Below are positions 1 to 64,000 of a stretch of DNA of 64,000 bases, one piece after another. A program made the position numbers and the translations under genes. Every line of letters begins with the position of its first letter. Positions within the stretch are counted from its first letter, which is position 1. The notes below the pieces were generated by a model. That model made no database searches. It had not been told where the DNA came from and worked only from the letters and a program-made list of their open reading frames with translations. The stretch covers positions 620,001 to 684,000 of the forward strand of contig NW_027191415.1 of assembly GCF_041146345.1 (NCBI RefSeq), written 5' to 3'. The DNA comes from Neodothiora populina (Eukaryota).

Positions 1-45
1 TCGCCATCATCGGCTTCATGCACAGCCTGTTGGTGTTGTGACTGC

Positions 46-115
<70 letters not shown>

Positions 116-1166
116 GCTGCCGCTGAGCTCTCAGCTTTCCCGGAGTAACGGCGGATGGTCTTCGGGGACTGATCTCAGGTGGTGGAGCAGACGGTGCAGA
201 CTCAGACACAGGCCTGGGTCTCCCTGAGAAGAAGGGATGGGTAGGTACCCGCGAGGCGCGCCCTTTGCGTGCAGGAGGTGGAGGCATAAACTTGGTGGGC
301 AATTTGACGATGAGACTCGGGCGAATGTATCGCTCGCTTCCAGATAGAATGCGGTCAATTCTACCACCCACATCGCGCTCATCCAGGGCATAGTGACAGA
401 CGACGTTCCGGTGCTTGCCCTTTTCCCTGCCATCCAAACCCTTCCCAGTCTTCTTTTGGGGTCCACTCTCTTTCACAGGCGATGCAAGTCGACCTCCAGC
501 CTTGAGCTGCATCATCCTCTTAGGTGGGCTTTTCGGTGGTAGAGTGAGAGGAACCTCTTGGGCCGGAGGAGGTGGCTTCATGGATTGATCGGCTGAGGGT
601 GGTGCATTGTCGACGATTTGTCCCGACGTCGAGATCAGGGACGCCGCTTCTGGTTGAGACGAGGGCAGATTGGTGGGACTCGACACAGGTACAACCATAT
701 CCTCGGCGCCTCGATCGTCTGGTTGGTGCAGAGAAGGTGGTGTGTACGGAGGGGGAGGGGTCGAAGTGTCGTGTACATCGTCCTGGCTCAATCTGCGCCT
801 CTTTCTACGCATATCGCTCTGCTCCTCGGTTGTCTCTTCTGTTGCTGGCTTGGCTTGTGCATCGATTTGTACATTGGGAACAGCGACGAAACTCGTCACT
901 GTCGACTGCACCCCCTTGCCCTTTCCTCGACCTCTCGGTCGTCCACGCCCGCGTTTAGTGGCTGTGGGAAATGGATCCTTGGATGCAGATGGGTTCATGG
1001 TCATGTCCGTGTCTGTGTCATTGTTGACTACTTGAACATTGGGCGGAGGGGCTGCATCATGTCTGTCGACCTCGTGACCATCGTCTCTGGACGGCTTGTT
1101 GGCAAAGAAAGGATGCAATGACTTTCGACCATTGTCCATTGGGGGCAGAACCGACGCTGCTGCCAT
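1..1166 (-). CDS. 5' part of a probable Elg1/ATAD5-like RFC-like clamp unloader (continues beyond the left edge)
   Basis: Open frame from ATG at 1166 to the window edge; absent from the ORF track because no stop is reached. Reads MAAASVLPPMDNGRKSLHPFF...KRGRGRPR...QSTVTSFV...PPKRMMQLKAGGRLASP...GRIDRILSG...THPFF...SAVTPGKL then Q26. The HPFF, RIDRILSG and PPKRM motifs resemble the N-terminus of fungal Elg1 as recalled. The ATPase domain is not in the window. Confidence 0.55.
48..116. repeat. (TTG)23 microsatellite, part of a 26-Gln tract (42-119) on the minus strand
   Basis: Perfect trinucleotide run in frame with the 1166-> ORF. Confidence 0.97.
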
Positions 1167-1347
1167 TCAGTCCTGCATTCATCCGTTGGTTTTATGATGG
1201 CAGTGAAGCGGAGTCAAGAAGGAGATTTGGTTGAATTGTGCGGGAAATGGCCACACAAGTCGTCGAGACACCGTTCCTTCCTCAAGCTACAGTAGTTGTA
1301 CGTGCCTACCTTATACAGCAGCAAGGTAATTATAAAGTAATGACGGC

Positions 1348-1363
1348 ACGCGTTTCGACGCGT
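1348..1363. promoter_or_regulatory. Tandem MCB (ACGCGT) elements
   Basis: ACGCGT at 1348-1353 and 1358-1363, in the divergent promoter between the Elg1-like gene and UTP8. Confidence 0.55.
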
Positions 1364-1641
1364 CTGGAGAAGCGCAGCCGATGCGTGTCAGGCAGAAAGC
1401 GCCCGCCGTAATTGATCGATTGTACAAGTACCAGGTAGCGCTTGGCACTTGATCAACCCCCCGCAAAGTCCGAGCAGACCAGTAACGCAAACGGCGTTAG
1501 CGTCAAAGTCTAAGTAACTTTTTGCGACTTGCATGAATTATTGCTTCAGATCTGATTTAGAGGCAAGAGCGAAGGAAAGACGGAAGGAACCCTCTCCCAA
1601 CTTCTCTCCCTTCCCTTTGATCCTCACCGCCGCGCAACACA

Positions 1642-4564
1642 ATGTCACAGGAAGCGCTGGTTGAAGCGCCATTCACTCTTGCATCTCTGCCCACACCATA
1701 CGATGCTACTGCTGGGAAAACCCTTGCTGCGCCCGTCTACGGTCTCCGCGCGCAGAGATGGAGGAAAAGATCTGAGATTGCCGTCGCCGTCGACGGCGAC
1801 GGCATAACCATCTACAACGTATGTTATCCCTATGAATGTGATGTAATCTGCTGATCTAATCATCTTATCCAATGCTCAGGTGCGCAATCCTCGCCTTGTC
1901 ACGTCGTATGCTCTCCCTCCGCAGACTCGATTCCTCTGCCCGCCCTACTCGGTCTACTACAAACCTTCGGGACAGAAAGCACAACGAGTCACATACGCCG
2001 CTGTCACAAACTCGGCAGAAAAGAAGTCGGAGGTTGTCGCCTTTGTCGAGGAGGTCAAGTCCGACTCGTCAGATCTGTCCGCCGAATCGCAGATCAAGAC
2101 GAGCTACCCTCTCTCCAACAAACCTGTCTTGGCCCTTTGCCCTCTGGCCTCTCACTCCGACAACACTGATCTTGCATCCGCTCTCGATCTGTGTCTTGTC
2201 TACGAAGACGGCACCGTCGAAACTATATCCGGAGACTTGGCCTCCAAGAGATGGGACGCAGAGGCCGATCAAGCAATCGCTCTGGCCCAGGGTGCGTCTG
2301 TGCAAGCACTCGGACACGTCCAGTACGCCACCGTCACCGACGTAGAGAAGGCACGCAAGGGTCTGTTGAAGAGCAGAGAAGACGCTCTTGCCGTTGTTGT
2401 CGGTTCTGATCTTGCCAACAACTCGGCTGCTTTGAATGTTCCGCTGCTCGTCCTGGCTGCCGTTTCCGAAGGCACCAGTCGCATCCACATCTTCGCATTA
2501 CCCTCAAGATCCAAGCATCTCGTATCTACAACTCATCCTGGCCTACATCATCTGCTGACCTACGACCTGCCTTCCTCGGGAGCATCTGCTACCGGTTCCG
2601 ACAAGGCCACCTTCTCCCTACACGCTTCGAGCGGCAAGCTTCAGCAGCTGCTTGCGGGCTCCCTCACCACCTATGATCTCTCTACGACTGTGCCCCGTGT
2701 GCTGTCCACCCTTACCTCTCGCCCCTCGAACCCCTACAGCAGCTTCGTCCAGTTGACCCCTGCCCTTGTCATGGCATCTGACTCCTCGACATGTGCCATG
2801 TTTGACACCAAGTACAGTTCTTTGCAGGGCCAGCTGCCTCTGACTGGAGAATACCTTGCATCTGCTTCTGGCAAGAGAAAGAAGACCGAAGGCGCCTCCA
2901 CTCTTCCTCTCCACTTTGTCGCTTTCTTTTCCGACCTCGGTCTTGCCGCTGCCATCTCGGGAAATGCGCTCGTCGGCCTTCAGCTCAATGTCTCTGCTCC
3001 TGTCTACAAAAAGTCCCGATCTGGCACCAGTCTGCTCATCAACTCTCTGGGCAAAGGTCTCGACCACGTCAAAGGCCTCGACAGCGAGACCGAAGCCGCC
3101 TTCTCCACCTGGAGGACACAGATAGACAGCTTGCTCGCTGAGGGCGACATCGACCCTCTCGAGCGTTTCTTGGCCGCCGAACTTGAGAATGGTCTGTCCA
3201 AGTCGCAGAAGCCTACAAAACGTGGCAAGCACGGCAAGGACAAGCAACCAGAGGAGACCAAGGAACCGAAAGCAGTGGCATCCGCCCAGCAAGACGACAG
3301 CACAATGCAGCTCGTGTCGCACAGCCCTTCGCAAACCTGGGATTTCAAGACCAACAAAAACCTTGTTCAGAGGACCGATCGCCGAAAAGCACTTTACATC
3401 TTGAGCAGAATGTTCGCCTGGACCTCTGACCTTTCTCAGGACCAATCATCAATTCGCTTCGTCTTCTTCGCCGCAAACATCTTTAAATGGCTTGCATTGG
3501 TCGGCTACATGAACACACTGAACATCGAACGTGCTCTACGCGAGTGCCCCTCCGAGACCCCCGCCGTAGCATCGGCAAAGGTAAACTCGGGAGATCTCAT
3601 GCGTGCTCTTGCCGAGCTGGACCCCGAGATGCATATCATGCACGAGTTCCTTGGCTGGCCCATCCACATTGATATCGACGAGGTTGCCGTCGCCCTGCGC
3701 ACACTTGTCAAATCACTCGACGACCCTCAGCCTGGTCTCATCAGCAAGTTGATCACGTCCGGCGCACTGGACACGAACTTACTGCCAGAAGCTCACGCCA
3801 CCAGCGACGAGCAAGGCGCACTCGAAGCTGCCGAAGCCGACCTCCAATACGCCACTGCACAGCTGGAAACGGGTCTCAATGTGCGCAGCACAAGTCTCCG
3901 CACGGTCTTCCATCGCCTGCATTCCTTCCCTGCTTCCTCCATAGTCACGGCTCTCAAATCCCACCTTCAACAAGCCCACCTGATTTTCTTCATCCAGCTC
4001 CTACGAGTTGAGCTGGCAGACGGCGGCTGGACGACTCGTTATCTCGATTACCTCATCTCGCCTCGCGTCGCCGAGCTCTCGGAAGGCGAGCGACCCGCGG
4101 ATAATTCTTTGATCATCATCAGCAACCTTCTTTCCTGCGGTGTCGACGCCGTTGGCCTTCAGGGCTGGATGGTACCACCTTCACAAGAAAAAGACAACGT
4201 CATCGAGACTCTGCGTGCAGAGACATCAGCAGCCATGGAGGGGGCTTACGAGGCCTGCGAAATGGGCAGTTTCCTCTGCGACTTTGAGCGCTTCGCGCAC
4301 ACCCTTCACCAGCAAGCCAAGGAAGAGAAGAAAGACAGCAGCAGCAGCAAGAACGCGGGCAAAGTCGACGCCATCAAGAGGCCGGGCTTCGAGGACCTCG
4401 GCGATGTCGTCGACCCCGTCCTGCCCATGGGCATGAAGGTGCAGAAGATTGAGAAGATGCTCGTCAGAGCCGGCGGCAGAGAGCAGAAGAAGAGTAAGAG
4501 TCTGCTGGGTAAGGAGCGCAGTATGCGCGTGGGTAAGTACAGTTTCGATCGCATCAGGGTGTAA
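1642..4564 (+). CDS. UTP8: U3 snoRNA-associated protein 8 (Utp8); exons 1642-1818, 1880-4564
   Basis: N-terminus MSQEALVEAPFTLASLP and C-terminus RVGKYSFDRIRV match fungal Utp8. A 61-nt intron (GTATGT..CTAAT..CAG) joins the two ORFs in frame. Confidence 0.8.
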
Positions 4565-4744
4565 GATGGGAGAGGAGATAAGGTCGGATGATGACATTAA
4601 AAGTTGCGGAAAAGGACTTTCTGGTCTCCATAGATGTATAGGATAGCGCCCTCCATCAATCACTTTTCTGTATTTACAAGATAATTATAGATTTCTCAGG
4701 TCAATCACTGCCTCGCTCTCTGCACGGAAAGTGACAAGACCTAC

Positions 4745-6028
4745 CTACCGTCTCCTAACCAACTGCACAGCAGCCATGACATCCAGAACCGCCATCTGAC
4801 TATGCGAAGTAGGCAGATCCATCGGCCCGTCCCACCAAGGCCCATACTGACCCCTCGCATTCGTGTTTCTCTCCTGCTGCGCCCTGAACTGCGTCTCCAC
4901 GAACTCCTTGATCCGATCCCTGAGGTCGTCTTCTTCCTGCTGATAATGCTCGCGTGTCGAAAGGCAGTCATAGAGTCTCGCCAGCGACCGCAAAAGCACA
5001 GATTTGAATCCCACGGCGTCGTCATTGCGCCATGCTTCGTGGTTCGCTCTGCTGTAAGTTCCGGCCTCGGTCAGGATGCCCGAGGAGGCGTCGACCCAGC
5101 CTGGTCTGATCATGCTTTTCCGCGCCATTGCGCAGGCGTGTTCGAGGACGTCGTCGTTGTGTGGCGAGCAGTGATCCAGGGACGAAAGCGCGTGGTGTAT
5201 CGCTGTGCATGCGGCCATGGCCTGCCCCGTCGTGTACGTGAATGTCCAGTCGACGCATTCTCTGGTCTTCAACTTGATCGTGTCGAGGACGAGCGCTTCG
5301 GTGCGTCGGTACCTACATCTCAGGATCCAGTCGAGCGAGCTCTGTGCCTGCGAGAGCAGATGTTTCTTTCTCTGGGCTTCGTGTGCAAGCAGAGACAGTC
5401 GCGCTGAGACCTCTGCGTATAGTCCTGTAGTGATAGAGTTGACCTGGTCTTCGCCTGGTCGTGTCGTCCACATGACACCACCTTTCATGTCTTGTCCATT
5501 GACACTGTGTTTACCTTCTGCAAGCACGGATCTAGACACATGTGCGTGCAGTCTGGTCGCTATCTCGAGATACTCCGGGTTCGGAGACAAGCTATATACA
5601 TCCAGCAGGCAATTGCCCCACCACAGCGTGTCGTCGTTGAATTCATTGATGAAGTCTCTGTGGTGTGAGCGCACGCTGTCGAGCGCTCTGCAGAGATAGT
5701 TCATGTTTTGCTGTCGCTGCTTGGGGTGCGACCATTGTTCGTGTAGTGCTATCGCTGTGTACCCGTTGGCCGTCTGCCAGTATCCTATACCGCCAATCTC
5801 ACCGTTGGGTTGTGCGGACGCGAGGAATACGTCGATGCTGTGCTGCGTGATCGCTAGTAGAGCCGGGTCGCTGTGCTGCTGCACAACTTCAGCAACAGGT
5901 GTCACAATGTCCTTCTCACTATCTGATGCGGATCCATCATTCTCGCTGGGCACATTGATAGGCGCCTGAGGCTGATGGTGATCAGCCTTGTTCTTCAGGC
6001 TGTAGAGTTTGTCCTTGATGGAGTGCAT
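4745..6028 (-). CDS. Glycoside hydrolase family 76 (alpha-1,6-mannanase-like), no signal peptide
   Basis: Motifs NEFNDDTLWW (catalytic DD), GGVMW, NSITT, WTFTYTTG and FKSVLLR. Confidence 0.85.
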   Translation of the reverse strand: MHSIKDKLYSLKNKADHHQPQAPINVPSENDGSASDSEKDIVTPVAEVVQQHSDPALLAITQHSIDVFLASAQPNGEIGGIGYWQTANGYTAIALHEQWSHPKQRQQNMNYLCRALDSVRSHHRDFINEFNDDTLWWGNCLLDVYSLSPNPEYLEIATRLHAHVSRSVLAEGKHSVNGQDMKGGVMWTTRPGEDQVNSITTGLYAEVSARLSLLAHEAQRKKHLLSQAQSSLDWILRCRYRRTEALVLDTIKLKTRECVDWTFTYTTGQAMAACTAIHHALSSLDHCSPHNDDVLEHACAMARKSMIRPGWVDASSGILTEAGTYSRANHEAWRNDDAVGFKSVLLRSLARLYDCLSTREHYQQEEDDLRDRIKEFVETQFRAQQERNTNARGQYGPWWDGPMDLPTSHSQMAVLDVMAAVQLVRRR

Positions 6029-7670
6029 AATTTGTTTACTAGGTTATTACAGGACAGTTTTGCTCAATAGCAGTGACAATGTTCAAAGACTATGTCGATG
6101 CATGTCTAATGGCTAGCCCGCTCATTGGACATTGCTGAGCTGACGTCGTTGGCTATCACCCCTCTGCACCTCAACATGCTACTGAATTGACTGTATGGAC
6201 TTCTTAAGGACTCTGTTGTGCTACACGACATATCTCGTCAATTGCAAATATACATCTTACGCATTCAACAAATTCTCTCTTTATCTTTTACGTATACTCT
6301 CCGCCGCATCCGAAAGACAACCTTAAAACCCGAGCACTGTTACCCAGCGACTCTCCCGCGAGATGGTTTCCATTGAGGTTGACTAAGGTACCTTATCTTG
6401 AGCTGACCACTGAGGAAACAGCATTTGCCAACGACAATTGGGCCCTAAATGGGACATCACAGTTTGGAACAGCTAAATCCAATCTCCTAGTCTTTGTACT
6501 GGACTAGTACACCTGTACGAGCCGCTAGGAACAAAAGACATTACGATTCACCTACAGTGTGCGCACATTTGGCGGCCGCTACTGAAGCCCCCACCAGTAC
6601 GCTACACAATCAAAGCCATGGATCACAAAGCCGCAAACCTATGGCGCCGACTTGGACAATAAGCCTCGGCCGACTAGTGCAGACATATGGTGAGGTCCGA
6701 GTTCCGGTACAGCCACACTTCTCTACGGGAACCCTGGCAGAAAGGCTCACGAAGCCTCCGTGCCAGTCGCGTCAACTTGCCAATCAGTAATGTCAATCGG
6801 TGACGGAGTCGGACAGGCATCTTTAGCGCCTTACCCTGACACGTGGTCCTGGACGAATGACGACAAGATTTTCTGCGAGACGGGTCCCTGGCCGAGCGGA
6901 CTTACCCGTGAGTTATGGGCGGAGATGCACAAGTTGTAATCGGAGTACCTGACACTAGGTACTTGGGCATGAAGACAGACGTCTATCATGGAGGTCGCCG
7001 AGCCGGCTGTCCGGCTATATTCACTGCTTGATACTCCAGTGCTTGCAACTTGAGATCCACAGGCGATTGAGGATGCGAGCTTATGCATCAGCATATTGCG
7101 ACATGTGATTGCTCGCCGTGAGAGAGAAATCTAGCTCGGGTCTTCTATAACGAGGTCAGGAGGTTGGAAGCACCTCGATATCTTGAGCCAAGACTGCTCA
7201 TTCTTTAGTGTACTTTACCCCTGTGTCTGTGTCCTCCATCCCGTACCTTGCGCTACAAGTATAACTACCGTACTTGTATCTTAGAAGTACCTCACCTTCC
7301 CTTCGGTACGGTGCAGTCTTGACAGCCACAGGGTCGTCGGGCGCATGAGGTCATCCGTTTTGGATGAACCTTAAAGCCCACAAGGTGGGCGTCGGGCACT
7401 AATAGCGTCTCTAGCTCGGTATACCCCGGACGCTATGGCCTTTTGCCACCATCCAGGGTTCAGGTTGGTTTGCGACAAGGCCTGGAACATGAAAATGCTA
7501 GAACATTACTTTTCTGCAGGTCTAGCGGCACGATGTTTGGTGTGGCTGTAACCCAGACATATAAAATATACGTGGTGCGAAAACGTCCGTATGTCCTTTC
7601 TGCTCGCGACACATATCAGAGAAGGACTGGATTAACGTGATGAATGGGGGTTTGATGTTATTAGCAGCCT

Positions 7671-9962
7671 ATGAGCAACTCGCATTCACCTCAAGATCAT
7701 GCTCTTGCGACTCCCGTTGTCGACATGGCCACTAGTGGCATGCATGCAGAGGCAAGACCAAAGCGTGTGACGATAGAGACAGCCTGTGATGGTTGTCGTT
7801 CTCGCAAAGTACGCTGCGATGGAGTGCGGCCTGTCTGTGGGAGGTGTGTGTTACGACGCACTACTTGCAGATATGATGTCGACGCTGGCCAGACCCGAGT
7901 CGGCACAATGAAGCAGAGACATGCAACACTGGCCAGAGAGCACCAAAATTTGCTCAAGACGCTGCGCAATGCCTCTATGGAAGACGTCAACGAACTGATC
8001 TCGAAACTGCGCTCAAAAGGAACTTCCCAGGATCAAGATTCGAATCGAGCTGGTTCTCCGTCAGAGTCCGAGGCTGGCGGTATAGAAAAGCCTCATGGAT
8101 CAATTTCATCTGCGAGCTCCCGACACGACGACAGCATGCAAAGTGAACACTCACCTGCTGGACCCCCCAGCAGTGACGCTACACGAACTTTGCTCACCCC
8201 AAACCACTCTGAAAGATCCAACGAATCCTTCCATACCGCCGAAGTCCATTCTCCCATGACTGGCGTCCCGATATCCGGCGGCGCTCTTCAACTCGGATTT
8301 CCTGGAAAGGATGTCGCCACAGTGGCCTCACGTCGTTACATCCAAAGTGTGGGCTCCTTCATGCATGTTTATACTACTGCACAGATTGAGCTACTGCTTG
8401 ACGCCGTTTTCAATCCCAAGGAAGTTCTTTCCACAGCTGCAAGCCATGCAGCCTTGGGCCAGCTTTGTGCGATCGCGGCACTAGGATCAATATATGAATC
8501 TGAGATCGGCGCACGAGACGCTCAAAACTTTTACGACCTGGCAAGGCACTATCTGGAAGATGTCATAGATACAAATCCACTACTTGGCATGAAAACAGCT
8601 GCATTGCTGGCCACCTGTTGCATGACCACCAAGACAACCGTCTCAATGTCATTTGTCGATTTGGGATTTTCTTTGGCCCATTCATCTGGACTTGCGAGCC
8701 CCACGGGCCCGCCCGAAATTTCGCTTGATCAATGGCTGGACTACAAGAGGGCTTGGAGAACACTGCTTTTGTTGGATTCTTGGATCAGATCGACTCTTGG
8801 TGCTTTGTCGTGGCGGGTTCACACTTTTGCGTCAACACAAGCCGCTTTTGTTGAGAGCCAATCCACTTCAGATATAATCCAGACGGAAATGGCCAAGATC
8901 GTTTTGCTCAAAGCCAACATGCTAAGGACTATTGCCGACTCGAAGGACTTGACACCCGAATTGCTTTCAGTTGTCCGCAACAATCTCAAGGCATGGCATG
9001 AGGAGATTCCTGAAGTCATGCATCTCGCAACACTTCTTAACACCGCTCCCGGGTCTAAGCATCGTCACCATATCTTCTACGTCCACTTGTTGTACCTTGG
9101 CGGACTGATGCTCCTGCAACGTTGTATAATGTCGAAAATGCTTGGTCACCAGGCCGATCAGACAGCTTTCATGCAGAATGTTTGCAGCGAAGCTGTGACC
9201 GGCATTATCGATGGATACGAAGCAGCTCGACAGACGGCTCGCATTCTGAGTCTTCTGAGAGCAGAAGGTGGTGCGGCGCGACGTTGTTGGATCTGCGTCT
9301 TCCAGTCCTACGTTTCGGGGCTTTTACTATTGCACGAATCATACTCAACAATCCTACAAGCCACAGCCACCCGAGCCAAACTGGGCGAGAATCTCCGACT
9401 TATCGGCAAGACAATCGACATGCTGAAGTTTTCTGCTGTGGAAGATAGTACTGCTTCGATTCTTCTACAATCGCTCATACGGTACTACGACACACTGTTA
9501 GTTGTTGCTGGACAAGGGACAACACCACATACAACAGGAAGGACTACTTCGACAGCCAGTTCTCCAGATAACACCGAGCGAAAGGTCCCGAAGCTGGATC
9601 AGAAAGTTTTTCGTCAGACCGCCGAAGACCTACTCAATTTGGTCCGTCAGCCTTTCACAGATGTCTATGGCGCCAATTCCTGCGGCGCACTGCCAGCTTT
9701 CACTCTCAGGCCGCCGAATATTGAAATTCGCAACTTGGGAGCACAAACAGCATCGGGGTCTCCAGATGTGAATATGAGCGATGCGGGTGCATCCACCGCA
9801 GTCACTCTCATACCACCGCCTCAAAGTATTGCCAGCGAAGGTGTTCGATCCTCTGAGCGACACCGTGACGATGATGCCCGATACACGGTCGGCGAGCACG
9901 ATAATATCCAGGCCGGTTCAGGATCGCGGCAGGAACAACAACAGCAATTTAGATTTAAATAA
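7671..9962 (+). CDS. Zn(II)2Cys6 fungal transcription factor
   Basis: ACDGCRSRKVRCDGVRPVCGRCVLRRTTCRY binuclear cluster, a coiled coil, and a middle homology region (KRAWRTLLLLDSW). Intronless 763-aa ORF; start could be a later ATG. Confidence 0.9.
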   Translation: MSNSHSPQDHALATPVVDMATSGMHAEARPKRVTIETACDGCRSRKVRCDGVRPVCGRCVLRRTTCRYDVDAGQTRVGTMKQRHATLAREHQNLLKTLRNASMEDVNELISKLRSKGTSQDQDSNRAGSPSESEAGGIEKPHGSISSASSRHDDSMQSEHSPAGPPSSDATRTLLTPNHSERSNESFHTAEVHSPMTGVPISGGALQLGFPGKDVATVASRRYIQSVGSFMHVYTTAQIELLLDAVFNPKEVLSTAASHAALGQLCAIAALGSIYESEIGARDAQNFYDLARHYLEDVIDTNPLLGMKTAALLATCCMTTKTTVSMSFVDLGFSLAHSSGLASPTGPPEISLDQWLDYKRAWRTLLLLDSWIRSTLGALSWRVHTFASTQAAFVESQSTSDIIQTEMAKIVLLKANMLRTIADSKDLTPELLSVVRNNLKAWHEEIPEVMHLATLLNTAPGSKHRHHIFYVHLLYLGGLMLLQRCIMSKMLGHQADQTAFMQNVCSEAVTGIIDGYEAARQTARILSLLRAEGGAARRCWICVFQSYVSGLLLLHESYSTILQATATRAKLGENLRLIGKTIDMLKFSAVEDSTASILLQSLIRYYDTLLVVAGQGTTPHTTGRTTSTASSPDNTERKVPKLDQKVFRQTAEDLLNLVRQPFTDVYGANSCGALPAFTLRPPNIEIRNLGAQTASGSPDVNMSDAGASTAVTLIPPPQSIASEGVRSSERHRDDDARYTVGEHDNIQAGSGSRQEQQQQFRFK

Positions 9963-10911
9963 AATTATGTTTCCATTTTCGGGCAAAGTCCCTCTTACTA
10001 TTGAGAAACAAATATATCCAGAGACCATTTTAGAAGGATATAGTTCGATTTTTTTGCCTTTCTACTGGCAAAGCGGTCATACGTAGACCACTTAAGTCTT
10101 TTATTTACCAACCAATCTCAACCATCTCATTCGGTTCACCTCTTAGAAATATACCTATCTACTGCCAGGTAGTGCAGCGACGCAGCATTCATGTGAATTG
10201 GTTCGCTGTCTGTACTGCACGTATAAAAAGACGTTCCTTCTGCTCACACATGCTCGCACGTACACACATCTCACCGTCATCACCGCAAGACTCGAAACTC
10301 CCGCCCACTGGCGGTCTGTCGTCCGCTGCGCAATAATGCAATTACGTAGAGCAGAGGTACTCCACGAGTCAGACTAACTGAACGCATCTTGTGCACCTTA
10401 TACGTCGCTGAGTATCGGGATGTACTCCGAACCTGGATCTTGCTGTGCTGTACAAGTACGTGTACAAGTACGTTGTGCAGCGAGACCTGAGTTGTACTTT
10501 GAAGTGGTACGGTAAGGTACCATATACAGTACTGTACCTTAAGGTACCTCAAGGTACGCACTGTAACAGCAGATCGCACTAGATCAGGGTAGGCACGTCA
10601 CCTCGGTACGTCAGATGTGTCACTGCTTCTCCACGCACTTGTACACATCAGCCGTGCGCTCGTACGGAATAAACGCTGCTGGTTCGCCCCGAACCCTATT
10701 CACGATGTTACACCCCGTGCAAGACATGATGCATTTTTTGGCGACGCTGCAGCTCAGCTTTTTGGCCCTGTGAAAATACATCTCACTGTATCGCACTGCC
10801 GGTCTTTTGGGCCGTAAGATCTCACATACTGTAAGACGCTATCAGAAAATCAATCTCCGATGTCGCGTTCGTGACCAGGTGGTACCTTACCTTACTTGGA
10901 AAGTCGCTAGG

Positions 10912-12810
10912 ATGTCTACTATCAGATCACAAGATTTCCAAGAGCAGCCAAGCCCGTCGAACGCAGATATCCTACAAGTGCACAATAACCCTGTCCAACA
11001 ACGAGAAGCAGAATACTTGAGTCGGGTCGAAAGTCATCATGGAGGTCGTGCAAGGGGCCCGAGTGTCATATCGCGAATGTCCACCACATCGTCGACCGAG
11101 ACGCATAGAGCCCGACGGCGATTCTCGCGCTCCAATACCGTGAAGCATGCATCTAGTCGGCCGACATGGAAGCCAGGCGCAGAGCCCGGAATTGACATTG
11201 ACAAGGTCGACGAAGAAGTCGCGCCGCATCTGGAGTCGCTACATGATAAATGTGATATAGTGATTGTCGACTACTCAAACGAACACATCGTCTCTGTCGA
11301 GGCTAGCAATGACAATTTACATGAAGTCCTCTCGGCCAGTCGGCCGCACAACATGCCGTGTCGGTGGATCAGTGTGAATGGCTTGAGTTGGGATGTCATC
11401 AAATCACTCGGCAATCACTACAATCTTCATCGACTAGCCATCGAGGATCTCATCAATGTCCGTACAAGGACCAAGGTGGACTGGTACTCGGACCATGCAT
11501 TCATAGTGCTCTCTTTGCAGAAGCTGGTGCAGTTACACACCCATCCTGACAGCCCGGATGAGCAATGTGACTGCTCCGAGGGGATGCACACGACCGTCGA
11601 TGATATCAAAGGTAGGCTACCAGAACCAGATCGACCATCTCGTTGGAAGATGCCTTTTATGAAAGAAAGAAAAGGGTCTGTGTTACCCGTCTTCGACAAT
11701 GAGAGCAAAGGATCATCACTGGACCAAGACGAGCGACCACTGAGACCGATTCGAACACTGCATAGATATGAAAGCAATCTGAACCCAGAACATACAGCGT
11801 TCATGGAGCAGAACTCGGCGTTGTCATCAGAAGGTCAAGTCGTCGCGGTAGAACAGGTTGCTATCTTCCTGATGGCCAACAATACGTGTATATCTTTCTT
11901 CGAGAATTCGGCTTCGGATGTAGAAGAACCCATACTCGAGCGACTGCGAAGTCAGGCAACAATGCTTCGTCGGAGCGAAGATGCATCTCTTATTATGCAA
12001 GCCATTATCGACGCCATTGTTGACTTGGCGATACCGGTCAAGGAAGCTTACAACACAGCACGAAAGGAGCTGCAGATTGATGTTCTCAACAATCCATCGA
12101 TGAAAGTGTCAAAAGCCTTGCATATCTTCACCGAGGAGATCGATATGATCCAGAATCTGTTCAAGCCGATTGTCAATCTGGTCAACTCGCTTCGCGATCA
12201 CAATTCGCAACCTTTCATCGGTCCAGCTTCGAAACTATTGTCCGTGGGCGCATCTCAGACATCCCGACCGTCATCGGGTAATGGTGGCGGAAGCCTACGA
12301 CCACGCGCACTAAAGCGAAACGAGACATCGACCAGCGTAGAAATCACACCAATTGCTCATGTATATCTGGGTGATGTACTAGATCATTGTTTGACAATCA
12401 TTCAATCGCTCGAGCAGATGGATGCCTCGGCTAACAACCTGTCGAATCTGATGTTCAATACCATATCTGCCAACACGAACAATTTTATGATGATAATCGC
12501 ACTTGGTGAGCATAATTTGCATTGCTTGGCAAATACGAGGAATTAGTCTAACGAACTCATAGTCACCGTATTCTTCTCCCCTTTGACCTTTATCACGGGT
12601 TATTTTGGAATGAATTTTTCGCGGCAGGACGCAACACAGCTTCACAGCGATGCCTTTTTCTGGTATGTCGCCGTACCGACCACGATCGTCTTTATCGTTC
12701 TCGTCGGCGGCCAGGTGATATATCGTGCCGTCTCAAGCTTCTTCGCGCGACTGCATGTACGAAAGGTGCGGAGACGAGGACGCGCAAGGCGCGCAAGCAA
12801 TAGACACTGA
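10912..12810 (+). CDS. CorA-family Mg2+/divalent cation transporter; exons 10912-12505, 12563-12810
   Basis: Motifs RWISVNGL and LHRLAIEDL; after splicing a 57-nt GTGAG..CTAAC..TAG intron, [19 protein letters not shown] (GMN signature) plus a second TM helix. Confidence 0.9.
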
Positions 12811-13650
12811 TCGGCTTTGGGAGATGTTGGATGGTGAACAGTACACGGAGTAGCCCTCGACACATGGGCCAGCATCAGACTTGTTGTCATGAACGCGACG
12901 AACATGCTCCACAGTAGGCGGGGTCAATCATATAATTACAGAGCGGGCGAGCCTTTTGTATCTGTCACAATACGTCGCCTCATGATGGACGAGGATTTGA
13001 TTGTGTACAGAGCTTGCTGTACATTATGCATGATTACGATTAGAGTGGAGATAGCAGTATCGAGATATAACATCAGCTGAGGCATGTGATTGGAGCTGGG
13101 ATTGGCACTATAGAGGAGGTTACCTGCAAATAGTCCAGACTTGGTGACTGCCCTGGACATATGCGTCGGAGAAGAGAGTGGAAGTCAACGTACAGCAAGA
13201 CATACCTTACGTATAGTCGACGAAACAAGTACTGCACGATGGTGTGTATAGCAACGATGTACTTTGTAGTTGAAGCGACCGAAATGCAAGAAAGAGTTGG
13301 CCCAAGCTTCAAGTCGACTGTCCCGTTCATTCACTTTCAGCCACCGAAGGCCTCGGCGCGTGACGATATCAACGTCAAGTCGGGAAACAACGCAGACAAC
13401 ACACCGTCATTTATCTATACGATAATCCATGCGAATCACATCTGTCCAAACAGTAAACAATACAGCGACTTCTTACAATCAGGAAAATCATTTGTCGCTA
13501 CACTTGTTCTGGTTTGCCAATCACGCATACCCACCATCTGGACCTTGGCCGCACGCACGTGGCTACTACACACACCGAGACAGTCAACGGATTAGAGGCA
13601 ACTCTGTCCTCTCGATTGTACATTTACCGACCACTTGAAACATCGCAAAC

Positions 13651-14634
13651 ATGTCTTCCAGAAAGAAGGTTCTATTGAAGGTGCGGCGCAGCAGTTCTAT
13701 CCGCTCGGAACCTCGATTGAGTGGCAGAGGTCAAGAATCATGATACTGAACCCGGGAACAGGTCATCATCCTCGGCGACAGCGGTGTCGGAAAGACCAGT
13801 CTGATGAACCAATTTGTAAATTCCATCGTCCCCTCTTAGCTTTGCTCTTTGCTATGCGAGCCATGGTCCACGACAAGGCTCGCGCTGCGACAGATACTTG
13901 ATTGCTGATGGGCGCTGTTTTCGGAACATATAGGTCAACAAGAAGTTCAGCGCAAGCTACAAGGCCACGATCGGCGCCGATTTCCTTACCAAGGAGGTTC
14001 TCGTGGATGACAGATTAGTCACAATGCAGGTGCGCGCATACTCCTTCCCTCCTCCGAGTCAAGCCAGAGGGACTCTCCTCCGTGGTGCAGACGTAAAGAG
14101 CAACAGAACGAGAAAATAAGCTGACACAAAACACCAAAGCTTTGGGATACCGCAGGTCAAGAGCGATTCCAGTCCTTGGGCGTAGCCTTCTACCGCGGCG
14201 CCGACTGCTGCGTCCTCGTCTACGACGTCAACAACTCAAAGTCCTTTGACACGCTCGACAGCTGGCGAGACGAGTTTCTGATCCAAGCCAGCCCGATGGA
14301 CCCAGAGAGTTTCCCATTCGTGAGTCCAGCCCACAGTCCCCTTACCCAAGTACCTTTTCCTCACAACACAAAACAGGTCGTGCTAGGCAACAAGGTCGAC
14401 GTGGAAGAAAGCAAGCGCATGGTCCCCTCGAAGCGCGCAATGGCCTTTTGCCAATCCAAAGGCGGCATCCCGTACTTCGAGACGAGCGCAAAGGAAGCCA
14501 TCAACGTCGAGCAGGCCTTTGAGGTGATTGCGCGAAACGCCCTCGCCCAGGAAGAGGCTCAGGACTTCAACCCGGACTTCCCGGAGACGATCCCCATCAC
14601 CTTCGACGAGGGCAGCAGTGGTTGCGGTTGTTAA
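13651..14634 (+). CDS. YPT7: Rab7 GTPase; exons 13651-13680, 13762-13815, 13934-14029, 14140-14319, 14377-14634
   Basis: Spliced product [28 protein letters not shown]...YKATIGADF...WDTAGQERF...GNKVD...ETSAK with C-terminal CGC prenylation motif; four GT-AG introns. Confidence 0.96.
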
Positions 14635-15229
14635 GAAGAATTGGAGAAAGACGGGAAAAGAAATATCGGCGGATGAGCGAAGGGAGGTTTTTACTTTTTC
14701 TACTGGTGGGCAGAAGGGACGGATCGCTGTCCCCTCGTATATTTTATTTTTCATTGTTTTGTTGGATTTGTCTCATGAGGCGTTCTTTCCGTGTGGTTTT
14801 TCCCCCTTATTCCCTTCCTTTTTTTTGCCTACCAATCGTTCATTTCCAACGGGCAAGCGGAGTGGAGTAGAGTAGAGTGTGTAAATACATACATATCTCT
14901 CTATCATTTTTACTTGCTTGAAACAAAAAAAAAAGGCACGAGTTTTGTTTCTATGCGTCTTGTATGCTGATCTACATTCATTACAGCCTAGAACCTTGAT
15001 GTTCATGTGCATATCGATATCGCTAGAGCCATCAGATAGATATTCCAACACCTAATCAACTAACATCGCAGAGCTAAACCGTGGTAGTAAAAGTAAGGTG
15101 AACGCCATATACCAAAAGAGTAACCCAAATGTGAATACTTAATGAATCCAAGATGAGTTCCGACTGACTACATTGTGAATACTTAACACTTACTGGCTGC
15201 AGAGTGACTTTGAAGTATTCACAGAGTGA

Positions 15230-15631
15230 TTACAAAGTCCTACGCAACCTCAGAACAACCCTCCCTCTTCCTCCCTCTCGGTCCTGCCCTTGCCCCGTCG
15301 TTGTGGCCATCGATGCACGCCTGCTCGCCTCAGAAGGAGTGTGACCGATCAGACCATAGACCTGCTCCCATCTCTACTCAAGCAACTCCGTGTGCTGGGA
15401 TACAGCAACAGTCTGGCGGATCTCCTCGAGCTGCCGGTACAGGCTTCTGATTTGTGAAGAAGAAGAAGAAGAAGAAGAAGAAGAAGAAGAAGACGATGTG
15501 GTGGCTTGGAAGAGAAAATCTCTTCTGTAGAGGCGCTCTTTCCTTTTTCAGAATCAAGGCTTGAGTTGGACTTTGGACTGTGAGACGTATTCGGACGGAA
15601 GCGGCATGGCTTTCGCTCTGTAGGTAGTCAT
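15230..15631 (-). pseudogene. Possible decayed ORF (134 codons, 3 internal stops) inside a repeat-rich relic
   Basis: Single frame from ATG 15631 to TAA 15230: MTTYRAK...KP*F*KRKERLYRRDFLFQATT(S)n QIRSLYRQLEEIRQ...LLE*RWEQVYG... No family recognised. Confidence 0.25.
15456..15493. repeat. (GAA)12 microsatellite
   Basis: Perfect trinucleotide run. Confidence 0.95.
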
Positions 15632-16366
15632 CGAATATGCACTTTACACTTACTGAGCATTCACTTTTTTTTTCCGAAGAGCAGCTGACTCTGTAGTCAT
15701 GAGCCTTCACACTACATTTATTGAGCATTCGATTCAGCGTCACGGAGCATTCACGCTACAATCAATACAAAACGTGTTCCTGTGATGCTCAGTACATCCG
15801 ACACGGGACACTGTCAGCAACAGATTACCTCCTGATGCTACAGCCATCCAATTCCTTTTCAGGATCTGAAAATTTGATGGTTTTGTAGTTAATCGCTGAG
15901 CACCGCACTCTGTAGACAACTCAGGATGGAAGATGATAAGAGCCGCCTTAAGCATGCTGGAATATTTCTGAACTAAGAATTTGAAATTTTTTGGGGGGGG
16001 TAATGGATATACATAAGAGGCTAAGATAGGGTAGGGTAGGGTATCTTTCGTCTTTGGGCAAAGACGCTTGTCTACTTGTTTGGTATGTGTGATTGAGTAA
16101 GAACGTCAGGAGCGCCCTTTATATGTTGATGCAGTGTCGAGAGCCTTTTCCCCGAGATCAGTGGCGTCTCGGAAAGACGGGCAGATCATGATCGCAATTT
16201 CTGTGATTTGGAGCCTTTTGGTTCGTGTCATGTCGTGCCAGTCTCGCGATAGCAGCTTTCTGTGTCATGACATTCGGTGGTGACTAGTGGTAGCGAACCA
16301 TAGATGGTGGCTGGCGCTTGGAGTTGGATTCGGACTTGTGATCGGACAAAGTGGAAAACGGGGGCT

Positions 16367-18784
16367 CTATCCCTGTTCTCCCCGTGAAAGATCCAGCTGA
16401 GCGGTCCAGCTTGCGCCAAAGCTGACTTTCTCTCTATCTCTTAGTGCCACATTGACTCCAATGTCTACGACGATGACGTGCCACTGTGACCCTTCACCTT
16501 CCTTGACGGCTTCTAGCAGGCCGGATGTTGGTGCCGCAAGGGCGAGGACAGCTTCGGGTCTAACAGCTAGTGGCTCACCTTCAACGACGCTGGTGGTCCC
16601 GTCCATGGCGCTGAATCCTGACGGTATGTTGACGCTGACAACGCCGGCTCGACTGCGGTTTGCCCAGTCAATCATGTCTCGTACTTCCGCCTGCTGCTCA
16701 GCGCTCTGCACCTCTGAATGTTTTTGGCCGTCTAAGAGTGCGTCAACAATAACTGCTGGGGGTCCTTCGAGGCGCTTCAAATGGCCCGAAGTGCTGCGCC
16801 AGCCCTCGATCCTTGCGGCTTTTCTTCCCAAAGCCTGCAATGACTGGATCTGTGTCGCTAATTGCGGATGCCACACGCTGGGGTTGGAGAAATCAAGCAC
16901 AGAGATCAAGACTCGGAAGCCACGACCATAAATGTGTCGAGCGCTGGCGATTGCTCTCGCGCCTGCGAGATGGTTGCCCGCCAAGATGGTAACGACAGGC
17001 TTGTGAGCGCCGTGTCCGTTTACGACACCAGGCGCGGCTTTGGAGCTCCGTCGGCTCGGCGCAGTCCTAAGCGCGCTCTCGAGAACGGTGTCGGCAATCC
17101 CACGTGCGGCGCCTTCGGTCAGAGCATCTGCACTGATTTTGATATTTGCGACTGCTTCGGCCTCAATATGACGCAATCGATGCGGAGAAAACACAGAGCA
17201 GGGTTGGCCGCTTGCTCGTATGCGGAAGTGCGGGCCTTGCTGCTGTTCAAGACTCAACTGCTCTAGAGCATGCACTGGCGAGCGGATCGAAGCAGGAGAG
17301 CGGGTGCGATTTGGGTTTGGTGATGTCGAGATGGCCGACGATGTGGCGTGCAGATTTGCATTTCGTAGAGAGCTCACAGAACGGTTGAAAGCAGTAGAGG
17401 CAAAAGAAGCACTTAGCGGATGCTGGTGTTCTTCAGGCATGTTACTGTTGCTTCTGCGAGGAGGTCGCTTGCCCGACGAGCGAGACATTGCGCGTCGCGA
17501 GTTCTGACCACTTCCGTAATTGAGTTCTGTATCAGCGTCTGAGGTAGATTCCAGCAACTCCTGGCTGTCATGCTGCGGTTTCAGCTGAGGCGAGAGCACA
17601 TTTTCCGTAGGATGCAGGTTCTTGCCGCCATTAGTTCCAGGACGAGCCAGTCTATTGTGACTGACAAGTCTATCTTCATCAGCAGTCGTGTCCTCGTTTC
17701 GAATCTGATCGAAGACAGAGCGCTTGTCAAACTTGGACAAATTGGCGGCAAAGTCGAAGTCTCCCATATCCTGAATATCAGTGGCTTCCTCGGTCTGCCA
17801 ACCACTCTGGCCGTTCTGGATCTCCTGTGTTCTCTGCGGCTTCTTGGACTTCTTCTTGCTTTTAGCAGGATCAGGAGTGCCGACTTCCTTAAGTAGCGGT
17901 GTCGATCGCCAGCCCTTTTTGTTGTTGTTAGCAGGAGCAGCGTTCATGTCCTTGCCGCTTCGCGAGACATTTGGCGACAGAGGATCCTTAACAATCTGCG
18001 CCTCAGTAGCAGCGGCAACGACAGGGGGAGTGTTCTTTATGACGGGCTTGCGGCCTCTTCGAGCCTTCTTGCCTCCGTGCTGATCCAACTGCTGCTGTGC
18101 AACCTCGCCTTCCTCCTGCACTTCATCAGCAACATTCTCCGCAAAGAAATCTCGTGCTTGCTTCTTGGGCGCTTTTGCTGATGGCAGAACTTGTTTGGCA
18201 CTCTGTGGTGCATGCGCGACGAAGGGGGAAGTGTGGGGGTTGGTAGGAAGCTTTGCAGCCGCTGCTGCAAGCATGGCTTTGACAGGTGTCGATGGCGCAA
18301 CAGGCGCAGCAGGTGCAGAGGGTGCAGGATTCACAGGAGATGCAGTCGCAGGAGCTGCTTGAGAGACAGTTGGAGGCATTGGTTGAGATGGCGCCCGGTG
18401 TTGAATTGGAGGAGGGGCAATGCGAGAGGCCGGAGCAGGCGATTTGCCAACGCTCAGAATAGCAGGATCGACAAAGGCCTGTTTCCGCACCGATGGGCTC
18501 ACAGAAACGTCATGACCGACGGATACATGAGGAGCATGAGGAGCATGATGAGGAGTGGCGGGTTGAACATGGTGCATGACATTGGGGTTCACCACTTGGA
18601 GATCAGCAATGTTGGTCGCAGCCACATTCCACGCCGGCAGTCGTTCTCCAGTGGCGGGAAAGAAGACTTCCTGGAGGGCGAGTGTCTGGCCGAGGATGAC
18701 ATTGGTGACTTTTCCAATCAACACTGTGTTGGGTGGTTGCAGCAAAGTCACGCCGATGGTCATTCCGATGAACTTTTCCGCCAT
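16367..18784 (-). CDS. EDC3: Enhancer of mRNA decapping 3 (LSm + FDF + YjeF_N)
   Basis: N-terminal LSm-like segment, DIQDMGDFDFAANLSKFDK (FDF motif), and C-terminal YjeF_N domain (ILAGNH, VIVDALL, VDIG). Confidence 0.92.
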   Translation of the reverse strand: MAEKFIGMTIGVTLLQPPNTVLIGKVTNVILGQTLALQEVFFPATGERLPAWNVAATNIADLQVVNPNVMHHVQPATPHHAPHAPHVSVGHDVSVSPSVRKQAFVDPAILSVGKSPAPASRIAPPPIQHRAPSQPMPPTVSQAAPATASPVNPAPSAPAAPVAPSTPVKAMLAAAAAKLPTNPHTSPFVAHAPQSAKQVLPSAKAPKKQARDFFAENVADEVQEEGEVAQQQLDQHGGKKARRGRKPVIKNTPPVVAAATEAQIVKDPLSPNVSRSGKDMNAAPANNNKKGWRSTPLLKEVGTPDPAKSKKKSKKPQRTQEIQNGQSGWQTEEATDIQDMGDFDFAANLSKFDKRSVFDQIRNEDTTADEDRLVSHNRLARPGTNGGKNLHPTENVLSPQLKPQHDSQELLESTSDADTELNYGSGQNSRRAMSRSSGKRPPRRSNSNMPEEHQHPLSASFASTAFNRSVSSLRNANLHATSSAISTSPNPNRTRSPASIRSPVHALEQLSLEQQQGPHFRIRASGQPCSVFSPHRLRHIEAEAVANIKISADALTEGAARGIADTVLESALRTAPSRRSSKAAPGVVNGHGAHKPVVTILAGNHLAGARAIASARHIYGRGFRVLISVLDFSNPSVWHPQLATQIQSLQALGRKAARIEGWRSTSGHLKRLEGPPAVIVDALLDGQKHSEVQSAEQQAEVRDMIDWANRSRAGVVSVNIPSGFSAMDGTTSVVEGEPLAVRPEAVLALAAPTSGLLEAVKEGEGSQWHVIVVDIGVNVALRDREKVSFGASWTAQLDLSRGEQG

Positions 18785-19785
18785 ATTTGGCAGTCGCGCC
18801 GTCGCGCACGACTTGTTGTGCCTCTGGAATGTCCAATCACTGGATGTTTAATCAGTGACAATTGTGCGTACTGTCGGATGAAGATGGTGTGGAGATGAGA
18901 TGTTCCAGTGCGGAAGAATCAAGAACAATGATTGATGATGATGTTCTGCTCTACACCGAGACACTTCTTCATGCAACCTGACGACTTCGACGCTTATCGA
19001 TAAGCCGCCTTGACGCTATTTTCACTTCAGCCGAAACTTAGAGACAACGTCAGCAGTCATTGTCACCCTTTCTGATGCTGAATTGACTTACACATCAAGA
19101 GCAGAAGAAGAAGTGTCACTCGAAAGTCATGTATCTGAAGTACTGATTCATCTCAGCGGTGGTCGTTATGACTAGCCTCCAGGACAATACCGTCATGATA
19201 TTGTGACACAAGGATGCATTACTCTGCATTACTCTGCATCATCACCACTCCTCAGGCTGATGGTATCGAATTCCTCTTCAGCATACCAGAAGATCTCGTC
19301 CGAGAGGATCTCGTTGACCAACTGAGGTTCACGTCTTGGTCCTGCCGTGATCTTGCCCTCCGAGCGTAGTTGTTTAAAAATATCCTGAATGCGATGTTTC
19401 TGGGCATCGGTGAGGCTGAAATAATCATGCTGGATCCGGATCTCTTGGACAATGAAAGGCAGAGTACATACAATTGATGCGCAGCTCTTTTTCCACGAAC
19501 AAGCATGTATGCTGCAGCCTTATCGAAGCAGTCGGCTACCTCTCTATCTCTATGCGATAGTGTGGAGGTAAGAAATGAAAAATGTTTGGAGAGGGGAGTT
19601 TATCTAGACTTAACGAGCTACACAATTGGACACTTCGGATTGATTTGATTCACGGAATCGCAGTGGTTAACTGAATTGAGAAGAATCTAATTAGAGATCC
19701 GTAGTCCCATGTGCACGAGACCACCATTCATGTCCCCCCAGCAAAAGGCAGTGCTGCACATGCATCACGGGGCGATCTAGTTCAC

Positions 19786-20809
19786 TTAGAGCTTGACTTC
19801 GCCCTTGTAGCCATCGATATGCATGAAGTTGGCTCTGAGAGCCGTGATGCTGGTCTGTCCTTGGGCGATAGCATAGCCATCATTGCCAGGTCCAGACTTC
19901 CTCACGCTCTCGAAGACGTCTTTGAAGGATGGTGCCCATTTGAAATGCCTTTTGGTCAAGTGCTCGTTAGGCTTGGCCTCTTCTTGATCGTTGACATCAC
20001 CGCCCTCTCTGCTCTCCTGTCTACGTAGGTCGTGCTCTTGGGTTGACGCATCCTGAACTGGCGCAGAGATTTCCTCAAAACAGCTTCCCTGTGTCCACTG
20101 GTTCTGGAGGATTTCGGTCCACATGGTAGGCGCAGACTCGACACCGTCCTTGACAGGCACATTGACGGTAAAGATGCGGCCTGCATCCCAGTCTCCGTTC
20201 TTGGCCAGGTGCTCGATGACTTTGACCGATTGTCTGCAGCTCTGTGCCACGATGTCGGGGTTATTCTCGCGGTCGAAGAAAGCAAACGAGACAGCGATGG
20301 CCTTGTAGCCAAGGACTGCCGCTTCGAGAGCTGCACCCATGGTGCCTGAGGAAAGTGCAAAGACAGCGGTAGTGTTGCGACCATAGTTGGGTCCGGATAC
20401 CACCAAATCGACAGGAGGTCTATCCTTGAAGAAATGGCTCAAGCCAAGCTGGGCGCAAGAAGCTGGTGTCGAATTGATCAGAACCCATGGCGCCTTACCC
20501 TCGCAGGCTGGGGCAGGAGAACCAACAGAGGGAGCACCATAAGGCACCTCTTTGCCGACGATGTCCTTGCCAACAAGATGAGCTTTACCAATCCACGAAC
20601 GCTGGTTGTCAGGCAAGATCACAGAGACCACATGTCCTGCGGCTTCCAGGTGCTGCACTAGTGGCAACACGTAAGGTGACGCCTCTGCCGATGGTGGGCC
20701 ATCGTCATTGGTGATCTGTGAGGGAATAATCAGTACGGACGTTCAGGAAGAGCATGATTCTCAGAGTCTCAAGATACAGATGGGACTGTCAGCGTACCAA
20801 GATATGCAT
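19786..20809 (-). CDS. SurE-family 5'/3'-nucleotidase / acid phosphatase; exons 20809-20798, 20715-19786
   Basis: Spliced start MHIL|ITNDDGPP, plus DLVVSGPNYGRN and SSGTMGAALEA SurE motifs; 82-nt GTACGC..CTGAT..CAG intron. Confidence 0.9.
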
Positions 20810-21411
20810 GATTTTTGTTGTGTTGATAAAGCACCAGAAGATCGATCAAACGAGCTTGTGACGTCGATAAGTCGTCTGGCCTTCCCCACTTCGGGCACTT
20901 CTTGGAAGCGGTTAGTGCGAGAAAGGGAGGCTTTTCCGGTATGAGCTGTAATCCTGCTCTCAACTCGGTATACCGTCAAGTGTAGAAGGCATGTAGTTCC
21001 AATGAAGATCAAGGAGTATAGACAGTCAGTAGAAGTAGAGCCAGATCGAAGTGAAGATGCAATGAATCAGAGGTGCCTTGACCGCGCCAAGCCCATGTCA
21101 TACGCTTCATTCCAACACTTATGATCACTCCAAGTAGGAGTAAAAATATGAGGACAGCCGCAGTCACACAGTGAAGGCTACAATTACCAAACGCCTTGAC
21201 TTAATTCTTCCTCACACACGCACCTCATGAGGGTTGATCACATCTGCATATTCAACATTAGGGGGTCTGGCGATTCCCTATCTACACAAAACTTCGCACG
21301 TGAACAGTCCGCAGATAGACGGACAGGAACTTGCTCGGATTAGTACATGTACCTGCATGAAGTCGCCGCAGGCTGCATCCTCGCGTTACACGGGTGTTTT
21401 TATATTTTGAC

Positions 21412-21474
21412 GTTGCACAGATGTCTTCTAGGGTTGCACAGATATCTTCTGGAGTTGCACAAGAGATCTCGAGA
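21412..21474. repeat. 21-bp tandem repeat, ~3 copies (GTTGCACAGATRTCTTCTRGR)
   Basis: Units start at 21412, 21433 and 21454. Confidence 0.8.
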
Positions 21475-21511
21475 TTAGTAACACCTTACAGGGGAGCTCG
21501 TCTCTGGCCAA

Positions 21512-21880
21512 TGACTCTTCATTGAATTGTCAACAGCTCCTCGGTAAATAGTTACTGACTCCCGAGTGGAAGATAGATGACTTCTCAATGAATAGTTGAT
21601 GACTCCATAACGAAGAGTCGATGATTGCTCATTATGCAGTCACTGACAACCTAGTACAATGGCTTCTTAATGAATAGTCGATGACTGCTTTATGAAAGAT
21701 CTACAATCCCTTGGTAAACAATCAATGACATTCCAATAAACGACCGTTGACTCCCTAGTGAATGGTCAGTAAATCTCCAACGAATGGTCAATGACTCCTC
21801 AATCAATCCCCAGTTAATGGTTGATGACTCTGGGATAAATGGTCGACGACTCTGTGGTGAATGCAGGTGGTCAATGACTA
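21512..21880. repeat. Degenerate 22-bp (2x11) minisatellite, ~16 units, consensus ~TGACTCCTCAA-TGAATRGTCRA
   Basis: Unit starts at 21512, 21534, 21556, 21578, 21600, 21622, 21644, 21660, 21682, 21704, 21726, 21748, 21770, 21792, 21825 and 21847. Confidence 0.85.
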
Positions 21881-22158
21881 GAAACAAGTCGCTTTGTACC
21901 TATGTACTGTATATAAGCCCTCGCTTAAAGGCTTGGCATTATGGTATAGGCTGAAATATAGTCCTTGCAGTGGTCAAGAAATATGGTGAACAACCATATT
22001 CAATGAAGATTATATTTTGATTGGTATGTGGTGTTTTGATTCTGTGCTCTGGACTGTATATGCAATATCCAGTTGCACCATCATGCTCTTCCCACCAAAA
22101 AGATAGCTAAGGTGAGATTCTCACCCGAATCACGAAGTCCGCGATCGAATTTATGCAT

Positions 22159-23153
22159 TTACTGAGAGGAGCCACCAGAGATCGTGATAACTTGGCCTAA
22201 GCAACTATCGTTAGTGGAGTGTATGTGCAGGTACCAAAGTCAGACTTACCGTTGACCCAGCCACCGTCGTCGCTGGCAAGGAATGCAACCACCCGGGCTA
22301 CGTCTTCAGGCACCGCACACCTCCCTAGAGGGCAATGTTCCGCCATCAACTTCTCAATCTTCTCAGCTGGCCAATCAGAACTTCCTCCCGGGATATATCT
22401 CCACGCGTGGGTCTGTCATGGAGATCAGCTCGTTGTTATGAGTTGTATAAAGGAGAGAGAAGGGGTGGTTGAGGAGAAAAAATGAAAAACAGGGACAAAT
22501 TAGGGTGAAAGAAGAAAGAAGCGGACTGCTGTACGAACCGTGAACATGTCACTCTTAATACCGCCTGGGGCAACACCATTGACTGTGATACCGCGCTTGC
22601 CAAAGTCTGTGGCGAATCCCTTAATCATTCCAATAACAGCCATCTTGGAAGCGTTGTAGAGGACATGATCACCAACACCAAGCAGACCAGCGGCGATAGA
22701 CGACATCAGAATCAGACGGCCGTTATTCTCGAGATATTTCCATGCGGCCTGTCCAACAAAAAATTGTGCGCGAGCGTTGAGATTGAAAACGTGGTCGTAT
22801 TTGTCTTCTGTGATGTCCTCGGTTTTGTCCCAACTTTCAGTACCGCTGTTGCTCATGACGATATCGATCTTGCCAAAGTGCTTCTTGGCCTCTTGGAACA
22901 GGCGGTCGATTTCTGCCGGCTTGCTGACATCGGCTTGGATACTAACGGCCTTTGCGCCATTGTCGAATGACTCGATGATCTTGACCACTTCTTCTGCGGA
23001 AGACTTGCTGCTCTGGTAATTGATGACAACGCTGGCGCCACGCTGGCCGAGCTCGATGGCACATCCTCGCCCGATGCCACGACCGGCACCAGTGACAAGG
23101 GCTACCTTGCCATGGAGAGAGGCAGAAGGAACTGTGACGACGCCTTGAGACAT
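22159..23153 (-). CDS. Hydroxynaphthalene reductase-like SDR (DHN-melanin pathway; T4HN/Arp2-like); exons 23153-22539, 22412-22250, 22196-22159
   Basis: Motifs TGAGRGIG, DIVMSNSG, YNASK catalytic motif, VAPGGIKSDMF, AWRYIPGG and GWVNGQVITISGG; two GT-AG introns. Confidence 0.8.
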
Positions 23154-24579
23154 CTTTCTCTATTGGTGTATGATTGATTGATTGATTGATTTATCCAATG
23201 ACTTTTTACAGTACGAGGCGAGTTCAACGAGAATGAGAAAGAAGTGAATAAGCAGAGAAATGAGGACAAGACAGAATGAATAGCAAACCAAAAAATAAAA
23301 CCAAGGTAACAGGCACTTTTATAACTAGCAACAACAACAGATCTACAAAGCCTACCTAATCTTTTACCTACCGTACCATTTCCCCCTATGCCGAAGGTTT
23401 CTTTCACATTCCGAGTATAGGTGATGCCCGCCGGACTTGGGGAGCCGACGTCTACAAGCCCGAACGACGAAGCCGCCCAGCGAGGCTTTGGCAAGCACGC
23501 AACATATACGTCCTCACGCAAAAGCCGTAGCTATCGGCTGCCGTCGCCAGTCTCGAGTCCGAGGCCGAGAGTCCGGCTAGACTACAAAACACATGCACGA
23601 CAATGGCACCCCTCGAGATAAGCGTGGGACGAGCAAGTGAAAGTCAAATATAGAATTGAGTTGTCGGAGAATTTGTGTCGGGCGGGAAGGCTTAGTAAAT
23701 CGGACGGGTAAGGCGGGGCAGCACAACGCGCGCCGAGTCGGAGAATTGAAACGTCGACGTCGTTTGCGTGACGCGCAAAGTGTTCTAACAACGCGTTCAG
23801 CCTACCTTACCTTGCCTCATGATGCTCATATATGTCAGCGCACAATATTGGACCTCTTGCACAATGTTCGTTATGAAGTCTGTTGAATTTGTGGGCTGCC
23901 CGTCTCAACGCCCATGAGTAATGGGTCCCTTATAACACCGGCCATGCATTTAACCACCATATCCACCGATTACGCCATTAGGTGCTATCTCTAAACGAGT
24001 GCCCCTCAGTCCGTCCCGCCGATAGTAAAAGAATCATCAATGAAAATGAAGAAAAGGAAAAGGGGGCCTTGGTGTGAACGTGGCTGCTGTTTGAGAGCAG
24101 ATTCACGGAGAGTATTAGTGCTCGTTTCGTCGTTCCAGTCATGAACATTTCCCCCGGGTAAGTTGACATGCCAGTCTGTGTGATGAAAAAGGAAAAAGAA
24201 CCCGAAAGGAAAATAAACCGATATACTGTGCTGCGAAAAAACAAGGGGTGGGCTGCCGGTGGCACGAGAACCGCGAAACATCAAAGGTGCATGCTGCAGC
24301 TATGTCCTTAATAGCGGTACTGAACACGGAAGGGTCAGTACCAATAGGAGGTACAACAAGCAGTCCACATCGGTAGTCTGCAGTCAACTGTCGCAGGCCC
24401 AGTGGGTATCAATCCGAACGCCGTGTGACCTTTCACGAAACGGCAGACCATGGAAAGTGAGTGTGATGTCCATTGGACTACAGCGAGCTACAGCGAAAAG
24501 TCAGCAATGTCAACGAAAACAACTCAGGGATGCAATAGCTTACCGTCTGGCTGAAAAACAGCGTTCATCAGTCACACAT

Positions 24580-26606
24580 CTACCAGTTGTGGCGTGCGTT
24601 GGTGTTCGCCCTGATTGGGGGTAGCACGAAGCCGTTCTTCATCTCGCCGCGAACGAAGAGAGAAGCGCGCTTGAAACGCCTATCGGTGTACTTCTGGAAG
24701 ACGGCATTGTGGTGCTTCTCAGGCTCCTCACAGCAGTCCACGATGGTCGCCAGGAGATGACGCATCTGGGAGTACGTGTAGTTGGAGTAGTACACGTGAC
24801 CGGACGTCCATTCGCCTTTGCGCAACATGAGACGAGCAAGGCAGTGCGCACCAGCTGCGAGGAAACTAGGAACGGCTTCCAGGAATCTCTCGTCGCAAAT
24901 GGTAATCTCCAAGAAGTACTTTGCGAGAGTCCTGGTCTCAAGATCGTAGTCATCGGCCTTGCTGATGCGTCGGAGGAAGCTCATTGGGCCGGGCCATCCA
25001 AGTTCGAAGTGCAACATGCTGAGCATGAAGCGCTCAGCCTTGAGGATTTCCTCTTGCGAGTAGCCGTTGTCGACCATGTAGACGATCTCCTGGATCGAGG
25101 GGCAATTGACCTCCTCGTACTTGGCAGCAAGGAATAGAGCGGTGGCGCCGACCAGCTGAAGCTTTCCCATGGAGACGACCTTGACGGACAGGAAGCGGTC
25201 GATGTAGTTGCAAGCCAGGAATAGTGTCTCGGGCAAGAGCTGGAAGCGGTGATGGACCTGAACCACCCAGTCCACCAGGACAGAGCGCATGGACCACTGG
25301 ATGTCCTGCTGGAAGTCCATGTAATGGGCGTTGGGGCGCATTTTGTTCTAAAGCAGGTGAGTATTTGTAGAGACACAAAAAGGATGGGCTTGCTTACCTC
25401 TAGCTCGCGCATGTACGCGAAGATCTCCTCGCCATATTCGGCGACCATCGATGTGTCCCACTGCTCCTCCTCGACATCCTCTGCTGTGCGACTACCCTCA
25501 ACCAGGCTTCTGGCTTCATCGATTTCGATTTCGACGCTCTTGGTCACCTTGGGTGCCAACACGATGGTAGTTGCCGTTGCTGCGCCGACTGTGACGTTAC
25601 GAGTATATTCGTCCACCTCGTACTCCTCGTCGTCATAGTCCGACTCCACGCCGTTCCTTGTTAGGGCTTGGTGTTCAAGAGCTAGGATATATTGGTCTTC
25701 GACCGAGCTGGGGACGATAGGCGCGGTGGGGAGTGTGGTGGGCTCGCGGACTGGTGCTGTGACAGCCTGGACGGGGCCGGCTTCTTCGGCGATAGAGTCC
25801 AGCTCAGACTGGGCCGTATCGTCGCCTGATTCGTCGGCTCCGTTGGATTCTTGCTGGCCGGCAGTCGCCAGCGCGTCTTCGACTTGCTCGATACTGGCAG
25901 CTTCCTTGAGTACCGATGCGCTGCGCTTTGGTGCGAGCTTTCGTGGCGCAGCTGCGGGTGCATATGGAGCTGGGATTGCTGAGGCAGCCGCCTTGGTCGA
26001 GATGGTGGTTGCCACGGCCTGAACAGCAGCCTTGACAGCAAGAGGACGTTGTGCCGGCTTGGCCAATGGCGCGAGCTTCTGAGACTCCTGCGATGTCGTC
26101 TTCAGTGACTTGACGTTGATTGCCGAATCGTCCTGCGCAGATGGAGCGCGAGAAGTGTTTGAGACATCTGCAAACGCAGCTCTCTTGCCGCCATTGCGCT
26201 GAGCGCCACTCTGCATGAGAGAAGGCAAGGCTGGAGCAGACTTGTTCTTCTGGTGCAGTGTCTGTTTGGCAGCAATGGGTGCATTCTCGTCGTGAATGCG
26301 CAATGCACGGACGGGACGTTGAGGCTGCGAACATGTCAAAAGGGCTCCAAAATGATAAGTGTCATTGTCGACACAAAGCAGTAATTCATATGCATCGTGT
26401 CTTAATCCAACGCAAGCAGCCCTGTTGTCAGTAGGTCCTAAAGCAACAGGAGCTCGTCGGACAGTATCGCATTCAGGTAAGAAACGCCTCTCCGGACGCG
26501 TCGCACACGGTGGGCTGGGCAGAGGAAACGACAACGCAAGTTTGGTAACTTGCTGTGACAAAAACATAAAAGCAGGAAGGGGAAGAAGGATTACCTTTGC
26601 GTCCAT
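24580..26606 (-). CDS. B-type (Clb3/4-like) cyclin; exons 26606-26595, 26324-25398, 25347-24580
   Basis: D-box-like RAAFADVSN, DTSMVAEYGEEIF, and cyclin box MRSVLVDW...AAKYEE...PGPMSFLRRISKAD. Confidence 0.92.
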
Positions 26607-28262
26607 TGTATGGGTCTGACTGTTGAATCAACAATTGATGGCGATGAAAATAGTACCTCTCCCTCGCGATAAGTCAGGTGGGATGATGAGCGGAGCGGGC
26701 TTTGCTTTGTTGATGGAAGCTAGATGTGTAAGTGAAGAGCTTCACGAGACGCCGGCCGACCGTCGATTACCAGAGCGCGCGATCAGCAATATACAAAAGG
26801 AAGATACGCGAGACGTCTTAGTGCGATGAGCCCATGTTATGATTTTCTTGTGTGTATATTTCTGCTTTTGGTGCTAAGGGTGCGCTGGGAGGTCTTATTA
26901 CAGTACACACAAATAAAATAAGATTGGAGATTTGGGTATTCCCTTTGTTGTTTCTGTCAACAGTAGTGTACACAAACAAAGTCCTGCCAAGGCCCTGCTG
27001 GCTCTCCGAACACTAATGAGAGAGCTGCAGCAGCGTGCAGCATCTGGCGGTAAATGCAGTGCGGGAAAGCTTCGGCCAGGGGATGGGACCCACTGCCAGG
27101 AACGGGTTCTGGCAACTCTGTTTCAACTCGGGGTAGGGAAATGTACTTTGTATTTCCGTACTTGTAGCTCGCACTACTGCTGGGCCATGTTTTGCCCGCC
27201 CGCCCTAGGGCATCTTGTACTGTTCGCAACACACGATTCTAACTAAGATGTATTTATTTTCCATATTATCACCGGCTAGTAGTGCACTAGTAATGGCGGT
27301 GAATATAGATGAAGTCTCGCCAGTAAGAAGGGAGGGCACCCTTTGGCTAAATACTTTTTCTCTTGCTCTTTCGCCACCTCCACCCGTGGTGTGGTGTGGC
27401 CCCGTTGTCAAGTAATAAGGGCCTGATCAAACAAAGGTCAATGACCGTTTTTTACCCCCCCCCCCTCAATCTTCGAGAGTGAGATAACAAATGTGGCAGC
27501 TGCGAAAAAGCCCTTAGCTGCGCCCGCTCGTGCATGCGACAGCAAGGAAAGCTATGACGTCGCAAGCTGTGGTGGTCGCGTCTTTGGGGCTTCACACGTC
27601 TTCCACCCGGGCCAGAAGGCTGCCATGATCATCGGAAAGCCTTGCACCCCTTGAAATAATGGTTCAAGGCTGCGTATCTATATTCATAACTGTATTCCAA
27701 ATCGCTACAAGAAATTAAATATGCCTTCGACAGAGGTTGTGGACAGGTTTCCTCACTGCACAATATTTCGCCTCTCGGGCTAGGTTTGACAAGCCAACAA
27801 TCGCGGACGGGCAGCGTTCTCACGTGACGTAGTTTAACTACATCCGTTACTTGGTTCCCAATCCGTCCAAGACATCTCGCTCATTGTCAAGGTAATTCTG
27901 GTCGCATTCCATGTTAAAATGGATTGCATAGTCGCGACAATTCATGTAGCATATCGTGCGACATTGTCAGGCGCAGCGCTGCTGCTGGTATCGGCGACGG
28001 CATGCCGCCTGCGGTCAAATGGGCATATGACGGCAATGCAATGACCCACGTCTTCTGCCTACCGACAAGCTGCTGCCAAAGTTGTGCTTGTTTATATTTC
28101 CTAAAAGCTGAACCGCTGCGACGACCTGACCTACAAGTGCTTTGGGGTCATATGGAATGTGTTGAGGTAGTTGGGAGTACCTGAGACTCGAGCCGGGAAA
28201 CTTTCGGTATGTCGGTACCTGATGGATGCGGCGCGGAGGTGGGCCATATCACACCGACGCTA

Positions 28263-28287
28263 GAGTGGAGTGGAGTGGAGTGGAGTG
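28263..28287. repeat. (GAGTG)5 microsatellite
   Basis: Perfect pentamer run. Confidence 0.9.
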
Positions 28288-30192
28288 TCGACACGAGTGC
28301 TTTCTGATTTCTGTTTCTAAAGAAGCGCTTAGACATTTCCCACAAGAATTTCAAAAACAATTCGTCGAGAAGGGCATCAGAGTAAAAGGAACTCGACAGT
28401 AGTCTTGTATTGCGCTTCAGTGTATACATTAGGTGCCGTCGATCCGACTGGCTCGACCCACCGGCGCTATCGCATCCTGAGGCGGGCAGCGGCTAAGAGG
28501 TAGGTTGAGACTTGTCGCATCGCAAGCATGACAGCGCAGCCACCTGTCAATGGCGCGGAAGATGGCACATTGCAATTGTCGAGTATGCGCGACCGTCAGG
28601 TGAAATGCGCAAGGTGGCCGTATGCGCCGGGGCAGACCGAATTGGACGATGCGGATCCAAAAACGATGCGGTCGAGGCGCAACGGGTACAGGCGTGGATG
28701 GGCAACATCAAGGTATGCTCCCACCCAATGAGGGGTTGTAAGGTGCTACAGTGCCCGAAAGGAAAGCTTTCGAGTTGTACGATATGCAAGAGAGCAAGCT
28801 GTAGTCTAGCGCGACCACCTCATTGGTGCTCGTGCGCAGGGTGGGAATGACGGACAAGTCGCTCAGCATGTGCGATGAGCGGCGATGGTGACATGGTTGA
28901 AGGTCATCGTGTGTGCGTGTGGGAGCAGGCTAATACGTATGATACAAAGCAAAAGCAGACCACCATTTAGACTGCACTAGAAAAGACGGGCTATCTCGCA
29001 CGAAAAGACTTGGCTTTCGGGGGAAATGCTATGGCCGGGTGGGCGCTATGTGCTACTGTATGGACAAAGAAAACAGAGTCAGGCAAGAGTGGTGGCAGTG
29101 GCATCGAGGGCTAAAGTATGCGTTTAGTAGATAAGTGCGCACGCAATTGATTGAGCGAGCACCAAGGGTAATCCTAAAGAAAGATTGGAAGCCGACGGAA
29201 GATGCATCACTCGCCGTCCAAGTAAAATGATATGCGACGGGGCGAGAGAGCGAAACCAAAGAGAGGCGAGAGACAAGATGCAGCGGCGGGGTCAGAGAGT
29301 AAGAGGGCGGGCAGATAGTAAAGTGTTTCAGAGGTACAGTTAATGCAGGATAGTGTAGGATAGGGTAGAGCAGGATAGAGTACCCAGGGTAGTCTGGGAT
29401 AGTCATGACCGCTTATGCGTTGGCCAGGCCAGAAGTCTTGCCAATGGAAAGGGTAAAGGGTCTCCACTAGTACTAGACCACTAGTACTTACTCTCTCTCG
29501 AATGGCTTCGCTCAGCCGACTCAACCTTGCACACCACTCTTTCTCCATATCCAAACCTCTTTGTGCATCTGTCTTTTGCTGTTCCAACTCATTTCTGCCA
29601 TCTGAATCCTCTCTCATCGTCTCCATCTTCTCTCAACCCGCCTGTATCGTGCATATCAGCCTCTCGTCGTCCCGGACATCCGGACTGTCTACCGCTCATT
29701 TGACTGGCGACGACAAGGTGCGAATCAGCACTTGCTGCATCAAAAACAACCAAATTGAACCATCTGACACCCTTTCAGGTCCATCGTCGTGGTTTGCGCA
29801 TCGTTGGGTACATTGACTGGGTGCAAGATGTATGTCAATCGTGAAATTCCATGTCATGACGCCCGCTCTTTCCACTTCTGGCGGCACCTCAGCTTGCCGT
29901 TCCAGGAAGGAGTGCGCAGGCACAACCAACACTCATTGATGCCCTGTCACTCTTGGATCATCATCACCACCACCAGCCTGCCCTGTCTGGCTGCTCTGGA
30001 TTCATCTTGATCGAGTCTGATGCTAATTCGAGGACATTTGCAGTACCCTCGTTTCTGACACACCCCTCCCTTTGCGCCAACCGCCAGAAGCCACTGCCTG
30101 CCCACCTCACCGACCCACACACAGCGTCGACAAGGGTCAGACACTGTGGACTACTCCTAGACAGAAGCAAAGAGGCCGTCCAGGCCTGTACA

Positions 30193-32300
30193 ATGGACGT
30201 CGGTAACCTCCTCGCCGGGGCTGCCGCTCACCTCGAGGGTGAGGCCGACGACCGAGCACGCAGTCGGCAATACCCGACTCGTCCTCCACACCTGTCGCAA
30301 GGCATCCACCTGCCTGCCAGACAGTATGAGGGATCCATTCTGTCTCCGACCAGGCCTTCCGCCGCCATGGTCAACGAACCCCGCCCCTCGCCTGGTGCGA
30401 GACAGCAGAAGCAGGTCACCTTCGAGCTGGTCTTCCCAGAGGGACAGAACCGGGCTCGTCTGCCCATGCGTGTCATGATCTCGCCACACGACACCACTCT
30501 CTCCATCATCACCACCGTCAAGAACTTCTACGGTCTTTACGAGGGTCCCGGCCTCATCTTCCAGGATGAGGAGCAGAACATACTCATAGCCAGTTATGAC
30601 AACTTCCATCACGGCATGACTGTCTGGGTCACCGTCACTCCCCCAGATCCTACTGTTGCGGCTGCCAGTGTCCGCTCTCCCTCGACGACGTTGTCTCCGA
30701 GGAAGCCCAAGCATGCCGCTGCCCTGGACCTGCGTCCTCACACTCATTCTTCAAGGCCCGCCTCGCGCACGGCGTCCCGTCCGGCATCGCGCAACGCTCG
30801 TCCACGCAGCTTGTCGCCCCAGTCTATCCGTAGTCACAAGAGCGCTTCGGCTGCTGCCGCTGCTGCTGCCAAAGCCCGCTCCCGTGCCCCGAAGCCCCGG
30901 GAGCACGATGTTTATGCTGACAATTACAGCGATAGTGACGAGGGCAATGGCTCTGTCACCAGTTCTCGCCGCGAAGCACATGTCAGCGCTGAGATCAGCG
31001 TCGACAACATTGTCGAAGGAGGGAGGAGGAAGAGAGCCAAGTTCGACAGCTCGGTGAGTAATCCCCCTGTCCCCCCCGGCTTACTACAAGCTTTTGTCCT
31101 ATATCCACGCACAATTACTGATACGATGCTCTCGTGAAGGAACTGCCGCTCTTTGTACCACCTCAGGTGCCTGCCTCCAACTCCATCTCCTCTCACTCTC
31201 CCCAGAGGCGAGCTCTTGGCGATGTCGCAGCTTCCCCCTATCTCTCCAACCAGCGCAACTTCACCTTCCAGCAGCCTCTGCCATCCCCCCAGAGCTACAC
31301 GCGTCCCGAGGCCTCGTATGGCCAGTACGGTGGCTACGCATCTCACCCTCAGCAGTTCCGTCCTGGCCACGTTACTTACGGACCTCCTCGGCAGTCCACC
31401 GGGGGCATCCTGCCTACACCAGAGCCTACTGCTTGCAGCACAATCTCAGATGAGGATGTTGCTCTTCAATTGATGCGTCTGGGAGATGCTTCAAACTTCT
31501 CTTATGGCCGTACGTCCACTTCGACCATGGACGACGCCCTGAGTGGCAAAGCCGAGGCAGCCTCCTCTGCCGAGGAAAGCGAAGAGGCCGATGACGAGCT
31601 TCCGCCCAACAAAATGGAGTCTGACATGCACCCACTTGCGAGCCGCAGGAAGAAACAGCGTGCTCTTGCAAACACACTAAACAGCACCGACAGTGTTCAG
31701 TCGAGTAGTGACGAATACGATGAACCCTCTTTCAAGGGGGAGAGTGACGAGATCTTCCCCTTTGACTATGATACTGCCTCTCCAGACACTGAGCGGAGGA
31801 TGATCAAGGCCAAGGTGTTTGCTGTCATGAAGCGCGATTCCGCCACTGCGCTACCCGCCAAAGTTGGCAAGAGTCGTCCGCCTGGCCCGATCAAGACCAA
31901 GCCTAGGTCTACATCGGCGGCAAAAATCCCCATCTCGCCCGCCTCTCTGCCATCGCAGTCCCGTAAGACTTCGGCTGCGTCCACTATCAACTTCCAAGCC
32001 CAGTATGGTGCTGATGAGGAGGATCTCTCATCCAAGCCTCGCTGTCAGCGCTGCCGCAAAAGTAAAAAGGGGTGTGATCGTCAACGCCCCTGCGGCAGAT
32101 GCAAGGATGCAGGCATAGGTGCAGACGGCTGTGTGAGTGAGGATGAAGGCAACGGTAGGAAGGGTCGCTATGGTCGCCACATGGGCGTTCCCGTCAAAAA
32201 GGGCTCCGAGGCGGGCTTCGGTTCCCTTACTAGCTCTACTAACGGTGACTTCATTGCACCTGCACGTCCCTTGGACAAGAACAAGAAGAGGAAGAGGTGA
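30193..32300 (+). CDS. Conserved fungal protein with C-terminal Zn2Cys6 finger; exons 30193-31053, 31140-32300
   Basis: N-terminal folded segment (RARLPMRVMISPHDTTLSIITTVKNFYG), C-terminal RCQRCRKSKKGCDRQRPCGRCKDAGIGADGC and NLS KKRKR; an 86-nt intron joins the ORFs in frame. Confidence 0.85.
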
Positions 32301-33565
32301 AGTCACACGCATGACACTTGTTGGGCTTTGGCCATGTCGAGTCGAGAGCAACCGCGTTGCCCAGCTTGAAGGCCCCCCTTTATCACAGTACACATTTTGA
32401 CCTACATTCATGCTCTCGTCAAGGTCACTTTCCTATCTCCTTTGTCTCGGGCGCGGGATCTGGAGTATGTGTGCAGGGGCGTTGGTCAGTTTTCTCTGAA
32501 TGTTAGAGTATATTGGTTGCAAAAATCACGATGCGATGATTGCCTTCCTTTTTCTGTCCTTCACACTGCAACAACATACACACATATACACATGCTGGCA
32601 GAACGTTACAGCTTCCCTTGCACCGCCAGCACATAGGCCCCTCCACGAGTCCTGACATGCAGACTGGGACTACTTCACGTTCCCCTGGTCCATCCGCCAT
32701 GGCCCTGCCTCAGTCACTCCTTTTCTCCCTTCGGTTATGATGCGACGCGCCCTGTTCCGGCTACTGCCGCACATTGCCACCATCTTCCCTCCTCACAAAA
32801 GGTCGATGCTACCATTCTTACATGATCGTGCTGGTAAGAGGTCAAACAGAATACTCGGTAGCCAGTCACGTTTAGTCTAAGACACTCGAATTCAGTCAAG
32901 GTAGTTAGGCATTCGCATTCACTCAGTCACTCCTTTTTGGACGACGGAAAGACCGTGCTTTCACTGTCGTAGCTCGCGCTCGCGCAAAAAAGCACACGTA
33001 TCACATTAGCACGACCAAGCCCCGAGGGGAGGGGCCTCGAGTGCTCCGAGTCTAGGGTCAAGAGCAGAGAGAAGGACAAAGACTTATGGCCAGCGGGAGT
33101 CTTGCCGGTCGCATCGCCACCATCATCACCACCGGTCAGCTCATCTACTCTGGGGAGCAAAGGGAAGACGAGCCGGCAGATCATCTGGGTATGGTTGGTT
33201 TCGGGGTACAATCTTGTTCCCCTGCTTTCTTTTTCCGTTTTTTCTTCTTCTGCTACCAGTTCCTGTCGATTGTCGCATCACAGGTTGCATAAAGATGCAC
33301 CAGTAGCGAATGAAATAGCGATCGAAGCGCTTCGGACAGCCTTAAGACAAGCCCGTGTCCTTCTGGAAGGCATCTGATCCGAGTAAGAGCGAGCATTCTC
33401 GAGGCCTGTGCGCACTTTGTCCATGCACCCCATGTCATTCCATCGCCTAAGTTTATTCATCGACCAACCGTGTACCATACCTAACTGTGGAACCCTCAGA
33501 GCAGACGGGCGGCCCGCTATCGCCTACCATAGATCAAGTGACTCACGAGTGATTGTCCCGGGCAT

Positions 33566-33593
33566 GGACCTTGGACCTTGGACCTTGGACCTT
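33566..33593. repeat. (GGACCTT)4 tandem repeat
   Basis: Four perfect 7-mers. Confidence 0.9.
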
Positions 33594-35465
33594 GTTGAAC
33601 AAAGCACTGATTTAGAGGGCACATGATGCGCGAGTGAGCCGGTCCGCCGCCGCAGACCCAGACAATCGACATCCGCGCCGATGTTCTTTCTTGTCGCGGA
33701 GTACGAAGGTGGAAGCAAATCAGAGTGATGAGAATGACGCAGAAAGCCCACCGGAGCGTGTTTCCTCGAGAACTAAACCCGAGCCCTGACACATTCGGTG
33801 ATTCGAGAATGAGACGCATGGACATGCCCGTGGTCAGATACTCCTGCCGGTTATCCACTTGTGCGGGTTTGTGCGTCACACGGGGTACATGGTGCATCTC
33901 CTCGCTCGAGGCACCTACCCAATTGATTGCGGTTTTCTTTTCTTTTTCTCTTCTTGTTTATGTGGGCTCGCGCTCGCTCGATGATTGGGGGATCTCTTGG
34001 GGGGCTGCTGCTCACCGACCTTTTGCGCGATATAGTGGAATTGGACATGACTATGGGATGATGTGCATAATCTGGCATGCGATATGTCGTGCCTGAGCGA
34101 CGCTTTGACCCTTTTAGGGCGCTGATTGTTCAGAGGGCAACCCTGTCCACATCGTGTCGACGATGCTATCGCGAGAATCGGTCTTCTTCGCGGTGACCTT
34201 GCTTGCTCGTCACCATCGCACGGTCTGTAGCCCTTCCACACTTTTCGGTCCGCTTATTGCTGGGAGCCTTCTCAAAATCAGACTATTTGAACATCATACC
34301 TCATGACAAACGTCAGAAGGTCCAAGTTTGGCAAGCACTCACCTTGCTCCTCGTGTATCCTATGTTGCCATCATCATTTAATTCCATTTTGCAACAAGTA
34401 CACAAACTTAGAAATCATATTCGATTCGATCAGTGGCATATACAAAAGCCAGGTAGATCAGCGTGAGTGAATGTCATCGTATTGCCCTGACTATAGTTCC
34501 AGAATGTCTTGCGCTTCGTGTTGATCATGTCCAAGACAGAAATGAAACAGGATGATATAAAGTGCTGTATATCAGCCCAAGCAAAAGCCACACTACTTCT
34601 CGAAACCTCTCAGAAGACCCAACCTCATTACTGTACTCGGCTCGCATATCATCGGTCGAGCACAATATTCATGACGATCGAGCCAATTCGCGAGCGATAT
34701 ATGGGGTGCCACACTCGGCGTCATGATCGCTCTTCTATTTACCATGCGCTGGATCAGCGATACAGCACTTCGGTACAAGTAATGGTTTCCCGAATGTCAG
34801 TACGAAGGACCGCCAAGTACTAACGGCACGCCGCGATCCATATAGCCAAAACAGTAGAGGACCCAAGCGAAGTCTGAAGATAGGGAGCCAATACGGCACT
34901 AAAGTACTGCGGATCACTAAGATTGCTGTACTGTATGGACTAGAGCATGTATATACAAAGCGCCAACTTCACTCGATAATCCTCACATACAAGTACAGTA
35001 GTTACCTTATCATACTATCACGATGTCTTTAACGCTGGAGACGAGGCGCGCAAAGTGAAGTAGTCACAAGTACCATTTGCAGCCAAGAATAGCATGCTTT
35101 CGCTTCTTGGCACATTCCTTGCCTGGAAGTAAGCGCGCCAGGACCAAGCGTTGGCGCCTTGAAACGCTTCCAGTATTGGAGACGCCCATCCCAAAAATAT
35201 GGTCCAGACAATAGATGCGTCTGACTGGACAGCGCGACCGGGAACACAGAGTCAGGAGCGCGCAGACAAAGTAGCTGCAATAAGTTTTCCACAGTCCCTG
35301 AGTAATGCTCTGACACTGCTACTCGTGCATGGCGCATAAGTTGATCCTGGTCTTGAGGGCTGGCTGGTGAAGTGACTGACTATACTTTCTTTACCCCTCG
35401 TGCCCCTCATTTAGATCGTCTGCCCTTGACATCAATAATCAAGAAAGCTACTCGAAGGATAAGAC

Positions 35466-37475
35466 ATGTCCGAGGCAAGTGGGCAGACAAGTATCGCAGC
35501 GCGAATAGCTGCGCTGAAACTTGACCATGTTGGCCGCGCCCCTGGAGGACCGCCGCCGCCACCGTATAAGAGGAGTACCACTATAGACGTACAGCAAGAT
35601 GTGACGACAGTGCCTAACATTGAAAGACCTGGGATCCCAACTCGGCAGCAAACCACAAATGTCCCGCTGGTCAATAGCTATACCACTGCCGCGAACAACG
35701 ACATTGGTAATATGCCGGCTGACGCAAGGACGAATGGTAGTCCTATGCGAATGAATGGTAAGGCCCCGCCACCTCAGATGCCTAAAAAACCATCAAGGAG
35801 TGCTGCGCCGGCCTTGCCACCTAGAAGACCATCTGGACCAGCGCCTCAACTTCCGCCGCGAAGACCGTCAGAAATGTCACTAGAGGCTCCTGTGGCGCAA
35901 GATGGAAACTTAGGTCGAAGGCCATCGACCGACTCGACCGCCTCAGCCATGTCAGGCACGTCGTCTCTATCGAGAGTTTCTACAAGGACAGGAACAAGCA
36001 TCGGAACTGCGGCGTCAGCGAATCGATTCACGATCAAGGCCCCAGAGTATGATCCATCCAAGTTACCACCGCTACCTCCCAGGCGAGAAAAGAGCGACAC
36101 GGAAACTCCTAGGGTGGCTCTTCGAAGCAACAAGTCGACCTCTAGTGTTCCATCTCTGCTTGTGGTACCTCAGAAATCGCAGAGCGTGCCGCCCCCGGAG
36201 CCGAGCACATCTACCCGCCCTAAGCAGTCGATATTGAGTCTTGGATTCAACAACCCTGTGCCTGCTCCTATTGAACCTAATTCTGCGGAGACGAGGCGCG
36301 ATGATGGACGCCCTCCTGTACCTCTCGCGTCTCGACCGGATCTGACAAAGCTCAAGGCGTCGAAGCCAAAACTAAACGGAAATCCTGTATCTCCACCGTC
36401 GCAAGACTCGTGTCTGAAATGCAGAGACTTCTCCGCTGTGGATGCTCATGCCGCTCGCTTCCCGCGACAATCCATCCCATCCACAGATCTAGGCTGGCTA
36501 TCCAACCAACTGACTTCCCAATTCCCCTCAGCAACAGACAAAGCGCGAGCCCTCTTCACCTGGCTCCACCACAACATCGACTACGACACAGTAGCATTCT
36601 ATAACAACGCCGTCAAGCCCTCCACCCCGGCATCAACTCTCGCGACCGGTCTCGCAGTATGCGAAGGCTACGCAGGCCTCTTCACCGCTCTCGCCTCAAA
36701 ATGCGGCCTCGAGAGCGTCGTCGTCGGCGGCCACGGCAAAGGCTACGGCTTCGTACAACCCGGCCCCAGCGGCCCATTACCACCCTACAACCCCGGCGGA
36801 CACGCCTGGAACGCCGTAAAAATCGACGATGGCAAATGGAAACTGATCGACTGCTGCTGGGGCGCGGGCGCCGTCGGCGGACCCAACCAGCCGTACCAGA
36901 GGGGTTTCTCACCGCACCACTTCACGCGCGACAACGTCGACTTCGGCCTCAGCCATTTCCCCGCCGACAAGCGGTATCTCCTGCGCGAAGACGGCAGGCC
37001 GGAGATTAGTTGGGCGGAGTACATCTTGGGCCCGAGTAATGGCGCCGAGCCACCGCAGATGTTCAATGGTTTCACGAGCGAGGAGGGAATCGCCGTCGAG
37101 TCGTTTAGACCGCTGACGAAGCACATTTCAGTGTACGGTAATAGCACTCCATTCATCAGATTCCAATTTTCAAAAGTTTGCACGCACTGGGATAACGAAA
37201 CTATGGGCAACGGCAAGCACTACGTCTACATCCTCGAAACCGCCGGCACAGAAGGCCGAGAGAGGAACCTGCTGCCATTCGAGACGAACGGGTTCTTCTG
37301 GTGGATTGATGTGGCGCCGCGAGACCTGGGCGCGGCGCGTCAGCAGGTCAAGATCGCGGCGGTGAATAGTTTCGACGGCGGGGATGGAAGGGGCGTTTCG
37401 CCGAAGCTGTTCAAAGAGAAGGTCGGGCGTTGTGGGATGGGGTGGGGGTATGTGGCTTTGTTTGAGCTTGTTTAG
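35466..37475 (+). CDS. Transglutaminase-like (kyphoscoliosis peptidase-like) protein with Pro-rich N-terminus
   Basis: ARALFTWLHHNIDYD, AVCEGYA, GHAWNAV and LIDCCWGAG (Cys-His-Asp triad); multiple LPPRR/PxxP motifs. Confidence 0.88.
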   Translation: MSEASGQTSIAARIAALKLDHVGRAPGGPPPPPYKRSTTIDVQQDVTTVPNIERPGIPTRQQTTNVPLVNSYTTAANNDIGNMPADARTNGSPMRMNGKAPPPQMPKKPSRSAAPALPPRRPSGPAPQLPPRRPSEMSLEAPVAQDGNLGRRPSTDSTASAMSGTSSLSRVSTRTGTSIGTAASANRFTIKAPEYDPSKLPPLPPRREKSDTETPRVALRSNKSTSSVPSLLVVPQKSQSVPPPEPSTSTRPKQSILSLGFNNPVPAPIEPNSAETRRDDGRPPVPLASRPDLTKLKASKPKLNGNPVSPPSQDSCLKCRDFSAVDAHAARFPRQSIPSTDLGWLSNQLTSQFPSATDKARALFTWLHHNIDYDTVAFYNNAVKPSTPASTLATGLAVCEGYAGLFTALASKCGLESVVVGGHGKGYGFVQPGPSGPLPPYNPGGHAWNAVKIDDGKWKLIDCCWGAGAVGGPNQPYQRGFSPHHFTRDNVDFGLSHFPADKRYLLREDGRPEISWAEYILGPSNGAEPPQMFNGFTSEEGIAVESFRPLTKHISVYGNSTPFIRFQFSKVCTHWDNETMGNGKHYVYILETAGTEGRERNLLPFETNGFFWWIDVAPRDLGAARQQVKIAAVNSFDGGDGRGVSPKLFKEKVGRCGMGWGYVALFELV

Positions 37476-38152
37476 TTAGTGGTCATACTGGTGGTGGTGG
37501 TAGTAGTAGTAATGATGGGAGTGGTAGTAAGAGGTAAGAGGAGTGCGCTCCCGCCCTCTCTGCCCCGCACCTTCCTGCCTCTTTAGCAAAGACTTGGAAA
37601 ACCCCAAGCTCGATCTGTTGCACTTGACACAAGGAATGAAGAGAAGTTAAGGTTGGCGTACATCTTATCTTACACGGCTCTAAGGTTAGCAACACCCCCG
37701 AAAGCCAGTCTTTCCCAACTAATGTGCACCAAAAAGTGAAGTAATATAGAAAGGAAACCAGAATAATATATTTTTGAGAAGTCAGTCACTATTTTCCCCC
37801 CATCGGCTTGATTTCTCCCGGTTTTCATATCAAGCGCCGAGGAACACAGGTAGCGCAGGCCTTCTTCGACACCCCTGCTTTTCCTGTCACAATTTCCGTT
37901 TTTATTTCGCTTCCATCGTGTTTCCGTGGGCCTGTCGTTGATACATATACATGTCTATACCAAGAAGGCTTGCAGAGTGATTATAGCACTCTAGCTCAGA
38001 CTTGGCCAACCAGAACTCTCTCGTATGCGACTGACTGGCTCAATGCGGCCGCATTCCCCTCAACCTTTGAGACAAGAGCCGAGTCGGAGCTGTGGAGAGA
38101 GGGGGGTTTGATATTGTCCTTTTAGCATTCCGATGTCTCTCGTGAAGTTACA

Positions 38153-38856
38153 TCATTGAGCTTGCGGGGATATTAAAACGACGGAGTCACCTGTAGAAAA
38201 ATAAGTGGACGAGCTTGGGGGAAGAACGATATATAAAAAGCGCATGCATGTCTGGGAGCAGCAGCGGTACCAGCTGTGGTAGTGCTGCTCGTGGTGGTGC
38301 TAATAATGCCGGCAGAAATATACATACCTCTGACAAACAGCATTTCCGACTGCTTCTTCACCGTCTGCGGAACACAGCGTCAGCGATTGTTTCTCTTTTC
38401 ATGTTACACACAGTAGATGAGAAGAAATCATACCCTCACGGTGTCGAGCTCGTCCTCGTCATCAATCACATAGATGGTTTCCTCGACTTCTCCGAGCACT
38501 AGGTTGCAATGGCTGTCGTATGCCTGTCCGAGTCACGCGAGTAAGCTTTTGTCTTTGTCTATCGTTCTATCTTTCGGACATTGCGTAGAAGGTGATGGGT
38601 ATGCGCGCGCACGCCTGCGCAACTCTCTCTCTGCCTCCCTGGCGCGCAGACGCAGCCACAAGGCACGCGCAATGTTTCTGGGGATTGTTGCTGCTGCTGC
38701 TGCTCATCGGAAAAAATGAAAATCGCATACGTGTAAGCGGCCCTGTAGTTCTCGGTCTCCGCGTAGCTTGACAAAGACAATCTCGTTGAGCGAAAGGCGG
38801 ACCAGATCCAGAGGTTCGTTGACCGGGTTCGAGGAGCCATCGTCTGCGTCCGCCAT
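38153..38856 (-). CDS. LSM3: U6 snRNA-associated Sm-like protein LSm3 (96 aa); exons 38856-38731, 38523-38434, 38364-38328, 38190-38153
   Basis: Spliced: [60 protein letters not shown]...|[24 protein letters not shown]. Not in the ORF track. Confidence 0.95.
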
Positions 38857-40234
38857 TGTGTTTGTGGAGCGAGAAGGAAGCGGTGGGATTTTGTGGATGT
38901 AGCGAGAGAGCGTAGGTATGGTGTATGGATTGTTGCTCGGGGTCGATTAGTTGGTTTAATGTGTCGGTGGTTGGCTTATTGATTCGTTTATTGTCGACTA
39001 CATTTAGTCAATGACCGAAGCTCGGCGGAGTGTCGTTCGTCTGCAATGCGATCGAGTGCAAACACAATGCAAACATGCATACAGCATTTCACCTACTGCA
39101 AGTTCGGAGAATATCTCGAGAATATATAATTACATGACCTCGCACATTTTACCATCCTTATCAATCGCTATATTCTATAAATGGCACTGAGCCCGTGTAA
39201 CAGCATCACAGAGCAACACAGCAAGTTGGTTCAAATAATGAAATGTCGACATATGATTGACCGACAGAGTCGCGAGGCCAGTCCTGTGCTGCCATCCTGA
39301 TTACTATGCAGACACACTACTATACTACAGACACAGAATCTCCTAGACCTTGGGTGTGTTCTACGCCTCACTATGCCTGCGACACCTCTACTGTATGTTC
39401 TGCTGCCAACCAAGCACTCAAGAGTCGCGCCATCAAATGTGGAAGCAGGAAGATAATCGTGTAACCTCTTGGCGCATGTCTCTCGATCGCGAGATTAGCG
39501 ACGCCACGAGCCAAAGTCCCAAGAGTCGAGAGAAACGGGCTGAATGATTCGAGTTGCGGGGTCTGCCAGTACCAGCTGAGAACGACAGGATATTGTAATA
39601 TTGTACTGTACAGTGCACTACATCAGTGCTACTGTGAAGTGTTGTGGTTTCGGGTCCACAATATATCGCGGAGAATAAAAGACCATGCGAGATGGTCATA
39701 TCAGTCATATCGACTTGACTTGATAAGACAATCCAATCACAGAGGAACGAAAGAAGGCAACGGAAAGATTGACTTTCCTCGCTTGAGGTATACCTTGTTC
39801 ACTGTACTTCGTATAGTGGGAACGCGTGAAGACGACGTCAGCAGACGCGCCACCCCTGCCCTGTCGTTTGGTTGCTTACGGTCAAGTTTTCTTGAGTTCC
39901 TTGAGTTCCAAGTCTTTCTTGGTCGCAATTAGGCACTTTGTATAAGGAATAAGGTTGCCATCCAACCTGAAATGTGCCTGGCCGCCTTGTGTCAACGGTT
40001 TACCCTTGGCACGACACCGCCACGTTTTCGACCGCCTCGATGCTACTCGGTCGCAACACATCTTTTGGAGTATCCTATTGATCATACAGCTACTTGGACT
40101 ATCGGGCAAGAGACCGATCCCTAATTATTGTCTCTTTTCTCTCTCGACACTGCTCGTCCTGTGCAATGGATGCGCTTCCTGACGTCATCCATCTCTGAGA
40201 CAGCGACCAGTGCAGATACTGGGGAAACAAGAAA

Positions 40235-43200
40235 ATGGCTGGCGATGCGCATCAAGACAATAATTCTGGTGATTCTGGTGTGAGGAGGAGACATTCAGGC
40301 CAACACGAACGTGTCAGAAACAATGTCGCAACTACGGAAGAAGACAACTCGGCAGACCTCACGGATGCCGAGGCGTTTGGTGGTATTCGCAGATCTGCGA
40401 CAGACCCGGCGCGACTGATGACTTCGGGCAACGATATTCCTGTAATCAGCAGAAATGATCTCGACGAGCATCCTCAGCAAAAAGTGCGATTCTCTCTGGA
40501 CACTTCTCGACCCTTGTCGCGATCGGGCGACAAGAAAAGGAAGAGCGATGACATGGTTGAGCAGGTCGACGATGTGTCCAAGAGGGCTGGCACGCCGAAT
40601 CTTTCTTTGGACACAAGCACTGCGCAGTCGGGCCCCAGAGTATTTGGCGACACGGCAGCAATGGATGTCGTCTCACCAGACAGTCCTTTGGCGAACAGAA
40701 GCACTTCCCCATCAGCTCCACATCGTCCCAAGTTGTCTCCCTTGTCGCCCGCAGGCCGCAACCGAGGATACTCCCTTCGCAGTGCTCTGTTTCAGCGAAA
40801 CATGCGAGATCGTCCCGCCGAGGTTCCAGGTTCTGTTATAGAAATGAGCAACGTTGGCCCATCCAACCTGAACCCTCTCTCGAGACAATTCTCACGGCAA
40901 TCCACACGACCTTCAACCGGAAAGAAGTCTATGGACACCGTGGTCGAGATATCCCCCGTAGTCGATCGTGAGTCGCAAGAAGAGTTCAAGCTACCATACC
41001 ACGAGCCTCCGACAGGCCTTCGCGGCATCGAGGCCCTTCCCCACTACAACTCTTGGTTACAGGCGAGGGCTGCCCGTAATCCTGTATGGCGTTCCGTCCA
41101 GCAAGCATATTCGCGCACGAGGAAGTTTGTCCTGAGGATCCAGGAAATCCCCCCAAGCAGAGACGGAAGGCACATTGACCTCGATCCCTCAAGGAAGCAG
41201 GCCTTGATAGATGAGAGAACGGGCAAAAATTACATCACCAACACCATTCGCTCAAGCAGGTACAATGCCTGGAATTTCGTCCCCAGGCAGTTGTTTGCTC
41301 AATTCTCCAAGCTTGCCAATTTCTATTTCTTATGCGTCTCTATTTTGCAAATGATACCCGGTCTGAGTACCACTGGCACCTACACTACTATCGTGCCACT
41401 CCTTTTCTTCGTTGCTCTTTCCATGGCGAAGGAAGGTTATGATGACTTACGACGTTACCGCCTCGACAAGGCCGAGAACAACCGTGAAGCCACCGTGCTT
41501 CATGCATATCGACCCATTCCTGGCTCAGAAGACTTTGAGGAGACCACACCGGCCGCTCGCGAAGGACCCATACACTGGGCCAAGACGAAATGGCAAAACA
41601 TACAAGTCGGAGACGTGGTGAAGCTCGACAGAGACGAGGCCGCTCCTGCTGATATTGTGCTGTTGAATGCCAAGGGACCGAATGGCATCGCTTACATCGA
41701 GACCATGGCACTTGACGGAGAGACCAACCTCAAGAGCAAGCAGACAACCACTTCTCTAGTCAAGCTCTGCGACACCCTGGAGGCCATCAGTGATTGTAAA
41801 GCTCACTTTGTCGTCGAAGATCCCAATCTCGATCTTTACAACTTCGAGGGCAAGGTGGCCACGGACGGACATACTGCTCCTCTGACGAACCACGAGATTG
41901 TGTACCGAGGAAGCGTGTTGAGGAACACATCCGAAGCCATCGGTATGGTCATATACACTGGTGAAGAGTGCAAAATTCGCATGAACGCCAACAAGAATCC
42001 TCGAATCAAAGCTCCAGCATTGCAGACAGTCGTCAACAAGATTGTCATCATTATTGTCATCTTCGTCGTTGCGCTATCTATCTTCAACACCGTGGCTTAC
42101 CAAGTCTGGAAGAAGGGAACCGAGAAGAACTCGTGGTATCTGATTGACGCCGACGTGGCTTTCTTCCCCATCCTGACGAGTTTCATCATCATGTTCAACA
42201 CCATGATTCCTCTCTCGCTTTACGTCAGCATGGAAATCGTCAAGCTGGCCCAGATGTTGCTTCTCAACGACATCGACATGTATGACGAGGTCTCAGACAC
42301 TCCCTTCGAGGCACGAACTTCCACCATCAACGAAGAACTCGGCCAGATTAATTACATCTTCTCGGACAAGACTGGAACCCTGACCGACAACTCTATGAAG
42401 TTCCGCAAAATGAGTGTTGCCGGTATTGCTTGGCTGCACGATGCGGATCTCCAGGACGAACAGCAGGGCGGCGAGATGCTCATGCATAAGAAGAGAAGAC
42501 GGAAAAGCAAGGGAAAGAAACCAGCAAAATTGCCACGCGCCTCGACTACGCTTTTGGAAGGTGGTGAGATCGACGACGAAGGCGAAGATGCACGACGTCC
42601 GAGCCGAAAATCTACCTCCCAATGGCAATCCTCAGCCCGCCCAGCCAAGGCCCAGCTGGAACTCAATACTAGAGACTTGATCAAATATCTCCAGCGTCGG
42701 CCCTTCACCGTGTTCGCCAAAAAGGCTCGAATGCTGTTGCTTTCAATGGCATTGTGCCACACTTGTCTGCCAGAGACGCAAGAGGATGGCTCTGTCGACT
42801 TTCAAGCATCCTCGCCTGATGAATTGGCTCTTGTTCGAGCTGCACAGGAGCTCGACTACATGGTTGTCAACAGAGACTCTACTCTACTTACTGTCAAGAC
42901 TTATCCCAACGGTCACGCGCAAGAGGCGGTGGTGGAGCAATATGATATCCTGGACGTGATTGAGTTCTCCAGTAAGCGCAAGAGGATGTCTGTGCTCGTG
43001 CGCTTCCCCGATGGGCGTATCTGCGTGATCTGTAAGGGTGCCGACACCATTGTTATGCAAAGATTGAAACTTGCAGTGCTGGCAAATCAAAAAGTCGTCG
43101 AGATCGAGAAGAAAGCTAGTCGGCGCAAAAGCCTTGAGGCGCGCGAGGCAATAGCCCGCAAGAGCGAGCATCATGAGAGATTGAGTCTCAGTCGACCGAG

Positions 43201-45400
43201 TGTGTCTTTGTCCTTAGGCGGACGCAAGAGTGGAGGTATGCTTTCGAGACCAAGCATGTCTGGAGCTAGCCGTCAAAACGTCCGAAGTGAGATCAACGAA
43301 TGGTTACATGAGAGGGAACACGATGTAGACGTGCTGCACGAGGAAGATGCTGGACTACACTATTCACCACGACCCTCTACACATGTACCTGGCCGCCACT
43401 CCTCGGCACCGTCGGAAGCACGCAGTTCATTCCAGACTGATGATGAAGACGACGAAGACTTGATCGAGGAAGCGCTCGTGGTAGACGAGCCGAAAGTGGT
43501 GGAACGCTGCTTCCAACACATCAACGACTTTGCCACCGAGGGTTTACGCACTTTGCTATATGGCCATCGCTTCCTTGATGAGCAAGAGTACATGGGCTGG
43601 AAGAAAGTCTATCACGATGCCACTACCAGTCTCGTGAACCGGCAGGAGCTGATTGAGCAAGCCGGTGAACTAATCGAACAGGATCTCGAGCTAGGTGGCG
43701 CCACCGCTATTGAGGACAAACTCCAGAACGGCGTTCCCGAGGCAATTGACAAGCTCCGCCGCGCCAGCATCAAGATGTGGATGTTGACTGGTGACAAGCG
43801 TGAGACGGCCATTAATATCGGACACTCTTGTCGATTGATCAAGGACTACTCTTCCATCACCATTCTAGACCACGAGACTGGTGAAGTTGAGCAGCGCATC
43901 GCCGCTACCATCTTGGATATCAACAACAGCAAGGTTGCTCATTCTGTGATTGTGGTCGATGGACAGACCCTGGCCCTGATCGAGCATGACAAGCCGCTGC
44001 GGGGTCTCTTTTATAATCTTGCTGTCCTGGCCGATTCGGTCATCTGCTGCAGAGCCTCTCCCAGTCAGAAAGCGGGCCTGGTCAAAGCAGTGCGATACAA
44101 GGTCAAGGGGGCAATCACGCTAGCGATAGGCGATGGAGCCAACGACATCGCGATGATCCAAGAGGCCCACGTAGGCATCGGTATAACAGGTAAAGAGGGT
44201 CTTCAAGCAGCCAGGACCTCGGACTACTCGATCGCGCAGTTTCGCTTTCTGTCGAAACTTCTTCTCGTACATGGTCGGTGGAACTACATCCGCATCTGCA
44301 AATACACGGTCTCGACGTTCTGGAAGGAACTTTTGTTCTATCTCACTCAAGCGCTCTACCAGCGATGGACAGGGTATACTGGCACATCGTTATACGAGTC
44401 TTGGTCTCTTTCCATGTTCAACACCTTGTTCACCAGTCTCCCGGTTATCTTTATTGGTATATTCGAAAAGGATCTGCTCCCTCAGACTTTGCTCGCTGTT
44501 CCAGAGCTCTATACCAAGGGCCAACGCAACGGCGGCTTCAACTTCAAGATCTACCTCGGGTGGATGTTCATGGCAGTCGTGGAAGCGATGCTAGTGTATT
44601 TCCTCATGTACGGGTCGTACGGCCAAGCAATCTTCACTAGAGATCAGAGTCTGTATGCGCTTGGGTCTCTGACCTTCACGGCCTGCATCATTCTCATCTG
44701 CACCAAGTTGCAAGTGATTGAGAATCACAACAAGACGTACACTGCCATCATCGCCAGCGTGCTTTCGGTAGGCGGCTGGTTCCTTTGGATGATAATTCTC
44801 GGTAAGACAGCCCTTTCTCATCAAACACACACAACTGACTTTTCCACCCCAGCAACGACCTACCAAAACAACAACGAATACAACGTGAAAAACGGCTTCT
44901 TCAACCGCTTCGGCGACAACTTCACCTGGTGGTTCACGCTGATCCTGATCGTTGTGTCCACAGTGTGGTTCGAGTTCGGCGTCCGCAGCCTCAAAGCAGC
45001 CTACTTCCCTACCGACGTCGACATCTTCCAGGACCTGGAGCGCGACATCCACGTGCGCAGACGCTTCGAGGAAGCTTCTGCAATGGAGCTCCAGGCCGGC
45101 TGGAACCACGGCACGAAGAAGTCGAGTCTGGAGCTGTCTCGTGAGCGCGAGGCGCAGGCTCAGCGTGAGAATGAAGTCGTGGATCTGCTCAATCGGCCGA
45201 GAGTCATGGAGGAAGGTAGCGCTGGACGCGCTAAGGGTGCTAATGCAGCGATTCCTGTGACTAGGGTCGAGACGGAAGAAGAAATCGTCGTCGTCGAGGA
45301 TGGCTTCGAGGGTCCTGTTAGGCGATCGACGGATATTCAGGAGATGTTGTCGAGGAGGTTCGGGAGCGTACGGCAGGGCACGCTGACGAGTAGGGATTGA
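40235..45400 (+). CDS. DNF3: P4-type ATPase phospholipid flippase, DNF3-like; probable 51-nt intron 44802-44852
   Basis: DGETNLK, PLSLYVS, DKTGT, TGDK and GDGAND motifs; the long insertions are typical of the Dnf3 clade. Confidence 0.85.
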   Translation: MAGDAHQDNNSGDSGVRRRHSGQHERVRNNVATTEEDNSADLTDAEAFGGIRRSATDPARLMTSGNDIPVISRNDLDEHPQQKVRFSLDTSRPLSRSGDKKRKSDDMVEQVDDVSKRAGTPNLSLDTSTAQSGPRVFGDTAAMDVVSPDSPLANRSTSPSAPHRPKLSPLSPAGRNRGYSLRSALFQRNMRDRPAEVPGSVIEMSNVGPSNLNPLSRQFSRQSTRPSTGKKSMDTVVEISPVVDRESQEEFKLPYHEPPTGLRGIEALPHYNSWLQARAARNPVWRSVQQAYSRTRKFVLRIQEIPPSRDGRHIDLDPSRKQALIDERTGKNYITNTIRSSRYNAWNFVPRQLFAQFSKLANFYFLCVSILQMIPGLSTTGTYTTIVPLLFFVALSMAKEGYDDLRRYRLDKAENNREATVLHAYRPIPGSEDFEETTPAAREGPIHWAKTKWQNIQVGDVVKLDRDEAAPADIVLLNAKGPNGIAYIETMALDGETNLKSKQTTTSLVKLCDTLEAISDCKAHFVVEDPNLDLYNFEGKVATDGHTAPLTNHEIVYRGSVLRNTSEAIGMVIYTGEECKIRMNANKNPRIKAPALQTVVNKIVIIIVIFVVALSIFNTVAYQVWKKGTEKNSWYLIDADVAFFPILTSFIIMFNTMIPLSLYVSMEIVKLAQMLLLNDIDMYDEVSDTPFEARTSTINEELGQINYIFSDKTGTLTDNSMKFRKMSVAGIAWLHDADLQDEQQGGEMLMHKKRRRKSKGKKPAKLPRASTTLLEGGEIDDEGEDARRPSRKSTSQWQSSARPAKAQLELNTRDLIKYLQRRPFTVFAKKARMLLLSMALCHTCLPETQEDGSVDFQASSPDELALVRAAQELDYMVVNRDSTLLTVKTYPNGHAQEAVVEQYDILDVIEFSSKRKRMSVLVRFPDGRICVICKGADTIVMQRLKLAVLANQKVVEIEKKASRRKSLEAREAIARKSEHHERLSLSRPSVSLSLGGRKSGGMLSRPSMSGASRQNVRSEINEWLHEREHDVDVLHEEDAGLHYSPRPSTHVPGRHSSAPSEARSSFQTDDEDDEDLIEEALVVDEPKVVERCFQHINDFATEGLRTLLYGHRFLDEQEYMGWKKVYHDATTSLVNRQELIEQAGELIEQDLELGGATAIEDKLQNGVPEAIDKLRRASIKMWMLTGDKRETAINIGHSCRLIKDYSSITILDHETGEVEQRIAATILDINNSKVAHSVIVVDGQTLALIEHDKPLRGLFYNLAVLADSVICCRASPSQKAGLVKAVRYKVKGAITLAIGDGANDIAMIQEAHVGIGITGKEGLQAARTSDYSIAQFRFLSKLLLVHGRWNYIRICKYTVSTFWKELLFYLTQALYQRWTGYTGTSLYESWSLSMFNTLFTSLPVIFIGIFEKDLLPQTLLAVPELYTKGQRNGGFNFKIYLGWMFMAVVEAMLVYFLMYGSYGQAIFTRDQSLYALGSLTFTACIILICTKLQVIENHNKTYTAIIASVLSVGGWFLWMIILGKTALSHQTHTTDFSTPATTYQNNNEYNVKNGFFNRFGDNFTWWFTLILIVVSTVWFEFGVRSLKAAYFPTDVDIFQDLERDIHVRRRFEEASAMELQAGWNHGTKKSSLELSREREAQAQRENEVVDLLNRPRVMEEGSAGRAKGANAAIPVTRVETEEEIVVVEDGFEGPVRRSTDIQEMLSRRFGSVRQGTLTSRD

Positions 45401-48400
45401 AGTTCTCGTGAAGAAAAAGGAAGATGAATAGGTAATGAATGATGATGTCAGAAAGTTTTTTCTTTTGAATTCAACCCAGCTCGTTTATGAATCTCTGCAA
45501 CAATCGAAATGTCCACATATTAAGAGGGAAAAGCGCTCCATCACTGTGACTGTTACTGTTACTGTGTATACAAAATTGCCTTTTCCTTTTCTGCTTTCCA
45601 CATCATAACACCATTCCAGAGCAGATCTCTTACCCATTCCATCCAACAGACACGCAAGCACATACTTGACATCAATAAGCACACGGTGGATACCCCCCGC
45701 CAAAGAGAAGTATTTCCCTACCTTCACACTCCTAGGTACAATAAGTACAGTAAACACACGCCGATATTCACACATGAAACAAGCACGAAAACGAGACCAA
45801 GAACCCCGCCATCAGCAGCGACAGAAAAAAAAAGAACCAGAAATTTCTGGAGTGTAGACACAAGCAGAAAATACCCGCACGCACGCACGTATAAAGTACG
45901 ATTCATGGTAGGCAATACTTTGTAGTAATACGTACAGTACAGTACAGTAACAAATTACCTCCCCCTCACCTGCACCGACTTAGCATTTTTACCGCACCTT
46001 ATGCAACAACGAATCAATAATGGACAATGGCATACCCATCAATCAGTCAACCAAGCCAGAGTGTCGTCACTTGATATGCTCTCCCGGCTACCTTACCTAC
46101 TCGGACTCGTACACAGCAAGAAAAGGGGAAGAATGTTGCGCTTTGACAGCTGAGTTGAGTGTTGAACAGTACATACCTATTCACAGTACTCATGTACTCA
46201 GATGTGAGAGGCCCGGATCGTTCGTTCGATTGCAGGCGTTCGGTCGGATGCGTCCACCATCAAGGATCAGGTCGGGGGGAGGGTACTGTACCTACCTTAT
46301 AGTGGGCAGAGTAGACTGTACTACTGTACCGGACACACAAGTAAGAAAGTGTGCAGCGAGAGAGCGCGCGCAGTGGGCTAGGGTCAATGGATGTAGCCGA
46401 GAAACTCTGTGACAAGACGAGACAGAGAGTATGAAGCTCTTCGTCATCGAGCGAGGCTGGGATTTATAGCTACATCCATCTATCTGATATGATCCTCGCA
46501 GCATCTCTGTCCGGAGAGCAGAGGGCGTGGTACTAAGTTTTATTTCGCGCGTGGTTTTGAGTGCACACACACATGCATGAACGCACGAAACGCACGTGCG
46601 CACTCATAATGGTACAGTACCTTTGTACGTGTACATGTGTTAGTTTACTGTAGATACATTCGATGCATCAGATTCGTGTAAGAGCGATGGGTAAGCGAGG
46701 CGCCCCAGGCGGGAAGGGTCGAGGTAAGGTTAGGTGATTTGGAAGAAAAAAAAAGAATACAAGGTACGGTGATACTGTAATAACAAGAAGAGAGCTTCGA
46801 ATAGAGTACCGGAGGTGGTCCGTCAAAGTACTTACAAGGTACCGTACCTTATTTGCACGAGCTCGCTATTCCGGAGTGTTACAGAGAAGTAGAGCGTCAG
46901 GATCGCCTACCTGGATACTTGCAAATTGCGGAAGCGCGAGTCTTGTTAGATCACACCGTACTTGTACAGTCAGATTGAACTATCGGTCAAAAATTTTCGT
47001 CTCTTGTCCATCACAATAGCCTGCGAGATCAACTACCAAAAGTATACAGTACCTATTACAACACACCATACACACACACAAGCTCCCCTTCCGAAAGCAA
47101 TAAGAATTAGCCGTATAAGAGGGTAGGTGGGAAAGCAGTGGACCATGGTGTTATCCGGATCGTCACCGCGTGACGATGACAATCATGCATGCGTTGTGTG
47201 GAACCCCCAGCCGGCCATCGAGATGATGGAAAATCATGACTTGGCATTGCCACGCAGGTTACCTTAGATTGAACATTGAACAAAAGAGCAGCAAGGCTCG
47301 TGCACAGATCGGGAATATTGCCGAGGCGAAAAAGAGCATGGCAACACAACCCGCCATGCATGCAGTTCAACCTACACTTGGAAAGTAACAGCAGATCCGG
47401 GTCTGTTTGCCGCACGCCGCCCTAACAAGAAGACTGTCGAGGATCAGAAACCGCTCCTCGACCGACAACTCTACCTCACAAAAGACAGCCGAAAGTCGCG
47501 ATGACGCAAGATGTGACTCGAGTTCAAGAAGCCCAGAGCTGTCTTCAGACAAGGGGCAGAGGCTACAGTTGCACAGTTGCAACAGAGTTTGTGACCGAAC
47601 ACCATTTGATTAGCTGGGGTTTTACATTAGAGTTCGCGTGGCAAGCCGAGCCGTTGGTGGACGCGAACAGCTGAGTGAGAAAGAAGCGCTTGTTCTACCG
47701 CACCCAAGCGCGATTGGACGTGACTTGACAGCCTTGTCTTTTGTTTTAATAATCTGTACAGCATTCGTTACATATATGTCATTGCCGATCCGGCAAGTGA
47801 CTCGAAACCTGATCGTATCTCCGAGGTGTAAAGAGCGAAATGACAAGAAGAGACAAGAAAGGATCGCGATGCTTATATTATTAATGTTTGCCCAGCCTCC
47901 CCTGAAATCATGACAGCCCAGGAAAGTGGTGTGGGAAAGTGTGTTGTGTACCGGACACAGTTCCCCATCACTGGGTTGATATTGGGGGGAGGCTGAAAGC
48001 AGTGGTCGTCAGAAAGCGAAAGCAGGAAATTAACAAGTGATAATCAATGATTTGCAGTTGCTGTCGCAGCTCTAAAATTGGACCACTTGACATTGAGCGC
48101 AATCCCAACGTTACATCTTCCCCCATGATATAGGCTTGGCGCGTCATTCACAATCCGCGGTGTACAGTAGTGGCGGCGGACAAGAGAATGCGATTGCCGG
48201 GGAGTTGAGTTGCCCTAGGATTTGCCCTGCGACCGCTGCTTGAAAAAGAAGAAGCGCCGACGAAAGCCTGGCTGGCTCTTCTGCTGCCTGTCTGTGTTAG
48301 TGAGTGTGTTACTGTAGCCTTTGTCTCTCTTCCTCCGCCGCCGCCGCCCCCCCCTCGAGGTTCTGGCTCAACGTCTTCGCTAAACGGTGAACGACACGGA

Positions 48401-49287
48401 CTTTGCTCTGCAACTCTGACCTTCTCTGGTTACCGTGACTCTTTCACCCTTTCCCTTTAACCTTTTGCCTTACCTTGGCCTCTTTCTCACAGTCATCTCC
48501 GACGGTATCCCATCTTTCCCGTCCTCTGTCAAAGCATCTCGATAGTCTCTTTCTGCATGTTATGACCGACACGAATTTCTCTCTTGCATCCAATTAACGA
48601 CCGGGACTGTGATCCCGCCTTGGCCTGGCTTGCCCCAATCTCATCATTCCCCGCCCCTAGAGTCGCAGCGCGCCGCAGGAGTATCGTGCTTTCCGCACTC
48701 GAGACATCACCAACCACCCTTGACAGTCCCCCCATCATCTCCCCTTTGCGGTTTCGGTAGTGCTCTCGTCGTCAGCCCAAATAACATTTGGATAACGCAC
48801 GCACCCGCAGCACATCTTACGCAACAAACTCTTCAAAAATACTGCTGCATTAGACTTGTCAAGTGTCGAAGTTGACTTGGTCCAAAAAAGCCTGGACGTC
48901 ACCGCTTCAACCTCGCTCTCCGAGTCACACCGAGTCTGACTGACTTTCTGGAGTCGAGCCACAAAGCTGCAACCATCATCAACAACAACATCAATCATTC
49001 CATCGAATCTTCATCTCTGGGTCTTTTACTTTTCTTCGCATGGCAGGTGTTGGTACTTGACTGTGCATTGTCGCTGGCGTGTTCTTTGTAATTGATTGAA
49101 AGCGACCGAAGCCCCGACTGGTCGCCTTCCCCTACCCCCTCAACCTTCTCTCTTCGGTTTACCAAACCCGTTACGCCGCAGCGTTGCCACGGAGTGTCAT
49201 CGAAAGAATTGTCAATCGACATCTCCTTTTAACTAGACTGCTTCTCCTCATCCTCATCATCATCATCATCATCGCCAGTTCGACATC

Positions 49288-51330
49288 ATGAGAGAGGCAA
49301 ATTTCAGCATTCCAAGCGCAAATAAGGCTTCCGTTGGCATCACCCCCGCCCTCTACGACCGTCGCGCCCTTGACTGCACCTCGACACTCCCGCTCATCAA
49401 TTCATTGAACAATCTCGCATATCTCACAACTTCGTCCGCCCGGATCCGTGACATCCTCACTGTCGATGGCGGTGTTGAGAAGCTGGTCTGCATCCTAAAG
49501 GAGGGCCGAAGCAAGGATGCAATGGAGAGCTGGAAATGGAATCTCGCCTTTCAGTGCGTTTTTAACATCGGTGTCCGTGGATCTGAAACCGTTCGCACAA
49601 GAGTGGTCGAGGCCGACATGGTGCCCGTGGTTGCTACCGTGTTGGAGAACTACATCCAGGCGGTGGAGAAGCTGAACAAGCGTGCAGACGAGGAAGCTCG
49701 TCGTAAATCCATCCAGATGGGTCTCTTCGAACCCACAGCAGCCAATGCAAGCAGAACTCTACCCAAGCAATCCAGGCAGCTCTCGTCGCGCTCTGAGAGG
49801 GGCAGAAGGACAGCTCCGCCACCCATCGAGATTCCAACATTGCCTGCACAGCCATTCCACCCACTCGCCGAAGAGATGGACCGACTGCGCACCACCGGTA
49901 GTCTCACCCCTCAAGCCAACGTGACGGCAGGCTGGAGGACGCAAGAGCGGGCAATGCAACGGCCGCGGGAGGATAGACATGTCTTATCGCCTGTCCTTGG
50001 ATCTCAGAGACGCGAGCAGCCAGTCACGACACCACCATATCAACACAGTCTCAGCCCCTTCGGGCTACGACCAGTCCGCGATATTGACAGGCTGCCTTCA
50101 ATGCTCCCAACTCTGCACGCGGAGCTTAGTTCACAGCCTCAGTCGCCCACGACGCCTAGTGTCACTGCTCCTGGTAGCCCACGGAGCGCCACCCTTCGAC
50201 CCCGGAGGCGGCCGTCCATCCGTCATCAGCTGTCCATCTCGGGTAACTGGGAAAGCGAGCACAACGACGACAGCAGCCAGGAGACTTCAGACACAGCCGA
50301 AGCGTCGCCAGAACCAATGGTCGGTATCCAAAATGATATTGTTATGCAAGACATTGTCGGCGATGATGGAATGCTCGAGGGCAGTGCGACTCCGGTGGCT
50401 CTGACCGCAGTGCCCACCGTCAACGTTGCACATGCCGACAACTTCATTACTTCTCACCGATCAGACCAAGAGACGGCGAATGCAGCCGCCAGCCCTCCCG
50501 CAGGACGAACTGGATTCGCTCCCGCGCCACCTCTGCCTCCGGTCGACCTTGTCAATGCGACGCCGCCGACTCTGACTTCTTTCCGACCGGGACTTTCTTA
50601 CATGCCAGCAGCGCCAGCACCGCTCCTCGCCGCTCTTCCACGTGACGAGGACATCATCATGTCTCTGCAACTGCTAGCTTATGTGTCCAAATACTGCAAC
50701 CTTAGATCCTACTTTCAGCAATCGCACCTGGTGGCACGGCTGAAGATTGACGCAGAGCTGAAGACACTGGATGCTGACTACGATGCTACGACACCCTACA
50801 CTGGTCCTTCTCAGGAAGAGCTTGACGAAGCCTGGGACAACGAGTTTGTGCCCAAGGCAGATGAGCCAGCCTACAACATATTCCCTTTGATTGAGAAGTT
50901 CACGGTCCGATGCTCGAGCTCTCGACAATCTCTTCTCCCCACATCATCCCAGCACAGCGAGACCATGCAGTACTGGGCTGGGGTTGTGATGCGCAACCTT
51001 TGCAGGAAAGACGAAAGCAGAGGTGGCATCCGCCAATGTGCTTACTGGAAGTGCGGAAAGTGGGAGGAATACACACGGCAATTCGCCAAGTGCAGGCGAT
51101 GCCGCAGAACCAAGTACTGCAGCAAGGAGTGCCAGAAGGGAGCCTGGGGAAGCCACAGATTCTGGTGTGTGGCGGCGGATGAAGCGAAAGAAGGAGAGCA
51201 TTCGCGGCACCACCAAGGACATTCACGTAATCATCACCACCACCACCACTCGACGCAGCAACAACAGCAGCAGCAGCAATCGGCTCAGAGCGCGAGCCGT
51301 GACGCTTCCAGCTCTTCGTCTGGTGCCTAA
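49288..51330 (+). CDS. samB: MYND-type zinc finger protein SamB/Mub1
   Basis: MREANFSIP...LYDRRALDCTSTLPLINSLN N-terminus; MYND finger CAYWKC...CRRCRRTKYCSKECQKGAWGSHRFWC; His/Gln-rich tail. Confidence 0.92.
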   Translation: MREANFSIPSANKASVGITPALYDRRALDCTSTLPLINSLNNLAYLTTSSARIRDILTVDGGVEKLVCILKEGRSKDAMESWKWNLAFQCVFNIGVRGSETVRTRVVEADMVPVVATVLENYIQAVEKLNKRADEEARRKSIQMGLFEPTAANASRTLPKQSRQLSSRSERGRRTAPPPIEIPTLPAQPFHPLAEEMDRLRTTGSLTPQANVTAGWRTQERAMQRPREDRHVLSPVLGSQRREQPVTTPPYQHSLSPFGLRPVRDIDRLPSMLPTLHAELSSQPQSPTTPSVTAPGSPRSATLRPRRRPSIRHQLSISGNWESEHNDDSSQETSDTAEASPEPMVGIQNDIVMQDIVGDDGMLEGSATPVALTAVPTVNVAHADNFITSHRSDQETANAAASPPAGRTGFAPAPPLPPVDLVNATPPTLTSFRPGLSYMPAAPAPLLAALPRDEDIIMSLQLLAYVSKYCNLRSYFQQSHLVARLKIDAELKTLDADYDATTPYTGPSQEELDEAWDNEFVPKADEPAYNIFPLIEKFTVRCSSSRQSLLPTSSQHSETMQYWAGVVMRNLCRKDESRGGIRQCAYWKCGKWEEYTRQFAKCRRCRRTKYCSKECQKGAWGSHRFWCVAADEAKEGEHSRHHQGHSRNHHHHHHSTQQQQQQQQSAQSASRDASSSSSGA

Positions 51331-52159
51331 AACAGGCGCATCTGAGAAGTCTGCATAGCTTGTGGGTGGGCGTCTACGGCCTATTTCATTTCATTTTTCC
51401 TTTGCGTTCATCTTGACCACCTTTGCACTTTTCGCGCGATACCACGATTCAATATTGAGCCTGGACAAGGCGACATTGATTTTACTACAAATCATTGCGG
51501 CGGCGTTTTTGTTACACGGAGAGAAGAGAAGGAGAAGAAAGCGAGAGGGAGGCATGTCGATTATGACCTTTGACTTAGCGTAAAAGAACAACGTATTACT
51601 TCTCCAGATATGTGATCATTTTCAACTTAAATGTGACTATGACTGCAGTATACCAACAGTGACCTGCCTGCGGAGCACGACATCGGGGCCAGGCAGGCAG
51701 TCATGCGCAAGGATACCCGATTCGGCAAGGAAGATGCGGTAATGTCTGTGTGTGTGTAAATCATCATTGTGCCGCGCTGGCTGTCTCTTATCTTGATTGC
51801 GGGCAAAGCATGACCCACTTTTTGTGCTAATCCGTAAGTCGTCAAAGGCCAGAAGAAAGACTGAATTGTTGGATGTGGCTTGTGATAAGTGAAATAATAT
51901 TAGGATGACTGTTTCCCATGTCCCAGGACTGGACGTCTGTCTCTTGGCAAGATTTTTATACCACTCCGACACTCTTGCGACAACGACCACAGAACTGTCT
52001 CAATCCGAGACGGCGTCCGTCGTGTCTTCATCTACCTGAAATGCCAACCGGGAGGCGGGACTCTATTGATTAATCAGGCAACACTCTTTCGTTCCCCCTT
52101 CCTCTGCCCCCCGTTCCCTGCCGGTTAAGTCCGACGGGCGGTGGTATTCCCGCATAGCC

Positions 52160-53723
52160 ATGTACGAAGTCCGCACCAACATACCGTCTGCTCCCGTATC
52201 TTCAGATGTTCGCTCTCCATTGCTACTGTCACCCATCATGGTGAATCCGGAATTGGCCAAGCAGGCAGCGCATGAGAGATGGCGGAGATGGGTTGGGCTG
52301 GGACTGTTGTTCACCACTGTCATTCTCTGGACTGCCTCCAATTTCCTTGCTAGTGTATGACTTTGTTCGCCCATTATTGATTTGAATGCAGAGAGTGTTT
52401 TGTGGTTGCTAATATTCTATGTCTTCTCTCTGAATGTAGACGCTATTCGCAGATGATACCTATTCCAAACCATACCTGGTCACCTATGTCAATACCGCTT
52501 TCTTCATCCTACCGCTCATCCCTATCCTCATCAAGCGTGCCTACGAAGACCCGTCATCTCTTCACGAATTGAACCGATCATGGCGCCGGAGTCTGTCTCG
52601 CTATACGCCTTTGAAACAGATGGACGAAGAAGAGAATGGCGAAACATTCCACAAGCCGGATAGCCCACGCTTCCACCTCGACGTTCCGGACGACGACGAC
52701 GACGACGACACACACATTCCGCACAACGAGTCCGAGGCTATGCAGCGATCTCAGGTGTTGAGTGTTCGATCTGTAAAGCACACGGAGCCTGCTCTGACTC
52801 TGCGCGAGACTGCCCGGCTGAGTCTTGAATTCTGCTTCCTTTGGTTTCTGGCAAACTATTTCGTCGCAGCCTGTCTGGAGTACACCACTGTCGCGTCCAG
52901 CACCATTCTCACCAGCACAAGCAGTATATTCACACTGCTGTTCGGCACCATCTTCCGCGTCGAGAAATTCACACTCAAGAAACTGCTCGGAGTCCTGGCT
53001 TCTCTGGCTGGTATTGTGCTCATCTCCACCGTCGACCTTAGTGGTGACAGCGACAAAAACCGCGGTTCTTTCCCTCACAAATCATGGAACGAAATCGCTT
53101 TGGGTGACGGCATGGCTCTGTTCTCGGCCGTCATGTATGGTATTTACGCTGTCATGATGAAGAAAAGGATAGGAGACGAGAGGAGGATCAGCATGCCTCT
53201 GTTCTTTGGACTGGTTGGGCTGATGAATGTGCTTATGTTGTGGCCTGGCTTCTTCATCTTGCACTGGACCGGTGTTGAGACGTTCGAGCTGCCAGGTGAT
53301 CGAAGGGTCGTGCTCATCATATTGGTAAGTCGGAGTTGTATACCTCACATCCTCCACCGCTCTTTGTTGAAGACATTTGCTAATTGTAATGCGAAACAGG
53401 TGAACTCCATAAGCTCTCTCGTTTCCGACATGGCCTGGGCCTACGCCGTCCTGCTGACGTCTCCCATTGTGGTCACGGTCGGCTTGAGCACCACGATCCC
53501 TCTCTCGCTCATCGGCCAGATCTTCCTCAACTCGCAGCATGCCAGTCTGGTCTACTGGGTCGGAGCCTGCGTCGTATTGATCAGCTTCTTCTTCGTCAAC
53601 CACGAGGAAGCCAAGGAGGATGGCGAGGAAGAGCAAAACGAGGAGATAGAGCGAGGGTTGCCTCCGATTAATGTCGGCAATGTCATAGTTGACGATGAAC
53701 ATGTCGTTGTTGTTGAGCCATAG
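52160..53723 (+). CDS. EamA/SLC35F-family transporter (THI74/YML018C-like); exons 52160-52354, 52440-53324, 53400-53723
   Basis: LWTASNFLAS|TLFADDTYSKPY, FCFLWFLANY, TTVASSTILTSTSS and LTSPIVVTVGLSTTIPL; multiple TM helices. Start could be ATG 52238. Confidence 0.85.
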
Positions 53724-54150
53724 AATTACCCTAGATTTTGTATGCTTCATGACTTATGCTTGTTTTTGTGATTTGTTGTGGTCGATAATGCTCATTGCGT
53801 GATACACGTTTACGGTAAATGTGCAAGCCAACAGGTCTACTTGGGTATCACACGGTAGATCCGCTCATCATATGATGAACCTGTAGAATAAGCACACTGA
53901 TAGGCGCATATGTTACTACATTATGTTCGATATACTGGGGCTCGACTAGGTAGACATTTATGTTCTACACACCAGGGCTTGATAGGGTAGACATTTTTGC
54001 ATACAAGCGGAGAAGCCCACTTTTCGCTATCTAGAGCAATTGCGACAGAGATGATCATGAATATTCAGACATGCAAATTATATCAATACCGAAAAATATA
54101 AGTAAACAAAGATTTAGCGAGTGCCCAAAATAATCAAGAAATAAAATGCC

Positions 54151-54318
54151 AAAAAAATTGGTTTGTCTGCGAGAGAATCCATTAGCAACTGTATTCAATA
54201 TGTCTAAATGTCAATGGTGGGAATCGAACTAACCTCTTTGTTCACATGTGTCATCCTTAGTGCAGGGGCCATGCTAATCTTCTCTGTATAGTTTCAAATT
54301 GACCAAATGCCCGAAGGC
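54151..54318 (-). ncRNA. U6: U6 spliceosomal snRNA, split by an intron (exons ~54318-54234, 54166-54151)
   Basis: GCCTTCGGGC 5' hairpin, then ACAGAGAAGATTAGCATGGCCCCTGCACTAAGGATGACAC (ACAGAGA box, AGC triad, ISL), CAAAGAG|ACAAACCAA and a T7 Pol III terminator. Confidence 0.96.
54167..54233 (-). other. 67-nt spliceosomal intron within U6 containing a Pol III B-box
   Basis: Donor GTTAGT, branch GCTAAT, acceptor GCAG; AGTTCGATTCC at 54230-54220. Confidence 0.88.
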
Positions 54319-54340
54319 GAAGTTGGTCCTATTTCTACTG

Positions 54341-54348
54341 ATTATATA
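54341..54348 (-). promoter_or_regulatory. TATA box of the U6 gene
   Basis: TATATAAT about 23-30 nt upstream of the inferred +1; internal A-box-like TGGTCAATTTG at 54305-54295. Confidence 0.7.
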
Positions 54349-55128
54349 CTCATGGCTAATGCTACCACCCCTCTTTCAAAATCCGAAAATTCATGCGTAT
54401 GGGTGCTGCGCGCACATCTCCCATACACATATCGCTGAATTCGAGTTTTTGCATTAGATGGTGTTTCTTCTCTGCTCTTGTCTTGCGATGACCAGCTAAT
54501 CAATCAATCAGTCGCTCGTCATTTCATCTGTACCATCGCACCGAAGATATCCATGATCCTGCGCTAATGCATGAATTGTGTTCCCTCGAGGGAAATTGGG
54601 CGAAATCAAAACGTCCCATGACCTCAGAGACGGACGCACACACAGCACCGCACACGCTCAACGGGCATCATTCAGGCGCAGAGACTGGACATGACTTGCG
54701 CAATTGTGTCCCGCAAGAAATGGTCATCTTCAAGACTTCATTTGTGACGAAAAAGGTAAAATGAATGTAATGCGGGCAGGGAACACGGAGAGTATCCGTA
54801 CTCAGGAGCGAGGGGAGGGGAAAGAATCGGTGGGGCATTTTTGCAAAAATTAGGTGTGGTGCTTGCTGCCCGCCGGCTTCGGGTCCGCCAGCCAGCCATA
54901 CTGTATTCTGTTCTCCACACGCTCTGGTGGCTTTCTGGGCCTACTGCGATTGTGATGAACTTTCTTACTGTTTGAGCATGCGGGAGAGTCGTACTTGTCC
55001 TGCGCTTGAGGCCATTTGAAAATGAGTCTGTCCTCTGCATGGTACTCGGTGGCCGGCCTTGTGCTGTAGAGGCCTCAGATTGCTCTTGTAGGTATGGTGT
55101 GGTCTACGACTTCATCCGTACCCGTCGT

Positions 55129-55155
55129 CTGGAGCTGGAGCTGGAGCTGGAGCTG
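55129..55155. repeat. (CTGGAG)4.5 tandem repeat
   Basis: Perfect hexamer run. Confidence 0.85.
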
Positions 55156-55545
55156 CATAGTCCCTTTCAATATGCGAGTGTACGATGAAGGCGTGTGTCT
55201 CCGTCAATCACCTGAGCCTGACGATTCATGCTAAGATACAGATGTACCATCGCTCCGAAATCTCTAGGCGAGATTGTTCGAGTATGACTACGTACGGTGA
55301 GTATATCACAAATGATGAGCAATGTTTACTTTCTGCGGTTTGCCCAATGTGGAAGAGAATATTTCTTCAATCTATCGATCGATCATAATAAAGAAATAGG
55401 CATTATCGGAGTACCGAGCAATCGTCCTCGTCTTCGTCTGCAGCGTTCACACTCCTCGACAACCAACCGTATAGCTCAATCGGCAAAGCACCATACTGAG
55501 CTGGAACCTCCGATCATCTGGCTACGCAGATCATATGAACAACTA

Positions 55546-56451
55546 TTATGCTGAGCTCCAAGAACAGACAAGGCGGCTGCGATACCGCGATGCCACCGTC
55601 GAACCGCCTGACAACACCACATGACTCCCATGTGCACCATCTACTCGGTTCATCCTAGCGTGCCACAGCCTCTCGAACCATTCTCTGACTCTTGTGCGAC
55701 GACGGTCTCGGTGCTGCGGACTCTGTTGTGTATCTGGAGAAGTACTCGGTCCCCGGTCTATGTCAGGACCGTTAATCGCTTCTACGATCGCGGCCATGGG
55801 GATCCCATGTGATGTCCCGCTGGTCGTTGTTGGACGCCTTGAGGAGGAAGACGGATGCTGTCTTTGACTCTGCGCATTCGAGACGATCGGATCTGACCAT
55901 TGATTCCCTGTGCCATTCGGAGCTCTGGATGCAGTCCGCCTTTCTGTGCGAGCCCGGGATCTGTCGACATCCTCCCTCGTTGGTCTCCCAGCACCTGCAA
56001 ACGAAGACTCCGGAACATTGTCAGGTGCATTCCGACGATTCGATCTAGGCGGCGGCGGCGGTGTTGATCTCTCTGACCTAGGGACCTGTCCCCTTCTGGA
56101 CGACTGCGCCGACGTCTGCGTTTCACGCTGTGGTTGGACATGTTGAGCACGACGAGCGACCAATGGTCCCAAAATCGTCACTTCGATTCTGGTAATGTGA
56201 ATCGGAGTCCCTCCCGCAAGTAAATGTGCTTGCCCCAAAGTAGGTCTGGCTCTTATTCTCCTAGGCCTTGGTCGAGGGACTGGCAACGCCGGATCTAGCT
56301 GGTCTGCTAGTGCTGGTGAGGGTGGGAGGAGGTCGGGAATCTGATTGTTGTTGTTGTTGTTGTTGTTGTGCGCGCTCAGGTCCATGGTCAGGATCCCGCG
56401 GCGGCTGGTTGCTTGGCTGCTGGTTGTGTTGTTGTTGGTGAATGCGCTCAT
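55546..56451 (-). CDS. Hypothetical disordered, Arg/Pro/Ser-rich orphan protein with poly-Asn
   Basis: 301-codon ORF from ATG 56451 (CAAATG context); no family recognised. Confidence 0.45.
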   Translation of the reverse strand: MSAFTNNNTTSSQATSRRGILTMDLSAHNNNNNNNNQIPDLLPPSPALADQLDPALPVPRPRPRRIRARPTLGQAHLLAGGTPIHITRIEVTILGPLVARRAQHVQPQRETQTSAQSSRRGQVPRSERSTPPPPPRSNRRNAPDNVPESSFAGAGRPTREDVDRSRARTERRTASRAPNGTGNQWSDPIVSNAQSQRQHPSSSSRRPTTTSGTSHGIPMAAIVEAINGPDIDRGPSTSPDTQQSPQHRDRRRTRVREWFERLWHARMNRVDGAHGSHVVLSGGSTVASRYRSRLVCSWSSA

Positions 56452-57493
56452 TTGATGGTTTTTGGATGTCGTTGGTGAGAAGAGGAGATAACACTGTCGA
56501 GCTGGTCTCGTCTGGACAGACGGATGTGTAGGTGTGAAGTAAACCATTACATGCGCCCCTGTATCTATACACTTCTTTTTCGTTTCAATCGCAACTACAC
56601 GTTGTCTCGGCACAGAGGACTGTTTGCTGCCCTTACCTCCTATGCCACAGCATCACTTCATCTCCCAACTAGCTAGCTAAATACCCACGGCGGTCCCGCA
56701 ATTTGCTCCGAACATGACAGCCACCAAGGCAGACGGAACGACAAGAGAACACGACAAACTACCAGAAACAACCGCGTAAATGCAGTGAGGCAGAACATCA
56801 GACGTATTCAATAGCTCACGAGATTCAGAGGCAACACGTCAATCTACCTTCCTCTCTGCACTCTGTAAAGCCAACGACTGCACAACAATCATTGCTCCAG
56901 CGACAGTCATCCCCTCTGCCCACGCAACCCTACTTCACTCGGACATATCGAGCTTGGGAGACAGACCACAGTACACAGACAGACCAGAGGAACTCGTTCT
57001 TCGCCAAGCAGGCCCTCCTGTCTGTGTATCCGGCATGATCGCGACTGAACTGGAGGGGGATTTCGACGACACTGTAAGGTGTACGTTACAGGACAGGGTC
57101 GCCCTCGGAACACTTCGCTTTTTGACACAAGTAGATTACGAAGGTATGGTGACAGGTTCACTCCCAGGTATTCGTCATGCAATTGACAAGGGGCTCGCTC
57201 GCGGAATCTGGGCAGGGAAAGTTGATAAGGTTGAGGATAAAAACACGCTCTCCTGTATGTCTGGTTTGTCTATCCCTGATGAATGCCAATTGAGAAAACA
57301 AAAAGTTGGCCTTGTGATGCATAACCACCACGCTTGCACCTGCCAACCAGCCTATCAAAACCATATGCCAAGACAATGCATTGTTCGAGTCGCACATGAC
57401 AGATACAAAAAATCAAAACTCTTCTCAATCCTACATTTTCCCGTTCGAGTAAGCCTTTAAGCGGCAGCCTAGCTCTCTGCTTTCTTCTTACAA

Positions 57494-60400
57494 CTACACA
57501 CATTCCCATTCCGCAAAGACGCACCACCTGGCGCTGCGATCCGCGAGCACGAGGCCTCTCCAAGTACCGCGCTCTCCGACTTTGATGACCGTTTCCCACG
57601 TACTACCCAGGCTCTCGGCGTCCAAGTCATCGATATCGCGTCTGCGCTCGGCATACTCCTGCTTGCGCGTCAATCTGATGATCTTGCCGCTGGGGCTCTG
57701 CATGGCCAATTTTGCCGGTTTCTGCTGCTTGTCCGTCATCGAGCCGTCGGAGTAGTTGCTCCCGGAGTGGGACACGCTGGCGGCGGCGGAGACCATGCTC
57801 ATGGCGCTACCTGGGCGGTTGTAGGGGGTTGGACTCGTGGCGCGCATCGACATTGCGCTGCTGCGGCCGTTGTTACCGCTGGGCGTGGCTGCTGATGATC
57901 CCCATGTGTCCGGGGAGAAGCGCGAGAGTGACGATGGATGCTGGCGGACGCAGAAGACAAATGTGTTGTTGATCACTAGTCGCGCGCACTGTGGTTGTGC
58001 CACGTAGAGGTCGTGACGCTGGGCGTGAGGAGTGGGATGACGCGTGAGGAAAGCATACGGCGGATTCTGGCCTGTGTGGAAGAGGGGGACAGCGAGGGCG
58101 AGAGGGTGTGGATTGTCTTTGTTTGAATGCTGTGAATGCGTTGTTAGCGAGTGTCATTTGTGTCTGTGATCCGGTCGTACTCACCATCAATCCCCTTTTG
58201 CCGACATAGATCTTCAGTACACCCTGCCCTTCATCACCGGGCAGGAGCGCCTTGATCATGAAATGCTTCCTTCCACCAACCCACTCGACCTGAGCCAGAG
58301 CAGATTTCTTCACGATATCACCAGTCTCAAAGGTATCACCGTCCCAGTCGCTGGCGAAGGCTCGTGCCTCAACTTCGGCAACACACTCGACGTCTTCAGG
58401 GACCGCCAGCTGCAGATGGGCCATCTCCAGATTCTCCAGATGAAGGACTGAAGTGTCAAAGTTGACAAGCTCCACATGATGGCGGAAGTATGGTGCAGCC
58501 GCACAAGGCAGCGCCATCAAGATCTCATGAGGAACAGGAGGTACTATGTGCTGCTGCTCCGGCAACAAAGGTACATGGGTGAAGCAGATCTCCATGGGTC
58601 TGGCGAGAAAGTACCAGCTGTCGGCCATGTTCGGGTTCGTCGAGCTGTATTGACTACGTCGAGGGTGCGTCGGGCCAGCGAGGGCACAGTCGATGATGCG
58701 CCACTCACCATCAACGATGACCGCATTCCAGTAATGGTTCGGACGAGCAATGGTGTCGAGATCCAGACTTTCACCTGGGCCCTTCAGGTAGCCGCGCACG
58801 ACCTCAGCGTGGAGTCCGACGGCAGCACAGAGATCGCGCACAAGAGCGGCAATTTCCTCACTGCATCCACGTTTACTGCTGAGAACACGTCTCGTGTCAA
58901 TCTGGCCCTCGAAGTCTTCCTCCCAAGCAATTCGTTCACCGACCCAGGTGAAGATGGCGCGTAGCCGCTGGACGTCACTCCTGTAGGGTCGACAAAGATA
59001 GCTCTGGGCGAGAGTGGTGGGAGTGACCATCTGCGGTAGACCTGCGACGAATCTTGTACCCTTATCTACCAGCGCTAGGTTAGATGTGTTGAAGTCTGTC
59101 GGATCCGTGATAGCCAAGCCATCCAACCCCTCGTCACCTTCAGCATGCTCCATGAGTTCGTCGATTGGGTTGACGACAAACATATCAAGCATCTCGCATC
59201 TCTCGGCCCTTTCGTTCTTCTCATTCTTGCTGAGGGAGTTGGATCTGTTTACGTCTCGACGGACTTGCATCCAGTCGTTGCCGCCACCGAGACCCATATC
59301 ACGATGAGCACCCATATCCGGTGAAAGTGGAGCAGCAGTGCCTCCGGCAATGGCGGTGACGCCATCAGGCATGGTGCCCATCTTCTTCGGAGAACCTACG
59401 CGGCTCGAAGGTCTGCCACTTGAGTGCATGGCCCTCGCGTTCGCAGCACCCGTCTTCGCAGTAGTCTTTGCAGTTTCGACCATTCTCTTGAAAAAGCCAC
59501 TCTTCTTGGCCTTCGGAGCCGCTAAGCCTCCGAGTACACCTGCATTCTCCATGGGATCTGATATCCAATCAGCCATTGGCGTTTGTGCGGGCTGTGTGGC
59601 ATGACTTGAGTGATAGCTGATACCAGAAACGGGTGACATCGGCCGAGTGTTTTCTTTTTCTATATGAGCATCTTGTTGGAATGCGCCTCGAATATCACCA
59701 ATGGACTTGGAACTGATTGCGCTCAAGGGCCGCTTCTGCTTCATACTGCCCATGCCAAACTTTCTTCTAGCCAGACTGCCGGCACTTGTTGCGCTGAAGC
59801 CGCCAGCCGAATAACCGCTCATTAGGGTATGATCGGTCATCTGCGTGCTATTCGACTGGTTGGTGCTTGAAGTCGCATTGCTTCGCCATCCTGATGATGA
59901 GGTGGTGACGCTTGTCTTGGTCGTCATAGTCCGAGAGAGAGGTTGCCTCCCAAGCTCATACGCAGACTTTCGAGGGCTGATGGCTTTGTATCCTTGCGAA
60001 CTCGAGCTGCTAGCTGTTGTGGGCCGACTGCCGGATTGGGAACCACGGGACGTGGGTCGGTCATTGTAGTCCTGGTAAGAGCTCGAGAATCCCGCGCTAG
60101 ACGTTGGATTGTGTCGAAGATGGTTCTCCATCCGCTGCACATAATTGCCAACCGTTGCAACACCGTCTCGGGAAGCTGGGACCGCTTCTTCTTCGTAGCC
60201 ACCCCGCTCGTAGCTATCTTGACGTGTGTGCATGGCCATGGCAGATTGCGCTCTCACGGGTTGAGTGCGCCTACCGTGAGACTGGCCGAAAGACTCGGGT
60301 GACCAGATGTTCGATGGTGAATCAGGTCGTGGATGATGATGAGACGTGGGAGGAACAGAGTTTGAAAGAGGCGGAGGCGAAGACGGACTGCACACACTAC

Positions 60401-61736
60401 TCATATCATTTAGAGAGGTCATGATGTCGTTCATGGCGTCTCGTAGGGGTGAGGGTGTCATGCCAGAAGATTGGCCGTTCGTGGATTGTCTGCTCGGCGT
60501 GTTGTAGCCGGCAGACACGTCGTCATCTTCCATCTGATCCGGAGGAAGAAGCGAAGACGAAGGCGCGACGTTTGGCTGATAGGCGACGCGGTGTGGAGGT
60601 GGGGGTGGAGGAGGGGATGAGGATGCTACATTGCCTGATGCATTAAAGGGCGCCGGCGACGGGGCGCGAGAGGGATTTTCATACATGGGAAAGGGTGCCG
60701 GTGAGGGACTTCGAGAGTGTTGCTGCCATTCTGCTGGTGGAGCGGGAGACACCGCTCGAGATCCCATCCCGTAGTCCATCGGTGGCGCAGGTGAAGGCGA
60801 CCGTGAGTAGTATTGGGGTTGGTACGGCACGGAGGACGATGGTTGATACATCGGTTGAGGAGTAGGAGAAGCAGAAGCATGTGCGGTATATGGCCTTGAC
60901 GCAATTTCTCTGTAGTGTGACGGGGCAGGTGAGTGTGGCCTGTACATGGAGGGAACAGCCGAGTGAGGACGGTAAGAGGATTGCATGGACGGCGACGGTG
61001 CACGGTAATGTGCAGAAGGTGGAGCAGGAGACGAGGCCCGGTACATGGCTGAAGGCGCAGGAGAGTGAGACCTGATGGTGTTCGAAGGTGCTGAATTCAT
61101 CATCATGGGAGAAGGACTTGGAGCTCGAGAGTGTGATCTGTGTCCTCTTCGGGGAGGAGGAGATGGGATCCTGGGGGCCTCTTCCTTCAGCGGCGATGGC
61201 GCATTTGGTTTAGGTGCCTGTCCAGGAGCAGAGGCCGTCTTCATACTCGAATAAGGCGAGAACTTCTTCTTCTGTGGCCGGTCTTTGTCCGCTATGCCGG
61301 GCTGCGAGTTGAAGCCATCGTCTCTGTATCCAAACTCCTTGTATCCCTGGAATGGTTTTCTGAACACACTCTTCTGTTTTTGCGGTGACGGAGATGCCTG
61401 GTTCCCCGACTTTGTAGGCGTCATGTTCCGACTGATGGGTGCGGGTTGGAAGTCCTGGTCTAGTACCTGCACAAAGTTGGAGGGAAATAAGCCAACCATA
61501 CGACGGTCGCGGCGCAGGCGCCCCATCCACCATGAGCCGTCGCCTGCATTGAGACATTCTATCAGGTCTCCTTCAATAAACCCAAGATCCTTTTTGGTCT
61601 GTTCGCAGTCGCAGTCAGTACACTGCGCTCAGCCTCATGATATCCCAAAGCCTCTTCTTACCTCTCCGCCCCAAGAGTACACGGCCTTGCACCAGCAGGG
61701 GAATTTTGTAGGGAATGTCTGCGACGTTCCACCCAT
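57494..61736 (-). CDS. CYK3: Cytokinesis protein Cyk3 (SH3 + transglutaminase-like); exons 61736-61662, 61598-58185, 58129-57494
   Basis: SH3 (KAVYSWGGE|TKKDLGFIEGD...WWMG...GLFPSNFV), Pro/Ser-rich linker, QRLRAIFTW, HYWNAV, IIDC, and C-terminal WCVFAEWECV. Confidence 0.92.
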
Positions 61737-62757
61737 TATGGCGCGATCCTAATAAACAAGAAAAGTAATCCTTGGAATCGTCCTACTCCATCAAATCGCC
61801 GTGCGATCGAGATGTTGTGATTATAAGAAACCCTGTTGATGTCGAGATAGACCTGCTATCTCTTGTGTTTGTTATGTGTATGCACTCAAAGCTCTCTTGT
61901 GATTCGGGCGGACACTAGGACGGCAAATCCAAGCTGTCAAGACACTTTGTTTGGGCTGTGGCGGCGTTCGGTGGCTGTTTCGTTATGCTTTGCGCGACAA
62001 CACCGTCTTATCAAAATAACGAGGGACGTGTGGTGAGAGCGAGAGATCAGGGTGGAATAAGTTATGATGACGGCAGCAATGATGCCCAGACTAAATTTAC
62101 GCAGACCGCTAAGGTATTAATTGTGTAAGAGAAAAGCACATGCAGCTTTTGAGTCTATACGATCAAGACAAGACTTGTTACGAATGACGGCCGACCCGTT
62201 GCGATAATAAGTTAATGTTCTTTGAGTCGTTCTGTTTACCGCCTTTGTTTGGCCAAGACGATGATGCTTGACAACCAGACCCTCGGGCCAATCGTCCCGC
62301 TATACCTTAGTTGTGCCTCACCTTAGACTTGCGGTCCTTGTATCCTGCTCCACCTTGATCCCGCCTCGAACTCCATGTCCAAACCCTAGTCAGCTCCCTT
62401 ACCGGGATAAGGTAATGTACTATTAGTTCTGTTGAATCTTGACGCAAGAAACTTAAATACTTGTGTCTCCACTCACGCATACCATCTTCGCAGGATCTGC
62501 ACCTTTCCTCTTATGTCCTGCATGAGCCCGGGCCCTGGTTGCGGCCGCGTCTGAAGTTTGGAGAAAGAGCGAGTTAAAACTGCATAGCAACGGCCCACAA
62601 ACACGATCACTCGTGCATTGAATGCATGTAAAAAAGAAGCATATGCATTTGCTGGTGCGACACAGCTGCACATCTCTCTACTTTTGGTTCTTGTACTCAT
62701 TCTATCCGTCCTTGCATGTCTTCCTGTTGCCATCTTCGGCAATGCCACAACAGTCAT

Positions 62758-64000
62758 TTAAGCCCACATAGCCTTGAACTTAACGTTGAACTCCACTTGC
62801 AGCTTCTGGAATGCCTTGAGCACTTTCACCAGTCCCTTCTCACCGCCAGCACCCTCCCATGCTGCTTCTCCATCTTTCAGTGACTCTGCCTCTTCAGCTG
62901 CCCTGCGAGCTGCATCTTTCCTCTCGCTGCTTTCTTCTGCATTCGCAGCGTCCTCCCAGCTGTCGAGCTTCTTGGCCTTCGCCTTGCTCATCACCGGCCT
63001 CTCCGGCTGGATGGAAGGATCAGCTATGACAGAGTCGACCTTGCTCTCCGTCTCGGATGCTGCGATCTCGTCGTCTTCTGCCTCCTCGACCGCGTCAAGG
63101 TTACCCATTATCTCAAGCATGTCGAGATCGTTGGCGGGTTTCAATTTCATGAAGTTCATCAGACTGGTAATTATCGTAGCTAGAACCAGCGAGAAGTCGT
63201 TGAGCAGGAACCACACTTCACCCTTGCTGATTTTGTTGGCCCGCTCCAATGTGTTGATGTCGCCGTGTTTGAAGAAATCCAACAAGTAGGCGTTGAGCGG
63301 CGAGTCCAAGTCTTGAGGGTACAGTCCAACGTTGGGTACCACTGACTCCTCAAGAAAAACTCCAGAGCGAGTCGTGCGACACAGATCAGCGACAGAGTTG
63401 AACTTGTCTGAGTGTCCAGACAGAGCATAAAACTGAGATCTGATCGTGGTGGCTGGTAGAGCCCGGCTCTTGATCGATTCCGGGAGATCAGATCTATCAG
63501 CCTTGACTCCCGCATGCATCCCACTCAATGGCAGCTGATCATCGACGGCTTCTATGTGCTGGTTGACAAAGGTCTGTACATAAGCCGTGAAGACCTGGAG
63601 GACTTGCTCGCTGTGTTCACCAAGTATGGTTGTCGCCTCTTCCGGCATAGGCGGCAAGAAGACAAGCGAGGAAGAGGGTTTGGTAGCCTTCTCTCTGTTC
63701 TCTTCATCTGCTTGTTTACAGTACACCCTGCCAAAAAGATGAGCCATGACCAGCATTAGAGTCTCCATTGTTGATTGCTCCTTTGTATCAATGTCTGCAC
63801 AGAGGCGATGGAAGAAGCCTTCTTTCAACAGTGCGTGGAAAGCGAAGCTTGAGTTCTCCGTGAAGTACAGATGCGATACAAGTGGGGCGAAATTCAGGGT
63901 CGCGCCATCCTTGTCTAAGAGCTGTTGTCTGCGTAGGTATTCGATAGAAAAGCGTAGGTGATGTAACGTCTGCTCTTTGAACGAAGGTCCTCCCATGAAG
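62758..64000 (-). CDS. 3' part of a DDX60-like DEAD/DEAH-box helicase (gene begins beyond the right edge)
   Basis: HHLRFSIEYLRRQ, LVSHLYFTENSSFAFHALL, LNAYLLDFFKHG, VWFLLNDFSLVL and terminal KFKAMWA resemble the fungal DDX60-like C-terminus; helicase motifs are not in the window. Confidence 0.7.
   Translation of the reverse strand, partial: FMGGPSFKEQTLHHLRFSIEYLRRQQLLDKDGATLNFAPLVSHLYFTENSSFAFHALLKEGFFHRLCADIDTKEQSTMETLMLVMAHLFGRVYCKQADEENREKATKPSSSLVFLPPMPEEATTILGEHSEQVLQVFTAYVQTFVNQHIEAVDDQLPLSGMHAGVKADRSDLPESIKSRALPATTIRSQFYALSGHSDKFNSVADLCRTTRSGVFLEESVVPNVGLYPQDLDSPLNAYLLDFFKHGDINTLERANKISKGEVWFLLNDFSLVLATIITSLMNFMKLKPANDLDMLEIMGNLDAVEEAEDDEIAASETESKVDSVIADPSIQPERPVMSKAKAKKLDSWEDAANAEESSERKDAARRAAEEAESLKDGEAAWEGAGGEKGLVKVLKAFQKLQVEFNVKFKAMWA

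Follow-up and report, generated by a model that had tools for sequence, protein, structure and literature searches.

A fungal U6 snRNA gene with a probable spliceosomal intron that holds its only recognisable B box

The U6 snRNA gene and its surroundings

The window, by which we mean the whole stretch of 64 kb analysed here, holds a single U6 snRNA gene. The gene lies on the minus strand and is matched by the Rfam model RF00026 at 54318..54219 (75.0 bits at a gathering score of 44, E 3.5e-17, model positions 1-105). Both the sequence and the Rfam alignment have an intact ACAGAGA (54287..54281, minus strand) and an intact AGC triad (54275..54273, minus strand), in agreement with an earlier note, which had described a complete U6 core on this strand. 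The 5' exon runs through a short 5' stem-loop, ACAGAGA, the AGC triad and the internal stem-loop to its end in CAAAGAG at 54234, and the gene is a fungal, ascomycete-like U6. Besides U6, no Rfam family scored above its gathering score in the 64 kb, a relaxed Rfam search returned no other family at E<=1 between 53700 and 55600, and no tRNA genes were found in the window. The U6 gene is located in a gap of ~1.8 kb between ordinary eukaryotic ORFs, with an ORF for an EamA/SLC35F-type transporter on one side and an ORF without Pfam match on the other; a MYND-finger ORF and a transglutaminase-core ORF lie farther out.

For comparison, metagenome contigs were searched with 28 nt from the U6 core of the window, which yielded at least 118 loci. 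Together with two second copies and the gene of the window itself, this amounts to at least 121 U6 copies; 106 copies, including that of the window, are unique and are followed by 120 nt of sequence or more. All 14 loci tested with Rfam passed the U6 cut-off, with scores of 51-88 bits. The TATA box of the window lies 44 nt before the GGTC anchor of the 5' region, which is the modal distance in these relatives. Among the matches listed, 28 of 80 unique uninterrupted copies show a TATA-like element at 42-46 nt, and such an element is absent by the pattern used in 32 of the 80. The distance of the TATA box and the start of the Rfam model together place the probable transcription start near 54318. 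The features of the locus are collected in Table 1.

Table 1 Features of the U6 locus in the window, with the observations on which each assignment is based.
Feature	Position	Strand	Basis or remark
TATA box TATATAA	54342..54348	-	~30 nt upstream of the predicted start
U6 5' exon, 85 nt	54234..54318	-	RF00026 match; start placed to within ~2 nt
Predicted U6 intron, 67 nt, mRNA-type	54167..54233	-	sole single-intron model; splice signals
B-box-like element AGTTCGATTCC	54220..54230	-	intron +4 to +14; ~+89 from the predicted start
U6 3' exon body ACAAACCAA	54158..54166	-	sequence and single-intron model; end matches relatives
T7 run, predicted to stop Pol III and to encode the 3' U tract of U6	54151..54157	-	first T5+ run after the core

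Removal of a 67-nt segment restores the U6 3' end

The 3' end of the gene can be compared with its relatives by the distance between GACAC, which ends the stem-loop, and the first run of five or more T. This distance is 21-25 nt in 88 of the 106 unique copies, among the matches listed. In the window it amounts to 90 nt in the unspliced sequence and to 23 nt after removal of 54233-54167, and exactly one GT..AG deletion brings it into the range of 21-25 nt, namely the proposed intron. The restored tail is also found in other U6 genes: ACCAA, the T7 run and the following GGCA are identical in 16 of 16 positions to the 3' end of an intronless U6 gene (L013), and ACCAA with T7 was found again at the U6 ends of many relatives. 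The proposal of the earlier note that the U6 3' end is regained only by cutting out 67 nt is thus borne out by both the shortening from 90 to 23 nt and the identity of the tail.

The note had also suggested a comparison of the spliced and the unspliced sequence, which was carried out here with an nhmmer profile of 65 unique intronless relatives. The spliced form scored 87.5 bits and aligned over model positions 2-101 of 102, whereas the unspliced form scored 83.6 bits and aligned over positions 2-88 only, so that the full-length alignment was obtained with the spliced form alone. Splicing adds 3.9 bits, a small gain that reflects the low conservation of U6 tails. Within 40 nt on either side of the intron, no other 67-nt deletion scored higher with this profile. 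A blastn-short search of the intron and 300 nt upstream against the at least 118 loci gave matches at the 3' exon end and the core of the B box alone. Consensus folding and a search for covariation gave no clear sign that the 3' tail pairs with the 5' UUUGGU region.

The removed segment carries the canonical signals of an mRNA-type intron, as had been described from the sequence before. On the minus strand, the 5' splice site GTTAGT is located at 54233..54228, the branch site CTAAT at 54185..54181 and the 3' splice site CAG at 54169..54167; the branch A (54182) lies 15 nt before the 3' end. The insertion follows CAAAGAG, ~40 nt 3' of the AGC triad and 9 nt before the U tract. With a T at intron position +3, GTTAGT belongs to a minority of the 5' splice sites in fungi. 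On both strands of the window, the pattern GTTAGT-N25-55-CTAAY-N8-25-YAG has a single match, which is the U6 intron, at an expectation of 0.29. When the 90-nt stretch was shuffled, a strict intron model (GTNNGT, YAG and a CTRAY branch site) that restores a tail of 21-25 nt was obtained in 19 of 20,000 shuffles, and a loose GT..AG model in 5,433 of 20,000 shuffles of the same stretch. Taken together, the intron model and its splice signals indicate more than chance.

The longest T run inside the 67 nt is three, and the first run of five or more T follows 90 nt after the core, which agrees with the earlier view that Pol III could read through the segment. Sixty-seven nucleotides free of T4 are required for the intron reading, yet by our estimate they are not improbable and are no rarity in themselves. 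Candidate introns in protein ORFs, obtained by a crude joining of ORFs, numbered three per run, too few to define the splice-site usage of this genome. They are located at 58184..58130 (minus strand, GTGAGT..CTAAC), 1819..1879 (plus strand, GTATGT..CTAAT) and 34796..34845 (plus strand, GTCAGT..CTAAC); their length of 50-61 nt is similar to that of the U6 intron, and CTAAT occurs in one of them.

A different view of the segment would be a long U6 RNA that keeps the 67 nt, or one whose 3' end is trimmed inside them. In line with this, the Rfam alignment extends the unconserved 3' tail of the model over 15 nt at the beginning of the segment. However, nearly no letters match in this part of the alignment, and no U tract was found in the aligned tail. 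No run of four or more T precedes 54157, which leaves Pol III no earlier stop, and a retained insert would part CAAAGAG from a U tract that follows the stem-loop at the 21-25 nt found in 88 of 106 copies, among the matches listed. In addition, the canonical splice signals would be left unexplained without splicing. We consider such a transcript very improbable. The signals and the restored 3' end make it likely that 54233-54167 is a spliced intron, and the locus as a whole is probably a Pol III-transcribed U6 gene whose 3' terminal domain is split by one spliceosomal intron.

A B-box match within the proposed intron

The consensus of the tRNA-type B box is GGTTCGANTCC, and the element AGTTCGATTCC inside the proposed intron matches 9 of its 10 specified positions. 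The core of the element, GTTCGANTCC, has one exact match on both strands of the 64 kb, which is located inside the U6 intron, while 0.47 matches are expected. With up to two mismatches to GGTTCGANTCC, no second match on the sense strand was found from 52576 to the end of the window; the only other sense-strand match on that side is ~1.6 kb off and lies within a coding ORF. No B box was found downstream of the terminator in the 400 nt after the window's U6 core, and the intron holds the only recognisable B box of the gene. Its position at about +89 from the start corresponds to a tRNA-like distance. The A-box consensus with up to two mismatches is uninformative (286 matches in the window versus 294 expected), and the A block of the gene is assumed from its position alone. 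The earlier note did not contain the B-box element. Its presence in the intron of the window's U6 gene is the new observation of this analysis, and in our view a more interesting one than the position of the intron near the 3' end.

We further looked at the distribution of B boxes in the 106 unique copies. Among the matches listed, 29 B-box-like matches were counted on the sense strand just after the core (15,878 nt), compared with five on the antisense strand after the core and two in 53,282 nt upstream. This enrichment on the sense strand indicates that B boxes are a real feature of the U6 genes compared. A strict B box is present in 29 of the 106 copies and absent within 150 nt in the remaining 77, among the matches listed. 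Many such genes evidently function with a degenerate B box or none, so that the intronic match of the window is perhaps not essential. In intronless copies, most B-box-like sites follow the start of the T run by 17-104 nt; the site of L059 does so by 186 nt.

Among the intron-bearing loci, the box, where present, is found either in the intron or behind the terminator. A strict B box in the intron and none after the terminator was seen in L034, L079 and L086, and in weaker form in L061. A B box 17-35 nt after the start of the terminator and none in the intron occurs in L071, L073, L084 and L107, and neither place holds a strict B box in L025 (which has a short flank), L047, L070 and L072. No intron-bearing locus with both an intronic and a downstream B box was found among the matches listed. 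A comparison of the introns that carry a B box revealed nothing in common beyond the splice signals and the box. This comparison speaks neither for nor against a shared ancestry or a transposition of these introns.

Three of these loci (L034, L079 and L061) have two or three U6 introns each. One intron is located in the loop of the 5' stem-loop and carries a perfect tRNA-type A box, TGGCCTAGTGG, which was seen in 3 of the 106 copies; another lies just past the internal stem-loop and contains a B-box-like element, so that in these three genes both boxes of the internal Pol III promoter are intronic. In L034, where U6 is on the minus strand, the A box is at oriented position 330 and the 3' intron at 399..346; the 3' introns of L079 and L061 are located at 432..484 and 430..486, respectively. 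A similar 5' intron with TGGCCTAGCGG was found in L095. In L086, a 56-nt intron of the form GTAAGC...CTAAC...TAG (128..183, plus strand) lies between GAAGAT and TAGCATGG and adjoins the AGC triad. It contains CGTTCGATTCC, no B box follows the terminator, and the U6 gene scores 51 bits with Rfam.

One might argue that the window's intron is real and spliced while its B-box match is incidental, so that the TATA box and exon-internal elements drive transcription. A 10-mer of the GTTCGANTCC type is expected 0.47 times in any such window, 77 of the 106 copies do without a strict B box within 150 nt, among the matches listed, and fungal U6 promoters can be without identifiable B blocks according to Canzler et al. 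2016, as reported in the part of PMC5855946 on U6 promoters. However, the chance that the lone match in 128 kb of strand falls within a target of 67 nt, and in sense orientation, is roughly 2-3 in 10,000. Moreover, an intronic B box without a downstream one recurs in L034, L079 and L086, and B boxes are strongly enriched on the sense strand after U6 cores. We therefore regard an incidental match as rather unlikely, and lean towards the view that the intronic element of the window serves as a B box.

Introns of related and known U6 genes

Introns within the last 25 nt of U6 were found in 11 of the 118 loci, at about six sites, among the matches listed. Given as the number of nucleotides after GACAC, they are located at offset 1 (L025, L034 and L061, the latter with a second intron four nt further on), 3 (L079), 5 (L070, L071 and L072), 6 (L107), 9 (L047) and 15 (L073 and L084); the intron of the window is at offset 14. 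Introns in the 5' half of the gene occur in L034, L079, L061, L095, L036, L046, L090, L108, L091, L118, L069 and L086. The earlier note had placed the insertion near the 3' end rather than next to ACAGAGA, and this position stands; the site is, however, not unusual, considering the 11 loci listed here and the published spread of U6 introns.

The introns of L073 and L084 resemble that of the window in being GTTAGT...CTAAT introns of the 3' tail, one nt further 3' and following CAAAGAGA. In contrast to the window, they have no intronic B box; theirs is located 26-35 nt after the start of the terminator. Similarity of L073 or L084 to the window's intron sequence did not appear among the 15 best blastn-short matches. 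The intron of the window was seen in none of the at least 118 metagenomic loci, a set without a close relative, among the matches listed. A search with the exon end in a collection of genome contigs, in which no close relative is sampled, gave 0 matches.

Several of the related loci deviate from the usual U6 gene. L070 and L071 lie ~2.5 kb apart on one contig, and the 3' tails of both contain the same intron of 50 nt. L071 seems to be an intact gene, with a T8 terminator and a B box located 17 nt from where this run starts. L070 has no T run, an ACAGAGA changed to ATAGAGA and an aberrant 5' part. These defects, together with the retained intron, give L070 the appearance of a duplicate that arose at the DNA level and decayed with the intron in place. 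Another group (L008, L054, L060, L062 and L112) forms a family of U6 copies whose tail ends in ...GCTAAAAAATTTAG with no run of four or more T; the first T5 follows after ~163 nt or is absent, and a GGTTCAATTAGC motif is located ~80 nt past the core. None of these five loci is accounted for by a single-intron model. In the second copies of L015 and L050 and in L041, a GC-rich, hairpin-like stretch replaces everything 5' of ACAGAGA. These three are without the usual UUGGUCAAUUUGAAAC region and may be variant or defective paralogues.

Such loci bear on the question of whether the gene of the window is itself an inactive or redundant paralogue, with a real or former intron or an insertion, while U6 is supplied by an intronless locus elsewhere. 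Two U6 copies are indeed found on some related contigs (L015, L050 and L070/L071), and the pseudogene-like L070, with its altered ACAGAGA and no T run, has kept its intron. In the window, however, the core scores 75 bits and retains both ACAGAGA and the AGC triad, the TATA box keeps the modal distance, and terminator (T7), splice signals and B box are all undamaged, a combination that is not expected in a decaying copy. A paralogue of this kind is in our opinion improbable, and the gene is probably the working U6 copy.

For a working gene of this kind, the features of the locus suggest the following course. TFIIIB would assemble on the TATA box and TFIIIC would bind the B box within the intron DNA. 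Pol III would start near 54318, read through the intron and stop at the T7 run (54157-54151), giving a precursor of ~168 nt. The spliceosome would then cut out 54233-54167 by means of GUUAGU, the branch site CUAAU and CAG. This would join ...CAAAGAG to ACAAACCAA and the U tract, yielding a U6 RNA of ~100 nt with a normal 3' end, whose U tract would be left available to 3'-end proteins. The intron would have a double role: it is removed from the RNA, and its DNA provides the sole recognisable B box. In prp mutants of S. pombe, in which splicing is impaired, a U6 precursor is reported to accumulate. A need for the spliceosome in the maturation of this U6 also assumes that no intronless second copy exists.

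The closest described case is that of fission yeast. As stated in the part of PMC5855946 on U6 genes, the sole U6 gene of S. pombe has a spliced intron adjoining the AGC triad, with the B block inside the intron; the primary reports given there are Tani & Ohshima 1989 and Frendewey et al. 1990. By this description, the gene of the window and that of S. pombe are both Pol III genes with a TATA box, one mRNA-type intron and a B block in this intron. The introns differ in position: that of the window lies ~40 nt 3' of the AGC triad, whereas that of S. pombe is located immediately beside it. L086 is, in this respect, a nearer positional analogue of S. pombe than the window. Splicing and the use of the B block have an experimental basis in the S. 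pombe gene described in PMC5855946, whereas those of the window are deduced from sequence and comparison. It appears that the window's gene would work like that of S. pombe, yet its intron is not the same one.

Introns of U6 are not confined to fission yeast. According to the account of Canzler et al. 2016 (RNA Biol 13:119) in PMC5855946, unrelated introns occur throughout U6 in many fungi, with up to four per gene; they have canonical signals, are otherwise unconserved, and many are lineage-specific. The same study is cited in the relevant passages of PMC5832005, PMC7827515 and PMC9518982, and fungal U6 genes are described in PMC7827515 as often having multiple introns. Like the introns so described, that of the window has canonical signals at both splice sites and at the branch. 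The statement of the earlier note that mRNA-type U6 introns are known in Schizosaccharomyces and other fungi agrees with what PMC5855946 says on the subject. The layout of fungal U6 promoters is described there as flexible, with experimental validation still called for. In S. cerevisiae, SNR6 is summarised in the same source as an intronless gene with an upstream TATA box, a TFIIIC-dependent B block and a T-run terminator; the B block lies downstream of the terminator, with an atypical A-B spacing of ~200 bp. A downstream B box as in this description of SNR6 is present in many of the intronless metagenomic relatives, but not in the gene of the window. For an intronic B box in a fungal U6 gene, the statement on S. 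pombe was the only one found in the literature covered, with Canzler et al. 2016 itself outside the search. The interrupted U6 gene of the window is well supported, and its arrangement has precedents, in principle, in fission yeast and other fungi.

Meaning for fungal U6 genes

The spliceosome has U6 as its catalytic RNA, and it would depend on its own product where the U6 gene itself needs splicing. U6 introns have been interpreted as relics of reverse splicing events in the active site. The site in the 3' terminal domain of the window's gene, together with the introns in the 3' tails of its relatives, weakens the idea that these insertions mark the active site.

Intronic B boxes are located at three or more positions of U6: after CAAAGAG in the window, 1-3 nt past the stem-loop in L034, L079 and L061, and beside the AGC triad in L086. 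Because of this spread, we tentatively propose that the internal promoter for Pol III might have moved into spliceosomal introns of U6 in a set of ascomycete-like fungi, repeatedly and at different sites, a possibility for which we claim less than even confidence. In this view, the introns that bear a promoter may have spread within U6 when an intron excised from U6 was spliced back into it. For guide-RNA expression from fungal U6 promoters, it matters in practice that part of the promoter may sit in a transcribed intronic region. An intronic B box would also provide a simple reason for the persistence of such introns, as their DNA is needed as a promoter. If the proposal is true, an intron with the only B box of its gene could no longer be lost, and the transcription of U6 and its splicing would be locked together.

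What the first reader, a model, noticed from the sequence alone, without database searches (positions are those of the whole stretch)
54215..54305. Pol III B-box overlapping the U6 intron 5' splice site
Seen: the intron begins GTTAGTTCGATTCCCACCA. The donor hexamer GTTAGT shares AGT with a B-box match (AGTTCGATTCC; consensus GGTTCGANTCC). An A-box-like TGGTCAATTTG lies about 65 nt upstream in exon 1, and a TATA lies at about -30. Established: S. pombe U6 has an intronic B-box, while S. cerevisiae places it downstream of the gene. Inference: the same bases serve as a DNA element for TFIIIC and an RNA signal for splicing, which could lock the intron in place. TTCGATTCCCAC also resembles a tRNA T-loop plus 3' T-stem, hinting at a tRNA-derived origin (speculative).
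Basis: partly seen in the sequence, partly recalled or inferred. Interest (0 to 1): 0.7.

Follow-up and report, generated by a model that had tools for sequence, protein, structure and literature searches.

The report
Promoter box at U6 intron start
This fungus's only gene for the splicing RNA U6 keeps its likely internal promoter element at the very start of an intron, so three DNA letters probably serve both transcription and splicing; fission yeast has a similar arrangement, and the overlap itself is easy to get by chance.

Summary
Observation confirmed (minus strand). The single U6 gene of a Dothideales fungus has a 67-nt GT-AG intron near its 3' end. A Pol III B-box starts at intron base +4. 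It scores 15.5 bits on a matrix from this genome's tRNAs, the best site in 64 kb, with nothing above 5.3 bits within 1 kb. Its 3' flank also matches a profile trained on B-boxes downstream of other fungal U6 genes (shuffle P 0.0002; 0.074 or lower in all 18 variants). It is probably the real TFIIIC site, an independent counterpart of the Schizosaccharomyces intronic B block. The overlap with the donor is cheap: 32 of 37 other U6 introns have T at +6 and 35 have G at +5, so an intronic B-box lands on the donor about 28-42% of the time. Lock-in follows from the intronic location, not from the overlap. No tRNA source was found; other U6 B-boxes are equally tRNA-like. No orthologous intron was found among 97 fungal U6 genes, so conservation, splicing and binding remain unshown. 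The scan's notes hold related cases on other DNA, not this one.

The parts
54341..54348 (-). TATA element, starting at -30
   Evidence: a TATA-like word at similar distance in 30 of 48 clusters of related U6 loci
54234..54318 (-). U6 exon 1 (85 nt); the start site is inferred from alignment, not mapped
   Evidence: Rfam RF00026 75 bits; spliced alignment
54295..54305 (-). A-box-like 11-mer at +14; fits TRGYNNANNNG (consensus recalled)
   Evidence: its conservation in relatives is circular because the search motif included most of it
54167..54233 (-). 67-nt GT-AG spliceosomal-type intron; longest T run is 3, so no Pol III terminator inside
   Evidence: recovered by spliced alignment to an intronless relative; T runs and branch distance; single copy in the genome
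54228..54233 (-). 5' splice site GTTAGT
   Evidence: the same hexamer starts 2 of 32 introns in the related clusters
54220..54230 (-). B-box core (tRNA positions 52-62) at intron +4 to +14; +4 to +6 shared with the donor
   Evidence: 15.5 bits, top site of the window
54206..54219 (-). 3' flank of the B-box (equivalent to tRNA positions 63-76), matching the flank profile of B-boxes downstream of other fungal U6 genes
   Evidence: 7.26 bits; 0 of 112 null sites reach it; shuffle P 0.0002; range of variants
54181..54186 (-). branch-site motif GCTAAT; branch A about 16 nt before the end of the intron
   Evidence: relatives 10-24 nt
54151..54166 (-). U6 exon 2 (9 nt) followed by a T7 Pol III terminator
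   Evidence: joined with exon 1 it differs from the mature U6 of L069 at 4 of 97 positions, none near the junction

Best explanation
This is the genome's only U6 gene, with a tRNA-like (type 2) Pol III promoter: TATA at -30, A box at +14, B box at +89. The B box lies in the first 14 bases of a 67-nt spliceosomal intron. Shown: the sequence elements, their spacing, the single copy, the restored U6 3' end after removing the intron, and the absence of any other B-box nearby. Inferred: TFIIIC tau-B binds the box and its 3' flank in DNA and places TFIIIB on the TATA. Pol III then reads about 168 nt through the intron to the T7 run, and the spliceosome removes the intron. Intron bases +4 to +6 are read twice, once as DNA by TFIIIC and later as RNA by the splicing snRNAs, so the two uses do not compete. 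The overlap most likely exists because a donor ending in GT already supplies G53-T54, which makes it the cheapest place for a B-box to arise or to be tolerated. If the box is needed, exact intron loss would remove it, as in Schizosaccharomyces.
For: Top B-box score in 64 kb, nothing above 5.3 bits within 1 kb. The A-to-B gap of 64 nt is inside the 32-93 bp range of yeast tRNA genes (PMC11724288). Related U6 genes use B-boxes: 13 of 48 clusters have one of 10 bits or more within 250 nt downstream, against 2 of 80 control windows (Fisher P 5e-5); 10 of 48 if three possibly tRNA-gene sites are dropped. A flank profile trained on 14 such sites, without the window, scores the window above all 112 null B-like sites; shuffle P 0.0002, column permutation P 0.00035. 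TFIIIC tau91 makes base contacts downstream of the B-box, conserved at ETC sites (PMC11724288), which carry a 10-base 3' extension (PMC3395662). Of 37 other U6 introns, 35 have G at +5 and 32 have T at +6, and 3 are one base from a core B-box in this register.
Against: No binding, transcription or splicing data. No orthologous intron: none of 32 introns in 26 other clusters is at this site, so conservation is untested. 35 of 48 related clusters have no box of 10 bits or more, so many of these U6 genes may do without one or use weaker or distant boxes. The flank positions 63-76 were chosen with the window in view; longer windows give P 0.006-0.074. Only about half of the training sites show the flank signature in leave-one-out (6 of 14 rank within the top 4 of 112), and those loci may be related to each other.
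Confidence: 0.72

Rival explanations
1. Captured module: the intron began as an inserted copy of a ready-made TFIIIC site (the gene's own former downstream B-box element, or the 3' third of a tRNA gene). It was tolerated in an essential single-copy gene because its first bases happened to be a splice donor. Function is as in the best explanation; only the origin differs.
For: The intron starts exactly at the position equivalent to tRNA base 49 and matches the flank profile out to 76. Best match to a tRNA-Leu 3' end is 8 of 11 free positions, P 0.025. This genome has a tRNA arm starting with a perfect donor hexamer (L160/L233). Downstream boxes lie only 11-23 nt past the gene's end in 4 of 13 cases. 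Trypanosomes use tRNA-gene boxes for U6 (PMC2943599).
Against: No tRNA with this arm and none within 3 mismatches over 21 nt. Overall identity 18 of 25, null P 0.08-0.11. Only 3 of 5 stem pairs, and the arm does not form in the fold (z 0.56). No second copy in the genome and no local duplicate. Selection for TFIIIC contacts explains the flank without common descent.
Confidence: 0.2
2. Chance look-alike: the gene runs on TATA and A box alone (or a distant site) and the B-box match has no function.
For: 35 of 48 related clusters lack a strong box. Donors are pre-adapted to look like the start of a B-box, with about 0.0017 per intron for a full core in this register. Donor-plus-box strings occur 23 times in the genome, fewer than the reversed control (36), and most look like neither introns nor tRNAs.
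Against: About 4e-4 expected near the gene for the strict motif. The independent flank signature. [quoted passage not shown]
Confidence: 0.1
3. Selected coupling: the overlap is itself kept by selection, tying U6 transcription to the strength of its own splice site.
For: The shared bases are among the most constrained in both signals: G53 in 45 of 45 and T54 in 44 of 45 tRNA ends; +5 G in 35 of 37 introns.
Against: The overlap is expected in 28-42% of intronic boxes by composition alone. The two readers act on different molecules. None of the other 32 introns shows it.
Confidence: 0.07
4. Not an intron: the gene is damaged at its 3' end, or the insert stays in the RNA.
For: Splicing was not observed here. 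The Rfam alignment runs into the insert.
Against: It is the only U6 in the genome. Donor, branch motif and AG are canonical, with the length just above the 48-65 nt of relatives. Removal restores a 3' end identical to L069 over positions 77-94. The first long T run comes only after exon 2.
Confidence: 0.04

Closest known systems
Schizosaccharomyces pombe U6 gene with an intronic B block (Frendewey 1990; Tani and Ohshima 1989; seen only as passages of the review PMC5855946)
   Same: Single-copy Pol III U6 gene, mRNA-type intron, A block in exon 1, B block inside the intron.
   Different: The S. pombe intron lies next to the catalytic AGC triad (review); here it follows nucleotide 85, near the 3' end, so it is an independent gain. 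In S. pombe the box lies between donor and branch site, not on the donor (recalled; the paper was not held).
Lineage-specific U6 introns across fungi (Canzler 2016; seen only through PMC5855946 and PMC5832005; paper not held)
   Same: Canonical splice signals, otherwise unconserved, at scattered positions. I found 20 other positions in 26 clusters.
   Different: None of the 32 introns sampled here carries a valid B-box: the best, 10.7 bits, lacks A58 and the next is 4.6 bits. Whether Canzler's set or supplement has this site or a donor-overlapping box could not be seen.
S. cerevisiae SNR6 and Pezizomycotina U6 genes with a downstream B block
   Same: TATA, internal A block and B block; the same 3' flank signature as the downstream boxes of relatives.
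   Different: There the box is past the terminator (+123 to +282 in 13 clusters; about 200 bp from the A block in SNR6); here it is at +89 with tRNA-like spacing.
ETC (extra-TFIIIC) extended B box of budding yeast (PMC3395662, PMC11724288)
   Same: B-box core plus conserved 3' bases that tau91 contacts.
   Different: ETC sites recruit no Pol III. I did not compare the ETC extension base by base (it is in figures and supplements not seen).

Membership tests
U6 snRNA gene (RF00026) | Covariance-model score above the gathering cut-off | tested here: met
   75 vs 44 bits; only match in the genome
U6 snRNA gene (RF00026) | Complete 3' end with oligo-T terminator | tested here: met
   exon 2 plus T7; 4 differences of 97 to L069
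U2-type spliceosomal intron | GT donor, branch motif, YAG, fungal length, removal restores the host RNA | tested here: met
U2-type spliceosomal intron | Removed from the RNA in vivo | not tested
   no reads were laid on the gene
Type 2-like Pol III promoter | B-box consensus at tRNA-level score | tested here: met
   15.5 bits; tRNA range 7.5-18.6
Type 2-like Pol III promoter | A box near the start and A-B spacing in the tRNA range | tested here: met
   +14; 64-nt gap against 32-93 bp
Type 2-like Pol III promoter | TFIIIC binds and the box is needed for transcription | not testable with these tools
   needs footprint, ChIP or mutation
Schizosaccharomyces-type U6 intron with B block | Intron at the site next to the AGC triad (orthology) | tested here: not met
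   intron after nucleotide 85 against the review's description; it works like that system but is not a member by descent
Schizosaccharomyces-type U6 intron with B block | Box conserved among orthologous introns | tested here: inconclusive
tRNA-derived insert or SINE | Matching source tRNA in the genome | tested here: not met
   best 18 of 25 among 45 tRNA ends, an incomplete set
tRNA-derived insert or SINE | Intact 5-bp T stem | tested here: not met
   3 of 5 pairs; not formed in the fold
tRNA-derived insert or SINE | Further copies in the genome | tested here: not met
   only the self match at E up to 10

The most novel reading that the evidence does not exclude
The intron was born from a Pol III promoter module: an extended TFIIIC site shaped like a tRNA 3' end was inserted into the U6 gene and survived because a B-box arm starting GTNAG is itself a splice donor. 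The old downstream box then decayed, leaving an essential spliceosomal RNA whose transcription depends on an intron that it must help to splice. This would be a route to intron gain and fixation through promoter capture.
Probability: 0.18. Interest if true: 0.62.

Novelty: new variant of a known kind. Interest (0 to 1): 0.38.

Why it matters
If the box works, this is a second, independent case of a U6 gene moving its promoter into an intron, and a compact test of whether taking up a promoter element fixes a new intron. U6 introns come and go between fungal species, so close relatives could show the order of events. It also has a practical side: a U6 upstream region from this lineage used alone to drive guide RNAs would lack its B-box. 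The overlap with the donor adds little by itself.

Tried and rejected
None has an intron after nucleotide 85. The three loci with one after 86 are not significantly similar to the window's intron (P 0.19-0.67). No flank or intron homology and no syntenic neighbour gene were found in these loci. The viral (1 hit) and prokaryote (9 hits) scans gave only non-U6 matches. Direct tRNA source: rejected as unshown. Local duplication as the source of the intron: none seen. T-arm hairpin in the RNA: not formed. A second B-box up- or downstream: none. Papers: Canzler 2016 and Frendewey 1990 were not held. Searches listed no paper that by title or abstract start describes a donor-overlapping B-box (0 papers with all five terms). 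The library lacks the two most relevant papers, so this is weak evidence of novelty.

Full report
Setting. The neighbouring transporter gene is 100% identical over the 287 residues queried to a protein labelled Neodothiora populina; the next named hit is Delphinella at 78%. The window is therefore from a Dothideomycete; placement in Dothideales is recalled. The genome has 24 Mb in 18 contigs and one U6 match.

Observation. All elements are on the minus strand. U6 scores 75 bits at 54318-54219. Exon 1 is 54318-54234, the intron 54233-54167 (67 nt), and exon 2 with a T7 run 54166-54151. The branch motif GCTAAT starts at 54186. TATA is at -30, the A-box-like 11-mer at +14, and the B-box match at +89, which is intron +4 to +14.

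Is the intron real? A spliced alignment to an intronless fungal U6 recovered exactly this 67-nt intron. The joined product differs from the mature U6 of L069 at 4 of 97 positions, none between 77 and 94; L069 has no intron at this site. The longest T run in the intron is 3, so Pol III should read through. Splicing itself was not observed.

Is the B-box more than chance? The strict motif occurs once in the window, with about 4e-4 expected in 250 nt. I collected 45 distinct tRNA 3' ends from this genome (an incomplete set) and built a matrix. The site scores 15.5 bits (tRNA range 7.5-18.6, 12 of 45 no higher), is the best in 64 kb, and nothing else within 53300-55300 exceeds 5.3 bits. The 64-nt A-to-B gap is in the 32-93 bp range reported for yeast tRNA genes (PMC11724288, passages).

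Relatives. Of these, 97 are full-length U6 and fall into 61 clusters besides the window. Of 48 clusters with at least 200 nt downstream, 13 have a box of 10 bits or more within 250 nt, all downstream of the gene, against 2 of 80 control windows (P 5e-5). Three of the 13 may be tRNA genes (L045 was called one), which leaves 10 of 48. The other 35 have no strong box, which counts against assuming that the box is essential. The 26 intron-bearing clusters hold 32 introns at 20 positions, none at the window's site. None holds a valid box: the best, 10.7 bits, lacks A58, and the next scores 4.6.

A second line of support. B-boxes downstream of related U6 genes share a 3' flank resembling a tRNA end: C at the position equivalent to 72 in 10 of 14 sites against 18 of 112 null sites (P 4e-5), C66 in 8 of 14 against 27 of 112, A73 in 8 of 14 against 36 of 112 (P 0.08), then T-rich sequence. 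These 14 exclude three tRNA-like sites and three that miss the core. A profile of positions 63-76 trained on the 14, without the window, gives the window 7.26 bits. None of the 112 null sites reaches that, shuffles of the intron body give P 0.0002, and column permutation gives 0.00035. I chose the span with the window in view. Over 18 variants of span and training set P runs from below 0.0001 to 0.074, weakest for spans past position 76, where relatives often have long T runs that an intron of a Pol III gene cannot afford. Yeast tau91 makes base contacts downstream of the B-box that are conserved at ETC loci (PMC11724288, sections 26-27 read), and ETC sites have a 10-base 3' extension (PMC3395662, passages). 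The flank is thus what a working TFIIIC site would be expected to have.

Is the overlap special? Among 37 distinct introns of related U6 genes, +5 is G in 35, +6 is T in 32 and +4 is A in 24. These are the bases of B-box positions 53, 54 and 52. Three introns are one base from a core box in this register. The estimated chance that an intronic box falls on the donor is 0.28-0.42. Genome-wide, donor-plus-box strings number 23 against 36 for the reversed control, and one of them is a tRNA arm. The dual use of three bases is real if the box works, but it needs no special explanation. Lock-in would follow from the only box lying in the intron, with or without overlap.

tRNA origin. No other place in the genome has this arm or comes within 3 mismatches over 21 nt. 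The best match is to tRNA-Leu 3' ends, 18 of 25, null P 0.08-0.11, or 8 of 11 free positions, P 0.025. Seven of 17 other U6-linked sites reach 18 or more of 25 (one or more are tRNA genes), as do 12 of 112 null sites. The stem has 3 of 5 pairs and does not form in the fold. The intron is single-copy with no local duplicate. The likeness is general to these boxes and fits TFIIIC preference, though capture of a ready-made module is not excluded.

Comparison. The review PMC5855946 (passages) states that the S. pombe B block lies in the U6 intron, that this intron is next to the AGC triad, that SNR6 has an essential downstream B block, and that many fungi have unrelated U6 introns. The two primary papers were not held, and their supplements may already list this site. 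PMC5832005 and PMC2943599 were seen as passages. The window works like the Schizosaccharomyces gene but is not orthologous in intron position. The scan's own notes gave no look-alike in other genomes and only related themes by words.

Verdict. A real feature and a new variant of a known kind: an independently gained U6 intron that probably holds the gene's B-box, with a donor overlap that is largely a by-product of two compatible consensus sequences. Interest 0.38.

Noticed in passing
L046, L058, L071, L095, L118, L135, L142, L036 and others, 11-183 nt past the U6 end: B-boxes downstream of fungal U6 genes often continue like a tRNA 3' end (C at 72 in 10 of 14 against 18 of 112 null sites, often A at 73 and a T run) without the rest of a tRNA. 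This could be an extended TFIIIC site or decayed tRNA genes.
   Followed up: partly
L120, intron after U6 nucleotide 24: Its first 18 bases match the window's intron at 15 positions, more than any of 588 pairs of introns at different sites (maximum 14). It lacks the B-box core and is not among the best whole-intron alignments. Probably chance, but it shows that three changes separate an ordinary intron start from this box.
   Followed up: partly
L073, L080, L148, intron after nucleotide 86: Intron one base 3' of the window's site with the same donor hexamer, no box inside and a box just downstream of the gene (13.3 bits in L073). Not significantly similar to the window's intron.
   Followed up: partly
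L054, L085, L146: U6 introns one substitution away from a core B-box in the donor register; L054 and L085 have no strong box within 250 nt downstream.
   Followed up: partly
L045: A diverged U6 copy directly followed by an intron-containing tRNA gene; a possible U6-tRNA tandem or pseudogene.
   Followed up: no
L103 cluster: An 18.6-bit B-box lies 100-350 nt upstream of U6, perhaps a neighbouring tRNA gene that could serve the U6 promoter.
   Followed up: no
window 53921-53994: Two head-to-tail 37-nt copies, 76% identical, between U6 and the transporter gene.
   Followed up: no
window 54102-54112 and 54235-54245: An 11-nt inverted match (91%) between the end of U6 exon 1 and DNA about 40 nt past the terminator; probably chance.
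   Followed up: no
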